49,929 bases of DNA from a virus (lineage: Duplodnaviria; Caudoviricetes). Of this stretch, positions 1 to 49,929 are shown piece after piece (positions within the stretch are counted from its first letter, which is position 1; each line of letters starts with the position of its first letter). The notes beneath the pieces were generated by a model. That model did no database searches. It saw only the letters and a program-made list of their open reading frames with translations, and had not been told where the DNA came from. Both the position numbers and the translations under genes were made by a program. The stretch spans positions 1 to 49,929 of IMG/VR virus record IMGVR_UViG_3300037424_000509; one strand, given 5' to 3'.

Positions 1-180
1 TTACCACTGAGCCCGCTGGCGTTACCACTGAGCCCGCTGGCGTTACCACTGATCCTGCTGACGTCACCACTGATCCAGCTGACGTTACCACTGAGCCCGC
101 TGGCGTTACCACTGAGCCCGCTGGCGTCACCACTGAGCCTGCTGACGTTACCACTGAGCCTGCTGACGTCACCACTGAGC
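1..180. repeat. 21-nt tandem repeat array, copy 1 (truncated by window edge)
   Basis: Units such as ttaccactgagcccgctggcg / tcaccactgagcctgctgacg, no spacers. Confidence 0.95.
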
Positions 181-230
181 CCATCGTGCATGCCGATTAT
201 TCCGTTGTTAAGCACCAAACATTTTTTCAT
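1..230 (-). CDS. Heptad-repeat (GDVSGLS/GNASGLS) protein, 5' part only; paralog of 2545..3168
   Basis: ATG at 230 with AGGAGG RBS; N-terminus MKKCLVLNNGIIGMHDGLSGDVSRL identical to the 2545..3168 ORF; runs off the window edge. Confidence 0.8.
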   Translation of the reverse strand, partial: MKKCLVLNNGIIGMHDGLSGDVSRLSGNVSRLSGDASGLSGNASGLSGNVSWISGDVSRISGNASGLSGNASGLSG

Positions 231-274
231 CGTTTCCTCCTATTTAGTTTTGACTTGATCCTCCTATAATCCCA

Positions 275-673
275 TTATAAACTTGCCGTTGCCAAATCGT
301 CAATTTCGGCTATAACCCTTTGACGTTCATAATTCATCCAACATATATATTGCCACTGTATCTGCCACATCCCGTATTTTGCAACCTCATTGCTGGCTGA
401 ATACCAAGGATAGTCCCGGCGGATTTGATTTATAACGCGCCCGACAAATCCCTTATTTGCGGCAATAATATATTTTCCGTTTGATTTTGTATCGGGAACA
501 ATATTTAACAATTGAGAGATATAGTTAATAGTTAATCCGAGCTTGTCCGTTGCTTGTTCCATGTGAATTTCCGAATCGGTTACCATTGGTTCCAATTGAC
601 AAGATTTTCGTGAATAATATGCGGTTACGCAGAAACAAATCGCAATAATAGTTAGCATGATTTTATTATACAT
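275..673 (-). CDS. Hypothetical protein with N-terminal membrane anchor
   Basis: ORF track gives 275..694; an AGGAGG RBS favours ATG 673 (MYNKIMLTIIAICFCVTAYY, hydrophobic helix). Confidence 0.6.
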   Translation of the reverse strand: MYNKIMLTIIAICFCVTAYYSRKSCQLEPMVTDSEIHMEQATDKLGLTINYISQLLNIVPDTKSNGKYIIAANKGFVGRVINQIRRDYPWYSASNEVAKYGMWQIQWQYICWMNYERQRVIAEIDDLATASL

Positions 674-675
674 TT

Positions 676-834
676 CTATGGCCTCCTGGTACATTTCTTA
701 AATCGTATTAAGCGGGGAAAGTATCCACCGTGAAAAATCTGTTTTTTATATTTCCCGCATATGTGATAATCAAATAACGTGCAAATATATTCACAGCCGG
801 TGGGACAGAATAATATTTTAAGTTTAGGTTTCAT
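676..834 (-). CDS. Small Cys-rich hypothetical protein (52 aa, below ORF-track cutoff)
   Basis: MKPKLKILFCPTGCEYICTLFDYHICGKY...; ATGA overlap with the upstream ORF. Confidence 0.5.
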   Translation of the reverse strand: MKPKLKILFCPTGCEYICTLFDYHICGKYKKQIFHGGYFPRLIRFKKCTRRP

Positions 835-998
835 GCTTTATCGATCTCTCCCATTTTCTTGTCTTGCTTTTCCTGTTGACGCGTGCCGAATACAATTATT
901 TCCATAAGCTTAAACGTCCTGTCTGATATGGGCTTGCAATTATTTGCCAATCTGTCATGGTTAAATCTTTCTATGGATTTTGCTGTTTGTTTATTCAT
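831..998 (-). CDS. Small hypothetical protein (55 aa)
   Basis: MNKQTAKSIERFNHDRLANN...; fills the gap between 1000..1830 and 676..834 with tight coupling. Confidence 0.5.
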   Translation of the reverse strand: MNKQTAKSIERFNHDRLANNCKPISDRTFKLMEIIVFGTRQQEKQDKKMGEIDKA

Positions 999-999
999 G

Positions 1000-1830
1000 T
1001 TATTTCTCCTCGTTTTTCATAATTATTTTAACTGCTTGATCGGAAAGTTTACAAAAATCAATTTTATTACCAGCATTAGCAGCATTAGCAGCATTAGCAG
1101 CATTAGCAGCATTAGCAGCAGCAACAGCAGCATGAGCAGCAACAGCAGCAGAATAATGAGCAGCATCATTAGCAGAACGAGCAGCATAAGCAGCAGCAAC
1201 AGCAGCAGTAGCAGTAGCATAAGCAGAACGAGCAGCATGAGCAGCAGCAGTAAGGAGTATTTTATCTTTTATTTGTTTATTATTAAAAGGAGAACGATCA
1301 TCAGAATCAGAACGAGCAGCAGCAGTAAAAGTAGAACGAGCAGCATAAGCATAAGCAGTATAAGCATCAGAAGCAGCAGCAGCAGCATCATACGCATTAT
1401 TTTTTAAATATTTTTTAGCTGCCTCAATAGCTTTTCTTGGTCTTTTATTACGGGGATATTTATATTCAAAAAAATTTAAAACCGATTCAGCACATAGAAT
1501 GGCGAACATTACTCTAACATGGTTTTGTTTTTCTTTATACCATTTAGGATATAATTTTTTCTTAATTGGTTTAAGCGAAAACACACCAATCTTTCCCAAG
1601 TCCTCTACTATCGGCATACCTTCACATTCAAATATAAGTGGTTCTTTAATATTTGCATGAATATAATTCAAAAGCAATGCAAGATTAATATTCTTATAAG
1701 CGTGGATAACATCGGAGCTGCATAATTGAGGATATTTACATTCTTTTACTTTATTTACTTTTCCTATTTTCCATTTCATCGAACCTTGATAAGTTGTGCA
1801 ATCCCGTTCTGTTAATTTATAGAGCTTCAT
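1000..1830 (-). CDS. Phage protein with Imm5-like helical segment and Ala-rich low-complexity tract
   Basis: FAILCAESVL..FE.KYP.NKRPRKAIEAAKKYL motif followed by poly-Ala/AAY/AAN repeats, a common phage architecture. Confidence 0.7.
   Translation of the reverse strand: MKLYKLTERDCTTYQGSMKWKIGKVNKVKECKYPQLCSSDVIHAYKNINLALLLNYIHANIKEPLIFECEGMPIVEDLGKIGVFSLKPIKKKLYPKWYKEKQNHVRVMFAILCAESVLNFFEYKYPRNKRPRKAIEAAKKYLKNNAYDAAAAASDAYTAYAYAARSTFTAAARSDSDDRSPFNNKQIKDKILLTAAAHAARSAYATATAAVAAAYAARSANDAAHYSAAVAAHAAVAAANAANAANAANAANAGNKIDFCKLSDQAVKIIMKNEEK
1072..1116. repeat. 9-nt tandem repeat (agcattagc)x5 within a GCA-rich tract extending to ~1390
   Basis: Read directly; encodes ANAANAANA. Confidence 0.9.
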
Positions 1831-2180
1831 TTTATAACCCCCGTTAATATTAAATTTTGTCGTATTTTATCTAGCTTTATTTTTACCTTGCCGGGATTAT
1901 TCCCGATATTAAATTTTGAATTATGATAAGCGCATGAAGTCCAAACATTAAACGGATGATTGATAACATGTTTCTTGATCCATTTGAATGTACGTTGCTC
2001 TTGATATTCATTGTTCCAGCGATTAAGTGTTGATGTGATATATGCGTCACCTTTTTGTATACCGTGTGCGATCTGTACATCAGTATTGAGACAACCGGGG
2101 TAACAACAGTGCCAACCATCACGTTCGTGGATTGTGCGGCAATTTTCTTCAATTTCAAAATGTTCGCGTTCGCTCGTCAT
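1827..2180 (-). CDS. HNH-like nuclease
   Basis: ERDGWHCCYPGC...QIAH...NHPFNVWTSCAYHN: RD-C-x-C, His and N..C..HN pattern of HNH proteins. Confidence 0.55.
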   Translation of the reverse strand: MTSEREHFEIEENCRTIHERDGWHCCYPGCLNTDVQIAHGIQKGDAYITSTLNRWNNEYQEQRTFKWIKKHVINHPFNVWTSCAYHNSKFNIGNNPGKVKIKLDKIRQNLILTGVIK

Positions 2181-2548
2181 CCCCTTTTCTCTCTGACTTT
2201 ATTTATAATATGGCCCATAAAAAAATTATAGTATTCTTCAAACTCGTCGTACTTCATATTGTTGACATTCCAATTGTGAAATAATTCGGCCCGCAACTTT
2301 TGTGACATTGTTTTCTTTCTGCCGATATCAGGCATAGGCAAATCAAGTATTTCATTCGTTTCAATTTGCCGTGACGCAAAACAAAAATAACCGGGCTTGT
2401 CTATGAGGGAAAAAAAACGGTGCATAGAATCACCGGATAATGATTCCATAGTATCCACACGAATTTTTAACGACATGTTTGCCGTGGCTTCAATTTTCGT
2501 TATAAATGCCGGTACTTGAAATAATTCGCCACATTCGTTACATTTCAT
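2177..2548 (-). CDS. Hypothetical phage protein
   Basis: 123 aa ORF with GGGGGATGAG-ATG RBS and ATGA coupling. Confidence 0.65.
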   Translation of the reverse strand: MKCNECGELFQVPAFITKIEATANMSLKIRVDTMESLSGDSMHRFFSLIDKPGYFCFASRQIETNEILDLPMPDIGRKKTMSQKLRAELFHNWNVNNMKYDEFEEYYNFFMGHIINKVREKRG

Positions 2549-3168
2549 CTCATCCCCCTTGGTTCATCCTGTTTTTTTTTTATCAATTTTTTAATATCGA
2601 TCCCGTTTTGCCGTTCCTCGTCTGTTATTTCGGCGTCGTCTACGTCACCCCTGAGCCCGCTGACGCCACCCCTGAGCCCGCTGGCGTCACCACTGAGCCC
2701 GCTGACGTCACCCCTGAGCCTGCTGACGTCACCCCTGAGCCCGCTGACGTCACCCCTGATCCAGCTGACGTCACCACTGAGCCCGCCGACGTCACCACTG
2801 AGCCCGCCGACGTCACCAATGAGCCCGCTGACGTCACCACTGAGCCTGCTGACGTTACCACTGAGCCTGCTGACGTCACCCCTGAGCCTGCTGACGTCAC
2901 CCCTGAGCCCGCTGGCGTTACCACTGAGCCCGCTGGCGTCACCACTGAGCCCGCTGACGTTACCACTGAGCCCGCTGGCGTTACCACTGAGCCCGCTGGC
3001 GTTACCACTGATCCTGCTGACGTCACCACTGATCCAGCTGACGTTACCACTGAGCCCGCTGGCGTTACCACTGAGCCCGCTGGCGTTACCCCTGAGCCTG
3101 CTGACGTCACCACTGAGCCCATCGTGCATGCCGATTATTCCGTTGTTAAGCACCAAACATTTTTTCAT
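2545..3168 (-). CDS. Heptad-repeat (G-D/N-V/A-S-G/R-L-S/R) protein, possible beta-solenoid
   Basis: About 23 seven-residue repeats between unique N- and C-termini; AGGAGG RBS; fits minus-strand gene flow. Confidence 0.75.
   Translation of the reverse strand: MKKCLVLNNGIIGMHDGLSGDVSRLRGNASGLSGNASGLSGNVSWISGDVSRISGNASGLSGNASGLSGNVSGLSGDASGLSGNASGLRGDVSRLRGDVSRLSGNVSRLSGDVSGLIGDVGGLSGDVGGLSGDVSWIRGDVSGLRGDVSRLRGDVSGLSGDASGLRGGVSGLRGDVDDAEITDEERQNGIDIKKLIKKKQDEPRGMR
2642..3120. repeat. 21-nt tandem repeat array, copy 2 (about 23 units)
   Basis: acgtcacc(a/c)ctgagcc(c/t)gctg units read directly. Confidence 0.95.
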
Positions 3169-3403
3169 CGTTTCCTCCTTGTTTCTTGACTTCGGCTTGC
3201 CAATTCCTATATTCTGGCATTTCTAATATGATCGGCTCCTCACCATGCAGGACTGCATCCATAAATGCACCGCAAAGATTCTCGGCCGCTTCTATGCGCC
3301 GGTCTTTGGCGATGAGTTTGGATTTGAGCCATTTAATCTCTTTTTCTGTATCGGTCACATAAGCTGCTATTTCGCCAGCATCAATGCTTCCTAATTTTTT
3401 CAT
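3146..3403 (-). CDS. Small protein of the local 'AEVKKQGG' paralog family
   Basis: RRIEAAEN...EYRNWQAEVKKQGG shared with 3405..3581 and 5463..5720. Confidence 0.65.
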   Translation of the reverse strand: MKKLGSIDAGEIAAYVTDTEKEIKWLKSKLIAKDRRIEAAENLCGAFMDAVLHGEEPIILEMPEYRNWQAEVKKQGGNDEKMFGA

Positions 3404-3404
3404 C

Positions 3405-3581
3405 TCATCCCCCTTGTTTTTTTACTTCGGCTTGCCAATTCCTATATTCATCCGTATAAAAATAATCTTCCTCGTGCCATTCCTCCAAAATACTTTTAAG
3501 CAGTTTCTCTGCCGCCGAAGTTCGTCGCAGGGAGGCGGCGAGCTTTAATTCCCGTTCGGCATCACGTTCTTCTGGTGTCAT
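3405..3581 (-). CDS. Small protein of the 'AEVKKQGG' family (58 aa, not in ORF track)
   Basis: MTPEERDAERELKLAASLRRTSAAEKLLKSILEEWHEEDYFYTDEYRNWQAEVKKQGG*; AGGAGG RBS and ATGA overlap. Confidence 0.65.
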   Translation of the reverse strand: MTPEERDAERELKLAASLRRTSAAEKLLKSILEEWHEEDYFYTDEYRNWQAEVKKQGG

Positions 3582-3808
3582 CTCGTCCTCCTTTTTGCTC
3601 TATTCTTAGCGGCGCGACTTTTGCGTGCTTTCGGCCTTTCTTCGATTTTTGCTAATATTTTTTCCATGACGTCCTTCTTGTGACTATCTGGTTCTGTTCT
3701 CCCATCCCATTTATAGTCCAGACAATTAACATTACACGTCTCAAGCTTCGGCTCACAACGTCGTTCAGATTTCATTATATTGATACAACTTCTTTCTCCC
3801 CAACTCAT
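3578..3808 (-). CDS. Small Cys-containing protein with basic C-terminal tail
   Basis: 76 aa; tail EPDSHKKDVMEKILAKIEERPKARKSRAAKNRAKR identical to that of 4732..5262. Confidence 0.65.
   Translation of the reverse strand: MSWGERSCINIMKSERRCEPKLETCNVNCLDYKWDGRTEPDSHKKDVMEKILAKIEERPKARKSRAAKNRAKRRTR
3591..3694. repeat. 104-bp direct repeat, copy 1 (copy 2 at 4742..4845)
   Basis: ctttttgctctattcttagcggcgcgac...gtgactatctggttc matches at both sites. Confidence 0.95.
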
Positions 3809-3973
3809 ATCATCCCCCTATCCTTTATCCGGTATATCATTTCGAGATTTATAATAATATTTATAAATTGAATTTATTTTATTAATATCAACATATTTAT
3901 AACAAATAATTGCCTCAGTTATATCACCGCAATGGAATAGACATGATTCGCACAATCCAGTATCCATTCTATA

Positions 3974-3997
3974 CTATCCTTTATCCGTTCCCGGTGG
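3974..3997. repeat. 24-bp direct repeat flanking the Dam-like gene (copy 2 at 4388..4411; partial copy at 3818..3831)
   Basis: ctatcctttatccgttcccggtgg at both sites. Confidence 0.9.
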
Positions 3998-4382
3998 CAT
4001 CTAAAATAAAACAACAGATCGGAGACGGCCCCTTTTGCGGCTCCCGCGTGTCTGCCTCTAAAAATCTCACCCTGCCCATAGACCTCAATTCCGCCCCTGC
4101 TTCAAGTAGCAGATTTACATACGATTGAACCGGCAACAATAATACTGATGTCTTTCCATTTTTCATTTCCTCAATCGCTTTCCGTGCGAAAGCCGTAGGT
4201 CCTCCAAATGGTGAATCTTTTTTCCTGAATGGCGGATTTATATAATTTGAACTTCCCCACGGAACAACAAGTCCATTATAATTTTCTGGACGTGGACATG
4301 GACAGGGGTCAAAGTCAAAATTAAATTCATCGTTTAATTTTTTATAAATTTCAGGAGGTGTTAACCAATATCGTTTATTCAT
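3981..4382 (-). CDS. Phage DNA N6-adenine methyltransferase (phage Dam family)
   Basis: WLTPPEIY...FDFDPCP...GL..PWG..YINPPF; motif IV NPPF. Confidence 0.85.
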   Translation of the reverse strand: MNKRYWLTPPEIYKKLNDEFNFDFDPCPCPRPENYNGLVVPWGSSNYINPPFRKKDSPFGGPTAFARKAIEEMKNGKTSVLLLPVQSYVNLLLEAGAELRSMGRVRFLEADTREPQKGPSPICCFILDATGNG

Positions 4383-4511
4383 TATTTCTATCCTTTATCC
4401 GTTCCCGGTGGGGCGGGGAGTAATTCGTTTATTTTTTTTCTAATATTATCAGATGATATATAACTTCTTCCGGCATAAGTTACTTCCATGACGTTAATCC
4501 ATTGTAACAAC

Positions 4512-4718
4512 TCATTGGGTATAATTTATTTCTACGGGAATATTTATTAGACTTGCAATTTTAATGGTTCCACTATAAATATCAAAAACATAATGATGAT
4601 GACCAACATCATCGCTGAAAGAATTATCTAATATTTTATCAACAATATGGCCACCAATCACCTGCCCGAGTTCATACAGACATTCACCGTTTTCGTATAA
4701 TATTCTTTGTATATTCAT
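4512..4718 (-). CDS. Hypothetical protein
   Basis: 68 aa ORF starting at a CAAGGGGGATGAGATG boundary motif. Confidence 0.6.
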   Translation of the reverse strand: MNIQRILYENGECLYELGQVIGGHIVDKILDNSFSDDVGHHHYVFDIYSGTIKIASLINIPVEINYTQ

Positions 4719-4731
4719 CTCATCCCCCTTG

Positions 4732-5262
4732 TTATTTAATTCTTTTTGCTCTATTCTTAGCGGCGCGACTTTTGCGTGCTTTCGGCCTTTCTTCGATTTT
4801 TGCTAATATTTTTTCCATGACGTCCTTCTTGTGACTATCTGGTTCGGGGGCGGGGAGTTTATTCAGTTCTTCCATAGATATTTCAAATTCACATTTGGGA
4901 CAACAAAAAACATAATAGGGTAATGGAAACCCATCAATAAATTCCTCTGTCTCAATGAGTTTTGTTTTGCATTTGGGACATTGAATAGTATGTTCTAATT
5001 GTAAAATAAATTTTAAAATAAAATCAAATGCAGAATTATATATTTCCGCATCATGCCTGAATTGTTCACTGGACTTTTCACTTGTTTTGATTTTATGTTT
5101 TTCTATTAACTCCCGCACGTCCCGCAAGCCGGGGGAAGATTGCTTTTGTATTAAATCAGCGGTTTTATAAATATCCACAAGACCATTTTTTAAATCTGAC
5201 AATATACTTAATAATCTATTCTCATTCATCACGTCCACCTTGTTATTATGTGGATTTAGCAA
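4732..5262 (-). CDS. Mosaic hypothetical protein with Zn-ribbon (CPKC...CCPKC) and duplicated basic tail
   Basis: Two CxxC pairs; C-terminal tail shared with 3578..3808; true start may be near 5229. Confidence 0.65.
   Translation of the reverse strand: MLNPHNNKVDVMNENRLLSILSDLKNGLVDIYKTADLIQKQSSPGLRDVRELIEKHKIKTSEKSSEQFRHDAEIYNSAFDFILKFILQLEHTIQCPKCKTKLIETEEFIDGFPLPYYVFCCPKCEFEISMEELNKLPAPEPDSHKKDVMEKILAKIEERPKARKSRAAKNRAKRIK
4742..4845. repeat. 104-bp direct repeat, copy 2
   Basis: Matches 3591..3694. Confidence 0.95.
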
Positions 5263-5461
5263 GAATCATCCTTGCCATTTTTTCTGCATTTCTCTTTGAT
5301 AATACGCCGCCCATAAACCCATCCCCATAATCGATAAAAAATGAATAACCATCAGTCACCGTGCCACATTGCCAGCCGTGTTCTGTTGATATTCTTATTT
5401 TCCCAAGTCCTTCAACATTAAATTCGAGATATTCTCCCATTTTTGAATTTTTCTTTTTCAT
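5246..5461 (-). CDS. Hypothetical protein
   Basis: 71 aa ORF starting at the boundary motif. Confidence 0.6.
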   Translation of the reverse strand: MKKKNSKMGEYLEFNVEGLGKIRISTEHGWQCGTVTDGYSFFIDYGDGFMGGVLSKRNAEKMARMILAKST

Positions 5462-5462
5462 C

Positions 5463-5720
5463 TCATCCCCCTTGTTTCTTTACTTCGGATCGCCACTCGT
5501 TATATAATTTCATCAATTCTTCAACATCACAATAACCATCAATCTTGCCTCCCTCAAATAAAATAACCTTCTCCGCCGCCTCCCTGCGCCGGACTTCGGC
5601 GGTGAGATAATGCAACGCTGATTTTGCTATTGCAATTGTATTCGAATGAAACCCGCCATGCTCTTGCGCCGGTGAATCCGAGATATACTGTAATCCTTCA
5701 ATTGTTTCTTGTAATGTCAT
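5463..5720 (-). CDS. Small protein of the 'AEVKKQGG' family
   Basis: AEVRRREAAEK...YNEWRSEVKKQGG*. Confidence 0.65.
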   Translation of the reverse strand: MTLQETIEGLQYISDSPAQEHGGFHSNTIAIAKSALHYLTAEVRRREAAEKVILFEGGKIDGYCDVEELMKLYNEWRSEVKKQGG

Positions 5721-5801
5721 CTCATCCCCCTATATAACATAAATATGATTTTCGAATCATCTGAAGGCATGAAAAATCCAGGTCTGCGCCTCTGTTTTTT
5801 T

Positions 5802-6329
5802 CTAAACAATCCTTGATCGATTCACATTAAACGCTGCATTAAATTCTTTAGAGCGCACGTGACTTATGAATAATTCATACGTTCCGTCTTTCATTTCTTG
5901 ACCGATTCTGAACCAAGCTTTTTCACACAGCGCGCGGCCATATTTTTTTAATAAATCTTTTGATGACAAAAATCTATTATTTTTAATAACTTGCTCAATT
6001 GTTGCGTTTTCATTTCCCTCGGACGGAGTTACCGGAAACACATCCATTTCAATTTCGAGTTTTTGCATAGGAATTGAAATTGATTTAAGACCATTATAAA
6101 TAGCGGATAATTCAACATGATTGGGAAAATATTTACACTGCTCAATCATTTTTTTCCAGAATTCTTGGAACTGCGCGGTTGTGTTTAGATTTTTATTTAT
6201 AAATTCTTTCATGTCATTTACTTTGGGATGAATATTTCCATTATCCATTTCACCTTTAAAATCGTAATACGCTATCACTCTGACAACAAATAAATCAACG
6301 GATTGCTGTTTAGTCATTTTTTGTTTCAT
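5802..6329 (-). CDS. Hypothetical protein, possible helicase-loader partner of the initiator
   Basis: Overlaps the end of the initiator gene; CKYFPNHVEL resembles the FP..AE/EL motif of phage loaders; function inferred from position. Confidence 0.4.
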   Translation of the reverse strand: MKQKMTKQQSVDLFVVRVIAYYDFKGEMDNGNIHPKVNDMKEFINKNLNTTAQFQEFWKKMIEQCKYFPNHVELSAIYNGLKSISIPMQKLEIEMDVFPVTPSEGNENATIEQVIKNNRFLSSKDLLKKYGRALCEKAWFRIGQEMKDGTYELFISHVRSKEFNAAFNVNRSRIV

Positions 6330-7020
6330 TATTCTGTGCCTGTAATTTTTTGTATATGCTTGACAATTTATTCCCTGATTTATTTATCTTATTCTGCCAA
6401 GTCCTAATCGCGGCTTGCCAATCAGTCATTTTATTTTTTCCTATCATCCAATTTTTCGAGGTATAAAAGTCTATGAATTCGCGGGCATCAATTCTATTTT
6501 CGTTTATGTCTTTTAAATAATTAGAAACCATATTAAGGTTAGGGGGAATTATATTCCTGTCTTTCTTTTTCTTTTCTAGTTCTAGTTCTTTTTCTAATTC
6601 TAATTCTAATTCTGGCTTGACATTTCCTGACATATCATGACATATCATGACGGAACTCAACAATTTCTTGTAATTGTTTATTTGTTCCCGCATTTGTGGT
6701 GATCCGGTTTGAGACTGATCCAGAAACTTATATATCTTAAAACACAATATTTTCCTCGATATTTCACTGACTTCAAACAAATTCTGCTTAACCATATACT
6801 GTGTCATTTCCTCAATTCTCACGGTATCATTATTATAAAGTGTTGCTATGTCTTCAGATGTTTCTTGCAATTCTGGTAGTGGTGAATCTTTGCAAATATT
6901 TCCGGAAATAGATTCTATGATGAGATTATAGAGTCCGTATCCCTCGAGTCCATATTTTCTTATCAACCGTTGTATTTTTAAATCGTGTCTCATATTAGTA
7001 TGGTGTTTGAAGAATTGCAT
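6310..7020 (-). CDS. Phage replication initiator (DUF4373/Lin1244-like N-terminus)
   Basis: FKHHTNMRHDLKIQRLIRKYGLEGYGLYNLIIE N-terminus; ELELE linker; PPNL..V..Y...FIDFYTSKNWMIGKNKMTDWQAAIRTW C-terminus typical of phage replisome organisers. Confidence 0.8.
   Translation of the reverse strand: MQFFKHHTNMRHDLKIQRLIRKYGLEGYGLYNLIIESISGNICKDSPLPELQETSEDIATLYNNDTVRIEEMTQYMVKQNLFEVSEISRKILCFKIYKFLDQSQTGSPQMREQINNYKKLLSSVMICHDMSGNVKPELELELEKELELEKKKKDRNIIPPNLNMVSNYLKDINENRIDAREFIDFYTSKNWMIGKNKMTDWQAAIRTWQNKINKSGNKLSSIYKKLQAQNNETKND
6618..6651. repeat. 10-bp phased iteron-like repeats inside the initiator gene (candidate origin)
   Basis: tgacatttcc-tgacatatca-tgacatatca-tgac next to an AT-rich (tctaat/tctagt)n tract. 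Confidence 0.5.
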
Positions 7021-7026
7021 TATTTA

Positions 7027-7153
7027 TCCATAAAAAAAGCCGATTCACTTTGACCCGGTTGCCCGGCGGGTATGTCATCGTGAACGGCCTTGAAATTCTT
7101 TTTAAGAATCTCGCCTATATACCCGCAAGGGCCAGATTCCTTTGAATTGATTT
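7027..7153 (-). promoter_or_regulatory. Structured leader/attenuator upstream of the replication initiator
   Basis: GCCGTTCAC..GTGAATCGGC stem followed by T7, ending just before the RBS; competing GCGGGTAT/ATACCCGC helix. Confidence 0.55.
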
Positions 7154-7183
7154 CCATAATAACACATTCTATTATGATGTCAA

Positions 7184-7636
7184 TTACTTTTCTGAAATAA
7201 AAATTGATTCTTTCTGCGCCTTGAATATTTCGTCTATGACAAGTTGAATGTCGCCACCCTGCTTGCGGACTTCCTTTGCCTTTTGCCAAGAGGGTTTAAA
7301 TTCATAATTCCCGATAACGGTAGGTTGAAATCCGTGGGCCTTCATAATTCCATCAACGTCTTTTGCTTCACACCGCATTGCGCCGGACTTCCTGGTCGCG
7401 ACTAATTCACGGCCATCTATGCTTTTAAAATTCATCTTTGTCGCGTTGTCGGTCTCCATGCGCTTCAACAAGTTGGCCTCGATAATAATCTTGGCTTCCC
7501 GTAGTTGTGCCGACATGGCCATTGTAACGTCAATATACGCGGCTAGTATTTCATCCGGGAATTCCTGCGGATGCATCATGACATCCTTCAAGGACTGCCC
7601 CTGTACGCCGAAATCAATCGCAAGTAAATCGTTCAT
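7184..7636 (-). CDS. Hypothetical protein in the recombination module
   Basis: 150 aa ORF, ATGA-coupled to the upstream gene. Confidence 0.65.
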   Translation of the reverse strand: MNDLLAIDFGVQGQSLKDVMMHPQEFPDEILAAYIDVTMAMSAQLREAKIIIEANLLKRMETDNATKMNFKSIDGRELVATRKSGAMRCEAKDVDGIMKAHGFQPTVIGNYEFKPSWQKAKEVRKQGGDIQLVIDEIFKAQKESIFISEK

Positions 7637-8340
7637 GCTACTGGCCCCCTTTCATTCATTGCTTTCTGAAATATTTTATCAAGTGCCGCTTTCTGCTTAT
7701 CCGACATCGACGGAAATTTTTCATCCAACTCAATTCGGTAATCTGTCATTTCGTCAACTGTTTTATTTTTAAGAACGCTAAACACATCATTAAAATCTAG
7801 TTTATTATTTTTAATGGGTGTTATGGGTGTTATGGGTGTTCCAATTGGTTCGGCCATGTCCTCCAGGTCTTGCGTAAATATATCTGAAACTCCCGTTGCC
7901 TTTAATACGGCGGACACTAGTGCCCGCTTTTCGGCCATTTTCAAAACCACGTTGTAAACATCGGCTAAATCGGAACGTTCTTGCCCATTGACGTACCTAA
8001 ATTTCTTTTCCATTGTCGAACACGATCCGGAACCATCGCCCCAAAATTCACTTGAATTTTTCTTATACAGGCCAATGGTAATAATATATTCCCTGTGTCC
8101 GTCCGACAAGTCTCGTATGCCATTCTTTTCCGTCCTTGCGGCCAGCGAGAACATGGCCAGAATCTTTTCCGCTCCCGCCTTGTATAATGTCGGCTTTGAC
8201 GTGCCCGGTATAACGCCGTAGTGCTGGTCTTTCTCCATAACAGCATCATACAATTTTTTAACGGCCAGCACCCTATCGATTACGTTTTGGACATTATAAT
8301 CCTCTCTGACAATAATTTGATTTTCATTAGATGCATTCAT
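7633..8340 (-). CDS. Putative ssDNA-annealing/recombination protein
   Basis: HYGVIPGTSKPTLYKAGAEKI and NVVLKMAEKRALVSAVL..TGVSDIFTQDLED motifs of a widespread phage family found at the recombinase position; function is inferred. Confidence 0.55.
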   Translation of the reverse strand: MNASNENQIIVREDYNVQNVIDRVLAVKKLYDAVMEKDQHYGVIPGTSKPTLYKAGAEKILAMFSLAARTEKNGIRDLSDGHREYIITIGLYKKNSSEFWGDGSGSCSTMEKKFRYVNGQERSDLADVYNVVLKMAEKRALVSAVLKATGVSDIFTQDLEDMAEPIGTPITPITPIKNNKLDFNDVFSVLKNKTVDEMTDYRIELDEKFPSMSDKQKAALDKIFQKAMNERGPVA

Positions 8341-8465
8341 ATTTTCCCCCTGTTAAATTTTTCGTTATACATTTTTAAAAGACTATCATAATAAGAAAAT
8401 GATCTGTTAAATAAGTTATCCTGAATGAATTTAATTTCATCGACATAATCTGGAAATCTCGTCTG

Positions 8466-8678
8466 TCATGATTTCACCTTTAACGCCTTAACTATTTTTT
8501 TATTAAAGCAACTATCACATAACTCATCCATAACCTTGATGCTATAATCAGTACAAAGATGTACCTGTATTCCGCATTTACGGCAATCGAATACAAAAGT
8601 CTTTGTCTTTTGCTTTTTGTTTATTGTACCAGCTATCATATATCCACCTTCAATATTTTGCCTCATTAGTGGCTTCAT
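8466..8678 (-). CDS. Small Zn-finger protein
   Basis: CRKC...CDSC; ATGA coupling. Confidence 0.55.
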   Translation of the reverse strand: MKPLMRQNIEGGYMIAGTINKKQKTKTFVFDCRKCGIQVHLCTDYSIKVMDELCDSCFNKKIVKALKVKS

Positions 8679-8989
8679 ATTTCCCCCGTGTTTGCATATA
8701 TGTCATCTATTTCGCTTTCGTATTCTTCCCTACACTTGCCAATAATATCGTCAATACAAGCGTTTACTACATATTCCATCATCGAGTCTGGAACGTCCGC
8801 GAATTTGTCTTTTTGCGCCCTGCGGGAAATTAAAAATTTTACGCTTTTGATTTCACATTCTTCTGAATCTCCCGGATCGCTGAATCGTGGGCTATCATGG
8901 TTCTGACATGGTGGGGCCGGACGTTCCGGCGAATAGTCGGCCTCAACTTCTATGTATAGTTCAACATATGTTCTGATTTTCATTTCCAT
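8675..8989 (-). CDS. Acidic hypothetical phage protein
   Basis: 104 aa; YSPERPAPPC.NHDSPRFSDPGD. Confidence 0.65.
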   Translation of the reverse strand: MEMKIRTYVELYIEVEADYSPERPAPPCQNHDSPRFSDPGDSEECEIKSVKFLISRRAQKDKFADVPDSMMEYVVNACIDDIIGKCREEYESEIDDIYANTGEI

Positions 8990-8990
8990 T

Positions 8991-9203
8991 TCATTGCCCT
9001 TGTTTTTCTTTCAGTAAAGCGTCATGTATTATTATTTTCTTCCCCGTTGTCCAATTTCTTTTATCGTTCATCCACATGCTCACATCAGATACCGGGCGAG
9101 CTATTATTTCAGACGATTTTGAAACACCGAAATAACGGATCAGCTCATATAGATCATCATCAAGATTTTTCAACAGTTCCTTATAGTACATATTTCCCTT
9201 CAC
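8991..9203 (-). CDS. Small HTH-like (Cro-like) regulator
   Basis: GVSKSSEIIARPVSDVSMWMN resembles an XRE-type HTH; first gene after the leftward promoter. Confidence 0.45.
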   Translation of the reverse strand: MKGNMYYKELLKNLDDDLYELIRYFGVSKSSEIIARPVSDVSMWMNDKRNWTTGKKIIIHDALLKEKQGQ

Positions 9204-9212
9204 TGATTATTC

Positions 9213-9241
9213 ATAATAACAACAAGGCGAAATTATGTCAA
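9213..9241 (-). promoter_or_regulatory. Sigma70-type leftward promoter
   Basis: TTGACA (9241-9236), 17 nt, TATTAT (9218-9213). Confidence 0.75.
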
Positions 9242-9272
9242 GTTTTATTTATCAAAAAATAGAAAATAATTC

Positions 9273-9301
9273 TTGACTTTTTTCCCGATAATATATACTA
9301 T
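9273..9301 (+). promoter_or_regulatory. Sigma70-type rightward promoter
   Basis: TTGACT (9273-9278), 17 nt, TACTAT (9296-9301). Confidence 0.65.
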
Positions 9302-9361
9302 TATCGTAAATAATGGGGATGTATTTGCTTGAATTAAAATTAAATATATAAGGGGGAGAAT

Positions 9362-9565
9362 ATGAAAAATATATTGCTGTCTATTATGCTATTATCGGGG
9401 ACTTTCTGGATAGGATGTGACAATGAAAGTCGTCTTGCACCAGCATTGCTGCAATATGTTTCTGGAAAATGTCAAGAAGGACAAATCCGGTGTGACGGGG
9501 TATTATTTGAAACCTGCCAACAGACTGTGTGGATTTGGCATGGCGGATATTGCCCGGCCCCATAG
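9362..9565 (+). CDS. Small Cys-rich predicted lipoprotein
   Basis: GGGGGAG RBS; MKNILLSIMLLSGTFWIG-C signal/lipobox-like; four further Cys. Confidence 0.65.
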   Translation: MKNILLSIMLLSGTFWIGCDNESRLAPALLQYVSGKCQEGQIRCDGVLFETCQQTVWIWHGGYCPAP

Positions 9566-9617
9566 ACCCCCATGAACATGCCCTCCTGAGCAGTATATAG
9601 GCATTGTAGAGACATAA

Positions 9618-9764
9618 TCACGACCTTCTTATTAACTCAATAAGGCCATTAACTTGTTCGGGGGTTGGTTTCTTTCGTGGTTTGGTTGGGTCATAATCAT
9701 ATTCGTCTGGCGGGGTTCGCTTTCCGAATATTTCTTCAAGTTTCTTTTCTTGTTCGAGGGTCAT
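9618..9764 (-). CDS. Small hypothetical protein
   Basis: MTLEQEKKLEEIFGKRTPPDEY...; ORF track extends it to 9800. Confidence 0.45.
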   Translation of the reverse strand: MTLEQEKKLEEIFGKRTPPDEYDYDPTKPRKKPTPEQVNGLIELIRRS

Positions 9765-9774
9765 GATTATTTGC

Positions 9775-10104
9775 TCATAATTTCTGAAGTCTAATAACAT
9801 CCATATTCAATCTTGAAGCTAACTCACTTAATTTCAATGTCATGTAATAAGATTTCGTTATTTCAAAAACTGTTTTAATCACGTCATACGCTTTTGAAAT
9901 AGAAAGCGCATTATCTATTATCTGTTGTGCGAGCTCAAATTGTTTATTGATTTTTTCTTGTTTCGTTTTTGCATTTTGCGAAATAATGATATTTAATTTG
10001 ACGGCATCCATTTGTGGTATCGCATAAAGAATAAAAGTATTTATTATAATATCGGCCTTAATCTTTTTATAGTTTCTATAAATTTTAAATGGGTTGAGTG
10101 TCAT
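9775..10104 (-). CDS. Hypothetical protein
   Basis: 109 aa ORF. Confidence 0.55.
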   Translation of the reverse strand: MTLNPFKIYRNYKKIKADIIINTFILYAIPQMDAVKLNIIISQNAKTKQEKINKQFELAQQIIDNALSISKAYDVIKTVFEITKSYYMTLKLSELASRLNMDVIRLQKL

Positions 10105-10270
10105 GATTTTAAATTAAACCCCGCCGGTTTCTTGTCAATTATAAAATATTGTTGACAATAAAAAAATATCCCGGCCCAGACTAGTCGTCTGTATCGCCAT
10201 ATACGACATAATCTTATAAATTAGTAGTGTCTAACAAATCGAAAAAAAATAAAAAAAGTTGAAAATATAC

Positions 10271-10299
10271 TTGACAAATACGTCATGGGGTATTATATT
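10271..10299 (+). promoter_or_regulatory. Sigma70-type promoter of the plus-strand module
   Basis: TTGACA (10271-10276), 17 nt, TATATT (10294-10299), with an A-tract upstream. Confidence 0.7.
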
Positions 10300-10359
10300 A
10301 CTTACATAGAGAAAAACAAATCAACGGCGTCGCGGCCTTAACGCGAGGAGAAAAAGAAA

Positions 10360-10584
10360 ATGTTGACACAATATGCAATCAAGCAATCAAAAGAATTCAG
10401 CGAAGAATTGAAAACTGTTTGTGGCGGGAAACCGGAAATAATAAAAAAGCTTCGGACGGCAATGTCAGTTTTCCAAAATGATATTCCTGAAAAATCCATT
10501 AAGGCCGGCGACATATCCATCTATATTGAATCTGGGGATGAGTTCGAGATGGTTGTAAAAAAATATGCTTATTTGAATAATTAA
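10360..10584 (+). CDS. Hypothetical protein
   Basis: GAGGAG RBS, 74 aa. Confidence 0.6.
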   Translation: MLTQYAIKQSKEFSEELKTVCGGKPEIIKKLRTAMSVFQNDIPEKSIKAGDISIYIESGDEFEMVVKKYAYLNN

Positions 10585-10602
10585 TAAAATAAGGAGAGAA
10601 AC

Positions 10603-10791
10603 ATGAAAATGAATTATGTTATAATGTATGAAGGAGAATATGGTATTAAAACATCATACCATCATTGGGAAAGTGATAGTAATCCATTTAGATATTTAAA
10701 AATAATAGCTGAAAAAATTTGCGAAAAATTAAATAAAACTGCAAATGTTAAATATTTCGCGGCTCATGAATCAATTCTTGATATAAAATAA
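10603..10791 (+). CDS. Hypothetical protein
   Basis: AAGGAG RBS, 62 aa. Confidence 0.6.
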   Translation: MKMNYVIMYEGEYGIKTSYHHWESDSNPFRYLKIIAEKICEKLNKTANVKYFAAHESILDIK

Positions 10792-12075
10792 ATGCCAAAA
10801 TTAAATTTAGGAATAAATATTTTAACCGCCGCCCAGGAAAGGATTAAATATACATTTGATAATTTTGAAAATATATATGTTTCCTTTTCTGGCGGAAAAG
10901 ATTCTTCTGTCATGACTCACCTCGTCATGGATGAAGCAATTAAAAGAAATCGAAAAGTTGGATTGTTATTTATTGATCTCGAAGCTCAATATCAATTAAC
11001 AATTAAACACGTCAAAGAAACATATGAATTATATAAAGATCATATCATTCCCTTCTGGTGTTCGATCCCCATATCATTAAGCAATGCCGTTTCTGTTTAT
11101 GAACCACGCTGGATATGCTGGGAACCAAATAAAGAATGGGTCCGCCAACCGGATGAATTAAGTATAATAGATACAAACATTTTCCCATTTTATAAATATG
11201 CAATGGAGTTTGAGGAGTTCGCGCCGCTATTCGGAAAATGGTTTTCTGGTGATGAACGGACGGCGTGTTTTGTAGGAATACGCGCCGACGAATCGCTGAA
11301 TAGATATCGGACAATCAAGTTTGAACATAAAGGCATGTATAATGGTAAGCAATGGACAACACTCGTTGACGATAATCTCTATAACGCATATCCAATTTAT
11401 GACTGGCAAACTGCTGATATTTGGAGATATAACGGAAAGTTTTTTAAGCCATATAATAAAATTTATGACTTAATGAACAAGGCGGGAATATCAATTCATC
11501 AGGCACGACTTTGTCAACCGTATGGATTTGACCAACGAAAAGGGTTGTGGCTTTTCCACGTTCTTGAACCAGAAACTTGGTCAAAAATTGTTGGCCGTGT
11601 TAATGGTGCGAATAGTGGATCCGAATTTGTTCAGTACAGCGGCAATATATCGGGCCAGATCAAAATAACAAAACCAGCAGGCCATTCATGGGAATCGTTT
11701 GCAAAATTATTATTGCAAAGTATGCCCAAAGAATTGGCCGATCATTATGACGATAAGATATGTCAATTTATAAGTTGGTGGCATAGTAAGGGTATCTGGT
11801 ATGATGAGAATGGTGATTTTCATTTGTGTGGTGGACATTATGGGCAAACGATACCCGATGAGGCACCAACAAAACTTGAAGCGGAAAAGAAAGCCCCATC
11901 ATGGCGTAGAATTTGCAAAGCATTATTAAGAAACGATTATTGGTGCAAAGGGCTTTCGTTCGCTCAAACTAATTCACATTCATATCAACGATATAAAGAA
12001 ATGATGAAAAAAAGAAAAAATGTAAGGGGACATGTTCCATTATGGATTTTAAAAAACATCCCGTTTCAAAAGTAA
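10792..12075 (+). CDS. PAPS-reductase-like PP-loop protein with DUF3440 C-terminus (IbrA/YbdN family)
   Basis: VSFSGGKDS PP-loop, FIDLEAQY, VGIRADESLNRY, YPIYDW, RLCQPYG, PSWRRICKALLRNDYWC. Confidence 0.9.
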   Translation: MPKLNLGINILTAAQERIKYTFDNFENIYVSFSGGKDSSVMTHLVMDEAIKRNRKVGLLFIDLEAQYQLTIKHVKETYELYKDHIIPFWCSIPISLSNAVSVYEPRWICWEPNKEWVRQPDELSIIDTNIFPFYKYAMEFEEFAPLFGKWFSGDERTACFVGIRADESLNRYRTIKFEHKGMYNGKQWTTLVDDNLYNAYPIYDWQTADIWRYNGKFFKPYNKIYDLMNKAGISIHQARLCQPYGFDQRKGLWLFHVLEPETWSKIVGRVNGANSGSEFVQYSGNISGQIKITKPAGHSWESFAKLLLQSMPKELADHYDDKICQFISWWHSKGIWYDENGDFHLCGGHYGQTIPDEAPTKLEAEKKAPSWRRICKALLRNDYWCKGLSFAQTNSHSYQRYKEMMKKRKNVRGHVPLWILKNIPFQK

Positions 12076-12536
12076 TATGGATTGAAGTAGAAAAGATTTT
12101 TTCAAATGATTATAATCCGAATAAAGTAGCTCAACCTGAAATGAAATTACTTGAAGTATCAATTCAGGAAGATGGATTTACGCAACCTATTGTCGTATGG
12201 GAAGTCGAGGACGGGTATGAAGTCGTTGATGGATTCCACAGACATCTTGTCGGTAAAAAACTTGGATTTACTCATCTTCCGATTGTTATAATAAATAAAG
12301 ATCGTCTTGATCGCGGGGACAGAATAGCATCAACCATAAGGCATAATCGAGCACGAGGAAAACATCAAATCGCAGCCATGAGTGATATTGTCGTTGAATT
12401 ATCACGCCGAAATTGGAGCGATAAAAGAATTTCAAAAGAACTCGGCATGGATGCGGATGAAATTTTGAGACTTAAACAGATAACCGGATTAGCGGAATTA
12501 TTTGCAACAGAAGAATTTTCAGAGGCATGGGAATGA
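12042..12536 (+). CDS. ParB/sulfiredoxin-like protein (IbrB/YbdM family)
   Basis: NDYNPNKVA.PEM.LL..SI.EDGFTQPIV, VVDGFHR, ASTIRHNRARGKH, C-terminal HTH. Confidence 0.9.
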   Translation: MDFKKHPVSKVIWIEVEKIFSNDYNPNKVAQPEMKLLEVSIQEDGFTQPIVVWEVEDGYEVVDGFHRHLVGKKLGFTHLPIVIINKDRLDRGDRIASTIRHNRARGKHQIAAMSDIVVELSRRNWSDKRISKELGMDADEILRLKQITGLAELFATEEFSEAWE

Positions 12537-12730
12537 ACCTAAAACAATCAGAAAAAATAATATCTGATATCCAGCAATGGTATGTCTCAGAAATTCACAG
12601 GGCCGCTGAAAAAGTTGGCGGCCTTGAGAGACTCTCGGAATCAATCGGGATGTCAAAATCAGGGGTTTCGCAAGTTTTACACCGGGGGGCATTCTCGGCG
12701 TTAAGACGCATAGTAAAAAAAATACATTGA
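12533..12730 (+). CDS. Small HTH protein
   Basis: GGLERLSESIGMSKSGVSQVL; ATGA-coupled to the ParB-like gene. Confidence 0.6.
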   Translation: MNLKQSEKIISDIQQWYVSEIHRAAEKVGGLERLSESIGMSKSGVSQVLHRGAFSALRRIVKKIH

Positions 12731-12739
12731 TTTGAGAGA

Positions 12740-13231
12740 CTATAAAAATCGCATTTGAGCACCAACCAAAGGGCCAACATCATAGACATTTCCATCCATG
12801 AATGTCACCATTGCCCCGCCACCAATTCCCACATGGCCCCATGAATAGAAATATAATCCCTCCAAGGTATGTCTAAATTGTTTCGCCTCAATATTATAAA
12901 TATAGCCATATAATAATTGAATTGTATGGTGATATGTGGGTTGTTTGGGGAAGACCAGGGGAAAGTCTTGTTTCGTCCGTTTATAATTCCCAATAAATGC
13001 TTCGATATGAAATAAATTACTTTTCTGCTTTGCTATTATTTCAATATCACGCTTTAAAAAATCTTTAATTTGATCTTGATTTTTAGGTGGATTATTTTCA
13101 TGTTCCGGCGGATTTGGTTCTTGAATTGCTTCGGGACATTTAAAAATTTTATACGCTATTCCCCCTCCACTAACCGCGCCAATTGCAATACCTACGGCAA
13201 GGCAAATTAAAACAATCTTCCATGTACTCAT
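12740..13231 (-). CDS. Membrane-anchored protein with C-terminal amphipathic beta strands (possible spanin-like lysis protein)
   Basis: AGGAGG RBS before ATG 13231; N-terminal TM helix; ends ...DVGPLVGAQMRFL; function is inferred. Confidence 0.5.
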   Translation of the reverse strand: MSTWKIVLICLAVGIAIGAVSGGGIAYKIFKCPEAIQEPNPPEHENNPPKNQDQIKDFLKRDIEIIAKQKSNLFHIEAFIGNYKRTKQDFPLVFPKQPTYHHTIQLLYGYIYNIEAKQFRHTLEGLYFYSWGHVGIGGGAMVTFMDGNVYDVGPLVGAQMRFL

Positions 13232-13238
13232 AATCCTC

Positions 13239-13340
13239 CTACATATTGTCTCTAAGCCATTTATTTGCGCGGTCACAGGCAATAGAAAATAAAATTATTG
13301 CACAAATAACCGCAGATAAAACGATTAAACACAATACCAT
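13239..13340 (-). CDS. Tiny membrane peptide (33 aa)
   Basis: MVLCLIVLSAVICAIILFSIACDRANKWLRDNM*. Confidence 0.4.
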   Translation of the reverse strand: MVLCLIVLSAVICAIILFSIACDRANKWLRDNM

Positions 13341-13350
13341 TAATGTGTTC

Positions 13351-13518
13351 TTAAAATACACCATTGCATTTTAGTATGAGAGCCGAGGCCACAATCATGG
13401 GAATGAGCAAAAATAAAACAAGTGCCCTAACTTTTATTTTCTTAACCGGCCCAACGCCTTCAATTTCTATTTTATCGCAAAAGACGTAGATAATTTTTTG
13501 GCGTAATGTTTCTTTCAT
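13351..13518 (-). CDS. Small membrane protein (55 aa)
   Basis: MKETLRQK...RALVLFLLIPMIVASALIL; ATGA-coupled. Confidence 0.5.
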   Translation of the reverse strand: MKETLRQKIIYVFCDKIEIEGVGPVKKIKVRALVLFLLIPMIVASALILKCNGVF

Positions 13519-13670
13519 TTCAGAGAAACCAACCAAAAAATAAACGACAATAATAGTCCCAGTCCCACACCAGACGCACCATAGATGCATAGAAACACTA
13601 CGGCGACCTTCATGGTTCCAGGGCCCCCAGCCTTGACCAGGGCATAGATAACTTTTAATTGTGCTAACAT
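13515..13670 (-). CDS. Small membrane protein (51 aa, holin-like size)
   Basis: AAGGAG RBS; MLAQLKVIYALVKAGGPGTMKVAVVFLCIYGASGVGLGLLLSFIFWLVSLK*. Confidence 0.5.
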   Translation of the reverse strand: MLAQLKVIYALVKAGGPGTMKVAVVFLCIYGASGVGLGLLLSFIFWLVSLK

Positions 13671-13681
13671 TTTTTTACTCC

Positions 13682-15352
13682 TTATCTTAAAGTTGTTAAT
13701 GCTACCGATGCCGTTGCCGGCACGGTAATATTCTGTTGAATTTCAAGATCGCCGATCTTTAATTGTGCCGTTGCGCCTTTCACCAGATCAACATACCATA
13801 ATCCGGTAGCCGTTGCATATGTGCCTGTTTGCTCGTCATTTGAATAAAAACTGGTGCCATCGTCGTGCGGCATCCCCGTAATTCTGGCAGTTCCAACACA
13901 ACCATTGAGAATTGTACCAGCACTATTTTTTGCATACATATAAACACGGCATAAATCTGCCGCCGCCGGTGTTCCCACTACCCAGGCAGTGCCCGTATAT
14001 GTTGCGGAAGCGGGTGCGGCTACCGTTAAAGTATGATTTGAGAACGTATATCCGGCCTTCAACATTCTTATAACATAATTTGCCGAATCAAGATTTGTAC
14101 TCATGTGCCCGCCCGCGTCAGTATCGTCTTTTGTCACGAATACGGCATTCGCGTTATCCCATACTTCTACATCAACATCAGGTATGGCTGCCGCTGCCGC
14201 ATCTATGACGGTAATTGTAATGGCATTGGCTCCGGCTCCGCCACCTCCCGTGATCCAGGCCACATCACCCCGGTCTCGGACGGCTTCCAGGCTATCCGTA
14301 GATGGGGCGAAAGTGCCTATTGCCGTTGATAAAGTATAAGCCTTGCTCATTATTCCTTTTAATTTATCAATCATATCAGTCTGATTGGCAAGGGTGGCGT
14401 CGCCGCCCGTAACGGACGCGGCGACCATATGCCCGATTGGATCATAACCAGTGTCCGCGAAGTCCTTTAGGTCTGCCGCTGATGCTGTCGACGCCTGTAG
14501 TGCGTCAACATTTACTTTTTGTAGGATAGTCCCGCCCACATAACCGGTGCCATTAAAGGCATTGGCAAGATTAACGGCCGTTGAAGTAACGCCGCCGACA
14601 CTTGTTATATTAGCAAAATTAACGACATGGGCAGTAGGTTCATATCCATTATCCGAGAAATCTTTAAGGTCTGCTGCCGAGGCCGTGGATGCTTGCAATG
14701 CATCAACATTTACCTTTTGAAGTATTGTGCCACCGACATATCCCGTACCATTATAAGCCGCACCAAGATTTACAGCCGTGGCCGTAGCCCCCCTAATTGA
14801 ATCAATATCAACTTTCGGTATTATGATACCACCAATATATCCGGTTCCATCATAAGCGGATTTTAGATTGGCGGCTGTTGCCGTGGCACCACGGATAGAA
14901 TCAATATCAACCTTTGGAATAATGACACCACCGATATAGCCAGTACCATCGTAGGCTAATTCAAGATTATCGGCTGCTGCCGTATCACCTGAAATTGATT
15001 CAATATTTACATTGTGAAGTGTGGTTGAATATTTAGAATCGTAATACCCGGCATCGACAATCATGAAATCTCGATAAATAGGGAGACATGCGGAATCATC
15101 GTTAATAACAACGGTTAACGGCCCCTTCGCGTCACATTCTGCTGCTGCCAAAGTAAGCAAATACCATCCGTCACAATTTGCAATCGCCGTTAATGTTCCG
15201 CTTATCGCCTGTGTTCCAGTAGTTCCCCATTTTAGAATTTCAGCTTCGTCAGCGGCATCAATTGTTAGATTAGTAACTGGTGTAACTCCGGTACTATTAA
15301 CAACAACACCAATTCTAATTATATTTATTGTATTATATTTAATTTCTTGCAT
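13682..15352 (-). CDS. Putative virion surface/structural protein with ~33-aa internal repeats and Ig-like C-terminus
   Basis: Repeats SI.G.TA.A.NL..AY(D/N)GTGY(I/V)GG.I..KV(D/N); carboxypeptidase-regulatory-like segment AIPDVDVEVWD...TDAGG...YVIRMLKAGYTF. Confidence 0.6.
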   Translation of the reverse strand: MQEIKYNTINIIRIGVVVNSTGVTPVTNLTIDAADEAEILKWGTTGTQAISGTLTAIANCDGWYLLTLAAAECDAKGPLTVVINDDSACLPIYRDFMIVDAGYYDSKYSTTLHNVNIESISGDTAAADNLELAYDGTGYIGGVIIPKVDIDSIRGATATAANLKSAYDGTGYIGGIIIPKVDIDSIRGATATAVNLGAAYNGTGYVGGTILQKVNVDALQASTASAADLKDFSDNGYEPTAHVVNFANITSVGGVTSTAVNLANAFNGTGYVGGTILQKVNVDALQASTASAADLKDFADTGYDPIGHMVAASVTGGDATLANQTDMIDKLKGIMSKAYTLSTAIGTFAPSTDSLEAVRDRGDVAWITGGGGAGANAITITVIDAAAAAIPDVDVEVWDNANAVFVTKDDTDAGGHMSTNLDSANYVIRMLKAGYTFSNHTLTVAAPASATYTGTAWVVGTPAAADLCRVYMYAKNSAGTILNGCVGTARITGMPHDDGTSFYSNDEQTGTYATATGLWYVDLVKGATAQLKIGDLEIQQNITVPATASVALTTLR

Positions 15353-15353
15353 G

Positions 15354-16055
15354 TTAATGCCTCATTTGATTGTGATAATATGATAATGTTCCCATGGCCG
15401 TACCACCTGCTGCTCCCGCCGTATATGTAAAAGTCAAATAGGGTCTTTGTCCATCAGCATGTTCAGACGATGCAAAACGCGTCCAATATTCCCCACCAAC
15501 ACCATCAGACCTGTACATAAGCCATCCATCATTTCCAACAATAGCGTTCTTCATGTTTTGCACATCTGCCGCTAATTGTGCAGATGTGAAATCACACCAC
15601 CTAGGTGTATTGTCAAATGCAGCGGTATATGTTGCCGTCATGGTCGACGATCTATCATTATCATCACTTCCAGCACCACCCGATGTCCATATAGAAGGAT
15701 AAGCGTAGCAATTCCATGAGCACTCACCTGCTGTCGCGTCTTCTCCATTATGAACCCCTTGCCCCCACGCTCGCAATAATCTTTTCAGGGAAAAGGTTCT
15801 ACCGCCAATCGCATAAGCATCAAACCAAATCGAAAATGTTGCAGCTGATACATTTATTGCGCCTGAAATATTTGTTATTCCCGTAAATCTAATACATTCC
15901 TTAACGATTTGCGTCGAGCTATTTTCATCATATACAAATGCGTCAGGGCTTGTTCCATAATTATCTGCTTCATGGCCACCCTCCACAACAAGCGTTGAGT
16001 CTTCTGTACCAGAAAAATCATTTCCGGTGTTATTTCCAATTACAACAGTGGGCAT
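15354..16055 (-). CDS. DNRLRE/CBM96-like domain protein
   Basis: EDSTL...DNYG, IRF, VSAATFSI, W...SWN...WTSGGA, GWLM, FASSE...RPYLTFTY pattern. Confidence 0.7.
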   Translation of the reverse strand: MPTVVIGNNTGNDFSGTEDSTLVVEGGHEADNYGTSPDAFVYDENSSTQIVKECIRFTGITNISGAINVSAATFSIWFDAYAIGGRTFSLKRLLRAWGQGVHNGEDATAGECSWNCYAYPSIWTSGGAGSDDNDRSSTMTATYTAAFDNTPRWCDFTSAQLAADVQNMKNAIVGNDGWLMYRSDGVGGEYWTRFASSEHADGQRPYLTFTYTAGAAGGTAMGTLSYYHNQMRH

Positions 16056-16498
16056 TATTCACCCCATACATCCCGATAACCTTCTGGGAACGGAAATGCC
16101 CATTTATCGGATTCTTTTTCGACATGGGACATTATATCGGCAGCCAAACTGTCCCATGATTCCCCGCCATTTATTCTGCGATCATGTAGGCCCATCGCAT
16201 AGTTCTCAAGCATTGTCAACTCCGCATTCAGCTCCGCAATGGTTGCATCCCCCCACAAATTAATACATTCCATGAGAAATGCCTGCGTGTGTGCAGCTAT
16301 AAATTGATTTATTCTTGAGCGCGCTCGATGCGGCATATCGATAGCCCTTTTTATTGCCGATTCCGCCCGCACAGGATCAATATCTTTAAGCGTTAAATAT
16401 TCTTCGATACTCTTTCTCGCTCCCGTGCGTATACCAAGATAAATCCAATTATTTAGTTGTTCCCCAATTTTACGTTTTAATATATTTGATACTGGCAT
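16055..16498 (-). CDS. Hypothetical helical protein
   Basis: AAGGAG RBS; TAATG-coupled to the DNRLRE gene. Confidence 0.65.
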   Translation of the reverse strand: MPVSNILKRKIGEQLNNWIYLGIRTGARKSIEEYLTLKDIDPVRAESAIKRAIDMPHRARSRINQFIAAHTQAFLMECINLWGDATIAELNAELTMLENYAMGLHDRRINGGESWDSLAADIMSHVEKESDKWAFPFPEGYRDVWGE

Positions 16499-16514
16499 AA
16501 TTGCTCCTTTGATA

Positions 16515-16763
16515 TTAAAAATAATTGATTACGTCCACTATCGGATTTCTAAAAGCATTGCCATTAAGCGGAACCCGTCCCTTATTGTGGCCAACTATGA
16601 AAGACGAAAACCGTATATATGGGCGGTCAACGGGAAGTGCCTGGAACGAATATTTTTTTATGAAAAGATCGCAGGCAATATCATTGGGGTGAATTATGGC
16701 ACGTTTTGTATGATAATGCTTGCATACTGTCCTTCGTGCCGAAATACAATGTCGACAAGTCAT
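16515..16763 (-). CDS. Small Cys-rich hypothetical protein
   Basis: MTCRHC...C..Y...ACDLF; ATGA overlap with the upstream lipoprotein gene. Confidence 0.45.
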   Translation of the reverse strand: MTCRHCISARRTVCKHYHTKRAIIHPNDIACDLFIKKYSFQALPVDRPYIRFSSFIVGHNKGRVPLNGNAFRNPIVDVINYF

Positions 16764-17053
16764 TGACATACAACTAAATCCTGATCCGCAACTTCCGCAC
16801 AAGATGTTGGACACTTCTCAAGAGGTTCCCATTTTTTATGCCCATTGCAAATCATCCGGTATAGACCAAAGCAAATTTCTTTTTCTGATTGTGGATCACA
16901 TTCCCCTGGCGCATTGAACTGCTGAATAAACCATACATCGAGAAGAATTTCCTGCTTGAAGGTCCGATCGTGCTCATTCCGGACCTGCTCAATCGTATAA
17001 CACGAGGAAATGAATATAAACAGAACCAAGATAATGGTTATTATTTTAGACAT
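16760..17053 (-). CDS. Small Cys-rich predicted lipoprotein
   Basis: AAGGAG RBS; MSKIITIILVLFIFISS-C lipobox-like; six further Cys. Confidence 0.65.
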   Translation of the reverse strand: MSKIITIILVLFIFISSCYTIEQVRNEHDRTFKQEILLDVWFIQQFNAPGECDPQSEKEICFGLYRMICNGHKKWEPLEKCPTSCAEVADQDLVVCQ

Positions 17054-17107
17054 CGTATATCTCCTTTTATATGCAAGTCATCTATGTGTCCCGGAAAAAA
17101 GAGCCGA

Positions 17108-17317
17108 TCATTGCACAGTGGGTTCCATGGTCAGAGCAAAACTTTTTTCAATTAAACGAAAATCAGGTAAGTTTGTTTTATTGACCCGCTCGTTCACATC
17201 GCAGACACATTGATAAATTCCTTGGAATAGGCTTTTCTCTTGTTCTCCGAAATTCTGCATTTCATGTATCATGATGCTACCCCCAATCCTTATAATCGTA
17301 ATCTTTGGGACGTTCAA
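17108..17317 (-). CDS. Small hypothetical protein
   Basis: ORF track; true start probably near 17275. Confidence 0.4.
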   Translation of the reverse strand: MNVPKITIIRIGGSIMIHEMQNFGEQEKSLFQGIYQCVCDVNERVNKTNLPDFRLIEKSFALTMEPTVQ

Positions 17318-17477
17318 CTATGATTGCCATGATATCTTCAATCAAGGTTTGACACCGCTCATTGGCACATGTATGGTTTTTATCCCTGCATTTGAGCGGA
17401 CATATTCGAGCCCGTAATTCCTTATAGGTTTCTAGCTGTTCCAGAGTGTATTTGCTGAGATTTCTCATGGCTTGCAC
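17277..17477 (-). CDS. Small Cys-containing hypothetical protein
   Basis: 66 aa, overlaps the end of the upstream gene. Confidence 0.5.
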   Translation of the reverse strand: MQAMRNLSKYTLEQLETYKELRARICPLKCRDKNHTCANERCQTLIEDIMAIIVERPKDYDYKDWG

Positions 17478-17893
17478 CGTATATCATGGCATCGTTCCTT
17501 GCAATCTTTCAATTCTCGTTCCCGCACTTCTGATTCGTGGGTGACATCATTATTGAGGATCTTAATAGATTCGTCGTATTGGATGTTGGTTTGATCAATA
17601 AGCTCAAGGCGGTCGGAGAATCGTTCAAATTCTTCGGCGTTGTGGTGCATAAGTTCGGCTGCGAACTGTTTATTATCTTTGTTAAGTCCGGCGGTAAATG
17701 CTTGATATTCTTTTCTAAGACCGTCAATTTTTGATTCAACCCATATGAAGATGCCAATGACTGCTGAGATAAACGCGCCGAAAAGAATATACAGAACCCG
17801 CTCATTATAAGCAACACCGCTAGAGATAACAGCAACCTGCTGTTTGATCTCAAAAACCAACTGTAGAATCTTTTCCTGGAAGTTATTATCCAT
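17465..17893 (-). CDS. Single-TM coiled-coil protein (holin-like architecture)
   Basis: TM VLYILFGAFISAVIGIFIW followed by a charged coiled coil. Confidence 0.55.
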   Translation of the reverse strand: MDNNFQEKILQLVFEIKQQVAVISSGVAYNERVLYILFGAFISAVIGIFIWVESKIDGLRKEYQAFTAGLNKDNKQFAAELMHHNAEEFERFSDRLELIDQTNIQYDESIKILNNDVTHESEVRERELKDCKERCHDIRCKP

Positions 17894-17923
17894 GATTTAT
17901 CAGTGTTCACCGGGATCCTCCGG

Positions 17924-18211
17924 TTAGCTTGTTCTTATGATAAAAAACTTGGCCATCAGTACCGTTCCGGTGAGCTGTACTCCTCCCTCCAGCCGCAGCG
18001 GGGCCTTGGTGAGATCCAGCGGAGATCCCGTCAGGGTTCCGGACTGAGCAACACCTGCACCATCATTGACAACCAGGCTTGACCCAGAAAAGGCCACATA
18101 TTCAAGGAACAAAATGCATTTAGCATCAATAAATGAAGGATTGGTACCGTTCAAGGTTAGTTGGTTATTTATGGAGCCACTGATGATATCATTTAAACAT
18201 AAAGTTCTCAT
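17924..18211 (-). CDS. Small beta-rich protein after the capsid gene (possible head decoration protein)
   Basis: AGGAG RBS, 95 aa, position downstream of the MCP. Confidence 0.5.
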   Translation of the reverse strand: MRTLCLNDIISGSINNQLTLNGTNPSFIDAKCILFLEYVAFSGSSLVVNDGAGVAQSGTLTGSPLDLTKAPLRLEGGVQLTGTVLMAKFFIIRTS

Positions 18212-18234
18212 GCTTGGATGCTCCTGGTAGTATA

Positions 18235-18265
18235 AATCAGGCCCCTGTCATCCAGGGGCCTGATT
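18235..18265 (-). terminator. Intrinsic terminator after the major capsid gene
   Basis: Perfect 13-bp stem aatcaggcccctg/caggggcctgatt, 5-nt loop, AT-rich flanks on both sides. Confidence 0.85.
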
Positions 18266-18287
18266 ATTTATTTTCAGTTGCTGCCGA

Positions 18288-19781
18288 TTAGAAGTTAAGG
18301 AACTTGTTTGCCGACTGTAGAGCGATCGGCACGTTCTTAAATTCGACGAACCGGAGCGGCGCGTAAAACTGTGGCGTCGCGTAAAGAGACACGGTGCCCC
18401 ATCTCCAGGGACCGATCCTCGCGTATTCCTGGGAGAACAACGGTGCCAGCCGTTTGAGCATGAAAGTCCGCTCCTCGCCTATGCTTGTCAGGTCGAGCAG
18501 GAACATCCGGGCCGTACCAGGTATGTTGATGTTCTTATCGACGTAGTTCATCGGAGATGCGGTATAAGCTACCCGGTCGATGAGCTTGAAGTCTCCGCTG
18601 GCGCATACTTGCTCGGAGTAGATTTCGTGATAGGTCGGTACTGCACCCGTGCCCGCCTTGGTAATGGCCAGTGTGTTGGATCCACCCGGCACAATATAGT
18701 TGGTGCTGCCAGCGTTGGCCGACGCACATGCGATCGAGAGGCCGAACCTGTTACCAGCCGCTACCCGGTAGTTATACAGCAAGTTTCCGGTAGGACGCAT
18801 CCCGGTTGCCGCCCATTTGGAGCCAGAGACACTGGCTTGAGTCGTCACGGCTATAGATGGAGTATCGGGTGCGCCGGAGTTGAGTTTCCCTTCAATCAGG
18901 CTCTTTTTGTTAGCGGGATCCTGAATCTTAGGAACGCCACGAGCTTCGTATTCCGCAGCGAGGAAAATGTCGGTCTTGGGAACGAGCGAACCGAACGGAG
19001 TGTCAATGGAAACGACCTTGCCGCCCAGGTTGTAAGCCCCACCCGCTCCGAACTGCGTGACTTCACGCTTAAAGCTCGCACCGACAAGCTGATTGAGGGT
19101 GGAAATACCGCCCGGAGAGCAGTAAAGGGCCGCACCGTCGACATTGCCAAAATTGGCGATGATGAGTTCCGCTGCGTCTGAGAACGCCCGCTCAGTCGGG
19201 GTCACGCCACGGAAATCAACCACATGGTCGACTGAGCCGTTGTTTTCGATGACTTTAGCAAATCCATCGATTTGTTCAGCCACCATAGCGGAGTTGCCGC
19301 TATACAGTGAGCTGTTGTAGGCCCTCAAGCAACGCATTGATGCGGCTTCTTTCTGGGCTTTTTCAGCCGGGGTGATAACGCTCACCATGCCGGCCACGTC
19401 AGAGAATTTCCACATCTGACGGTTAAATTTTACGATGCTGAACTCCCTGGAGAACTGAGCATCGGCTTCGACCGGGTTCTCGGACTGTTGTACCCACCCG
19501 CCGTTGTCCTGGCCGTAACCGAACTGAGCTGCGTATTCCTCAATAGTCGAGGTTGCGCCGCCTTTCGCTATATCCCGCCAGAGCGTGAGCTTCTTGTCGG
19601 TTGCTGTCAGCATGGCCAGTGTAGTTTCCATGCTTTGAAGCTGCAGGGATTGAAAATCGGTCATGCCCGCGATATTGGTCACGCCCGTATTGGCTTCCAG
19701 TGCCTTGGTCAACTGTTGAAGTTGAGCATAGGTACTGCCGTCAAACCCTTCGTAATTAAAGTCATTGAGATTGAAATCCAT
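18288..19781 (-). CDS. Major capsid protein (SPO1/K/A511-like)
   Basis: LTKALEANTG..IAG...QSLQLQSMETTLAMLT...LTLWRDIAK..ATSTIEEY N-terminus resembles herellevirus-type MCP precursors; follows protease and scaffold; followed by a terminator. Confidence 0.9.
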   Translation of the reverse strand: MDFNLNDFNYEGFDGSTYAQLQQLTKALEANTGVTNIAGMTDFQSLQLQSMETTLAMLTATDKKLTLWRDIAKGGATSTIEEYAAQFGYGQDNGGWVQQSENPVEADAQFSREFSIVKFNRQMWKFSDVAGMVSVITPAEKAQKEAASMRCLRAYNSSLYSGNSAMVAEQIDGFAKVIENNGSVDHVVDFRGVTPTERAFSDAAELIIANFGNVDGAALYCSPGGISTLNQLVGASFKREVTQFGAGGAYNLGGKVVSIDTPFGSLVPKTDIFLAAEYEARGVPKIQDPANKKSLIEGKLNSGAPDTPSIAVTTQASVSGSKWAATGMRPTGNLLYNYRVAAGNRFGLSIACASANAGSTNYIVPGGSNTLAITKAGTGAVPTYHEIYSEQVCASGDFKLIDRVAYTASPMNYVDKNINIPGTARMFLLDLTSIGEERTFMLKRLAPLFSQEYARIGPWRWGTVSLYATPQFYAPLRFVEFKNVPIALQSANKFLNF

Positions 19782-19834
19782 TGTTGATTGCCCCCTTATT
19801 CCTGTTAATTCCTGTTTATTCCCTTGTATTCCTG

Positions 19835-20704
19835 TTATGCCTTTTGTGCCGGTTGGTCCTGTGCGTATTTTTCAGCGATTCTGTCGATGTCCTTGAGAAC
19901 TTCAGGAGACAACAGGTTCATGTTGCCCTTGCAGGTATCAAGATACACGGCTACGTTCATCGCACCGATATCGCCATCATCAACGGCCTTAAGGATCATG
20001 CGCCGCTTGGCGTGAAAATCCATGTCCGCTGCTTTTTTCAATCCTTTCAGTTCGGATTGATCGTTGGCTTTTTGCATTGTCGCGGAAACAGATTTTTTGG
20101 GATCTACGATAACTTCATCGGCTGACTTGTCAGCATGAGCTTTGGCCAACACTTTAGCGGATGCTTTGGCAAGCTCGTTGTTAACCGCGATTCCCTGGCT
20201 GACTTTCTCAAGACCATCGGTAAGGGCATCAATAGCTTTCAGGATGCCATCATTGAACGCGATCTGGGCCTTGACGAAGTTCGTGCCATCCTCAATGAGC
20301 ACACCCTCGGTTTCTTCCATGTCCATCTCGCCCGCCGCATCATCTGATGCTTTTTTAAGATACCCCAACTCTTTGGCGTATTTTTTGGCGGCTTCCGGGT
20401 TCTCCGTCATACACTTTTTCAGGTACTTTCTCATATAGGCGGCGTCGTAGTCTTTGGCGTCTTTGTCGTCGTCCGCTTTTTTGAGACTCTTGTCCTCAAC
20501 GATAGACTTGGCATCGGGTTCCTTCGTATCTTGCGATTTGTCGTCGTCACCCTTCTTCTCGTCTTCGCCCTTTTTGAGATTCTTCTTCAGGTCCTTTTCT
20601 TCGTCTTCTTCCTGATCCTTGTCTTGATCTTCATCATCATCCGCTGCTTTCAAAAGATTATTCAAGTTTTCAAGGTCTTGGTCTTTTTCTTGGTCATGCA
20701 TCAT
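19835..20704 (-). CDS. Probable capsid scaffolding protein
   Basis: Acidic, helical, lies between protease and MCP; many [LFMI]xKA sites. Confidence 0.7.
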   Translation of the reverse strand: MMHDQEKDQDLENLNNLLKAADDDEDQDKDQEEDEEKDLKKNLKKGEDEKKGDDDKSQDTKEPDAKSIVEDKSLKKADDDKDAKDYDAAYMRKYLKKCMTENPEAAKKYAKELGYLKKASDDAAGEMDMEETEGVLIEDGTNFVKAQIAFNDGILKAIDALTDGLEKVSQGIAVNNELAKASAKVLAKAHADKSADEVIVDPKKSVSATMQKANDQSELKGLKKAADMDFHAKRRMILKAVDDGDIGAMNVAVYLDTCKGNMNLLSPEVLKDIDRIAEKYAQDQPAQKA

Positions 20705-20711
20705 GGCCTCC

Positions 20712-21590
20712 TTATGCTATTTTTAATATATCTTTAGCCCCGCTTCTTACTGTCTGTTGGTAAGATTTGTATATGGCCTGGGTTTCTTCATCACTCAGGC
20801 CCATATCACGCAGGTATGCTTTTACAGCTTTCGCGGTTGGTTGGATTGTTTTACCGATGATTGCCTTGACGATCTTGGCAATAGCACCCTTGCTCCCGCC
20901 TTCAATGCTCTGCTTGCGAATAGCATCGTGGCCGGTCAATCCCACGATATCCGTGGCCGTGCCAGCTTCCATAGCCTTGAGAATTTGGTCGGCATCGAGA
21001 TGAATTATTTCGTAATTTTGTACGAATGAGTCCATGTCGGAAAACTGCAGGATATCATCGTCCCCGTCCTTGGCTTTCACCAGGGAAACGGCGGATCCGC
21101 CGGATATGACATAGGGGAGCGGCGCGATGGCCAGGTGTTGCCAGATCATGCTGGTTACTTTTTCTTTTACGCGGCCCAATTTCGCGTCAAAAGCCTTCTG
21201 CATTTTGGCTATTTTACCGCCTACGCTGGCCCCAAAGACCTCGTTACCAGCCTCCAGGTGGGGGAGAATATAATCACGAACTATCGGATGGGCTTTGGTA
21301 AGATCTGCATAAACAACTGGCAGGCCATCTTCCCATGCAAAGGACACGGGCTTGCCCAGGACAGCCCCCGCCTTTTCTTCCATGGTCCTGCCGGTCTGAG
21401 TCTTATGAAACCACTCGATAATGCCTTCTTTCAGGAAGTTGGCCACCGTCTCTTTGTTGAATGCCTGGGGGACAATCTGTTGGTACTCTTTATCAGGCTG
21501 CATCATGTTGGCAACCATGCGGACCCGGACGGTTTTATCATTTTCCTCTCCAGCTTTCTGCAGGGACCATCGGCCAATTTGTATTTGCAT
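20712..21590 (-). CDS. Prohead (capsid maturation) protease
   Basis: DKEYQQI, IEWFH (candidate catalytic His), FGASVGG (candidate catalytic Ser), HLAIAPLP; GGAG RBS favours ATG 21590. Confidence 0.8.
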   Translation of the reverse strand: MQIQIGRWSLQKAGEENDKTVRVRMVANMMQPDKEYQQIVPQAFNKETVANFLKEGIIEWFHKTQTGRTMEEKAGAVLGKPVSFAWEDGLPVVYADLTKAHPIVRDYILPHLEAGNEVFGASVGGKIAKMQKAFDAKLGRVKEKVTSMIWQHLAIAPLPYVISGGSAVSLVKAKDGDDDILQFSDMDSFVQNYEIIHLDADQILKAMEAGTATDIVGLTGHDAIRKQSIEGGSKGAIAKIVKAIIGKTIQPTAKAVKAYLRDMGLSDEETQAIYKSYQQTVRSGAKDILKIA

Positions 21591-21601
21591 CAAAACTCCA
21601 T

Positions 21602-21657
21602 AAAAAAAGCCATAGGAAGTATTTGCTCTATGAGCATTATTTCCTATGGCTTCTTTT
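21602..21657 (-). terminator. Long hairpin plus U7 tract abutting the protease RBS (attenuator-like)
   Basis: AAGCCATAGGAA..TGCTC ATA GAGCA..TTCCTATGGCTT TTTTT, then ATGGAG. Confidence 0.75.
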
Positions 21658-21786
21658 CGCCATCTAAGCTATAACCTAATTCTCCGGACTGACATGGGGC
21701 CAAGTGGTACTTGACCCCATTGCCGGACGGCGGGTTACACCGTTTTTCAAAAGCATATCATGGAAGAAGTTAAACTATATACTTTT

Positions 21787-21820
21787 AACGTAAGTATAAA
21801 AATTCAATTCGTCAATAGGC
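21787..21820 (-). promoter_or_regulatory. Promoter upstream of the head operon
   Basis: GCCTA-TTGACG, 17 nt, TACGTT-AAAA; same layout as 35097..35131. Confidence 0.5.
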
Positions 21821-21843
21821 AACTCGATGATAAGAATAAAAAT

Positions 21844-22077
21844 TTAATGAATCAGCACCGTATCACCCTTGCGACCAGGCCGAGAGAGATTCATGGCCCC
21901 ACATTTGCAGGTCACCACAAAATACTTCTCCTTGTTATGGTACTCGGTATAGCCCTTAAAAATAGTGCGCTCACCGGATTTAATGATGATCGCTGCACCA
22001 CAGGCTTTGCAGCGCAGCGTTTTCGGTGGCTTCTTGGATCTCTTTGGGCGTATGTATTCCGTTGTACTATCGACCAT
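21844..22077 (-). CDS. Com-like Zn-ribbon protein
   Basis: LRCKACGAAI...VVTCKCGAMN resembles the Mu Com zinc finger. Confidence 0.55.
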   Translation of the reverse strand: MVDSTTEYIRPKRSKKPPKTLRCKACGAAIIIKSGERTIFKGYTEYHNKEKYFVVTCKCGAMNLSRPGRKGDTVLIH

Positions 22078-25000
22078 TCGTTACCTTTTTGGCTTCCTGT
22101 TGTGCCTGTTGCTCTTTACTCTTGGCCTCTTGTTTTTTCTTCACGGCCTCGCCCTTCCTTGCCGTGTCCTCGCCGGCAGTATGTACGGTGTCCACCGCTT
22201 CGTCCGCTCCACCATGGCCAGAAAATGTTTCGGTCAGGGTAGTAATAAAATTCTTGATCGCGTTTTTGACCCGTTCCCGGCCTGCTTTTTTGGCTTCCTT
22301 GACCGTTGCGTCCTTTTGAATCTGGGCATTGTTAATCCGCTGCATATGGTTTTCGAGCCGCATTTTTTCCAGGGCGAGCTTGGTAAACTTATCCTTGGAC
22401 CCGTCCTTATTGGCCTGGATATCATCCGGAGAGTATGACGCCTGCAGCGTATCAAGCTGGGCTGATACCTCCTGCTGTTTTTGCTTTAGGATCCCCAGAA
22501 CTTCCTCCGGCTTCTTATCCTGTGCCAGCTTTTTGTCCTTCCCCTGGTACTCACCCTTCTTTTCCTTGGGTCCGGGTTCCGGCTGGTCTGGGGCTACCCA
22601 TACAGTCTGTTTTTTTCCAAGCTTATTGGTTATAACCTTTTTCTGGAGACGGCCCCGATTCGTGGCTTTAAGTAATTCAGCACACTCGCCGGGGATTCCG
22701 GTCGTGGTAGGCATCTGAACGAGATAAAGTTTGCCGTTCCGGAGTTGTATCCGGGCCTTAAGTATGGTATTTGAAGTGAAAAACATGGTCAGTGCCTTTT
22801 TTAGTTCCTTGTATTTTATGGTCTTGAGCAACAGGTCCGTGTATGTTTGAACAGACTTCTCGACCGTGGGGACCTCTTTCTCGTTAGCTTTAATATCCCG
22901 CTTTGCCTTTTCAATGAGCCGCGGCAGTTCCGCTTTCATGGCCTTCTCTCGTTCTACCAGTTTTTCAATCTCTTGTTCCTGCTTTTTGACTTCCATCGGG
23001 ATCTGCTCGGCGGTAATACCCATGTCTTTGAGCTTGGCATTTATCCGGTCAATTTGGTCATTGATCTTTTTAATATCCATGTTATAGCCCCGGATTTGGT
23101 CCTTTGCCCGCTTGACATAGCTTAATTCGTTATCTAACTCGCGCTCGGCCTGCTGCCGGTATGTTGCATGAGGATCTTTTTCGCCCTTCTTAACTTTGGG
23201 AATCGCATCGTACCGCTCTTTGACCTCATCATAATCCTTTTGATACGTTGCCAGGGTCCGATCGCTACGCTCAATGTCATCCTTGACCGATGATATCCGG
23301 TAGGCAGCGTTTCCCAGGTCCTCTTTATTCTTATTCAGCATATCGATTCCGATACGGATATCGCGCTTGTCATTGTCAATTTTTTCGAGCTCAAGGTCCA
23401 ATTGGAATTTGGCCCGCTTCTCGGGATCCTTGATGAGCGAGAATTTAAGCTCCTCGGCATTGATATCCTCGACGTTCAGATTATCGCCCTTATAACTCCA
23501 TACCTGCTCGAAGCGCGCTCCCTTCTCGTCGTGCTTTTGATACATGGCACTGTCCACGGAGTTGATGATCTGGGGATAGACAATATGGACGTTCTCCTGG
23601 AGATTTCCCTGTCGCCAGATTCGGCCCTTGACCTGGGTGCGCTCTGACGGATTCCATCCCAAAAGGGTGTTATATAGGATAGCACTGTTACCGTTCAGGT
23701 TGATGCCTTCTTTAATGGTTTCAGATCCTATCAGGACCTTAATTTTTCCCTTGGGATCGTTAAATTCGGCTTTGATCGTCTCGACCTTATCCCGGCCCCC
23801 TGCCATCTGTGAGTGGATCGTGGCGATCGCATCACGCGGGATTCCTTTGGATATCAGGTAAGAAACGACCTCACCATAATGTTCAATGCCCCGCGGCATA
23901 TAAATGACCTGCCCTACTTCGGGCCGCTCCTTATACACATTGGCGGTGACATCAGCCACAAATTTGAGTTTAGGAGAATCCTCGACAAGTTTGGTGTCGG
24001 ATATATCGATGCCCTGGTGATATTTATCAAAATTGACCATTTTCATACTCATGGTGGACATTCGCATGTTGTTGATGGCCTTGAGTGCTGCGCCTGGCTC
24101 CTCGTCTTTATCCGCTTTAAACCGCTCCTGTTCCGCCATCATTAAGGCCCGCTGATCGGCGGTCATCGGCAGTTCGACGATATGGTTAAAATCTCTGGGC
24201 CGCTCAATGCCCGCTTCCTCACCGTCGATTTTATCAATATACTCGATAATGAGATTCTGGAGTTCACCCAAGTTTTGAAATTCCTTCATAACCGCTTTTT
24301 TCTTGATGGTCCCGTCTGTGGCTGCCACCCACTCGGTTTTGAGCTTGGCAAACTTGGCCATGAACTCATGGAGGTTATAAATGCCGAGCTGCTTGAGTTT
24401 TTTCCTGGCCACTAGGGAGAGAATGTTATATATCTCCAGGGGTGAGTTCGTGAACGGGGTGGCGGACAGTGCAAAAACATTCCGGTCGTTATTGTTTTTC
24501 TGAATATACTGTGTAACCGCGAACATTTTCATGGCCCGGTCTGACTGCGACCCGGTAATGTCACCAAATTCGTTGGCCATCGCCTGCCCTTCCTTGCCAG
24601 TCGGCTTGGCGCGGGCGAATACATTTTTGAAGTTATGTACCTCGTCAATCGTGATATGGTCAAAACCTAGATCCTCAAAGTAAATCATATTGTCTTTGGT
24701 TTTGGATCCCCGGCCCACCATTTCTAATATTTTTTCGGTTTGCTGGGCCTCCTCGCGTGGCGTCATTCCTTCTTTGGTTGTCTGCTGAGAATCCAACATG
24801 TCCTGGGCGATGCCACCCACGATTATTTTGTCACCTACAATACCCAACGTCTCATCATGAAATGTCATGTTCTGCAGGGCTTCATAGGTCATAACAGAGA
24901 GAGTTCCTTCCTCAATGACCGGCGGATTGCCGTTGGTAATATACTGAGACCCCAGGTTTCCCAACTCATTAATTTTAATGTTCGGAAACAGGTCCCGGAT

Positions 25001-28000
25001 CTCTGCCAGCCAGTTTTCATATACTGCTTTTGGAATACATAGAACTGGCCGCTTTGCCCTCGTGGTCTGAATCTGATTGACTGTTGCCATAGCACCCACA
25101 AGCGTTTTTCCTAGTCCAACATCATAGGCAATCAATCCGTTGCCTTTATTACAGAGGAAGGATGTTCCTCGGAGCTGGTGTGGCTGGACTACCAGTTCTT
25201 TGCCCTTGAAGGTCTTGGATATACCGTTCACAAATATCGGGATATTGGAATAATCGGGATCGACGTTGGAGTTAAATATCCGGTTATGTCGGTCCTCGAA
25301 TGTTTTCTGGTCGTCAGCCGAAAGGCCAGTTTCCAGGAATCGCTTGAACAGTTTCTCAGCTATCTGCCGGCGCATTTCCCGCGTCCGCTCGGCAATGGCC
25401 TGGTTGTTGGCCTTATCACCTTTATTGCTGGCGCGGACCGGTTTTTGTTCGATATAATCAACTACATCACTCCACCCGATGCCGGCGGGGAAATCGTGTC
25501 GCGTGACATTGCCATCAAAATTCATGCCCATCTTGCCGTAATAGGTGTCTGCCTTTTTACCCGTGGCCCACTCATAGAATTTATCAATAAGCATATCAGG
25601 GGTTTCCACGATGCCAAAATTGAAGGTCTTGGCGTATTCCGAGATTGGGGAGACGCTGACATTCTGAATGGTCTTGCGCGCGGGCATCGCCTTTAAGAGT
25701 AATTCTTTCTGGCGGTTATAAAGGCCAATGGGCATGAAATCTTTATCTCTCTCCAGTTGGTCCAGCTTGGCATAGATATCACCGCTCACATAGTTGGATA
25801 CATGATAGGCCTTGCCCGCCATCATGCAGTATTTATCCGATGATGTGAATCCATCCCTAGCCTTCGGAGACAGTTTGGCTATATCGACCGCGCCATCGTA
25901 TCCGGTCGCCTTCCAGATATCAAGGTCAAGCGCGTCGAACTGCTTATTATATTTGGCGGAAAATTCCTGCGCCGACATTTCGCCCTGCAGCTCCGCCGGG
26001 ATCGCGGTGGCACCAGGCTCTATTTGTAGTTTATCGGTTACATTTCGATATTGCCGTTTTTCTTCTGGGGAGAGTTCTTTGCCGGTTTTGATTTTCTTTT
26101 CAAGTTGTTGGACTTCTTTCCGAAATTTTGATTGATCCACGGTATCAGTAATCGACGGCTGCTTGATCGTTCCCCGCTTGAGTAATTCCCGCTCCATTTC
26201 CGAATAATTATTATATTGCTGCTCGGTCATGTCCGGCTTTTTCTGCATGACCTCGTATGACTCTTTAAGCTTTTTAGTGTTGATTCCGGAATATTTAGTC
26301 TTTGCCATAACATCATGTGCGCTGGCAGCGTTCTGATTGCCCTGCATAGCTATGGCTATTTTCTGCTTGCCCTCCTCGGTCATGGTGGGCTGGCCCACGG
26401 AGACCGGGTTGAACTGATTGGTATTCAGCAAGTTAAAAACGTCAGCAAAAGCCATGTTATCCTTGGGCTGGACATATTTCATCGGGCCAAATTTGCCAGT
26501 TTTAGTTACTTGTTCGCCCAGAATACAATCTGGGTGTTGGTTAAAGAAACCGTCACCGAGGAAGTCAGCAACATTTCCTTTTTCCTTGCGGATGACAAGG
26601 ATATCCGTGCCCACGCCGGTCGTGTTAAACGTACCATTCGGGAGCCGCCACGCCTCCAGGAGCCTGCCCTTCTCGGCCAGCTTTTCTTTGATTTTTTTAT
26701 TGCTCTCCTTCCGGAGAAAATCGGATGGGACTACAAAGGTCATAATCCCACCTTCTTTCAGTACATCGAGGCCTCGGTCAATGAAATATTCCTCGTAGCG
26801 TTTATGGCTTTTTCCCTCTCCCTTGCCCTTGTGGATCCCGGAGTATTCACCATACGGTGGGTTGCCGATGACCACATCGTACTTTTTCCCGCTGTATTTC
26901 TCCTGTGGTGCGCCGTTCTTATAAAATATTTCCTGAAAGGCACCCTGTTTGACGTTTTGGCCGGGATTCAGGATCTTGGCGATCCGGGCGGACGTGGGGT
27001 CAATCTCTATCATGTCAAATTTATGGCCGTCGCGGTTCGCAAAACGTCCCGTGCCGCAACTCGGCTCCAGGACCTCCGCGCCCTTGCCGGCGTACTTCTC
27101 GGTCAGATCCCACATCTTATCTACCACGGTTTTTGGTGTATAAAACTCATAGAGGGTACCGTGAGTGGTAGCCTCATCCTCATGCAAACCGCCCGCTCCC
27201 TCATATTGCATGAGCAGGGCTTTCTCGGTATCGGTCATTGCATCGTCTTGTTTGGAGTTTAAAAGGGTGTGTACTTGCTCGCGGATCTCTTTGGCTTGTT
27301 TCGGGGTCAGGCGAACATCTGCTGCAGATCGCTCTCTAAATTCGCCGCCATCGAGTACAAGTTCGCCTCGGTAATCTCCAGGTTTTGCCTCTGGCACATC
27401 TTTAAGAGTTGATCCCGCAGCCGCTCCGGCGAGTACCGTAGCGTCAGTTGCGGAAACTTCTCCGGATCCAGCTTCAGATTTATTTGGTCCATTGGTTTCT
27501 CCTAGTTTATATTGGAATCCCTGATGTTTGAGGTTATTCAGCCATGTCGTCAGGAAACTATTCAAGTCTTTTTTGGCCCGCAGGTTGACTTTTCCTGCCT
27601 CTGGGTAAACCTCGGTAAATACTCCTACACCATCATTCTGAAATGTCAGGGCCTCGACGGATCCAAATTGCGGTCTTACCCTGATTTCCATATCAGGATC
27701 GGCCATAACATCACCATTTTGAATATAATTATGGGCTATAGCAAAGTCAATATATTGGCCATCCTTGTCCGTACCCGCCCGCAGCCGATCGATCGACAGG
27801 GGCATATACGGTGGGTTCTCGATTTTCGCATATTCTTTAACGCCCAGGATCCCCAGGGCCTCCATGCGTTTAAAATTCTTACCATAGACTGTGGTTGCCG
27901 CGGCTTCCTGCTGTTCTTGGTAGGTATCGTCAGGGTTTGGAGCCGGGGTCGTGGCCGGTGTTACAGGCGGGTGGCCTCCGGTTGCTGTAAGATTCGCCCG

Positions 28001-28903
28001 GTGCCAGGCGTTGCTCCATGCGGCCAAAATCTTGTTTCCACCACCACCCAGGGGAAGACCAGCCGTGAGATTGATGACTTTTTGATCCAGTGCTGGTGTA
28101 GCTGTTTTACCGTTTTGATATGCGAGTGTCCCCAGGCGTTCCGCTTCCAGTACCCTATCCGATATGGACATCTGACTAACATCCGGCATCGTATCAAAAT
28201 TGTTTTCTGCCACGGGTGTCAATTCGCCGCTCGCCCGCATATCCTTGTATGATTGAAAACTGATCATGCCCGATCCGTTGCCATCTATGTCTTTATAATG
28301 AACATATTTATCATCAATTCGGGTTATTACAAAGTCGGATTCCACATGCTTACGTTTTAATTTTTTATCCAGCATATCTGACGACTGGTGTATACGGTCC
28401 CCAATTTTCGGGAGTGTGCTACCGGTACCCGGCATCGTCTCAAAATTATCCTCTGATTGATGGTCAGGCTGTGTCTTCTGATAAGTATCATGTATAAAAT
28501 TTAATACCGATAGTTTAAGAATGTGTCCCTCTGGGTGCAGGATCATAGCAGACTTTTCGCTCGGCCTGCCAGTTGCTTTTTTGTTGGTTACTGCTGTTTT
28601 GGATGCGGGCCGGCTTGAAAAATAACCATCCCATTTATTCTTATGGGAAAAATACTCATACACATGGTTCATCCATTCTTTTGGGGTGATGTCGAATTTC
28701 TCTTGAATGTTCTGCTTGGCATATTCCGTCCGAACCATGGTGACGAACTGCTCTTTATTTTTAAATCCAAAAAACTCCAGGATCCGCGTTAGGACTGACT
28801 TCGATTCCACTCCGGCCATTTTAACATATACAGTTGTTCGCTTTCCCTTTTTGTCAATGATGGCTTTCTTTTGCAACTTCGATGTATCTTTTTTGCCTAG
28901 CAT
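22067..28903 (-). CDS. Giant DarB-like protein: N6-adenine methyltransferase plus SNF2/SF2 helicase with accessory domains
   Basis: EFYTP, VLEPSCGTGRF, VIGNPPY (MTase); DVGLGKT, DEVHNFKN, LSATP, QVKGRIWRQGN (helicase); DUF6908/DUF1249-like AHNYIQNGDVMADPDMEI segment. Confidence 0.9.
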   Translation of the reverse strand: MLGKKDTSKLQKKAIIDKKGKRTTVYVKMAGVESKSVLTRILEFFGFKNKEQFVTMVRTEYAKQNIQEKFDITPKEWMNHVYEYFSHKNKWDGYFSSRPASKTAVTNKKATGRPSEKSAMILHPEGHILKLSVLNFIHDTYQKTQPDHQSEDNFETMPGTGSTLPKIGDRIHQSSDMLDKKLKRKHVESDFVITRIDDKYVHYKDIDGNGSGMISFQSYKDMRASGELTPVAENNFDTMPDVSQMSISDRVLEAERLGTLAYQNGKTATPALDQKVINLTAGLPLGGGGNKILAAWSNAWHRANLTATGGHPPVTPATTPAPNPDDTYQEQQEAAATTVYGKNFKRMEALGILGVKEYAKIENPPYMPLSIDRLRAGTDKDGQYIDFAIAHNYIQNGDVMADPDMEIRVRPQFGSVEALTFQNDGVGVFTEVYPEAGKVNLRAKKDLNSFLTTWLNNLKHQGFQYKLGETNGPNKSEAGSGEVSATDATVLAGAAAGSTLKDVPEAKPGDYRGELVLDGGEFRERSAADVRLTPKQAKEIREQVHTLLNSKQDDAMTDTEKALLMQYEGAGGLHEDEATTHGTLYEFYTPKTVVDKMWDLTEKYAGKGAEVLEPSCGTGRFANRDGHKFDMIEIDPTSARIAKILNPGQNVKQGAFQEIFYKNGAPQEKYSGKKYDVVIGNPPYGEYSGIHKGKGEGKSHKRYEEYFIDRGLDVLKEGGIMTFVVPSDFLRKESNKKIKEKLAEKGRLLEAWRLPNGTFNTTGVGTDILVIRKEKGNVADFLGDGFFNQHPDCILGEQVTKTGKFGPMKYVQPKDNMAFADVFNLLNTNQFNPVSVGQPTMTEEGKQKIAIAMQGNQNAASAHDVMAKTKYSGINTKKLKESYEVMQKKPDMTEQQYNNYSEMERELLKRGTIKQPSITDTVDQSKFRKEVQQLEKKIKTGKELSPEEKRQYRNVTDKLQIEPGATAIPAELQGEMSAQEFSAKYNKQFDALDLDIWKATGYDGAVDIAKLSPKARDGFTSSDKYCMMAGKAYHVSNYVSGDIYAKLDQLERDKDFMPIGLYNRQKELLLKAMPARKTIQNVSVSPISEYAKTFNFGIVETPDMLIDKFYEWATGKKADTYYGKMGMNFDGNVTRHDFPAGIGWSDVVDYIEQKPVRASNKGDKANNQAIAERTREMRRQIAEKLFKRFLETGLSADDQKTFEDRHNRIFNSNVDPDYSNIPIFVNGISKTFKGKELVVQPHQLRGTSFLCNKGNGLIAYDVGLGKTLVGAMATVNQIQTTRAKRPVLCIPKAVYENWLAEIRDLFPNIKINELGNLGSQYITNGNPPVIEEGTLSVMTYEALQNMTFHDETLGIVGDKIIVGGIAQDMLDSQQTTKEGMTPREEAQQTEKILEMVGRGSKTKDNMIYFEDLGFDHITIDEVHNFKNVFARAKPTGKEGQAMANEFGDITGSQSDRAMKMFAVTQYIQKNNNDRNVFALSATPFTNSPLEIYNILSLVARKKLKQLGIYNLHEFMAKFAKLKTEWVAATDGTIKKKAVMKEFQNLGELQNLIIEYIDKIDGEEAGIERPRDFNHIVELPMTADQRALMMAEQERFKADKDEEPGAALKAINNMRMSTMSMKMVNFDKYHQGIDISDTKLVEDSPKLKFVADVTANVYKERPEVGQVIYMPRGIEHYGEVVSYLISKGIPRDAIATIHSQMAGGRDKVETIKAEFNDPKGKIKVLIGSETIKEGINLNGNSAILYNTLLGWNPSERTQVKGRIWRQGNLQENVHIVYPQIINSVDSAMYQKHDEKGARFEQVWSYKGDNLNVEDINAEELKFSLIKDPEKRAKFQLDLELEKIDNDKRDIRIGIDMLNKNKEDLGNAAYRISSVKDDIERSDRTLATYQKDYDEVKERYDAIPKVKKGEKDPHATYRQQAERELDNELSYVKRAKDQIRGYNMDIKKINDQIDRINAKLKDMGITAEQIPMEVKKQEQEIEKLVEREKAMKAELPRLIEKAKRDIKANEKEVPTVEKSVQTYTDLLLKTIKYKELKKALTMFFTSNTILKARIQLRNGKLYLVQMPTTTGIPGECAELLKATNRGRLQKKVITNKLGKKQTVWVAPDQPEPGPKEKKGEYQGKDKKLAQDKKPEEVLGILKQKQQEVSAQLDTLQASYSPDDIQANKDGSKDKFTKLALEKMRLENHMQRINNAQIQKDATVKEAKKAGRERVKNAIKNFITTLTETFSGHGGADEAVDTVHTAGEDTARKGEAVKKKQEAKSKEQQAQQEAKKVTNGR

Positions 28904-28936
28904 GTATCAGTATCCTTGAATGATATTATGGCAGTA

Positions 28937-31270
28937 TTATAGCCAGAAGCCGTTTAGGAAGATTTTCTCATTGAATTTCTGCTCCAGGGCCTTAGCCATA
29001 TTGTTGTTAATATGCTTCGCGCGTGCGATAGCAGCAACCAGAGTATTTTTTCCTTGCTTGTGCAATATGTCTTTCGCTGAATCAATAGCACCAGCTTTGG
29101 ATGTAAATGGCGAGGTAAGGGTTAATCCCGTTTTCTGTTCGATTGCCTGAAAACCTACGCCACGTTTGACAATCAATATAGTCTCCCCCCATACCTTAAA
29201 GGCATCACGAATATTTTTGGGGTCAACTTGTTCGGTATCACCAGGTTTTCCTTTTACAATCTTGATTCCCTCTGTGGGTTTTTTTATAGGCTCCCATCCT
29301 TGGCTTTTCAAGGATTGTTCTTTGTCGCTCGTGGCTTTGTCTGATTGACTTTTCTTATCATCTAAGTATTTTTTTATCTCCACGGGACTACGAAAAATTT
29401 TATCCTCAAACCCCTGGCCTTTGATAATGTTGCCATTGATTCGTAAAGTATACCCAAAACTGTGCGTATTCATGCTATCAACTTCGATTTGTTGATCATT
29501 GTACTTAGCGCGTATTTTCCCATCCTCATTATCATAAAAGTTGATACCCGATTCTTTTTTTATATATTCAGCAGCTATATCGGGGTATTTGTGCATATCA
29601 TCGATACTTGGGGTTTTCTTGGTGGCCGCCACCTGATGATATTCATTTTTCAGTTTTTCATCTCCCCTGGACCCATTAAGCCATTTATGTTGTTCTTCGA
29701 GGCTGTCAATGATATCAGGATCGACATGTTTGGTTTTTGCTTCGTCCTTCCGTTGCTTAATTTCATCTTCAATCTCTTTCAATCGCTGATGGCGATATTG
29801 CTCCATGTTTTCGGCTGCGCCTTTTTTCGCCTTCGGTTTCGTCCCAGCTCCTATTTTATCGGATATGGACCGCGTTGCCTCTTTATCTTCGCCTTTGATG
29901 CCTTTCGGTCTTGTTAAATGAATTTCGTTTTTAATGATATCATAGGAGTCATGCTTGATAGGTTTTAATGCTTTGTCAATTTCAGCTTTCATATCCTGCA
30001 GACGGTCTACTTGTGCCGCGGTAAAATCCTTTTTGGAATATCCCCGTCCACCGATCTTAATGGCTCTGTCGTCCCCGTAAACTTCCTCAAGATTGTAACT
30101 ACGTTTACCAGCGACGATCTTTTGAAATTCATCAGATATCGGCTTTAATGTTTTGAGGGCCGATGTCATAGCCTCTTTTTCGGCGGGAGTGATGCCCTCG
30201 CCTTCCCCGCTTACCCACTTATCAATCCCGGCCTTGGTCGTCGCTTGATTTCCCCCCAGATCGATTCCGGTAATAGATTTAAACATTTTCCGGGTGTTTT
30301 TATTCCCGGTGTGTAGATTCTCGGTCAACCACGCCTTATCCTTGGCCCCGATCTGTTTAATAACCTTATCTACATACGTCTTGGCATTGTCGCGGCAGGC
30401 GTTTAAAAAATCCTGCTGCCGGTCGGGTGCCGCATCGATATAATGCGGATCATTTTTAACATCACGCATAAGGCTCTCAGCAAAGTCATCAATCAGTTTG
30501 CGCCGATGGCCGGGATCCATGCCGCCCGTGGACTTTTCCTCTGCTGCCGGCTTTTCGGTGGTCGCATCCTTGCCGCCACCCTTCTTTACAAACGTATAAT
30601 CACCTGTCCGGCCTCGTACTGGCTCCAGGTCAATACCCGTCTGTTTATACTTCTTCACAATCATGTCAGCCGTTGACCCGTTAGAGACATTAAACACCTT
30701 GCCTTTATCGTCCAACAGTGCACCGTCCTTGGAAAACTCACCGGCTTTGGGGGCTTTGTTTTCTCCATACTTCCCGATCAAATACTCCATGACCTTCATA
30801 TTCCACTTAGCCCCGGTGCCCCCCTTACTCTCCCCTTTCTCCCCCTTGACAGATTTGCCCCTGTTTTTGTCCACGTTTTTGTCAGAGGTTTTGTTATCTT
30901 TTTCCCCGGCGGACTGCTTGGCTGCAGCGGCTATCTTGGTACTGACGCCGGAAAACTTGGCGTCCCATGTAGCCTTATTCGTAAAGTATTCGATGAAATG
31001 GTCGGTATCCAGCTCCTTGGGTGCACCCTGGTCCTTTAGGCTCTTGACATGTTCATCTATATCATGTTTGGACCTGAATTTTCCCTTGCCGAAAAACCCA
31101 TTCAGCATATCACAAATTTTACTATAGAATCCATATTCCTTGGCTTTCTCGCCAACCCGTACCCAGACAGCCGTGCGCTTGCCCTTGCGGTCTATAATCT
31201 GCTTTTTCTGGAGCTTACTCGTGTCTTTCTTGCCTTTCGCTTTTAATAGAATGTAATGTAATGTCGCCAT
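28937..31270 (-). CDS. Large Lys-rich multidomain protein, probable virion internal protein
   Basis: N-terminal ~110 aa homologous to the DarB-like N-terminus (KKDTSKLQKK.IID.KGKRT.V.V; EYF..K..WD..FS). Confidence 0.75.
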   Translation of the reverse strand: MATLHYILLKAKGKKDTSKLQKKQIIDRKGKRTAVWVRVGEKAKEYGFYSKICDMLNGFFGKGKFRSKHDIDEHVKSLKDQGAPKELDTDHFIEYFTNKATWDAKFSGVSTKIAAAAKQSAGEKDNKTSDKNVDKNRGKSVKGEKGESKGGTGAKWNMKVMEYLIGKYGENKAPKAGEFSKDGALLDDKGKVFNVSNGSTADMIVKKYKQTGIDLEPVRGRTGDYTFVKKGGGKDATTEKPAAEEKSTGGMDPGHRRKLIDDFAESLMRDVKNDPHYIDAAPDRQQDFLNACRDNAKTYVDKVIKQIGAKDKAWLTENLHTGNKNTRKMFKSITGIDLGGNQATTKAGIDKWVSGEGEGITPAEKEAMTSALKTLKPISDEFQKIVAGKRSYNLEEVYGDDRAIKIGGRGYSKKDFTAAQVDRLQDMKAEIDKALKPIKHDSYDIIKNEIHLTRPKGIKGEDKEATRSISDKIGAGTKPKAKKGAAENMEQYRHQRLKEIEDEIKQRKDEAKTKHVDPDIIDSLEEQHKWLNGSRGDEKLKNEYHQVAATKKTPSIDDMHKYPDIAAEYIKKESGINFYDNEDGKIRAKYNDQQIEVDSMNTHSFGYTLRINGNIIKGQGFEDKIFRSPVEIKKYLDDKKSQSDKATSDKEQSLKSQGWEPIKKPTEGIKIVKGKPGDTEQVDPKNIRDAFKVWGETILIVKRGVGFQAIEQKTGLTLTSPFTSKAGAIDSAKDILHKQGKNTLVAAIARAKHINNNMAKALEQKFNEKIFLNGFWL

Positions 31271-31281
31271 GGTAGGAATCC

Positions 31282-34200
31282 TTAGAGAGTATACTTGGAA
31301 TGTGTCACAGCCTCAACAATGACTAGGGATGTCAGGGCCGGGAGAATGATCTTTTTCGATATCATATTTTTGGCTTTTTGAAACATCTGCTTATAGCGCG
31401 GTGTTGGTTCGGTCGTGTCCCCTTCCTGAAGCCAGGTCGCAAAGTCATCAACCGGCAGCGGTACGACTTCGCCCATGCCCCGCCACCCTTCTGGGTAGTG
31501 CTTAAGATAGGCGTCCTGGGCCTCGTCCTGGGCATTAAACCCGATCATGCATTTATGCTCGTTAAAGTCGCCTGACTCCGGATCTACCTGATGAACCACA
31601 TACACGGTGTCTGCCGTATCCATGGCCGGGCCGATAAACACATCCACATGATCGCCGTCAGCTCCCTCGGACCGATTGACATACCCATAATGATGGTATA
31701 CATCAGTCTCCCATGGTTCTCCGTCCGAACCAATGCCGGAGCGCATGGATCCCGCCGGATTCTCGATGGTGATTTTCAGACCATTCCAGGAGAATGACGC
31801 CTTTTTATAGTTACCAGCCTCTTTCTGTGCCGGGCTGGGGTCAGTGTCCACGTCCTGCAGGAGATCGGCCAGGTCCTCATAGGTGGTGGCTTTTATGATA
31901 GACAGATTATTTTCTTGACTTTCATTGCCCTTCTTTATATCTTTATTCTTAGAAGGGGGAGGCGTTTCGGACGTTAAGGGCTGTGGGGTCATTGCGACAT
32001 CAGCTCGCCCCCTTTTTTTAATATACATTGTTTTAGAAGTAAGAGTTTTATTCCCGGTCCGCACTTCCTCTAAATAATATACCGTGCCATTATACTGTTT
32101 ATTATATATAATAACCTCATTGCCTAATGAAGTTTTTTTGCTTTTACTCATACCATCAGGATTATGAATAATATCAGGGATTTTTTTTAGGTCGTCAATG
32201 GTAACGGCTATTTGACGGCGTCGAGTCTCCCGCTTGGGGTTGCCATGCTCTTGAAGCATGTGTCTTAAACCATAGTTTTCAAGTCGATGTGTATAGCCTT
32301 GGCAATCTAATCCAATCTTTGTGAATTTCTCATTCTCCTTCGCATCTACCGTGCCGATATCATATGTTGTCTTTTGACCCCCTGGTCCGGTGATGGCATC
32401 ATGGATGAAAGTATTCAGATTGTTTCCATGTCCCCTCTCTCCCGCGCCCCCTCCCCTGGTGGACCCGTGGTGCTGCCGTCCTTCCTGGTTGGCATCCGGT
32501 GGTGCCACATATACAGTCTGCTGATATCCCAGCTTATTGGTTATGACTTTCTTCTGCAGCCGGGATCTATCCTTGGCCTTGAGCAGAATCAGAGTGCCAT
32601 CTAGTCGGCGTACTAGGCGGGCCTTGGTCATGTGACCGCCGCGCTCATGTACCTGGGCCACTTCCAGGGCATTGAGTCCACTATCATAGTCCGGATTCTT
32701 GCGATACTTCCCACTTTCCAACATGCTGTTACCATCGCGGGTCACAATATCCCGGAAATATCCCTGCTCAATTCCGGTCTTAATTGCTGTAGCCGTGGCA
32801 TCACCTTCATCCAGACCCACGGCAAACATGTCTATTGCACCGACTTTCACTGAAAATTCATGAGCTTGCTGTAAACCAATTTTTCCGTCCCCCAAGAAGG
32901 TTGCTGCGGGGATATTTATAATACCTCTGACCCTGCCTATACTTGCGCCGATCAGCGTTACAAAAAAATCTTTGAGCAACTGATGTTTTTTAACAATATT
33001 CACCAAGTCTGGTGGGCCAGTAATATGCTCTCCGATAGCAGCATGGGCATGAGATGGCGTGAGATACTCTGCACCCCGCCGCATGGTAGGATCTACTGTC
33101 ATGGATGATTTCCGTCCCTGCTCATCGATTAAGGCATACTGATCATGGTCAATAATTACATGGCCTTTAAAACCAGAAAGGTTTTTCCGATAAAAATTAG
33201 TAACCAAACTGTCGTTGAGAGATGGCTGTGGTTGTCCGCTGGGATGGTTATGCATGATATAATATTGCATGGCACCGGACGCCTGCATTTTCATCTTCAT
33301 GTCAATAATGGAGGCGACTTGATCCTTGGGATGAATAAAGGCCGCCGCCGTACCCGGCAGCCGGCACGATACACCGGTTTCTAGCACTACCTTATTTTTG
33401 TTATTCAGCATAAAAATACGCATGGTTTCAAATTGGGGGTTACGATAAACTTGCGCCAGGTGCGCCAAATCCGCAGGATCTTTGATTTTTTGGCCCAGGA
33501 GAGATATTTTATTACTCTCAGTCCATTCCTTTTCATAATTCAGATTGATCCCAGATGCAATAAGCTCTCCCTTGAGCTTGGCCGCTTCCGGTAATAAGGG
33601 TGAGCTATCTAATTCACCTGGGTGCGCCTCGAAGATATGCTGCGAGCTCGGTTCCTGGGGTAAGACATGATGGCGGTCGCGCTGTTTCTTGATGATCCCT
33701 GGTTTCTGTAAATCCTCGGGTCGTACCCAGACCGATTGGCGGCGGCCTATCTTATTGGTTATAACCTTCTTAATCAGGTGACCCGTGTTTTTGGCTTTTT
33801 GAAGTATGGCTTTGAACATACCGACGTGCGGAACATATTCTTTTTCCTGCTGGATATTCTCGGGTGTAATTTCAGATAGCGGCCCACGGCCCTGTGTCAA
33901 GGTTTTCGACAGTGTTCCGGGAATAGACTTTATGTTGTTCGCCCGGTACCGGATGATTGCTTTGGTCATTGCGGGATGAACCACCCCGGCCTTGAGTACA
34001 ATCTCCTGCCCAGCCAAGGGACCGTCCTCGATATCGATCCATTCAATATCCTTATGTTTTTCCCTTACCGTATGTTTAACGGTCCGATCGAACCGGATGT
34101 CACCGGGAACATGGCCCATGGGCGAGCTCGCCTTGAGGATCCGCCCGGTACCGGCGATGCGATAGGTTTTACACAGGCATCGCTCGACGCACTCTTGGAG

Positions 34201-35067
34201 GATGGGCAAGCCAGCCTCCCAGCTCTGTCGGTTGACCTGTTCGGCAGCCACCCGAGAAAAAATGCCTTCCACCAGATCCCGGCCCTGCTTTTCATAGAGA
34301 TCCATGAGCCGAATATATCCGGAGTTGACCGTCCGAGCCTTCACACAAAACATGTACAAGGTGCAGAATAATTCCTCGTCGTTTTTCCACCAATAGGCAC
34401 TGGTATAGATGGGCGGGACCGTATCTTTCTTGAATGTTTTTTGATAGTCTTTGAACGCCTTCTTTTCATCAGCAGTGAGCCTATTGGTCCAGTACATATG
34501 GCCTAGTTCGTGTAAAAACTCGGTCACGGGGTCGCTGGGGTCATATAAGGTTATTTCAATGCCGATGGTTGAGGCCCTGATGAGTTCCTTGACCTGGGCG
34601 GGGGTTGGCTTGCGGAAGGTGAGTATCACCGGATGGTCCGGGAGCCAGGATTCACCACACTGCAGGCCGCGGATGAAGCGCACGGCGTTATGCTGCTGAT
34701 CTGCCCACTCCCCCAACCAGTTGTCCCGCTCCGGGGTAAAGATGACCAGTTCGTTACCAGCGACTATGCTGGGTTTACCCTGGACAATTACAGCCTCACC
34801 GGTAAACGCCTTCCGGAGCTGCTGGTCCGCATACTCACGGAGTTGTCCGCGCCGGTGCAGGATGAGGCTGTCTGGATTTTCGCCCACGGCCAAAAAAGTG
34901 CGCCCGTCGATCGATATGAACGCGGGCTGTTTGTCAATAATAGCTTTGCGTATGTCTTTTAATGTATAAGTAGAGCCATAGGCTATTTCGTAGCCTGCTC
35001 CTGCGAGCCGCTTCCGCGTGTCCCCCAGAGTGTACCGCTCATAGGGGACCAATTCTTTAATCTGCAT
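31282..35067 (-). CDS. Polyvalent protein: zincin metallopeptidase, JAB/RadC, PBECR-type RNase and inorganic-pyrophosphatase-like domains
   Basis: FLHELGH...EELF; HNHPSGQPQPSLND...GHVIIDH; LRHMLQEHG...VTIDDLKKIPDII..PD...LEEVRTG..L..KTMY; AQKEAGNYKK...IENPAGS.RSG...HYGY...GADGDHVDVFIG...EHKCMIGF. Confidence 0.85.
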   Translation of the reverse strand: MQIKELVPYERYTLGDTRKRLAGAGYEIAYGSTYTLKDIRKAIIDKQPAFISIDGRTFLAVGENPDSLILHRRGQLREYADQQLRKAFTGEAVIVQGKPSIVAGNELVIFTPERDNWLGEWADQQHNAVRFIRGLQCGESWLPDHPVILTFRKPTPAQVKELIRASTIGIEITLYDPSDPVTEFLHELGHMYWTNRLTADEKKAFKDYQKTFKKDTVPPIYTSAYWWKNDEELFCTLYMFCVKARTVNSGYIRLMDLYEKQGRDLVEGIFSRVAAEQVNRQSWEAGLPILQECVERCLCKTYRIAGTGRILKASSPMGHVPGDIRFDRTVKHTVREKHKDIEWIDIEDGPLAGQEIVLKAGVVHPAMTKAIIRYRANNIKSIPGTLSKTLTQGRGPLSEITPENIQQEKEYVPHVGMFKAILQKAKNTGHLIKKVITNKIGRRQSVWVRPEDLQKPGIIKKQRDRHHVLPQEPSSQHIFEAHPGELDSSPLLPEAAKLKGELIASGINLNYEKEWTESNKISLLGQKIKDPADLAHLAQVYRNPQFETMRIFMLNNKNKVVLETGVSCRLPGTAAAFIHPKDQVASIIDMKMKMQASGAMQYYIMHNHPSGQPQPSLNDSLVTNFYRKNLSGFKGHVIIDHDQYALIDEQGRKSSMTVDPTMRRGAEYLTPSHAHAAIGEHITGPPDLVNIVKKHQLLKDFFVTLIGASIGRVRGIINIPAATFLGDGKIGLQQAHEFSVKVGAIDMFAVGLDEGDATATAIKTGIEQGYFRDIVTRDGNSMLESGKYRKNPDYDSGLNALEVAQVHERGGHMTKARLVRRLDGTLILLKAKDRSRLQKKVITNKLGYQQTVYVAPPDANQEGRQHHGSTRGGGAGERGHGNNLNTFIHDAITGPGGQKTTYDIGTVDAKENEKFTKIGLDCQGYTHRLENYGLRHMLQEHGNPKRETRRRQIAVTIDDLKKIPDIIHNPDGMSKSKKTSLGNEVIIYNKQYNGTVYYLEEVRTGNKTLTSKTMYIKKRGRADVAMTPQPLTSETPPPSKNKDIKKGNESQENNLSIIKATTYEDLADLLQDVDTDPSPAQKEAGNYKKASFSWNGLKITIENPAGSMRSGIGSDGEPWETDVYHHYGYVNRSEGADGDHVDVFIGPAMDTADTVYVVHQVDPESGDFNEHKCMIGFNAQDEAQDAYLKHYPEGWRGMGEVVPLPVDDFATWLQEGDTTEPTPRYKQMFQKAKNMISKKIILPALTSLVIVEAVTHSKYTL

Positions 35068-35096
35068 TAATGCCGCCGGTCGGTTATGTTAATTTT

Positions 35097-35131
35097 AATA
35101 TACTATCGTGAAAATCAAAACGTCTATAGGC
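35097..35131 (-). promoter_or_regulatory. Promoter upstream of the giant-protein cluster
   Basis: GCCTA-TAGACG, 18 nt, TATATT-AAAA. Confidence 0.5.
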
Positions 35132-35144
35132 TATCATCACTTTT

Positions 35145-35513
35145 TCATCTTATCATTGAGTTTTGCACGAGCGGGTGCCACCGTGACCAGGATTCCTCCT
35201 CAATAAACGGCATCTTGAGGTTAAGGGCGTCTTGAAACTCATCCCTGCTGCCATCGGATTTTTCCCAGCCTTTCAGGAGCAGGAGAACATCACATCCCTT
35301 GAGCATACGTTTCCCGCCCAACAGAAAATTGTTATCCGGACATATCCCGTCCATCATCGCGCTATTCATATGCGGACAGATAGCAGCAAACCCATCGCGC
35401 CAGACCCGCTTGGCCATCCTCCGAGCGCGGTAGATGTTTATGAGACGGCCCAACCAGTTGAAGAGCCAGGGCCAAGTTGACCGATATGGACCGGCGATAT
35501 AAACGAGCTTCAT
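35145..35513 (-). CDS. DUF4406/DUF1937-like protein (nucleoside deoxyribosyltransferase-like fold)
   Basis: VYIAGPY, AICPHMN, L..CD.LLLL.GWE.S.G...E. Confidence 0.8.
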   Translation of the reverse strand: MKLVYIAGPYRSTWPWLFNWLGRLINIYRARRMAKRVWRDGFAAICPHMNSAMMDGICPDNNFLLGGKRMLKGCDVLLLLKGWEKSDGSRDEFQDALNLKMPFIEEESWSRWHPLVQNSMIR

Positions 35514-35851
35514 ATTTTCTCTCCTGTAATTAGAGTTAAAATATCAGGCCATGATGGTATACCGCCGAGGTTTCGATCATCAATATAGATGTCCGCATAA
35601 ATTTTCGGGAAAGCATTAAAATCAATATTATCTGCATTTTGATTTGCCTTATGAAATTTAATCCCGTTCCTGTTTAAAAACTCAATAGCCTGCTGGAGTG
35701 TACCATCCCATCCGCGGCAAGTCCAAATGATGACGTAATGACCGAGATCACAAATTCTATTGATGACTTCCTTGGCATATGGCTTTAAGGGACCGATCTC
35801 CGGATATTCGTGTTCAACAATAGTACCGTCAAAATCAATTGCTATAATCAT
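35510..35851 (-). CDS. HAD-superfamily phosphatase
   Basis: IAIDFDGTIV, IWTCR, KIYADIYIDDRN. Confidence 0.9.
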   Translation of the reverse strand: MIIAIDFDGTIVEHEYPEIGPLKPYAKEVINRICDLGHYVIIWTCRGWDGTLQQAIEFLNRNGIKFHKANQNADNIDFNAFPKIYADIYIDDRNLGGIPSWPDILTLITGEKI

Positions 35852-35860
35852 GGCCTTACC

Positions 35861-36166
35861 TCAATCATGTTTTTTACAGTCAGCGGAAATAACGCGCCCA
35901 TATGGCGGCGTATATTCGCAGGCGCAGAACCAATACCGAAAATTGATGATATTCATAATACGACAATACCACTCGCCCCGGTAGTAACCCCGTGCTGCCC
36001 AAAACTTCCACCACTGCCGGCAGTAGTGTTCACACGGATCCCCGCGCCATAATAGCCACACAGGCAATCGCTTTTGATAGGCTTTACAATAAGTCCGTTG
36101 AGATGGTATGATGGTATCAGTGAGATGTTCACAGTTGATGCACTTGGTTGGCTTTCTATTGATCAT
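35861..36166 (-). CDS. Cys-rich hypothetical protein
   Basis: 101 aa ORF, multiple Cys pairs. Confidence 0.55.
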   Translation of the reverse strand: MINRKPTKCINCEHLTDTIIPSQRTYCKAYQKRLPVWLLWRGDPCEHYCRQWWKFWAARGYYRGEWYCRIMNIINFRYWFCACEYTPPYGRVISADCKKHD

Positions 36167-36617
36167 AGGGATCCCCCAGCTCGCCCATCCCGGCGGGTAT
36201 GCTTAATTTAGGAGTAGAATCGGCACACCCGGTATTTAACATGAACATAGGAATCCATTGGGGTATAGGATATTTTGGATGGCAGCATTGCCATCTGCCC
36301 TCCTTAGATACAGGCCCAATGTGTCCACACTTATGGCATGACCGCCAGTTGCTTACTTTTCTGACATAGGCCCGCTTGGCCGCCTCAATAGCCAGGTCAT
36401 TCTTAGCATAGGTCACGGCATGTCCCATTAAGGCAATTACCTGGGCAGCCATTTCCGGGTCTGACTGGATGAACGTGAAAGACTCCCCACCCTTGCGCCC
36501 CTGGATATCTGGTGATGGCCGCAGTTTGATCTTTTTAGAAACATAGTCAATATTCAATAGGATGGCCACCTTACCCTCTTGACATATAACCTCTCGGCTT
36601 TGTTCTTGTATATCCAT
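36156..36617 (-). CDS. Hypothetical protein with C-terminal Cys cluster
   Basis: AAGGAG RBS, 153 aa. Confidence 0.6.
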   Translation of the reverse strand: MDIQEQSREVICQEGKVAILLNIDYVSKKIKLRPSPDIQGRKGGESFTFIQSDPEMAAQVIALMGHAVTYAKNDLAIEAAKRAYVRKVSNWRSCHKCGHIGPVSKEGRWQCCHPKYPIPQWIPMFMLNTGCADSTPKLSIPAGMGELGDPYDQ

Positions 36618-36649
36618 GCTAATCTCCTTTCAGCTCAATATTGGTATTG

Positions 36650-37054
36650 CTACTGTTTTGCTGCATTGCGGATGATACTCCGAAAAAATTTATTGGTAAA
36701 CTGGCTATCGTTTGCAACCTTGTTCAGATATGATGTCTTTAGGCCGCAGCGTCCATGGTGTTGGCCCCACGCACATTGCATACATCTTCCCTTCCTTGGC
36801 ATATCCAGATAGCGTATGCAGAACGGACAAACTTCCTCACATATATTTTTATAATTGAGCAGATAAATATTATCAACTAGGCGATTCCATACATAATGAG
36901 CTATCTGATTCGGCCAGGCGAGGAGCGCGGCCTCATCATTTTCATTAAATAGCAATCCCCCAGAGAGCTTGTCTTTTTCCCGCATATATCTGATAAGTTT
37001 CTTGCGATAATCGGCCATGGTCCTACATCCTGATCTCAATTTGGCGTTTACCAC
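36650..37054 (-). CDS. Hypothetical protein with CPFC...CxxC motif
   Basis: ORF track; likely start at MADY (ATG 37018). Confidence 0.6.
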   Translation of the reverse strand: MVNAKLRSGCRTMADYRKKLIRYMREKDKLSGGLLFNENDEAALLAWPNQIAHYVWNRLVDNIYLLNYKNICEEVCPFCIRYLDMPRKGRCMQCAWGQHHGRCGLKTSYLNKVANDSQFTNKFFRSIIRNAAKQ

Positions 37055-37220
37055 TTAAATAATTGCATAGCTTTTCTTCTTTATTCCAGGCCGCGCACTC
37101 GCCCTCGATGCAATCCAGAAACTCCTCTCGTAATCCATCAGCATATTGCATCTGGTGACATTGATCTATATTTCCGCCTTGATATAAAGTCCGTATATCT
37201 TTTCTTAATGGACATTTCAT
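37023..37220 (-). CDS. Small protein, KCP...C....CAAW type
   Basis: 65 aa, ATGA-coupled. Confidence 0.55.
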   Translation of the reverse strand: MKCPLRKDIRTLYQGGNIDQCHQMQYADGLREEFLDCIEGECAAWNKEEKLCNYLSGKRQIEIRM

Positions 37221-37438
37221 GCCTTACCCTCCCGGACAACCTCGATAGATTCATCGGGGCCCATTATGATTACTTTGACCCCAGATACTACGTCTTCAAA
37301 AACAGGAGACACGGCGTCCACAATATTGCTGGTTGGTAATACGCTCGTATGTATCACCACCACATCGCCCGGCTGGACGTTCATCACCTTAATGCTTTCA
37401 ATAGGTATTTCAACCCCTGTGTCGGTTATGATTTTCAT
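37217..37438 (-). CDS. Hypothetical protein
   Basis: 73 aa ORF. Confidence 0.55.
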   Translation of the reverse strand: MKIITDTGVEIPIESIKVMNVQPGDVVVIHTSVLPTSNIVDAVSPVFEDVVSGVKVIIMGPDESIEVVREGKA

Positions 37439-37461
37439 GATGCCTTTTTCACCCCTTACAA

Positions 37462-37953
37462 TTACTGTAGGTTAATATATTTCCCGGCAATTCCAGATTG
37501 CCTTAACGCTTCCGCATTATTCTTACCGTATGCTACTAAGGCCGATGGCCCGCCGGAATTGGAGTCGGCTCGCCGTCCATCCACATAATGAAAATATAAC
37601 CTGCCTTGTATAAATAGGATGGCGTGAGCCTTTGCCCAGACATGCTCAAAAAACATCTCGGTTTCCGTCCGGGCGAATATGAGGGCGATCCCATTACCGT
37701 GCTCTGCAAGCTTATTCAACCACCATCCGGTTTCTTTGCCATACGGGGGATTGCACCAGACGCGGCCCTCCCACGGCATAAGTAGACCATTATCTTGGAC
37801 GGTATAATGCCGGCGGGCCATATCCCACGGCCTGACAACCGGCGCACAGGGATCAAGATCAAACTCTCCCAAAGCGCGGATTATTTTCGGGGGCGTCAAC
37901 CACTCATCGTTTAACATCCGGTGCGATTGATGTGATCCTATACCTGTTTTCAT
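37462..37953 (-). CDS. Phage DNA N6-adenine methyltransferase (phage Dam family)
   Basis: DEWLTPP, FDLDPCA, DNGL..PWEGRVWCNPPYG, ALIFARTET. Confidence 0.9.
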   Translation of the reverse strand: MKTGIGSHQSHRMLNDEWLTPPKIIRALGEFDLDPCAPVVRPWDMARRHYTVQDNGLLMPWEGRVWCNPPYGKETGWWLNKLAEHGNGIALIFARTETEMFFEHVWAKAHAILFIQGRLYFHYVDGRRADSNSGGPSALVAYGKNNAEALRQSGIAGKYINLQ

Positions 37954-37968
37954 GAATTAAATATCTGA

Positions 37969-38187
37969 CTATATTCCCATCCGCTTAATATATACATCAT
38001 AAATAGTATGGAAATACCCATAACAGCCTCTATATATTTTCACTTTATCATCCATGCCAAATAATCCAAGAATAAACCCCAAAAAACCCGAAACTCTATA
38101 CTCGCCAAAGCGCGATCGATGACTGTTTCCATATTTTACAGGAATGATACCCCATAAATGCACTTCTTTAATTTTTCGTTGTTTCAT
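37969..38187 (-). CDS. Hypothetical protein
   Basis: 72 aa ORF. Confidence 0.5.
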   Translation of the reverse strand: MKQRKIKEVHLWGIIPVKYGNSHRSRFGEYRVSGFLGFILGLFGMDDKVKIYRGCYGYFHTIYDVYIKRMGI

Positions 38188-38194
38188 ACTTAAA

Positions 38195-38461
38195 CTATCC
38201 TGCCTTGATATTGATATAAGAATCTAATATGTCGGCCACTTCTTTTAAAAATACTTCCACCCTACCATGGGCGTTATAAGGTAATGGACCATGAACGGGA
38301 TCTACCTGGATTTTTCCATCAGGATGAGTGGCATAAATTCCTACAAAGCCATGCTCACCGACCATCGCCTCGAAACATAACTCCTGACGGATACCATTAA
38401 GATAGACGGCAAACAAATAGGAATCAGGGTCACTTACATGATAATGTTGCCGTTCAATCAT
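38195..38461 (-). CDS. Hypothetical protein
   Basis: Likely start MIERQHY (38461); the ORF-track extension overlaps the MuF-like gene. Confidence 0.55.
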   Translation of the reverse strand: MIERQHYHVSDPDSYLFAVYLNGIRQELCFEAMVGEHGFVGIYATHPDGKIQVDPVHGPLPYNAHGRVEVFLKEVADILDSYINIKAG

Positions 38462-38474
38462 TGCCTTATTCTCC

Positions 38475-39950
38475 CTATTCCTTGAATATCTGACTATACT
38501 CCCTCTGGTTCTCAGCCACGGGTATGGGTCTGGTCCGGTCACGCCGCCACGCCTCAAGCTCCGCGGCAAAATCAGACGCCGGGACACCGACATATATCTG
38601 CCCGCCCACGGTTGCCAGAGGCCTACCCCCTTGATCGGTGCCCGCGGGGGTGCCGGATCGATCTATATATTCAATATCCCGTTTATGGATCCCCGCTGCG
38701 CGGTCCGCTTCTTTCTGGGCCTCGCGCTCCTGGATACGCTCCCGGCCCTCATCAAGTTCGTGCTTGAAGTCCTCCGGAAGATACTGTTCCATTTCCTTGG
38801 TGCTCTTGTACTCGATGCGCCCTGTGTCCTCGTTATACGTTTCCGCCTCGGGATGAAAACGTACCATGTGCATTTTTCCCCAAGGGTGTGGTGGCTCACA
38901 GAGTCGCCATGCCGCCTGCCTGTAGCCCACATTATTCTTTCCCTGCCAGACCGCGATGTCGGTATGCGGGTCCTTGATGCCTCGGCTTGATAGGCTGTCG
39001 TCGCTCTCATCTCCTACCAACTCCAAGGGGATCAGCCGGAGCACGCGCCCCTGGTGGGCAGCACACCATTTACAAGTGCCGCCGACGGAAAGCATGTAGA
39101 CGGCCTTGGCCTGGTCCCTCATGCTCTGCATAGCTTGGTCTTCATACGCTGCCATCTTCCCCTGGCCATGAATCATGGCCAACTCGGTATTGGCCACCCT
39201 CCTCCAGTCCCGGAGAAGGGCCTGGGCGGTATAGTTTTTCAGATCTGGGTTTTCATCCTTCATCCAATATAGATTGCTTGCGAGTTCCTGAGATGAGAGC
39301 CCCAGCTTATCAGCCTTGACCACTTGCTGCCGGATGGCCTCGCGCACATCATCCTTGACCTTTTGAACGTATTGAGCTGCGCCGGCATATGCGCGGTGCA
39401 TGGTCTTTTCGATCTCTTTATTGACGCGCTTATGGCTCGTGGCATCCTTGAACGTCCGCGGGAACGGGCCGAACTCCTGCTCGACCTGCTCATAGCTCTT
39501 TTTCCCATACTCATGGACCCGTTTCTGCTGATTCTCCGCCTCGGCACTGGCCAGGGCCAGCAACACTCCTTTTACCGCCATCTCCTCATTGATACCATTC
39601 AGGTATGGCCGCATGTACTGAGTAACCTGGTCCTCGAACTTATCCCATTGGCTCTGGGTCAGGGGCTTGCCCTTCTTATACAGGTTCATGCCCTTGACAA
39701 CAAACGGCTTTGGGTGCAAGTTGCTTCCGATATACCCCCGGATTTTATCGACTAGGCTGGAGAGGATCCCCTTAGAGAGTTGCTCCGGGGGCTTTACGGA
39801 GAATGTCTCAGGATCCTTGACCCCCAGGTTACGGGTCACGCCATGGAATACGTTTAGGATGACCGTAGACATGTAATTGGACAGGTCCTCGGCCACATCC
39901 TCAAGGTATTTCAGGTCATCATCTTCGGGGATAAAAGGTTTATTGTTCAC
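38475..39950 (-). CDS. MuF/SPP1 gp7-like head morphogenesis protein
   Basis: DWRRVANTELA, TCKWC, GKNNVG...W...PPHPW pattern. Confidence 0.75.
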   Translation of the reverse strand: MNNKPFIPEDDDLKYLEDVAEDLSNYMSTVILNVFHGVTRNLGVKDPETFSVKPPEQLSKGILSSLVDKIRGYIGSNLHPKPFVVKGMNLYKKGKPLTQSQWDKFEDQVTQYMRPYLNGINEEMAVKGVLLALASAEAENQQKRVHEYGKKSYEQVEQEFGPFPRTFKDATSHKRVNKEIEKTMHRAYAGAAQYVQKVKDDVREAIRQQVVKADKLGLSSQELASNLYWMKDENPDLKNYTAQALLRDWRRVANTELAMIHGQGKMAAYEDQAMQSMRDQAKAVYMLSVGGTCKWCAAHQGRVLRLIPLELVGDESDDSLSSRGIKDPHTDIAVWQGKNNVGYRQAAWRLCEPPHPWGKMHMVRFHPEAETYNEDTGRIEYKSTKEMEQYLPEDFKHELDEGRERIQEREAQKEADRAAGIHKRDIEYIDRSGTPAGTDQGGRPLATVGGQIYVGVPASDFAAELEAWRRDRTRPIPVAENQREYSQIFKE

Positions 39951-40108
39951 AGAGTACCAATCAATTCTTTTAAAAATTTGGTATGTTCAATTGCCTCTTT
40001 AATCCATTCCTGATTTCGTTTGGTTAGATCCCATGTTCTTTTGATAAAGAATATTGCTATACCTAAAATCATCCTGTTAACATAACGTGATATTTTATAC
40101 ATGTTCAT
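39947..40108 (-). CDS. Small hypothetical protein (53 aa, not in ORF track)
   Basis: MNMYKISRYVNRMILGIAIFFIKRTWD...; coupled by 4-nt overlaps at both ends. Confidence 0.45.
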   Translation of the reverse strand: MNMYKISRYVNRMILGIAIFFIKRTWDLTKRNQEWIKEAIEHTKFLKELIGTL

Positions 40109-41763
40109 GCAAATAACCTTTCTTGTTTAAATGCTTCCGCCATGCGTTTGACCGCAATTTGATATGAGTCGGGATCATCTTCAAACCCACACATCTTAAA
40201 CCCTTCCAACCAGGCCGCTATCAGCGTGGTCCCGCTACCAGCACAGATGTCGAGCACTATCCCGCCCGGTGGGGTAACGAGTCGGCACAGGTACCGCATG
40301 AGTGCCAAGGGCTTGACCGTGGGATGGGTGTTACCATACCCTCGCTCTAATTTGGACGCCTTGGCACAATATTTAAACCTGTTTACGTAGACCTTCTCCC
40401 CACGAACCATACTGTGCAACATGGCGTTCGATATGATGTTTCCGACAAAGCCATCTATATTCAAAAGGTTTTGAATAATCATCATGGTGTTTATCAGTTT
40501 TTGGATTTCCGCATATTTCACAGGGTTGTGGCTTAATTTTTCCATGATCATGCGCGCGAGTCCGTGCAAGCACCTTGAGCCGGTACTGTGAATCATTGTG
40601 ATAACTGATTCTTCGTTGCTCTTTAATGATATCCTTATTACGTTCATAAAAGGTATTATCATATCTCTTAACTGCTTGTCCTCTTGGCATTGCTCTATTG
40701 CTACAAGTTTTAGAACAAAATTTTCTACTCGCTCTTGCCGGGATAAAATATTTTCCACAGTATTCGCATTGTCGCATATATCTCCCTCTGAAAAACGACA
40801 TTGTATAAAAAACCTGGCAGCAGATCCAGTGTCGCCGCGTTTCTCCACGGGGATCCGGCCACTATAATTCCCATAAACATTTTTCATCGGTAAAGACGGC
40901 TCTGTCCCCCGGATATCTCCTTGCTGACCATTGGAGTCTGGAAACATATCCAGGACCTCCTCGCTGCCGTCGTGGAGGATGTTGGCCGGAAACCTGCCGG
41001 TGGGTTGCGGTTTGACTTGAAAGTTGCTTTTCTTGGGGGTTTTATTCTGAAAACAATCTTCGTTGATATAATGGCGAATGTCATATTCTCCGGGCTCCGC
41101 CGGCACCCGGCATTTATCGACATTAATTGCCCCGGTTCCCCACTTGAGCACGTTGGCAGCCACAGTTTCTTCCGAGATGGGCTTCCGGGCCAATACGATC
41201 GGTTCCCAAGCGGGCTTGAGGGCGGTCCCCCACCCGTCCCACTGCTGGGCCTCGGGGGTGGTGGGAGCGGTGATAGGTTCGGTCCTCTGTATGCCTGTTT
41301 GTCCCTCATATTTATTTTTGGAAAAAGAACCGGCCCCGCTGCCAGCATTATGGCCCCACAATTTCTTTTCTCCAACAACAGGCCGTTCCGCGCCCGCCGC
41401 CTTATCGATCGCCTTGCTCACGTCCATCGATTTTGGAAATCCCTGGGAGTAAAGCCACCCGAGCTGATCCCTGATCTCAAATCCAGCGTCCTCAATGTTT
41501 ACGACTCCCCGGTGATAGGTCCGGGTCCCGAAAAATGATAGCAGATGGCCGCCGGGTTTCAGCACCCGCAGGGCCTCTCGCCACACATCGATGCCAGGAA
41601 CAGTACGGTCCCATTCTTTACCCATGAATCCAGGTCTTTTACCATTCCCAAATCCATAGGGCGGATCTGTGACAATAGCATCGATAGAATTATCAGGCAA
41701 CATCTGACGCATCCCGGCGAGATGATCCATAAAAAATAGCTTATTGATAAAGTCATTGCTCAA
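40105..41763 (-). CDS. N4-cytosine/N6-adenine DNA methyltransferase (beta class) with a 145-codon in-frame insertion
   Basis: IVTDPPY, LRVLKPGGHL, GFPKS, GTALKPAWEPI, GRFPAN, HPTVKP, VLDICAGSGTT; insert splits the usual SAARFF-YCAKAS motif. Confidence 0.9.
   Translation of the reverse strand: MSNDFINKLFFMDHLAGMRQMLPDNSIDAIVTDPPYGFGNGKRPGFMGKEWDRTVPGIDVWREALRVLKPGGHLLSFFGTRTYHRGVVNIEDAGFEIRDQLGWLYSQGFPKSMDVSKAIDKAAGAERPVVGEKKLWGHNAGSGAGSFSKNKYEGQTGIQRTEPITAPTTPEAQQWDGWGTALKPAWEPIVLARKPISEETVAANVLKWGTGAINVDKCRVPAEPGEYDIRHYINEDCFQNKTPKKSNFQVKPQPTGRFPANILHDGSEEVLDMFPDSNGQQGDIRGTEPSLPMKNVYGNYSGRIPVEKRGDTGSAARFFIQCRFSEGDICDNANTVENILSRQERVENFVLKLVAIEQCQEDKQLRDMIIPFMNVIRISLKSNEESVITMIHSTGSRCLHGLARMIMEKLSHNPVKYAEIQKLINTMMIIQNLLNIDGFVGNIISNAMLHSMVRGEKVYVNRFKYCAKASKLERGYGNTHPTVKPLALMRYLCRLVTPPGGIVLDICAGSGTTLIAAWLEGFKMCGFEDDPDSYQIAVKRMAEAFKQERLFA
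40373..40777 (-). CDS. HNH-type endonuclease with N-terminal Zn finger, nested out of frame inside the methyltransferase
   Basis: GAGGGAG RBS just before ATG 40777; CEYCG...FCSKTC; PCEICG...KHHDDYSKP...WLCRKHH...H. Confidence 0.85.
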   Translation of the reverse strand: MRQCEYCGKYFIPARASRKFCSKTCSNRAMPRGQAVKRYDNTFYERNKDIIKEQRRISYHNDSQYRLKVLARTRAHDHGKIKPQPCEICGNPKTDKHHDDYSKPFEYRWLCRKHHIERHVAQYGSWGEGLRKQV

Positions 41764-42101
41764 TGCAAAATCCTCTGCCTATACAAATTAACAGAATACT
41801 CATAAGCATTACGCATTTCACGCGCCATAAACCGGATAGCGTCCGGTAGAACGATATTCTTGCTTTTCGCTACCATATCGATCTCGGACCTGGGAAAGGC
41901 AGCAACCCGGATAAACATCTCAATCCGTTCGGCTACAAAATAATTATAAGGAATACTCATTCCCTGGTCCTTAACCAAGCTGTCAATTATTTCAAATATC
42001 TGCTGCCTATCTTCTGGCAGCGGGAACTCATCCAGCATGAAAACCATGGGGGTCATCGAACAATGGGCATTCTGCTGGTTTGCGTAGGGACACGATTTCA
42101 T
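41760..42101 (-). CDS. Hypothetical protein
   Basis: 113 aa, ATGA-coupled at both ends. Confidence 0.6.
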   Translation of the reverse strand: MKSCPYANQQNAHCSMTPMVFMLDEFPLPEDRQQIFEIIDSLVKDQGMSIPYNYFVAERIEMFIRVAAFPRSEIDMVAKSKNIVLPDAIRFMAREMRNAYEYSVNLYRQRILH

Positions 42102-42262
42102 AGAACAGGTGCCTTATATACCTTGCGGTCCTCAAACTCTTGCTGCTTGCCGGGATTCCAGTTGTTTACAGGCGCAAAATACCCTACAACGCGGCTATAA
42201 GTGAGGACGGGAATTTTTAAGGTTTTCGGTTTCATCTCCGTCTCTGTTTCCAATTCATCCAT
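42098..42262 (-). CDS. Stand-alone NrdD C-terminal glycyl-radical domain peptide (54 aa, not in ORF track)
   Basis: MDELETETEMKPKTLKIPVLTYSRVVGYFAPVNNWNPGKQQEFEDRKVYKAPVL*; YSRVVGY..PV..WN.GK..EF.DR is the class III RNR radical motif. Confidence 0.85.
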   Translation of the reverse strand: MDELETETEMKPKTLKIPVLTYSRVVGYFAPVNNWNPGKQQEFEDRKVYKAPVL

Positions 42263-42287
42263 AATATTGCCCCGTCTAAACTCTTAA

Positions 42288-42421
42288 TGCGGGATCGGCG
42301 GGGATCGAACCCGCTCCTCCACCACTCATTCGCCTGTCATCGTAGCTGGCCTTGTCACAGCTCTTTGGACTTGATGGCAAGTAGAAAGCGGCGTTGTGCA
42401 GCCATTTACACCATCCTCCCG
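42288..42421 (-). ncRNA. tRNA-like RNA with long anticodon-arm insert and imperfect acceptor stem
   Basis: D arm GTGT-AAATGGCT-GCAC; T arm GCGGG-TTCGATC-CCCGC; anticodon stem CGCCG/TGGTG; intergenic. Confidence 0.65.
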
Positions 42422-42422
42422 A

Positions 42423-42668
42423 TTATTTCCTTTCTGAAAAATTACAAACAATCCCGAGCCGTTGTTCAAGGGCGAGTATCGCCTCTTTTTCAAGCCGTGA
42501 CTTACATTCGTCAGAAATAAATCCCTTTATTTCGACATTACCCAACCCTTCGACTTCGAGCGTTGCAGTAGAATAATTATTCTCCCACGCAACATGAGCC
42601 ATAAGTATTTTCATCCCTTCCCTCCTATGGTTGGAGTTCGGATTTCCAAGCATCATATTGATCAGCAC
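42423..42668 (-). CDS. Small hypothetical protein
   Basis: ORF track; likely start MKILMAH after AGGAGG. Confidence 0.55.
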   Translation of the reverse strand: MLINMMLGNPNSNHRREGMKILMAHVAWENNYSTATLEVEGLGNVEIKGFISDECKSRLEKEAILALEQRLGIVCNFSERK

Positions 42669-42686
42669 ATTTAATAAAATTTGCCA

Positions 42687-43115
42687 TCAGTATTTACTCT
42701 CCTGCACTCTCGTCTTTTTATAAATATTGATCCACTCTTTATAAGTATCATACATGTCGAAAAAATATTTATACTGCGCCCGCATCCGCTCCAGCTCGGA
42801 TTCTTCTTTGTGCAGCATGAATTTGATATGCTTAAACTTATCAGATCGAACGATCCCCACCGCAGCCAGTATGTCCTCGGTCATCTCACAGGCCAGCTTA
42901 TTGGCTTCCCGGTTGTAGGCTTGCGCCAGGTGGATCGCCTCGGTTCCGGCCAGGAGCTTTAATTCTGTAAGAATCTTAATGTTGACGGCCAGCTTAAATA
43001 ACTGGTCGTCAACATCAGTGGATCCCGCGATAACCTCCGTGGGATTTTTGACCATGATCAGTTTATTTTCCTGCTCCTGGATCTGTTCGATGATATTGTC
43101 AAGAGAGGGCAGCAT
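42687..43115 (-). CDS. Coiled-coil hypothetical protein
   Basis: 142 aa, TAATG-coupled. Confidence 0.65.
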   Translation of the reverse strand: MLPSLDNIIEQIQEQENKLIMVKNPTEVIAGSTDVDDQLFKLAVNIKILTELKLLAGTEAIHLAQAYNREANKLACEMTEDILAAVGIVRSDKFKHIKFMLHKEESELERMRAQYKYFFDMYDTYKEWINIYKKTRVQESKY

Positions 43116-43633
43116 TATTGCTCCGTTTGGCCGCTTTTAATCGAAACGACCTTGCCATCCTCGACGCCGAGATCATCTGGCTGGTCGCCGGTGGAATCGT
43201 TCGGCTCCTCCTCGCACGGCTCCCTATTCGGCTGCTCGTCGGCTTTCTCTACGGCCTCCTCCATTGGCTCCTGCGCTGTGGCCACTTCCCCCTGGGCCTT
43301 GACCCATTCTGCGATCATGGCATCATGAATATCAAACTGCCTAGTGAGCTTCTCCAACTCCTTGGCATCCATACGATTGACGGGGCCATAGAAAGCGAAC
43401 TCGGTAAACCCCAGCAGGAGTCCAATCGACCTAAAGATTACCTCGGCCTGCGAATGGTTTTCGTCACGCCTTGGGAAATGATCCCAGATGTGAATAGGTG
43501 GCCGGTCCCCGATCGCCGGCCTCTGCATGTGCAGAAACAATTCTCCGCACCGATCAACCAGCCAGATGGTCCAGCCTTGGATCCCCAGCCAGTACCCATA
43601 CAAAAAGTCATCTTTTCTCAGTTTCTCTAACAT
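43115..43633 (-). CDS. Hypothetical protein with acidic tail
   Basis: AAGGAG RBS, 172 aa. Confidence 0.65.
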   Translation of the reverse strand: MLEKLRKDDFLYGYWLGIQGWTIWLVDRCGELFLHMQRPAIGDRPPIHIWDHFPRRDENHSQAEVIFRSIGLLLGFTEFAFYGPVNRMDAKELEKLTRQFDIHDAMIAEWVKAQGEVATAQEPMEEAVEKADEQPNREPCEEEPNDSTGDQPDDLGVEDGKVVSIKSGQTEQ

Positions 43634-43648
43634 GTAAAATCTCCTTAG

Positions 43649-43945
43649 TTATGTTTTGTTTATACAAGGGCTTAGTTCTGAACAAACTTCGCTCAGAACA
43701 ACTTTTATGCTGATTAATTCATCCCGTAAGCGGCACAAGGCAAAGACATGATCCGGCAGTGTCCCGGTTGATATTTCTTTACAATCCTCACTGCCATTTT
43801 TGAGGACTGGTCCTATAACAGCTCCCCGGAGTGTATCTGACAGGTTGTGCATCTCATCAACAACACCGTTCACATCAGATAGTACAGATATCATCCGTTT
43901 GATAATAGGACCACAATCTGGTCCTTGATTCATTTTGTTTAGCAT
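43649..43945 (-). CDS. Hypothetical protein
   Basis: AAGGAG RBS, 98 aa. Confidence 0.6.
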   Translation of the reverse strand: MLNKMNQGPDCGPIIKRMISVLSDVNGVVDEMHNLSDTLRGAVIGPVLKNGSEDCKEISTGTLPDHVFALCRLRDELISIKVVLSEVCSELSPCINKT

Positions 43946-43966
43946 ATAAATCTCCTTTTTTTTTAA

Positions 43967-44251
43967 TTATGATTCAGGGTGATCCCCGGATAATTCCATT
44001 GCAGCCTGCAGATACCGCGCGGCATCGGTTTGATCGGGGATCATGACAAATAGTTTGATAACTATTGTGCTTACATTGTTTGAAGTAATACGGGCCATGC
44101 CCAAACTCTGCCACATGCCGCCGGAGCGGTGTACATCCAGCAGAAACTTGACCAGGGGAACGAACCCGATCAGGGTGTCGGCATAGATAGTGCCATCAAC
44201 TTGCTCATGGGCGTTGACAAGAGCGGATAAGACTTTTTTGGGATCGGGCAT
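43967..44251 (-). CDS. Hypothetical protein
   Basis: AGGAGG RBS, 94 aa. Confidence 0.6.
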   Translation of the reverse strand: MPDPKKVLSALVNAHEQVDGTIYADTLIGFVPLVKFLLDVHRSGGMWQSLGMARITSNNVSTIVIKLFVMIPDQTDAARYLQAAMELSGDHPES

Positions 44252-44389
44252 GTAACCCTCCTATAATTTCCGGTATCTCCCCCCGCGCCACTACCGTTAA
44301 AAGCGTGTGACGCGGGGGTGGCAGGCTGAACCGGATAACCTCGATATGCCTTGCGTTTAATCTCCTGGCTCTTGATATGCCTGAGATAT

Positions 44390-44462
44390 TAGCGGGGGCC
44401 GGATTCGAACCGACGTGACAGAGGGTATGAACCTCTTGAGGGACCAGCTCCTCAACCCCGCG
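44390..44462 (-). tRNA. tRNA-Met(CAT), initiator (fMet) type; CCA not encoded
   Basis: CGCGGGG-TT-GAGG-AGCTGGTC-CCTC-A-AGAGG-TTCATAC-CCTCT-GTCAC-GTCGG-TTCGAAT-CCGGC-CCCCGCT-A; C1xU72 mismatch and A11-U24. Confidence 0.9.
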
Positions 44463-44478
44463 ATCTTATATATCGTTC

Positions 44479-44694
44479 TCAACTCAACCGTTTCGGCCAA
44501 GTTGGAGTTACCAAAAATTGTAACGTATAAAAATGAACCATCATCTTTAACCACATGGGCGATTCACAATATGGCAAAGATCCAATGCTGTTTGAGAGAT
44601 ATTCCGTAAACATCATGATTTCCCGGACTGCAGCCGGAAGCTGCAAAAACGCATCAGCACACGAATCAATCCATTCATCAGGTATATACATCAT
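44479..44694 (-). CDS. Small hypothetical protein
   Basis: MMYIPDEWIDSCADAF...; ATGA-coupled to VRR-NUC. Confidence 0.4.
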   Translation of the reverse strand: MMYIPDEWIDSCADAFLQLPAAVREIMMFTEYLSNSIGSLPYCESPMWLKMMVHFYTLQFLVTPTWPKRLS

Positions 44695-45005
44695 ATTATG
44701 CACCCTGACTTCCGTAAAACTTCAATATAGGCTGCCAGCCCGTCGAGACCGTCCCTGACCTCTATCCAATGCCCCCTATGGGCGAGTATATCATCCCTGA
44801 ACTTTTCCTGATCCGCGCTCAACCGGTCGCCGTTTACCTTAACCTCAATCCATACGGTGATACTGTTTTTAGTAGCCACCAAGTCTGTGATCCCTGGATA
44901 GGAATGTTCTCCGCTCTTGCTTCGGCCTTCGACGTTTGGTACAACAAACCACTTGGACCATTCCAAGAACTCCGTCACCATGCGCTTGAGTGCCGTGTGA
45001 GTCAT
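44691..45005 (-). CDS. VRR-NUC domain nuclease (PD-(D/E)xK)
   Basis: PGITDLV...VWIEVK...RLSADQEKF. Confidence 0.85.
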   Translation of the reverse strand: MTHTALKRMVTEFLEWSKWFVVPNVEGRSKSGEHSYPGITDLVATKNSITVWIEVKVNGDRLSADQEKFRDDILAHRGHWIEVRDGLDGLAAYIEVLRKSGCII

Positions 45006-45190
45006 GATACTTTTAGGTCCATAGCCAATTTGGCCAGTATGGTTTTGGCCGTATCCAATTGGGTGAGGACCGGCAGCACGTCCACCAAGGTGTTCGGGCT
45101 CTTGGAGTGTTTGCGGATCACGGCTTTCATGGCCACGATCCGGTGTGACATTTCCTCAAGTTCTAGTTTAATTTCAGGTATGCTGGTCAT
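45002..45190 (-). CDS. Small hypothetical protein
   Basis: 62 aa, ATGA-coupled to the portal gene. Confidence 0.55.
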   Translation of the reverse strand: MTSIPEIKLELEEMSHRIVAMKAVIRKHSKSPNTLVDVLPVLTQLDTAKTILAKLAMDLKVS

Positions 45191-46908
45191 AGGTCTTGCC
45201 CTGTCAGTAAGGTCCGCGCCCGTATGGACTCCTTTGCTTTTCCCAGGTCGCCCATAGCCTCCTCGATCGCTCCGTCCAGATCATTGCCAGAATCACTAGA
45301 TTCACCAGTACCACCAGACCCAGGAGTTTGATCATCTGCCATTTCTTCATCTCCGTAACCTCCCATGTCGTTATCGACCTCCGGCGCACCCTCGCCCTGT
45401 TGTTGGTTCTGCTGCATCATCTGTTGGTATTGTACCCAGACACTATCAAGAATGACCTTGCCCTGCCCATCCGGGAGCGGCGGCAGATCGTCCTCGGCCC
45501 TGATCTCGTCAACGGTCATGTACGTCTTGACCCTTTCAGACTTGCTTTTCTGCTCAAATTCCTTGTCCTGCGGCTCAAGGCCTGTGTATTCAAACATGTA
45601 TTTATCGGCCCAGCCGCCAAGAGTGAGAATTTTATTATTGATATTTGCCAGAAACCCCAAGAGATCAATGAGGCCGCGGTCTTTCGAGAATTGCTGTCGT
45701 CCGTTTGCGTTTTCGGTGAGTGCGCTGGTGGTGCTGAAAAACTTTAAGCCTGCTTCCATGAGATCGAACCCAAATATGGCCCCAATCAGGCTGGCCGTAA
45801 ACTCCAGATATTTTTGGTACTCCATGTCCCTGTTAGACTTCATGAAGTCCAGAATCGATACTTTACCATTGAGCATCGGGATCCGGTAGGCTCCCTGGAC
45901 CCCGGAGAAATTAGCCATCCACTGCTCTTGCAGATCGGATAGCGCATCCACGTCATAATCCCCGGTCTCGAAGGCCAAGCCGACTTTTGGTATAGTAGAA
46001 CTACTGAACGCCTGTGCGTTATATGCCATAGCAAATAGAAAGGCAGTGAGCACGTTCATGGCCTGCTCAGTACAAGAATAGCCATAACCGGCATATCGAA
46101 CGTCCACCCTTTTATTCATGAAATCGAAGATAAGATCCTGCTGCCGGAAGGCGGCGCACAGCCTTCCGTCTATCTCCTGGACAAATCGAACCTCATCCAG
46201 AGGCGGAATGTTTTCTAATTTAGCTGCAGCCAACTTATTGGAAAAGTCATCATTCATCATGACAGCTCTGGGATCAAAGTCGGACTTGCTACCGCGATAT
46301 CCCCCAGGGACTACCCTTTTAATAGTGCTGCCGTCAACCGACCAAAAGTCAACGAGCCTGCCTTTTTGATCCCGGCGCAACTCAATAGCCACTTTGTCGA
46401 TTGTGTATGCCTCCCTGGTGATTTTTTGCATATAATCAAGCAAGTTGTCCTCACGCTCTACAGCCTCCGGGAAGTCATTGCGCCCCGTGTTTAAAAACCA
46501 CTCCTCAAGCCAAGCCATTTCCTTGCGTTCGTCTTTTGATGGGTTTTTTTCCTCATTTTTCATCTTGATGCGAAAACCAGGAACCTCTTGATCACGCGAT
46601 GGTTTTGCAAAAGGACGCTCCTGCCGGATCCGATCATTGACAATCGTGGATATTACCGGATTGCGCTCCTCACACATGCGGAGTTTGTTGTCGGGGATAT
46701 ATTGAAATTGCTCTTTAATGCCCCTCGATGTGTATAATTCCATTTGGCTTTCAAGTAAGGCCCGGATCGGGACCAGTTGTTTTCCGCCTGCTGTGCCAGG
46801 GATTTTCTTATCACTCTTGGCCTTCATCATCCCTAGGTGGCCCACCAGTTGATCTATGCTGATGTCTAAAAACTTAGCTGTCTGTTCGAGAAACTCTTGA
46901 TTCTCCAT
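45187..46908 (-). CDS. Portal protein
   Basis: VDGSTI, GYGYSCTE, SNRDMEYQKYLEF, SKDRGL, MTVDEIRAEDDLPPL.DG.G; directly after the terminase. Confidence 0.9.
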   Translation of the reverse strand: MENQEFLEQTAKFLDISIDQLVGHLGMMKAKSDKKIPGTAGGKQLVPIRALLESQMELYTSRGIKEQFQYIPDNKLRMCEERNPVISTIVNDRIRQERPFAKPSRDQEVPGFRIKMKNEEKNPSKDERKEMAWLEEWFLNTGRNDFPEAVEREDNLLDYMQKITREAYTIDKVAIELRRDQKGRLVDFWSVDGSTIKRVVPGGYRGSKSDFDPRAVMMNDDFSNKLAAAKLENIPPLDEVRFVQEIDGRLCAAFRQQDLIFDFMNKRVDVRYAGYGYSCTEQAMNVLTAFLFAMAYNAQAFSSSTIPKVGLAFETGDYDVDALSDLQEQWMANFSGVQGAYRIPMLNGKVSILDFMKSNRDMEYQKYLEFTASLIGAIFGFDLMEAGLKFFSTTSALTENANGRQQFSKDRGLIDLLGFLANINNKILTLGGWADKYMFEYTGLEPQDKEFEQKSKSERVKTYMTVDEIRAEDDLPPLPDGQGKVILDSVWVQYQQMMQQNQQQGEGAPEVDNDMGGYGDEEMADDQTPGSGGTGESSDSGNDLDGAIEEAMGDLGKAKESIRARTLLTGQDL

Positions 46909-46987
46909 TTGCGTTACCTGCTTGTCAATGCGTGTTCTTGCCGTCGTTTCTGACGCACTTTGATTTCTGTTAAAAATTCAGACCTCA

Positions 46988-48424
46988 CTAGCTTCTGCCC
47001 CTTATTACTCCAGGCACCCGCCGTTTGATTTTTTCTATCTCTTGTTGAAACTGCTCCCGGTCGCTCACCATGGCCTTGGCCGCCTTCTCTTTATAACCCT
47101 TTTGCATAATGACCCCCGGCGATCGCAGGATCGGGAATACCCGCAAGCTCATATACCGTACAACGTCAGGGCCGTGGTCATCCTCTTTCACGACCTCCCG
47201 GTCTTTTGCCATGCGGGTCGCGGGATCCGCCCACTTATATGCGTAAAATTCTGTAATAAGTGCCTTGCATGATCTGAATATCTTGATATTTGGCCTAGTC
47301 TTGTTTTCATCGAAATGTAAAAGGTCAGCAACATGATCAATTCCCTTTAAAACCTCTTTGTCGGCAGGGACCGTAACAATACCGTTTTCTAACAAGGTAG
47401 CCCGATCCTCGGCGTCGTGGTCGGCAACCGTCCAACTTATATGTTCATCCCCCGTCATCGCCTTTATGATCTCGGAGTGCCGGCGGACAGTTGTTTGCCC
47501 TAAGTAGTGCTCACGATAAAAATACAGGATGTCATTGCTCGCATCATACGCCGCCCAAAGGCAGCAGAACGGGTGCGGATGATATCCAAAGTCAATGCCC
47601 CTAAATCGTTTCCAATCAGCCGGGATCTCAAAATCATCGACAATATGGACTTCCTCATCCAGGTGATAGACCAAGCCCTCATACTCTCCATATTCCCCGA
47701 AATAAAACCGTTTCTTGAGTGCCGGTGACATGGCCCGGAGCGTCTCAATATACCCCTCTGCAAGGTTGGCTTCGTTATCCTCCGGCTGGAAATGTAGGTG
47801 TGCATAGCGATGAAAGTCTTCTTTGGGATTTCCAGTGATGGGATCCATTCCCATCCGGAACAGCACGTTGGTCCAGTTGTTCTTGACCGTGGGGTTGAGG
47901 TCGCATATAAACTTGAGCGAAATCGGATTGCCGTCCTCGTCTTTGGCCGTGTCATTAAGCCTGGACAGAAGGGGTTCAATGTGGTTATACTTGTTTTCAT
48001 TGGCCTCAGTTATAAATATGGTCGCATACTCTGCAGCCAGCACAGAATCTATCCGACTCGGCTCCAGGCCCCCCAGAACTACCAAGGAACCGTTGTTATA
48101 CTTTATAATGCCTTCATTCTCATTTATCCTGCAAAGCCCTAGTTTTTCGTCTTTCCGGGCTAGGGGCAGGATCGTTTGTAGCCATATCGTTTTCTTTGCG
48201 TTCGCAAAACTGTACCGGGCTATCAGGTGCTTGCTGCCAGCAAAGTGTCTGGCCCTATACAGAATGAAATAAACCGCCAGAAATGTCTTGCCAGACCGAC
48301 TGCCACCAAAGAATAATATAAATTTCTTGGTGAAATCGGATAACAGCTTGACCCCATCAATCTGCTTTGGATTCCACTCAACCTTGGGGTCTTGTCTCGG
48401 CTTGTTGTTTGCCTTTCCAGCCAT
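46988..48424 (-). CDS. terL: Terminase large subunit
   Basis: Walker A FGGSRSGKT, IFITEA, DLNP, nuclease RGIDFG...EDDHGPDVVRY. Confidence 0.95.
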   Translation of the reverse strand: MAGKANNKPRQDPKVEWNPKQIDGVKLLSDFTKKFILFFGGSRSGKTFLAVYFILYRARHFAGSKHLIARYSFANAKKTIWLQTILPLARKDEKLGLCRINENEGIIKYNNGSLVVLGGLEPSRIDSVLAAEYATIFITEANENKYNHIEPLLSRLNDTAKDEDGNPISLKFICDLNPTVKNNWTNVLFRMGMDPITGNPKEDFHRYAHLHFQPEDNEANLAEGYIETLRAMSPALKKRFYFGEYGEYEGLVYHLDEEVHIVDDFEIPADWKRFRGIDFGYHPHPFCCLWAAYDASNDILYFYREHYLGQTTVRRHSEIIKAMTGDEHISWTVADHDAEDRATLLENGIVTVPADKEVLKGIDHVADLLHFDENKTRPNIKIFRSCKALITEFYAYKWADPATRMAKDREVVKEDDHGPDVVRYMSLRVFPILRSPGVIMQKGYKEKAAKAMVSDREQFQQEIEKIKRRVPGVIRGRS

Positions 48425-48974
48425 CTGTCAACGGTGCTTCAACATATATAATATCCCCGTTATGCACATCCCCGTCACTATACAGGCCCAGGATCTTGGC
48501 CAGTTGCTCAAGGGCCTTGTTCTTATCATGCATATCCATCTGCATGGTGATGGTTTCTGTCGTGTCGCCATCCTTGGATGTCCGGATCTCGCGTTTCATG
48601 CGTACCGACTTGACGGCGCGAGTATCTTTGCCCTTGGATGAATAAAAATATACCCCGTCCTGATCCCATTCCATGAAATTGGATAAATCAGAACGTCCGA
48701 TGACTTCCAGCTCATTCCGAACGATGAACTTGAGCGTAGCAGCGTCTCCGTCCAGAATTTCATGACAAAGCTCGGTCAGAGCTGCCTGAACCTTAGTATT
48801 ACTTAGCAGTTTACTTGCATTTACCTCAGCCGTGGCCTGTTTGCATCTCGGATTGATAGCCTGATATGCCCGCGCCCCATTACACCCTTGCTGGATATAA
48901 TGGTGCAGAAATATCTTTTGTTTGGCTGTGATCTGGTCAATCGCCCTGGGTTTGTCTTTATTTTCGGTATCCAT
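48378..48974 (-). CDS. terS: Terminase small subunit
   Basis: ITAKQKIFLHHY...NGARAY...TAEVNASKLLSNTKV; MHDKNKALEQLAKILG. Confidence 0.9.
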   Translation of the reverse strand: MDTENKDKPRAIDQITAKQKIFLHHYIQQGCNGARAYQAINPRCKQATAEVNASKLLSNTKVQAALTELCHEILDGDAATLKFIVRNELEVIGRSDLSNFMEWDQDGVYFYSSKGKDTRAVKSVRMKREIRTSKDGDTTETITMQMDMHDKNKALEQLAKILGLYSDGDVHNGDIIYVEAPLTDGWKGKQQAETRPQG

Positions 48975-48983
48975 ATTCTTTTT

Positions 48984-49574
48984 TCAGTCTTTTACAAAAT
49001 CCATGATCTTTGGAATACTTAATACACCCTCTACCAGTTCAATGCTGGTAGGAGTCACGATAACGCTTACATGCGGATGGTATTTCTCGTTGATAAGTTT
49101 CAATAATGGCGTTGCCGCTTCTTTGAGTTGCTGCCATTCGGCATCCAATGATTGCTGATTCGACATAGGCACAATGTCGCTGATCCGAAGATCCTGGCCT
49201 TCTTGCTCTCCGAAAGACTTTATTCTCTCATCAGCGTTGGGACCAAGGCCAATTCCAACACTCAATAATTCAAGGTCGGTTATTTTAATAACACCACCGT
49301 CCTTGTAGGATCTGCGAATAAAGAAATTGACGGCGGGGGTTAAAGATTTTAACAACTTCTCTGCGATTCCTTGCTGCAGGCTAATATCCGCAATTATCTT
49401 GTCATTTTCTCTCCACAGTCTGGCCTGACCTACGGTGTTACTCAGATCAAAGCATAAAGTTACCGGCAGAGTAGCGGGAATAGTGCAACGATCGTCTAAG
49501 ACAATAGCCTCCCCGTCACTGTTCGTGGTCCCATCGGCTATTAAGACGGTTCGTGTAATTTTAATCTCGTTCAC
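48984..49574 (-). CDS. Degenerate prohead-protease-like protein fused to a short C-terminal domain
   Basis: SDGEAI, PVTLCFD...VG, ELLSVGI...PNAD pattern; expected catalytic His/Ser positions appear substituted. Confidence 0.45.
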   Translation of the reverse strand: MNEIKITRTVLIADGTTNSDGEAIVLDDRCTIPATLPVTLCFDLSNTVGQARLWRENDKIIADISLQQGIAEKLLKSLTPAVNFFIRRSYKDGGVIKITDLELLSVGIGLGPNADERIKSFGEQEGQDLRISDIVPMSNQQSLDAEWQQLKEAATPLLKLINEKYHPHVSVIVTPTSIELVEGVLSIPKIMDFVKD

Positions 49575-49819
49575 GGCTTCCAGCCCTCCCCTTCCGGCGT
49601 CTCCAGGATGTCCTTGTCAAATTCCCCCGCGGCGAACTTTTCCAGGGCCTCGCGGTTTTCCAGGATGGCTTTGACCTTGGCGCGACTGATACTGAACCCG
49701 CCTTTCATGAAATTCCCCTTGATCCGGACCATGGGCTTCCCCTTGAACGGGTAGTAATAGGCAATCTCGGGCTTGATTTCCGCCTGGGCCTGCGGCTGCT
49801 CTATCTGTACTCTTGCCAT
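49571..49819 (-). CDS. Small hypothetical protein (possible PC4-like fold)
   Basis: AGGGGG RBS; FKGKPMVRI...GFSISRAKVKAILEN. Confidence 0.55.
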   Translation of the reverse strand: MARVQIEQPQAQAEIKPEIAYYYPFKGKPMVRIKGNFMKGGFSISRAKVKAILENREALEKFAAGEFDKDILETPEGEGWKP

Positions 49820-49831
49820 AGTGATCCCCCT

Positions 49832-49929
49832 TTAATGTACGGACGCCGCGGCAGCGGAAGCTTGGGCCGCTGCGGGCGGAACAGGCGATTTAGCCTCGTC
49901 CTTCTTCGCGTTCTTGGCATCCTCCGCAG
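49832..49929 (-). CDS. 3' end of an upstream gene (partial)
   Basis: ...AEDAKNAKKDEAKSPVPPAAAQASAAAASVH*. Confidence 0.5.
   Translation of the reverse strand, partial: AEDAKNAKKDEAKSPVPPAAAQASAAAASVH

Follow-up and report, generated by a model that had tools for sequence, protein, structure and literature searches.

A hidden HNH gene that dispenses with splicing was published in 2025 as the ShiLan domain, which lies in the gp65 methylase of mycobacteriophage ShiLan (Arsenault, Gosselin & Gogarten; PMC11855218) and had been reported earlier (Gosselin et al. 2023, PMC9957025); Pacc40 gp60 and Applejack gp54/55 are further hidden-HNH cases (PMC12613952). The 2025 paper rests on about ten mycobacteriophage sequences, describes the ShiLan methylase as non-essential, and left three questions open: is the insert removed, does the methylase survive, and by what route is the hidden gene translated (PMC11855218)? 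Out-of-frame homing endonucleases have also been described in inteins, in cyanobacterial dnaX (bioRxiv 10.64898/2026.09.14.751524) and in actinophage (bioRxiv 10.1101/2025.01.02.630785). Bypassing in T4 gene 60 has been described together with the MobA element (Manning & Atkins, bioRxiv 10.1101/2022.08.31.505936), and a further report presents Aeh1 nrdA, split by mobE, as a gene in pieces (PMC3045599). The first-pass annotation of the locus described here presumed its strategy to be undescribed, which the 2025 publication on the same methylase family contradicts. We propose, with a probability of roughly 0.8, that the locus carries a selfish homing element in a shifted frame, and that splicing is unnecessary for it since the methylase frame is likely translated straight across the element.

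The window is the whole 49,929-nt stretch of DNA that was analysed, and the features of the locus within it are collected in Table 1.

Table 1. Features of the methylase locus and its insert (window positions; high-to-low order follows the reading direction)
Feature	Position	Strand	Remarks
Host gene, 552 aa	41763-40105	(-)	Beta-class N4/N6 DNA methyltransferase; single open frame through the insert
Catalytic motif IV DPPY, aa 33-36	41656..41667	(-)	5' of insert; from the translation; nearly invariant in the alignment
Upstream CAGGTTT	40816-40810	(-)	Host R-F codons; repeat not conserved in the family
Insert, 435 nt	40806-40372	(-)	145 codons of the host frame, separating RFF from YCAK; GC 38.6%
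TACAAT, weak -10-like hexamer	40805-40800	(-)	At insert start; absent from closest relatives
Shine-Dalgarno-like GAGGGAG	40782..40788	(-)	4 nt before the HNH ATG; within host codons S-E-G-D
Nested ORF, 134 aa	ATG 40777 to TAA 40375-40373	(-)	Frame offset 2 from host
Downstream CAGGTTT	40381-40375	(-)	Insert 3' end re-creating R-F-x before YCAK; overlaps the HNH TAA
HPTVKP, conserved	40309..40326	(-)	3' of insert
SAM-binding motif I region	40225..40251	(-)	3' of insert; DICAGSGTT here, DPFxGSG in the family

The host gene matches PF01555 (E 1e-23) and phrog_67 (E 4e-62), and its TTG start codon overlaps the stop of the upstream ORF. Its motifs stand in the beta-class order: DPPY motif IV precedes the variable region and motif I follows it. 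The modelled fold agrees, the core of an AlphaFold model of the inserted methylase having a pLDDT of 90-98 to either side of the insert; the model matches beta-class MTases, M.BceJIV and MboIIA among them (best E 2e-10). The junction falls within the variable region and already accommodates loops of 4 and 15 residues; the sequence 5' of the site varies greatly. Read in the host frame, the insert is predicted to form three medium-confidence helices with low-confidence linkers. Further methylase genes lie in the window.

The first-pass annotation described a 435-nt insert with CAGGTTT at both ends, a host frame free of stops across it, and a shifted-frame 134-aa Zn-finger/HNH ORF with a GAGGGAG site resembling an RBS and a TAA overlapping the repeat, all of which we confirmed at the positions in Table 1. 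The two CAGGTTT copies are 435 nt apart, and a third copy occurs at 40996-40990. Deletion between the repeats had been expected to restore the natural junction; it yields R-F-K-Y instead. Aligning homologues with and without the insert, as had been proposed, gave mostly a plain RFF/YC junction in the empty alleles: among relatives with a plain junction the residues before Y were RFF in 60, RYF in 5 and RFK in none (66 of 79 scored, the 66th being the inserted L013). The natural empty site, judged from this alignment, is RFF/YC, so the insert spans the interval given in Table 1 and the second R-F-K is supplied by the insert's own 3' end. In the rebuilt R-F-x at the 3' end of family inserts, R was present in 57 of 64 and F in 52 of 64. 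We rejected CAGGTTT as a target-site duplication and as a signal for bypassing, the repeat being unconserved and the deletion product RFKY absent from relatives.

The insert differs in composition from its flanks (GC 53% and 52%), and its gap to the host of -0.15 is the largest of 51 (mean -0.067, sd 0.029). Low GC is weak as proof of recent arrival, since GC averages 45% over the window, of which the methylase forms the GC-rich part. Contigs from other studies carried identical letters, and two of them (X4 and X5) span both junctions, which shows that the insert sequence is no assembly artefact. In 8 DNA runs we saw neither a joint that skips the insert nor an empty allele from a close relative; as rare variants are lost from contigs, the missing joint is silent on rare empty alleles. 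No RNA data set was listed as carrying the sequence. Across the insert the host frame holds zero stops and the third frame 22. For this locus alone such an open frame has P = 0.5-0.7% under synonymous randomisation and 5.8% under codon permutation, and is thus only moderately unlikely; the strong evidence is at the level of the family.

A scan of viral contigs with the single HNH protein recovered this locus only, and profile searches were needed. A DNA pattern scan gave 22 matches, 10 of which were chance matches without HNH or methylase, and the HNH-profile scans gave 205 loci (counting L102, which came from the pattern scan). The nuclease was nested at the RFF/YCAK site in 102 of the 205, among them 102 of the 103 best-scoring; at least 255 clusters occur at this site, and 150 of 150 listed host-frame matches belong to this family. 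Insert lengths take 23 values between 140 and 184 codons, and the 16 distinct HNH start offsets all leave the same remainder modulo 3. Two 'FSEEEK'-type junctions (L016 and L024) were set aside as internal repeats of a methylase module and not HNH inserts. Other inserts in the same methylase family (L124, L142 and L121) split the gene. The E. coli phage BUCT618, a cultured system, carries a hidden HNH in this methylase family at a different site.

In the stop-avoidance test proposed for the host frame, none of the 73 distinct nested inserts contained a host-frame stop (9,720 codons), against a chance expectation of 3.1 open frames in 73; P values overstate independence here because the 73 inserts are related by descent. 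Of 87 non-nested relatives, just one was free of stops in the corresponding frame, where they averaged 4.4. Mean stops in the third frame were 8.4 and 8.5 for nested and non-nested loci. The stop-making pair NTA plus purine occurred in 0 of 601 cases, compared with 68 of 525 for NTA plus pyrimidine, and stop-making NTG before A in 0 of 162, compared with 178 of 675. Across 25 close pairs, substitutions that are silent in HNH and change the host numbered 351/3601 and those that change HNH and are silent in the host 71/3036, and HNH-silent changes that create a host stop 0/149. Identity was 42-64% in the HNH frame, with 23 invariant columns, and 9-49% in the host frame, with 1. The HNH frame is under purifying selection; in the host frame, apart from the avoidance of stops, residues are almost free to drift. 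Loci L300 and L301 carry a TGA within the HNH frame and keep the host frame open.

The methylase is conserved on either side of the insert. Host dN/dS was 0.18/0.15 in inserted alleles and 0.18/0.13 in empty alleles, and in 60 closed host ORFs motif I was kept in 59 and a DPPY-type motif IV in 55. These results bear on the best-surviving alternative, an unlikely one, that the methylase is inactivated and dispensable and the open frame a by-product or relic. This copy especially may fit such a history: DIC in place of DPF in motif I may impair its methylase, 145 residues have been added in the target-recognition region, the window holds the other methylase genes mentioned above, and ShiLan's methylase is dispensable (PMC11855218). 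However, stop avoidance holds over HNH ORFs whose median DNA identity is 59%, and host dN/dS is unchanged on either side of the insert with the motifs retained.

On the host tree, alleles with and without the insert are intermingled: 23 changes are needed, at least 11 of them forced by starred branches, and a single inserted clade was rejected by an AU test that used 32 of the 114 rows (p 6e-6). The closest HNHs to the window copy (68% and 66%) reside in hosts just 48-50% identical to its own, and its nearest hosts (67% and 65%) are empty alleles. At the same time, distances between hosts correlate with those between HNHs (Mantel r 0.38) and insert GC follows host GC (r 0.92), correlations which indicate a largely vertical history with homing occasional or old. 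The family occurs in uncultured phages with host GC of 38-70%; GenBank phage records held no close family member. On these phylogenetic signs the insert is likely a selfish homing element, and the patchy spread can alternatively arise from repeated precise loss or from module recombination.

The same distribution weighs on a second alternative, slightly less probable again, in which the locus has been domesticated as a compact cassette for restriction-modification or competition, whose methylase shields its own DNA while the nuclease attacks unmethylated rival DNA. The linkage of nuclease and methylase in nearly all of the closest loci and in every listed host-frame match fits a cassette, as does the maintenance of both frames. 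Against it, related nucleases sit in hosts of such low identity, nuclease and host share the same nearest neighbour in only 12 of 48, the sequence 5' of the site varies greatly, and the nuclease is missing from sister alleles and can decay without being purged.

Less probable still is removal of the insert from the message, whether through self-splicing of an unrecognised intron or through bypassing of the T4 gene 60 type. No Rfam intron matched in 16 loci at E <= 1, the output consisting of two tRNAs and one weak snoRNA match, all outside the inserts. The space outside the HNH ORF has a median of 36 nt and is at most 105 nt, in keeping with the first-pass view that no evident room is left for a ribozyme. 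Published boundary bases for such introns are a 3' G and a 5' GUGYG (PMC11855218); the final insert base was G in 16 of 64 and the first five bases were variable, scored only at the RFF/YCAK junction. Pairing of the insert ends equalled that of GC-matched controls (-14.58 vs -14.59 kcal/mol), and six inserts gave fold z-scores of -1.2 to +2.8 and no stable fold. As to inteins, also discounted by the first-pass annotation, the first residue was C/S/T in 1 of 64 inserts, HN or HQ before C/S/T was found in 0 of 64, and no Hint family matched the 552-aa protein. At the level of sequence, neither intron nor intein features were found in the insert.

Ribosomal bypassing from one AGG-TTT pair to the other had been put forward from the in-register 7-nt repeat of this copy, which places AGG-TTT at both ends, and the F codon is the same at either end of the insert in 31 of 64. 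Yet an in-register repeat of at least 7 nt occurs in just 7 of 64, R and F codons are both matched in 8 of 64, RFF is followed by AGG once and by a stop never in 64, and a repeat-to-repeat skip would give RFKY, which no empty allele contains. Since the repeat is unconserved and no stop follows the take-off site, bypassing is not supported by the aligned inserts. Removal by either means would also free the host frame from any need to stay open, which counts against it given the uniform absence of stops.

The 134-aa protein carries a CxxC/FCS zinc finger at its N-terminus, joined through a helical linker to an HNH-type domain at its C-terminus (CxxC..HH..CxxH..H), and matches phrog_2340, an endonuclease (E 1e-8), and phrog_1271, HNH (E 4e-6). 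The His-His and CxxC/H...H residues are retained in 73 of 73 members; 68 satisfy the strict pattern and the remaining 5 lack only its Trp. A profile of the protein aligns its His and Cys residues to the Cas5-HNH active site (E 0.04). Textbook HNH motifs include a conserved Asn, which this protein lacks. Pfam HNH matched 2 of 30 members below the cut-off (best E 0.02), Pfam hits being mostly to the zinc finger. In the structural model, two strands and a helix at 95-123 reached a pLDDT of about 87-90. VIA comparisons with HNH chains 9qgx, 4h9d, 5h0o and 3plw gave Z of 3.1-3.7 (rmsd 4.7-6.8, 49-76 aligned), scores that rank below unrelated helical rows, and Foldseek returned no match at E <= 0.001. 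An Atlas ranking, useful as a lead only, put viral clusters without names on top (0.94-0.95) and HNH clusters at 0.90-0.91. We predict an HNH-type nuclease, for which structural support is weak. Least probable of all, the protein would be a zinc-finger DNA binder without nuclease activity, as the weak structure matches and mainly zinc-finger Pfam hits might suggest against the invariant His and Cys residues, the Cas5-HNH alignment and the PHROG endonuclease matches, or the host-frame peptide an odd intein, against which stand its missing termini and drifting residues.

Putative expression signals differ among lineages. Close relatives L156 and L297 carry AAGGAGG at the position of GAGGGAG, and in 22 of 64 inserts a -10 box lies 5-6 nt ahead of the start, a spacing that suggests leaderless expression in those inserts. 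The TACAAT hexamer of the window copy was dropped as a promoter candidate: the promoter scan did not flag it, and the scan total was 5 sites compared with 3.8 +/- 2.0 in shuffles.

The open host frame, the selection on HNH, the conserved methylase and the interleaved tree together support a homing element tolerated as a read-through loop. The first-pass suggestion of a mobile endonuclease tolerated by dual coding thus gains strong support from the family. We envisage that the methylase is translated as one 552-aa chain that carries its 145 extra residues as a loop at the variable-region junction, with the element's 3' end rebuilding R-F-x ahead of YCAK. The HNH protein would be made from its own start, in this lineage at a Shine-Dalgarno site inside the methylase mRNA and in other lineages probably from a leaderless mRNA driven by an internal sigma-70-type promoter. 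It would nick or cut empty alleles at or near the conserved DNA encoding SAARFF/YCAK in mixed infection, and recombination would copy the insert into the cut allele and thereby split the target. The nuclease would then be free to decay, while the host frame would have to remain open.

Of the questions left by the ShiLan paper, the family appears to settle insert removal and methylase survival through selection, with stops purged, host residues drifting and the enzyme conserved, and it offers a candidate answer for translation of the hidden gene in Shine-Dalgarno sites in some lineages and promoters at leaderless spacing in others. Gene callers overlook hundreds of predicted nuclease genes inside 'long methylases'. 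We tentatively suggest, at somewhat under even odds, that homing endonucleases have in read-through overprinting a full third way of living inside genes, next to introns and inteins, with the RFF/YCAK family as its large, mature form: three codes (a nuclease, a stop-free host loop tuned to be acidic and helical, and its own leaderless promoter), a self-rebuilt R-F-x, and a cycle of invasion and decay around a working methylase.

Among known systems, the out-of-frame intein endonucleases share an endonuclease overprinted in a stop-free insert under purifying selection; there the host-frame product splices out, whereas here intein termini are missing and the host-frame residues drift. MobA and T4 gene 60 likewise involve an HNH element within a coding gene with no intron or intein, but MobA splits its gene while the host here stays one predicted chain, and the gene 60 bypass uses matched codons, a stop or hungry codon at take-off and a 50-nt gap, none of which is conserved here. 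Aeh1 nrdA/mobE also tolerates an HNH insertion in a coding gene without splicing, its NrdA reassembling from two chains in contrast to the one predicted here. The closest likeness is to ShiLan: an out-of-frame HNH with zinc fingers in a phage methylase (both PF01555), an identical frame offset, a stop-free host frame, an HNH stop at the insert's extreme end, no signal of an intron or intein, a patchy distribution and host-like residues duplicated at the junction. ShiLan differs in its insertion at the TALKP region, its 197-codon frame, its nuclease of 195 aa, similar to the 134-aa protein only in the first zinc finger (E 9e-4), and its lack of a Shine-Dalgarno site, for which leaderless initiation was proposed (PMC11855218), where this copy has a Shine-Dalgarno-like site. 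By sequence comparison the element is of the ShiLan-type hidden-HNH kind and is not the ShiLan domain proper, site and nuclease being different. Selection on both frames is quantified here for the RFF/YCAK family, beyond the ShiLan report; the concept is already in print, and what is new is a widespread family at another site.

The record is that of a tailed phage at 59% completeness (CheckV); its genes include those for the terminase, portal and major capsid proteins. The first-pass annotation had located the insert and a hidden open reading frame (ORF) within it correctly (see table), and the sequence bears out its claims that the insert is stop-free in the methylase frame (the host frame, with 0 stops; the third frame has 22) and that a shifted frame encodes a 134-aa protein with its own GAGGGAG. 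The insert has a GC content of 38.6%, compared with 53% and 52% in its flanks. Letter-for-letter matches to it occur in contigs from studies not flagged as its source, and two of these (X4 and X5) span both junctions. It had also been claimed that deletion from one CAGGTTT repeat to the other restores the conserved motif. Both copies are present, but the product reads RFKY and is not the natural junction: the residues before Y in plain-junction relatives are RFF in 60, RYF in 5 and RFK in 0 (66 of 79 scored, one of the 66 being the inserted locus L013), and the second R-F-K is therefore part of the insert. Because its motif I reads DICAG, the window's own methylase copy may be impaired.

Features of the window, with the interrupted methylase first
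Feature	Position	Strand	Remarks
Beta-class N4/N6 DNA methyltransferase, 552 aa	41763-40105	-	PF01555 E 1e-23; phrog_67 E 4e-62
Insert, 435 nt, between codons RFF and YCAK	40806-40372	-	
Hidden 134-aa ORF, frame offset 2	ATG 40777 to TAA 40373	-	GAGGGAG 4 nt upstream of ATG
Methylase motif I	40225-40251	-	Reads DICAGSGTT; DPF/Y in nearly all relatives
1261-aa polyvalent-type protein (RadC/JAB, PBECR3, InPase)	31282-35067	-	Between portal and capsid genes
2278-aa DarB-like methyltransferase-helicase	22067-28903	-	Between portal and capsid genes
PAPS-reductase-like gene and ParB-like gene	10792-12536	+	ParB-like gene on the opposite strand
Short Dam-like methylase	37462-37953	-	
133-aa methyltransferase fragment	3981-4382	-	

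Inserts between RFF and YCAK are a large family at a single site. Profile scans with the hidden (HNH) frame, which impose no selection for an open host frame, found at least 205 loci (including L102, from a separate pattern scan), the metagenome share coming from 27 of 64 parts and the best 80 of 566 matches. Nested in the methylase are 102 loci (L168, whose contig lacks the upstream flank, was classed by hand), and these are 102 of the 103 best-scoring; the sole exception, L198, is free-standing and has 6 stops in the corresponding frame. Clustering by shared 11-mers (roughly 90% identity) reduced them to 73 distinct inserts. A profile of the host-frame peptide, which sees open frames only and is blind to closed ones, matched 255 clusters at E <= 1e-10 (50%-identity representatives); all 150 listed matches lie in the same methylase family, 149 with its downstream YxxK motif. 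No close member was found among the best 30 of 291 matches in GenBank phage records, where the top-ranked near-full-length match was 33% identical.

The annotation had proposed testing for stop avoidance in the host frame and purifying selection in the HNH frame, and both were found. All 73 distinct nested inserts have 0 host-frame stops (9,720 codons), whereas only 1 of 87 non-nested relatives (98 clusters minus 11 with spans outside 90-180 codons) has a stop-free corresponding frame, the mean being 4.4 stops; third-frame means are 8.4 and 8.5, respectively. Synonymous-codon randomisation predicts 3.1 open host frames among the 73. Within nested inserts, NTA codons never precede a purine (0/601) but do precede a pyrimidine (68/525), NTG is followed by A in 0/162 compared with 178/675, and Met is followed by A in 0/43; this gap in stop-making codon pairs is absent from free-standing relatives. 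Across 25 disjoint close pairs, changes silent in the HNH frame and altering the host frame were frequent (351/3601, 0.097), near the doubly silent rate of 16/116, whereas HNH-altering, host-silent changes were rare (71/3036, 0.023). None of 149 possible HNH-silent changes creating a host stop had occurred, with about 14 expected. Invariant columns number 23 in the HNH frame (30 rows) and 1 in the host frame (55 rows). The 64 inserts with both junctions located (9 of the 73 had one missing) show 23 lengths of 140-184 codons and 16 distinct start offsets, with frame kept in all. Two contigs excluded from the substitution counts, L300 and L301 (2001-2400), have an internal TGA in the HNH frame and an open host frame, the mark of what appears to be a decayed nuclease. 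Because the nested sequences are related by descent (median DNA identity 59%), nominal P values are too small. These comparisons indicate that selection maintains an open host frame and little beyond that. Host-frame residues of 72 nested inserts are richer in Glu, Asp, Gln, Leu and Ser and poorer in Pro, Gly and Arg than randomisation predicts, and, with Arg at 4.5% as against 11.1%, they are far less basic than the frame that corresponds to them in free-standing relatives. This hints, among related sequences, at weak selection toward a soluble helical loop.

The interrupted methylase of the family looks alive, and we infer that it is active. dN/dS is 0.18 upstream and 0.15 downstream of the insert, compared with 0.18 and 0.13 in alleles without it (empty alleles; 15 close pairs per class, differing in depth, with pS 0.62 inserted vs 0.37 empty). 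Among 60 host ORFs closed within their locus, motif I is kept in 59 and motif IV in 55; of the other five, one reads DPMY and four start 3′ of motif IV (another insert splits at least three of these four). AlphaFold gave the full-length methylase a core pLDDT of 90-98 on either side of the insert and rendered the insert itself as three helices (50-79) flanked by linkers of low confidence. Solved beta-class enzymes are matched by the model across both halves (best E 2e-10). Short loops already occupy this junction in ShiLan and Lilac (4 residues) and L049 (15).

In the hidden protein, a helical linker connects a CxxC/FCS zinc finger to a C-terminal CxxC..HH..CxxH..H domain. Its PHROGs matches are to an endonuclease family (E 1e-8) and an HNH endonuclease family (E 4e-6). 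In a 30-member profile its His residues align weakly with the Cas5-HNH active site (E 0.04), and Pfam HNH matches 2/30 members, both below cut-off. Its AlphaFold model, though of high confidence (pLDDT 86.6), had 0 Foldseek matches at E <= 0.001, and VIA gave Z 3.1-3.7 to T5 SciA, Gme, GVE2 and P1 Ref, with some unrelated helical rows scoring higher. Because these matches are weak, we grade the protein a likely, predicted HNH-type nuclease.

Removal of the insert from the mRNA would lift selection against host-frame stops. Ribosomal bypassing between the matched AGG-TTT codons had been offered as one route, and Manning & Atkins (bioRxiv 10.1101/2022.08.31.505936) describe bypassing as using matched codons together with a take-off site marked by a stop or a hungry codon. 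The window's repeat fits matched codons, but a repeat of at least 7 nt is found in 7/64 inserts, 8/64 have matching codons for R and F alike and 31/64 a matching F codon, and no stop directly follows RFF in 64 inserts. Since inserts end in R (57/64) and F (52/64), the repeat is a side effect; bypassing is not supported. Intein termini, also missing according to the annotation, number 1 and 0 of 64. A self-splicing intron is made unlikely by the lack of an Rfam intron in 16 loci, by ends that do not pair, by folding that in 6 inserts is no stronger than in shuffled sequence, and by scant room, since the hidden ORF, as had been noted for the window, fills nearly the whole insert (12-105 nt outside it, median 36).

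We infer that both frames are translated. Shine-Dalgarno-like words precede the window's ORF and 25 others, of 42. A -10-like hexamer lies 5-6 nt ahead of the start in 22/64 inserts (every other gap from 0 to 39, at most 5) and in 3/76 free-standing relatives. One class (n=16; seen in L112, L114, L115, L118, L124, L135, L138, L147, L148, L149, L178, L180 and L187) carries TTGCTT-N17-xAxxxT-N6-ATG in the 5′ part of the insert, over host codons, with the A and T of the box in 16/16. This spacing is that of a leaderless transcript, and the hidden gene of this class would have its own promoter producing one. Host-residue conservation may explain part of the signal, because the invariant A and T fall on host-frame Ile and Met/Leu codons; in other lineages the box occupies a different host register (TATAAT/TATACT/TATGAT 5 nt 5′ of ATG in L120, L165, L169, L173, L175 and L302).

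Homologues with and without the insert are interleaved, as a mobile endonuclease would have it. On a FastTree host tree built without the insert from 114 hosts, 49 inserted and 65 empty, labels change 23 times, at least 11 forced by starred branches, vs 37 with shuffled labels, gain and loss being indistinguishable in these counts; a single inserted clade is rejected (AU test, p 6e-6, random 16+16 subset). The window's closest nucleases (68%, 66%) are carried by hosts just 48-50% identical, its closest hosts (67%, 65%) are both empty, and only 12/48 nearest neighbours are common to both trees. Against mobility, host and HNH distances remain correlated (Mantel r 0.38) and insert GC follows host GC (r 0.92). 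The empty site is conserved at codon positions one and two, as expected of a homing target, and homing is the presumed route.

The same methylase family carries other inserts. In L124 (1000-1580) and L142 (1000-1620) the methylase is split by a second HNH that lies further upstream: the first piece gains a short tail and then stops, and the second restarts behind an extra leader peptide. This resembles the genes-in-pieces layout of MobA or mobE, and P0033, P0037, P0038, P0039 and L169 begin with that same leader. L121 (2600-3430) and L171 have an ORF of zinc-finger plus Vsr/DUF559-like type that breaks into the methylase close to HPTVKP; the host frame stops after HPT. In E. coli phage BUCT618 (OM735461; L310:1208-1813) there is an unannotated 202-codon hidden HNH frame at a GFPKS/AIDK site, with an open host frame and a duplicated host motif, and L156 (host aa 52-324) and P0028 have a further long hidden zinc-finger ORF between GKxWD and LKPGG.

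We conclude that the window holds a real dual-coding insert of a known kind, whose read-through has strong comparative support and a probability of about 80%. In a search mostly outside the subscription literature, no publication turned up that deals with the RFF/YCAK site or with promoters internal to inserts of this kind, and supplements may list the family. The arrangement itself was published in 2025: the part of PMC11855218 on mycobacteriophage ShiLan gp65 describes an out-of-frame HNH that leaves the host frame free of stops, lacks intron and intein features and is patchily distributed, for which Arsenault, Gosselin and Gogarten proposed leaderless initiation. ShiLan gp65 belongs to the same methylase family as the window gene, but its element sits at a TALKP site and its nuclease similarity is limited to the zinc finger (E 9e-4); the RFF/YCAK family is a different element at another site.
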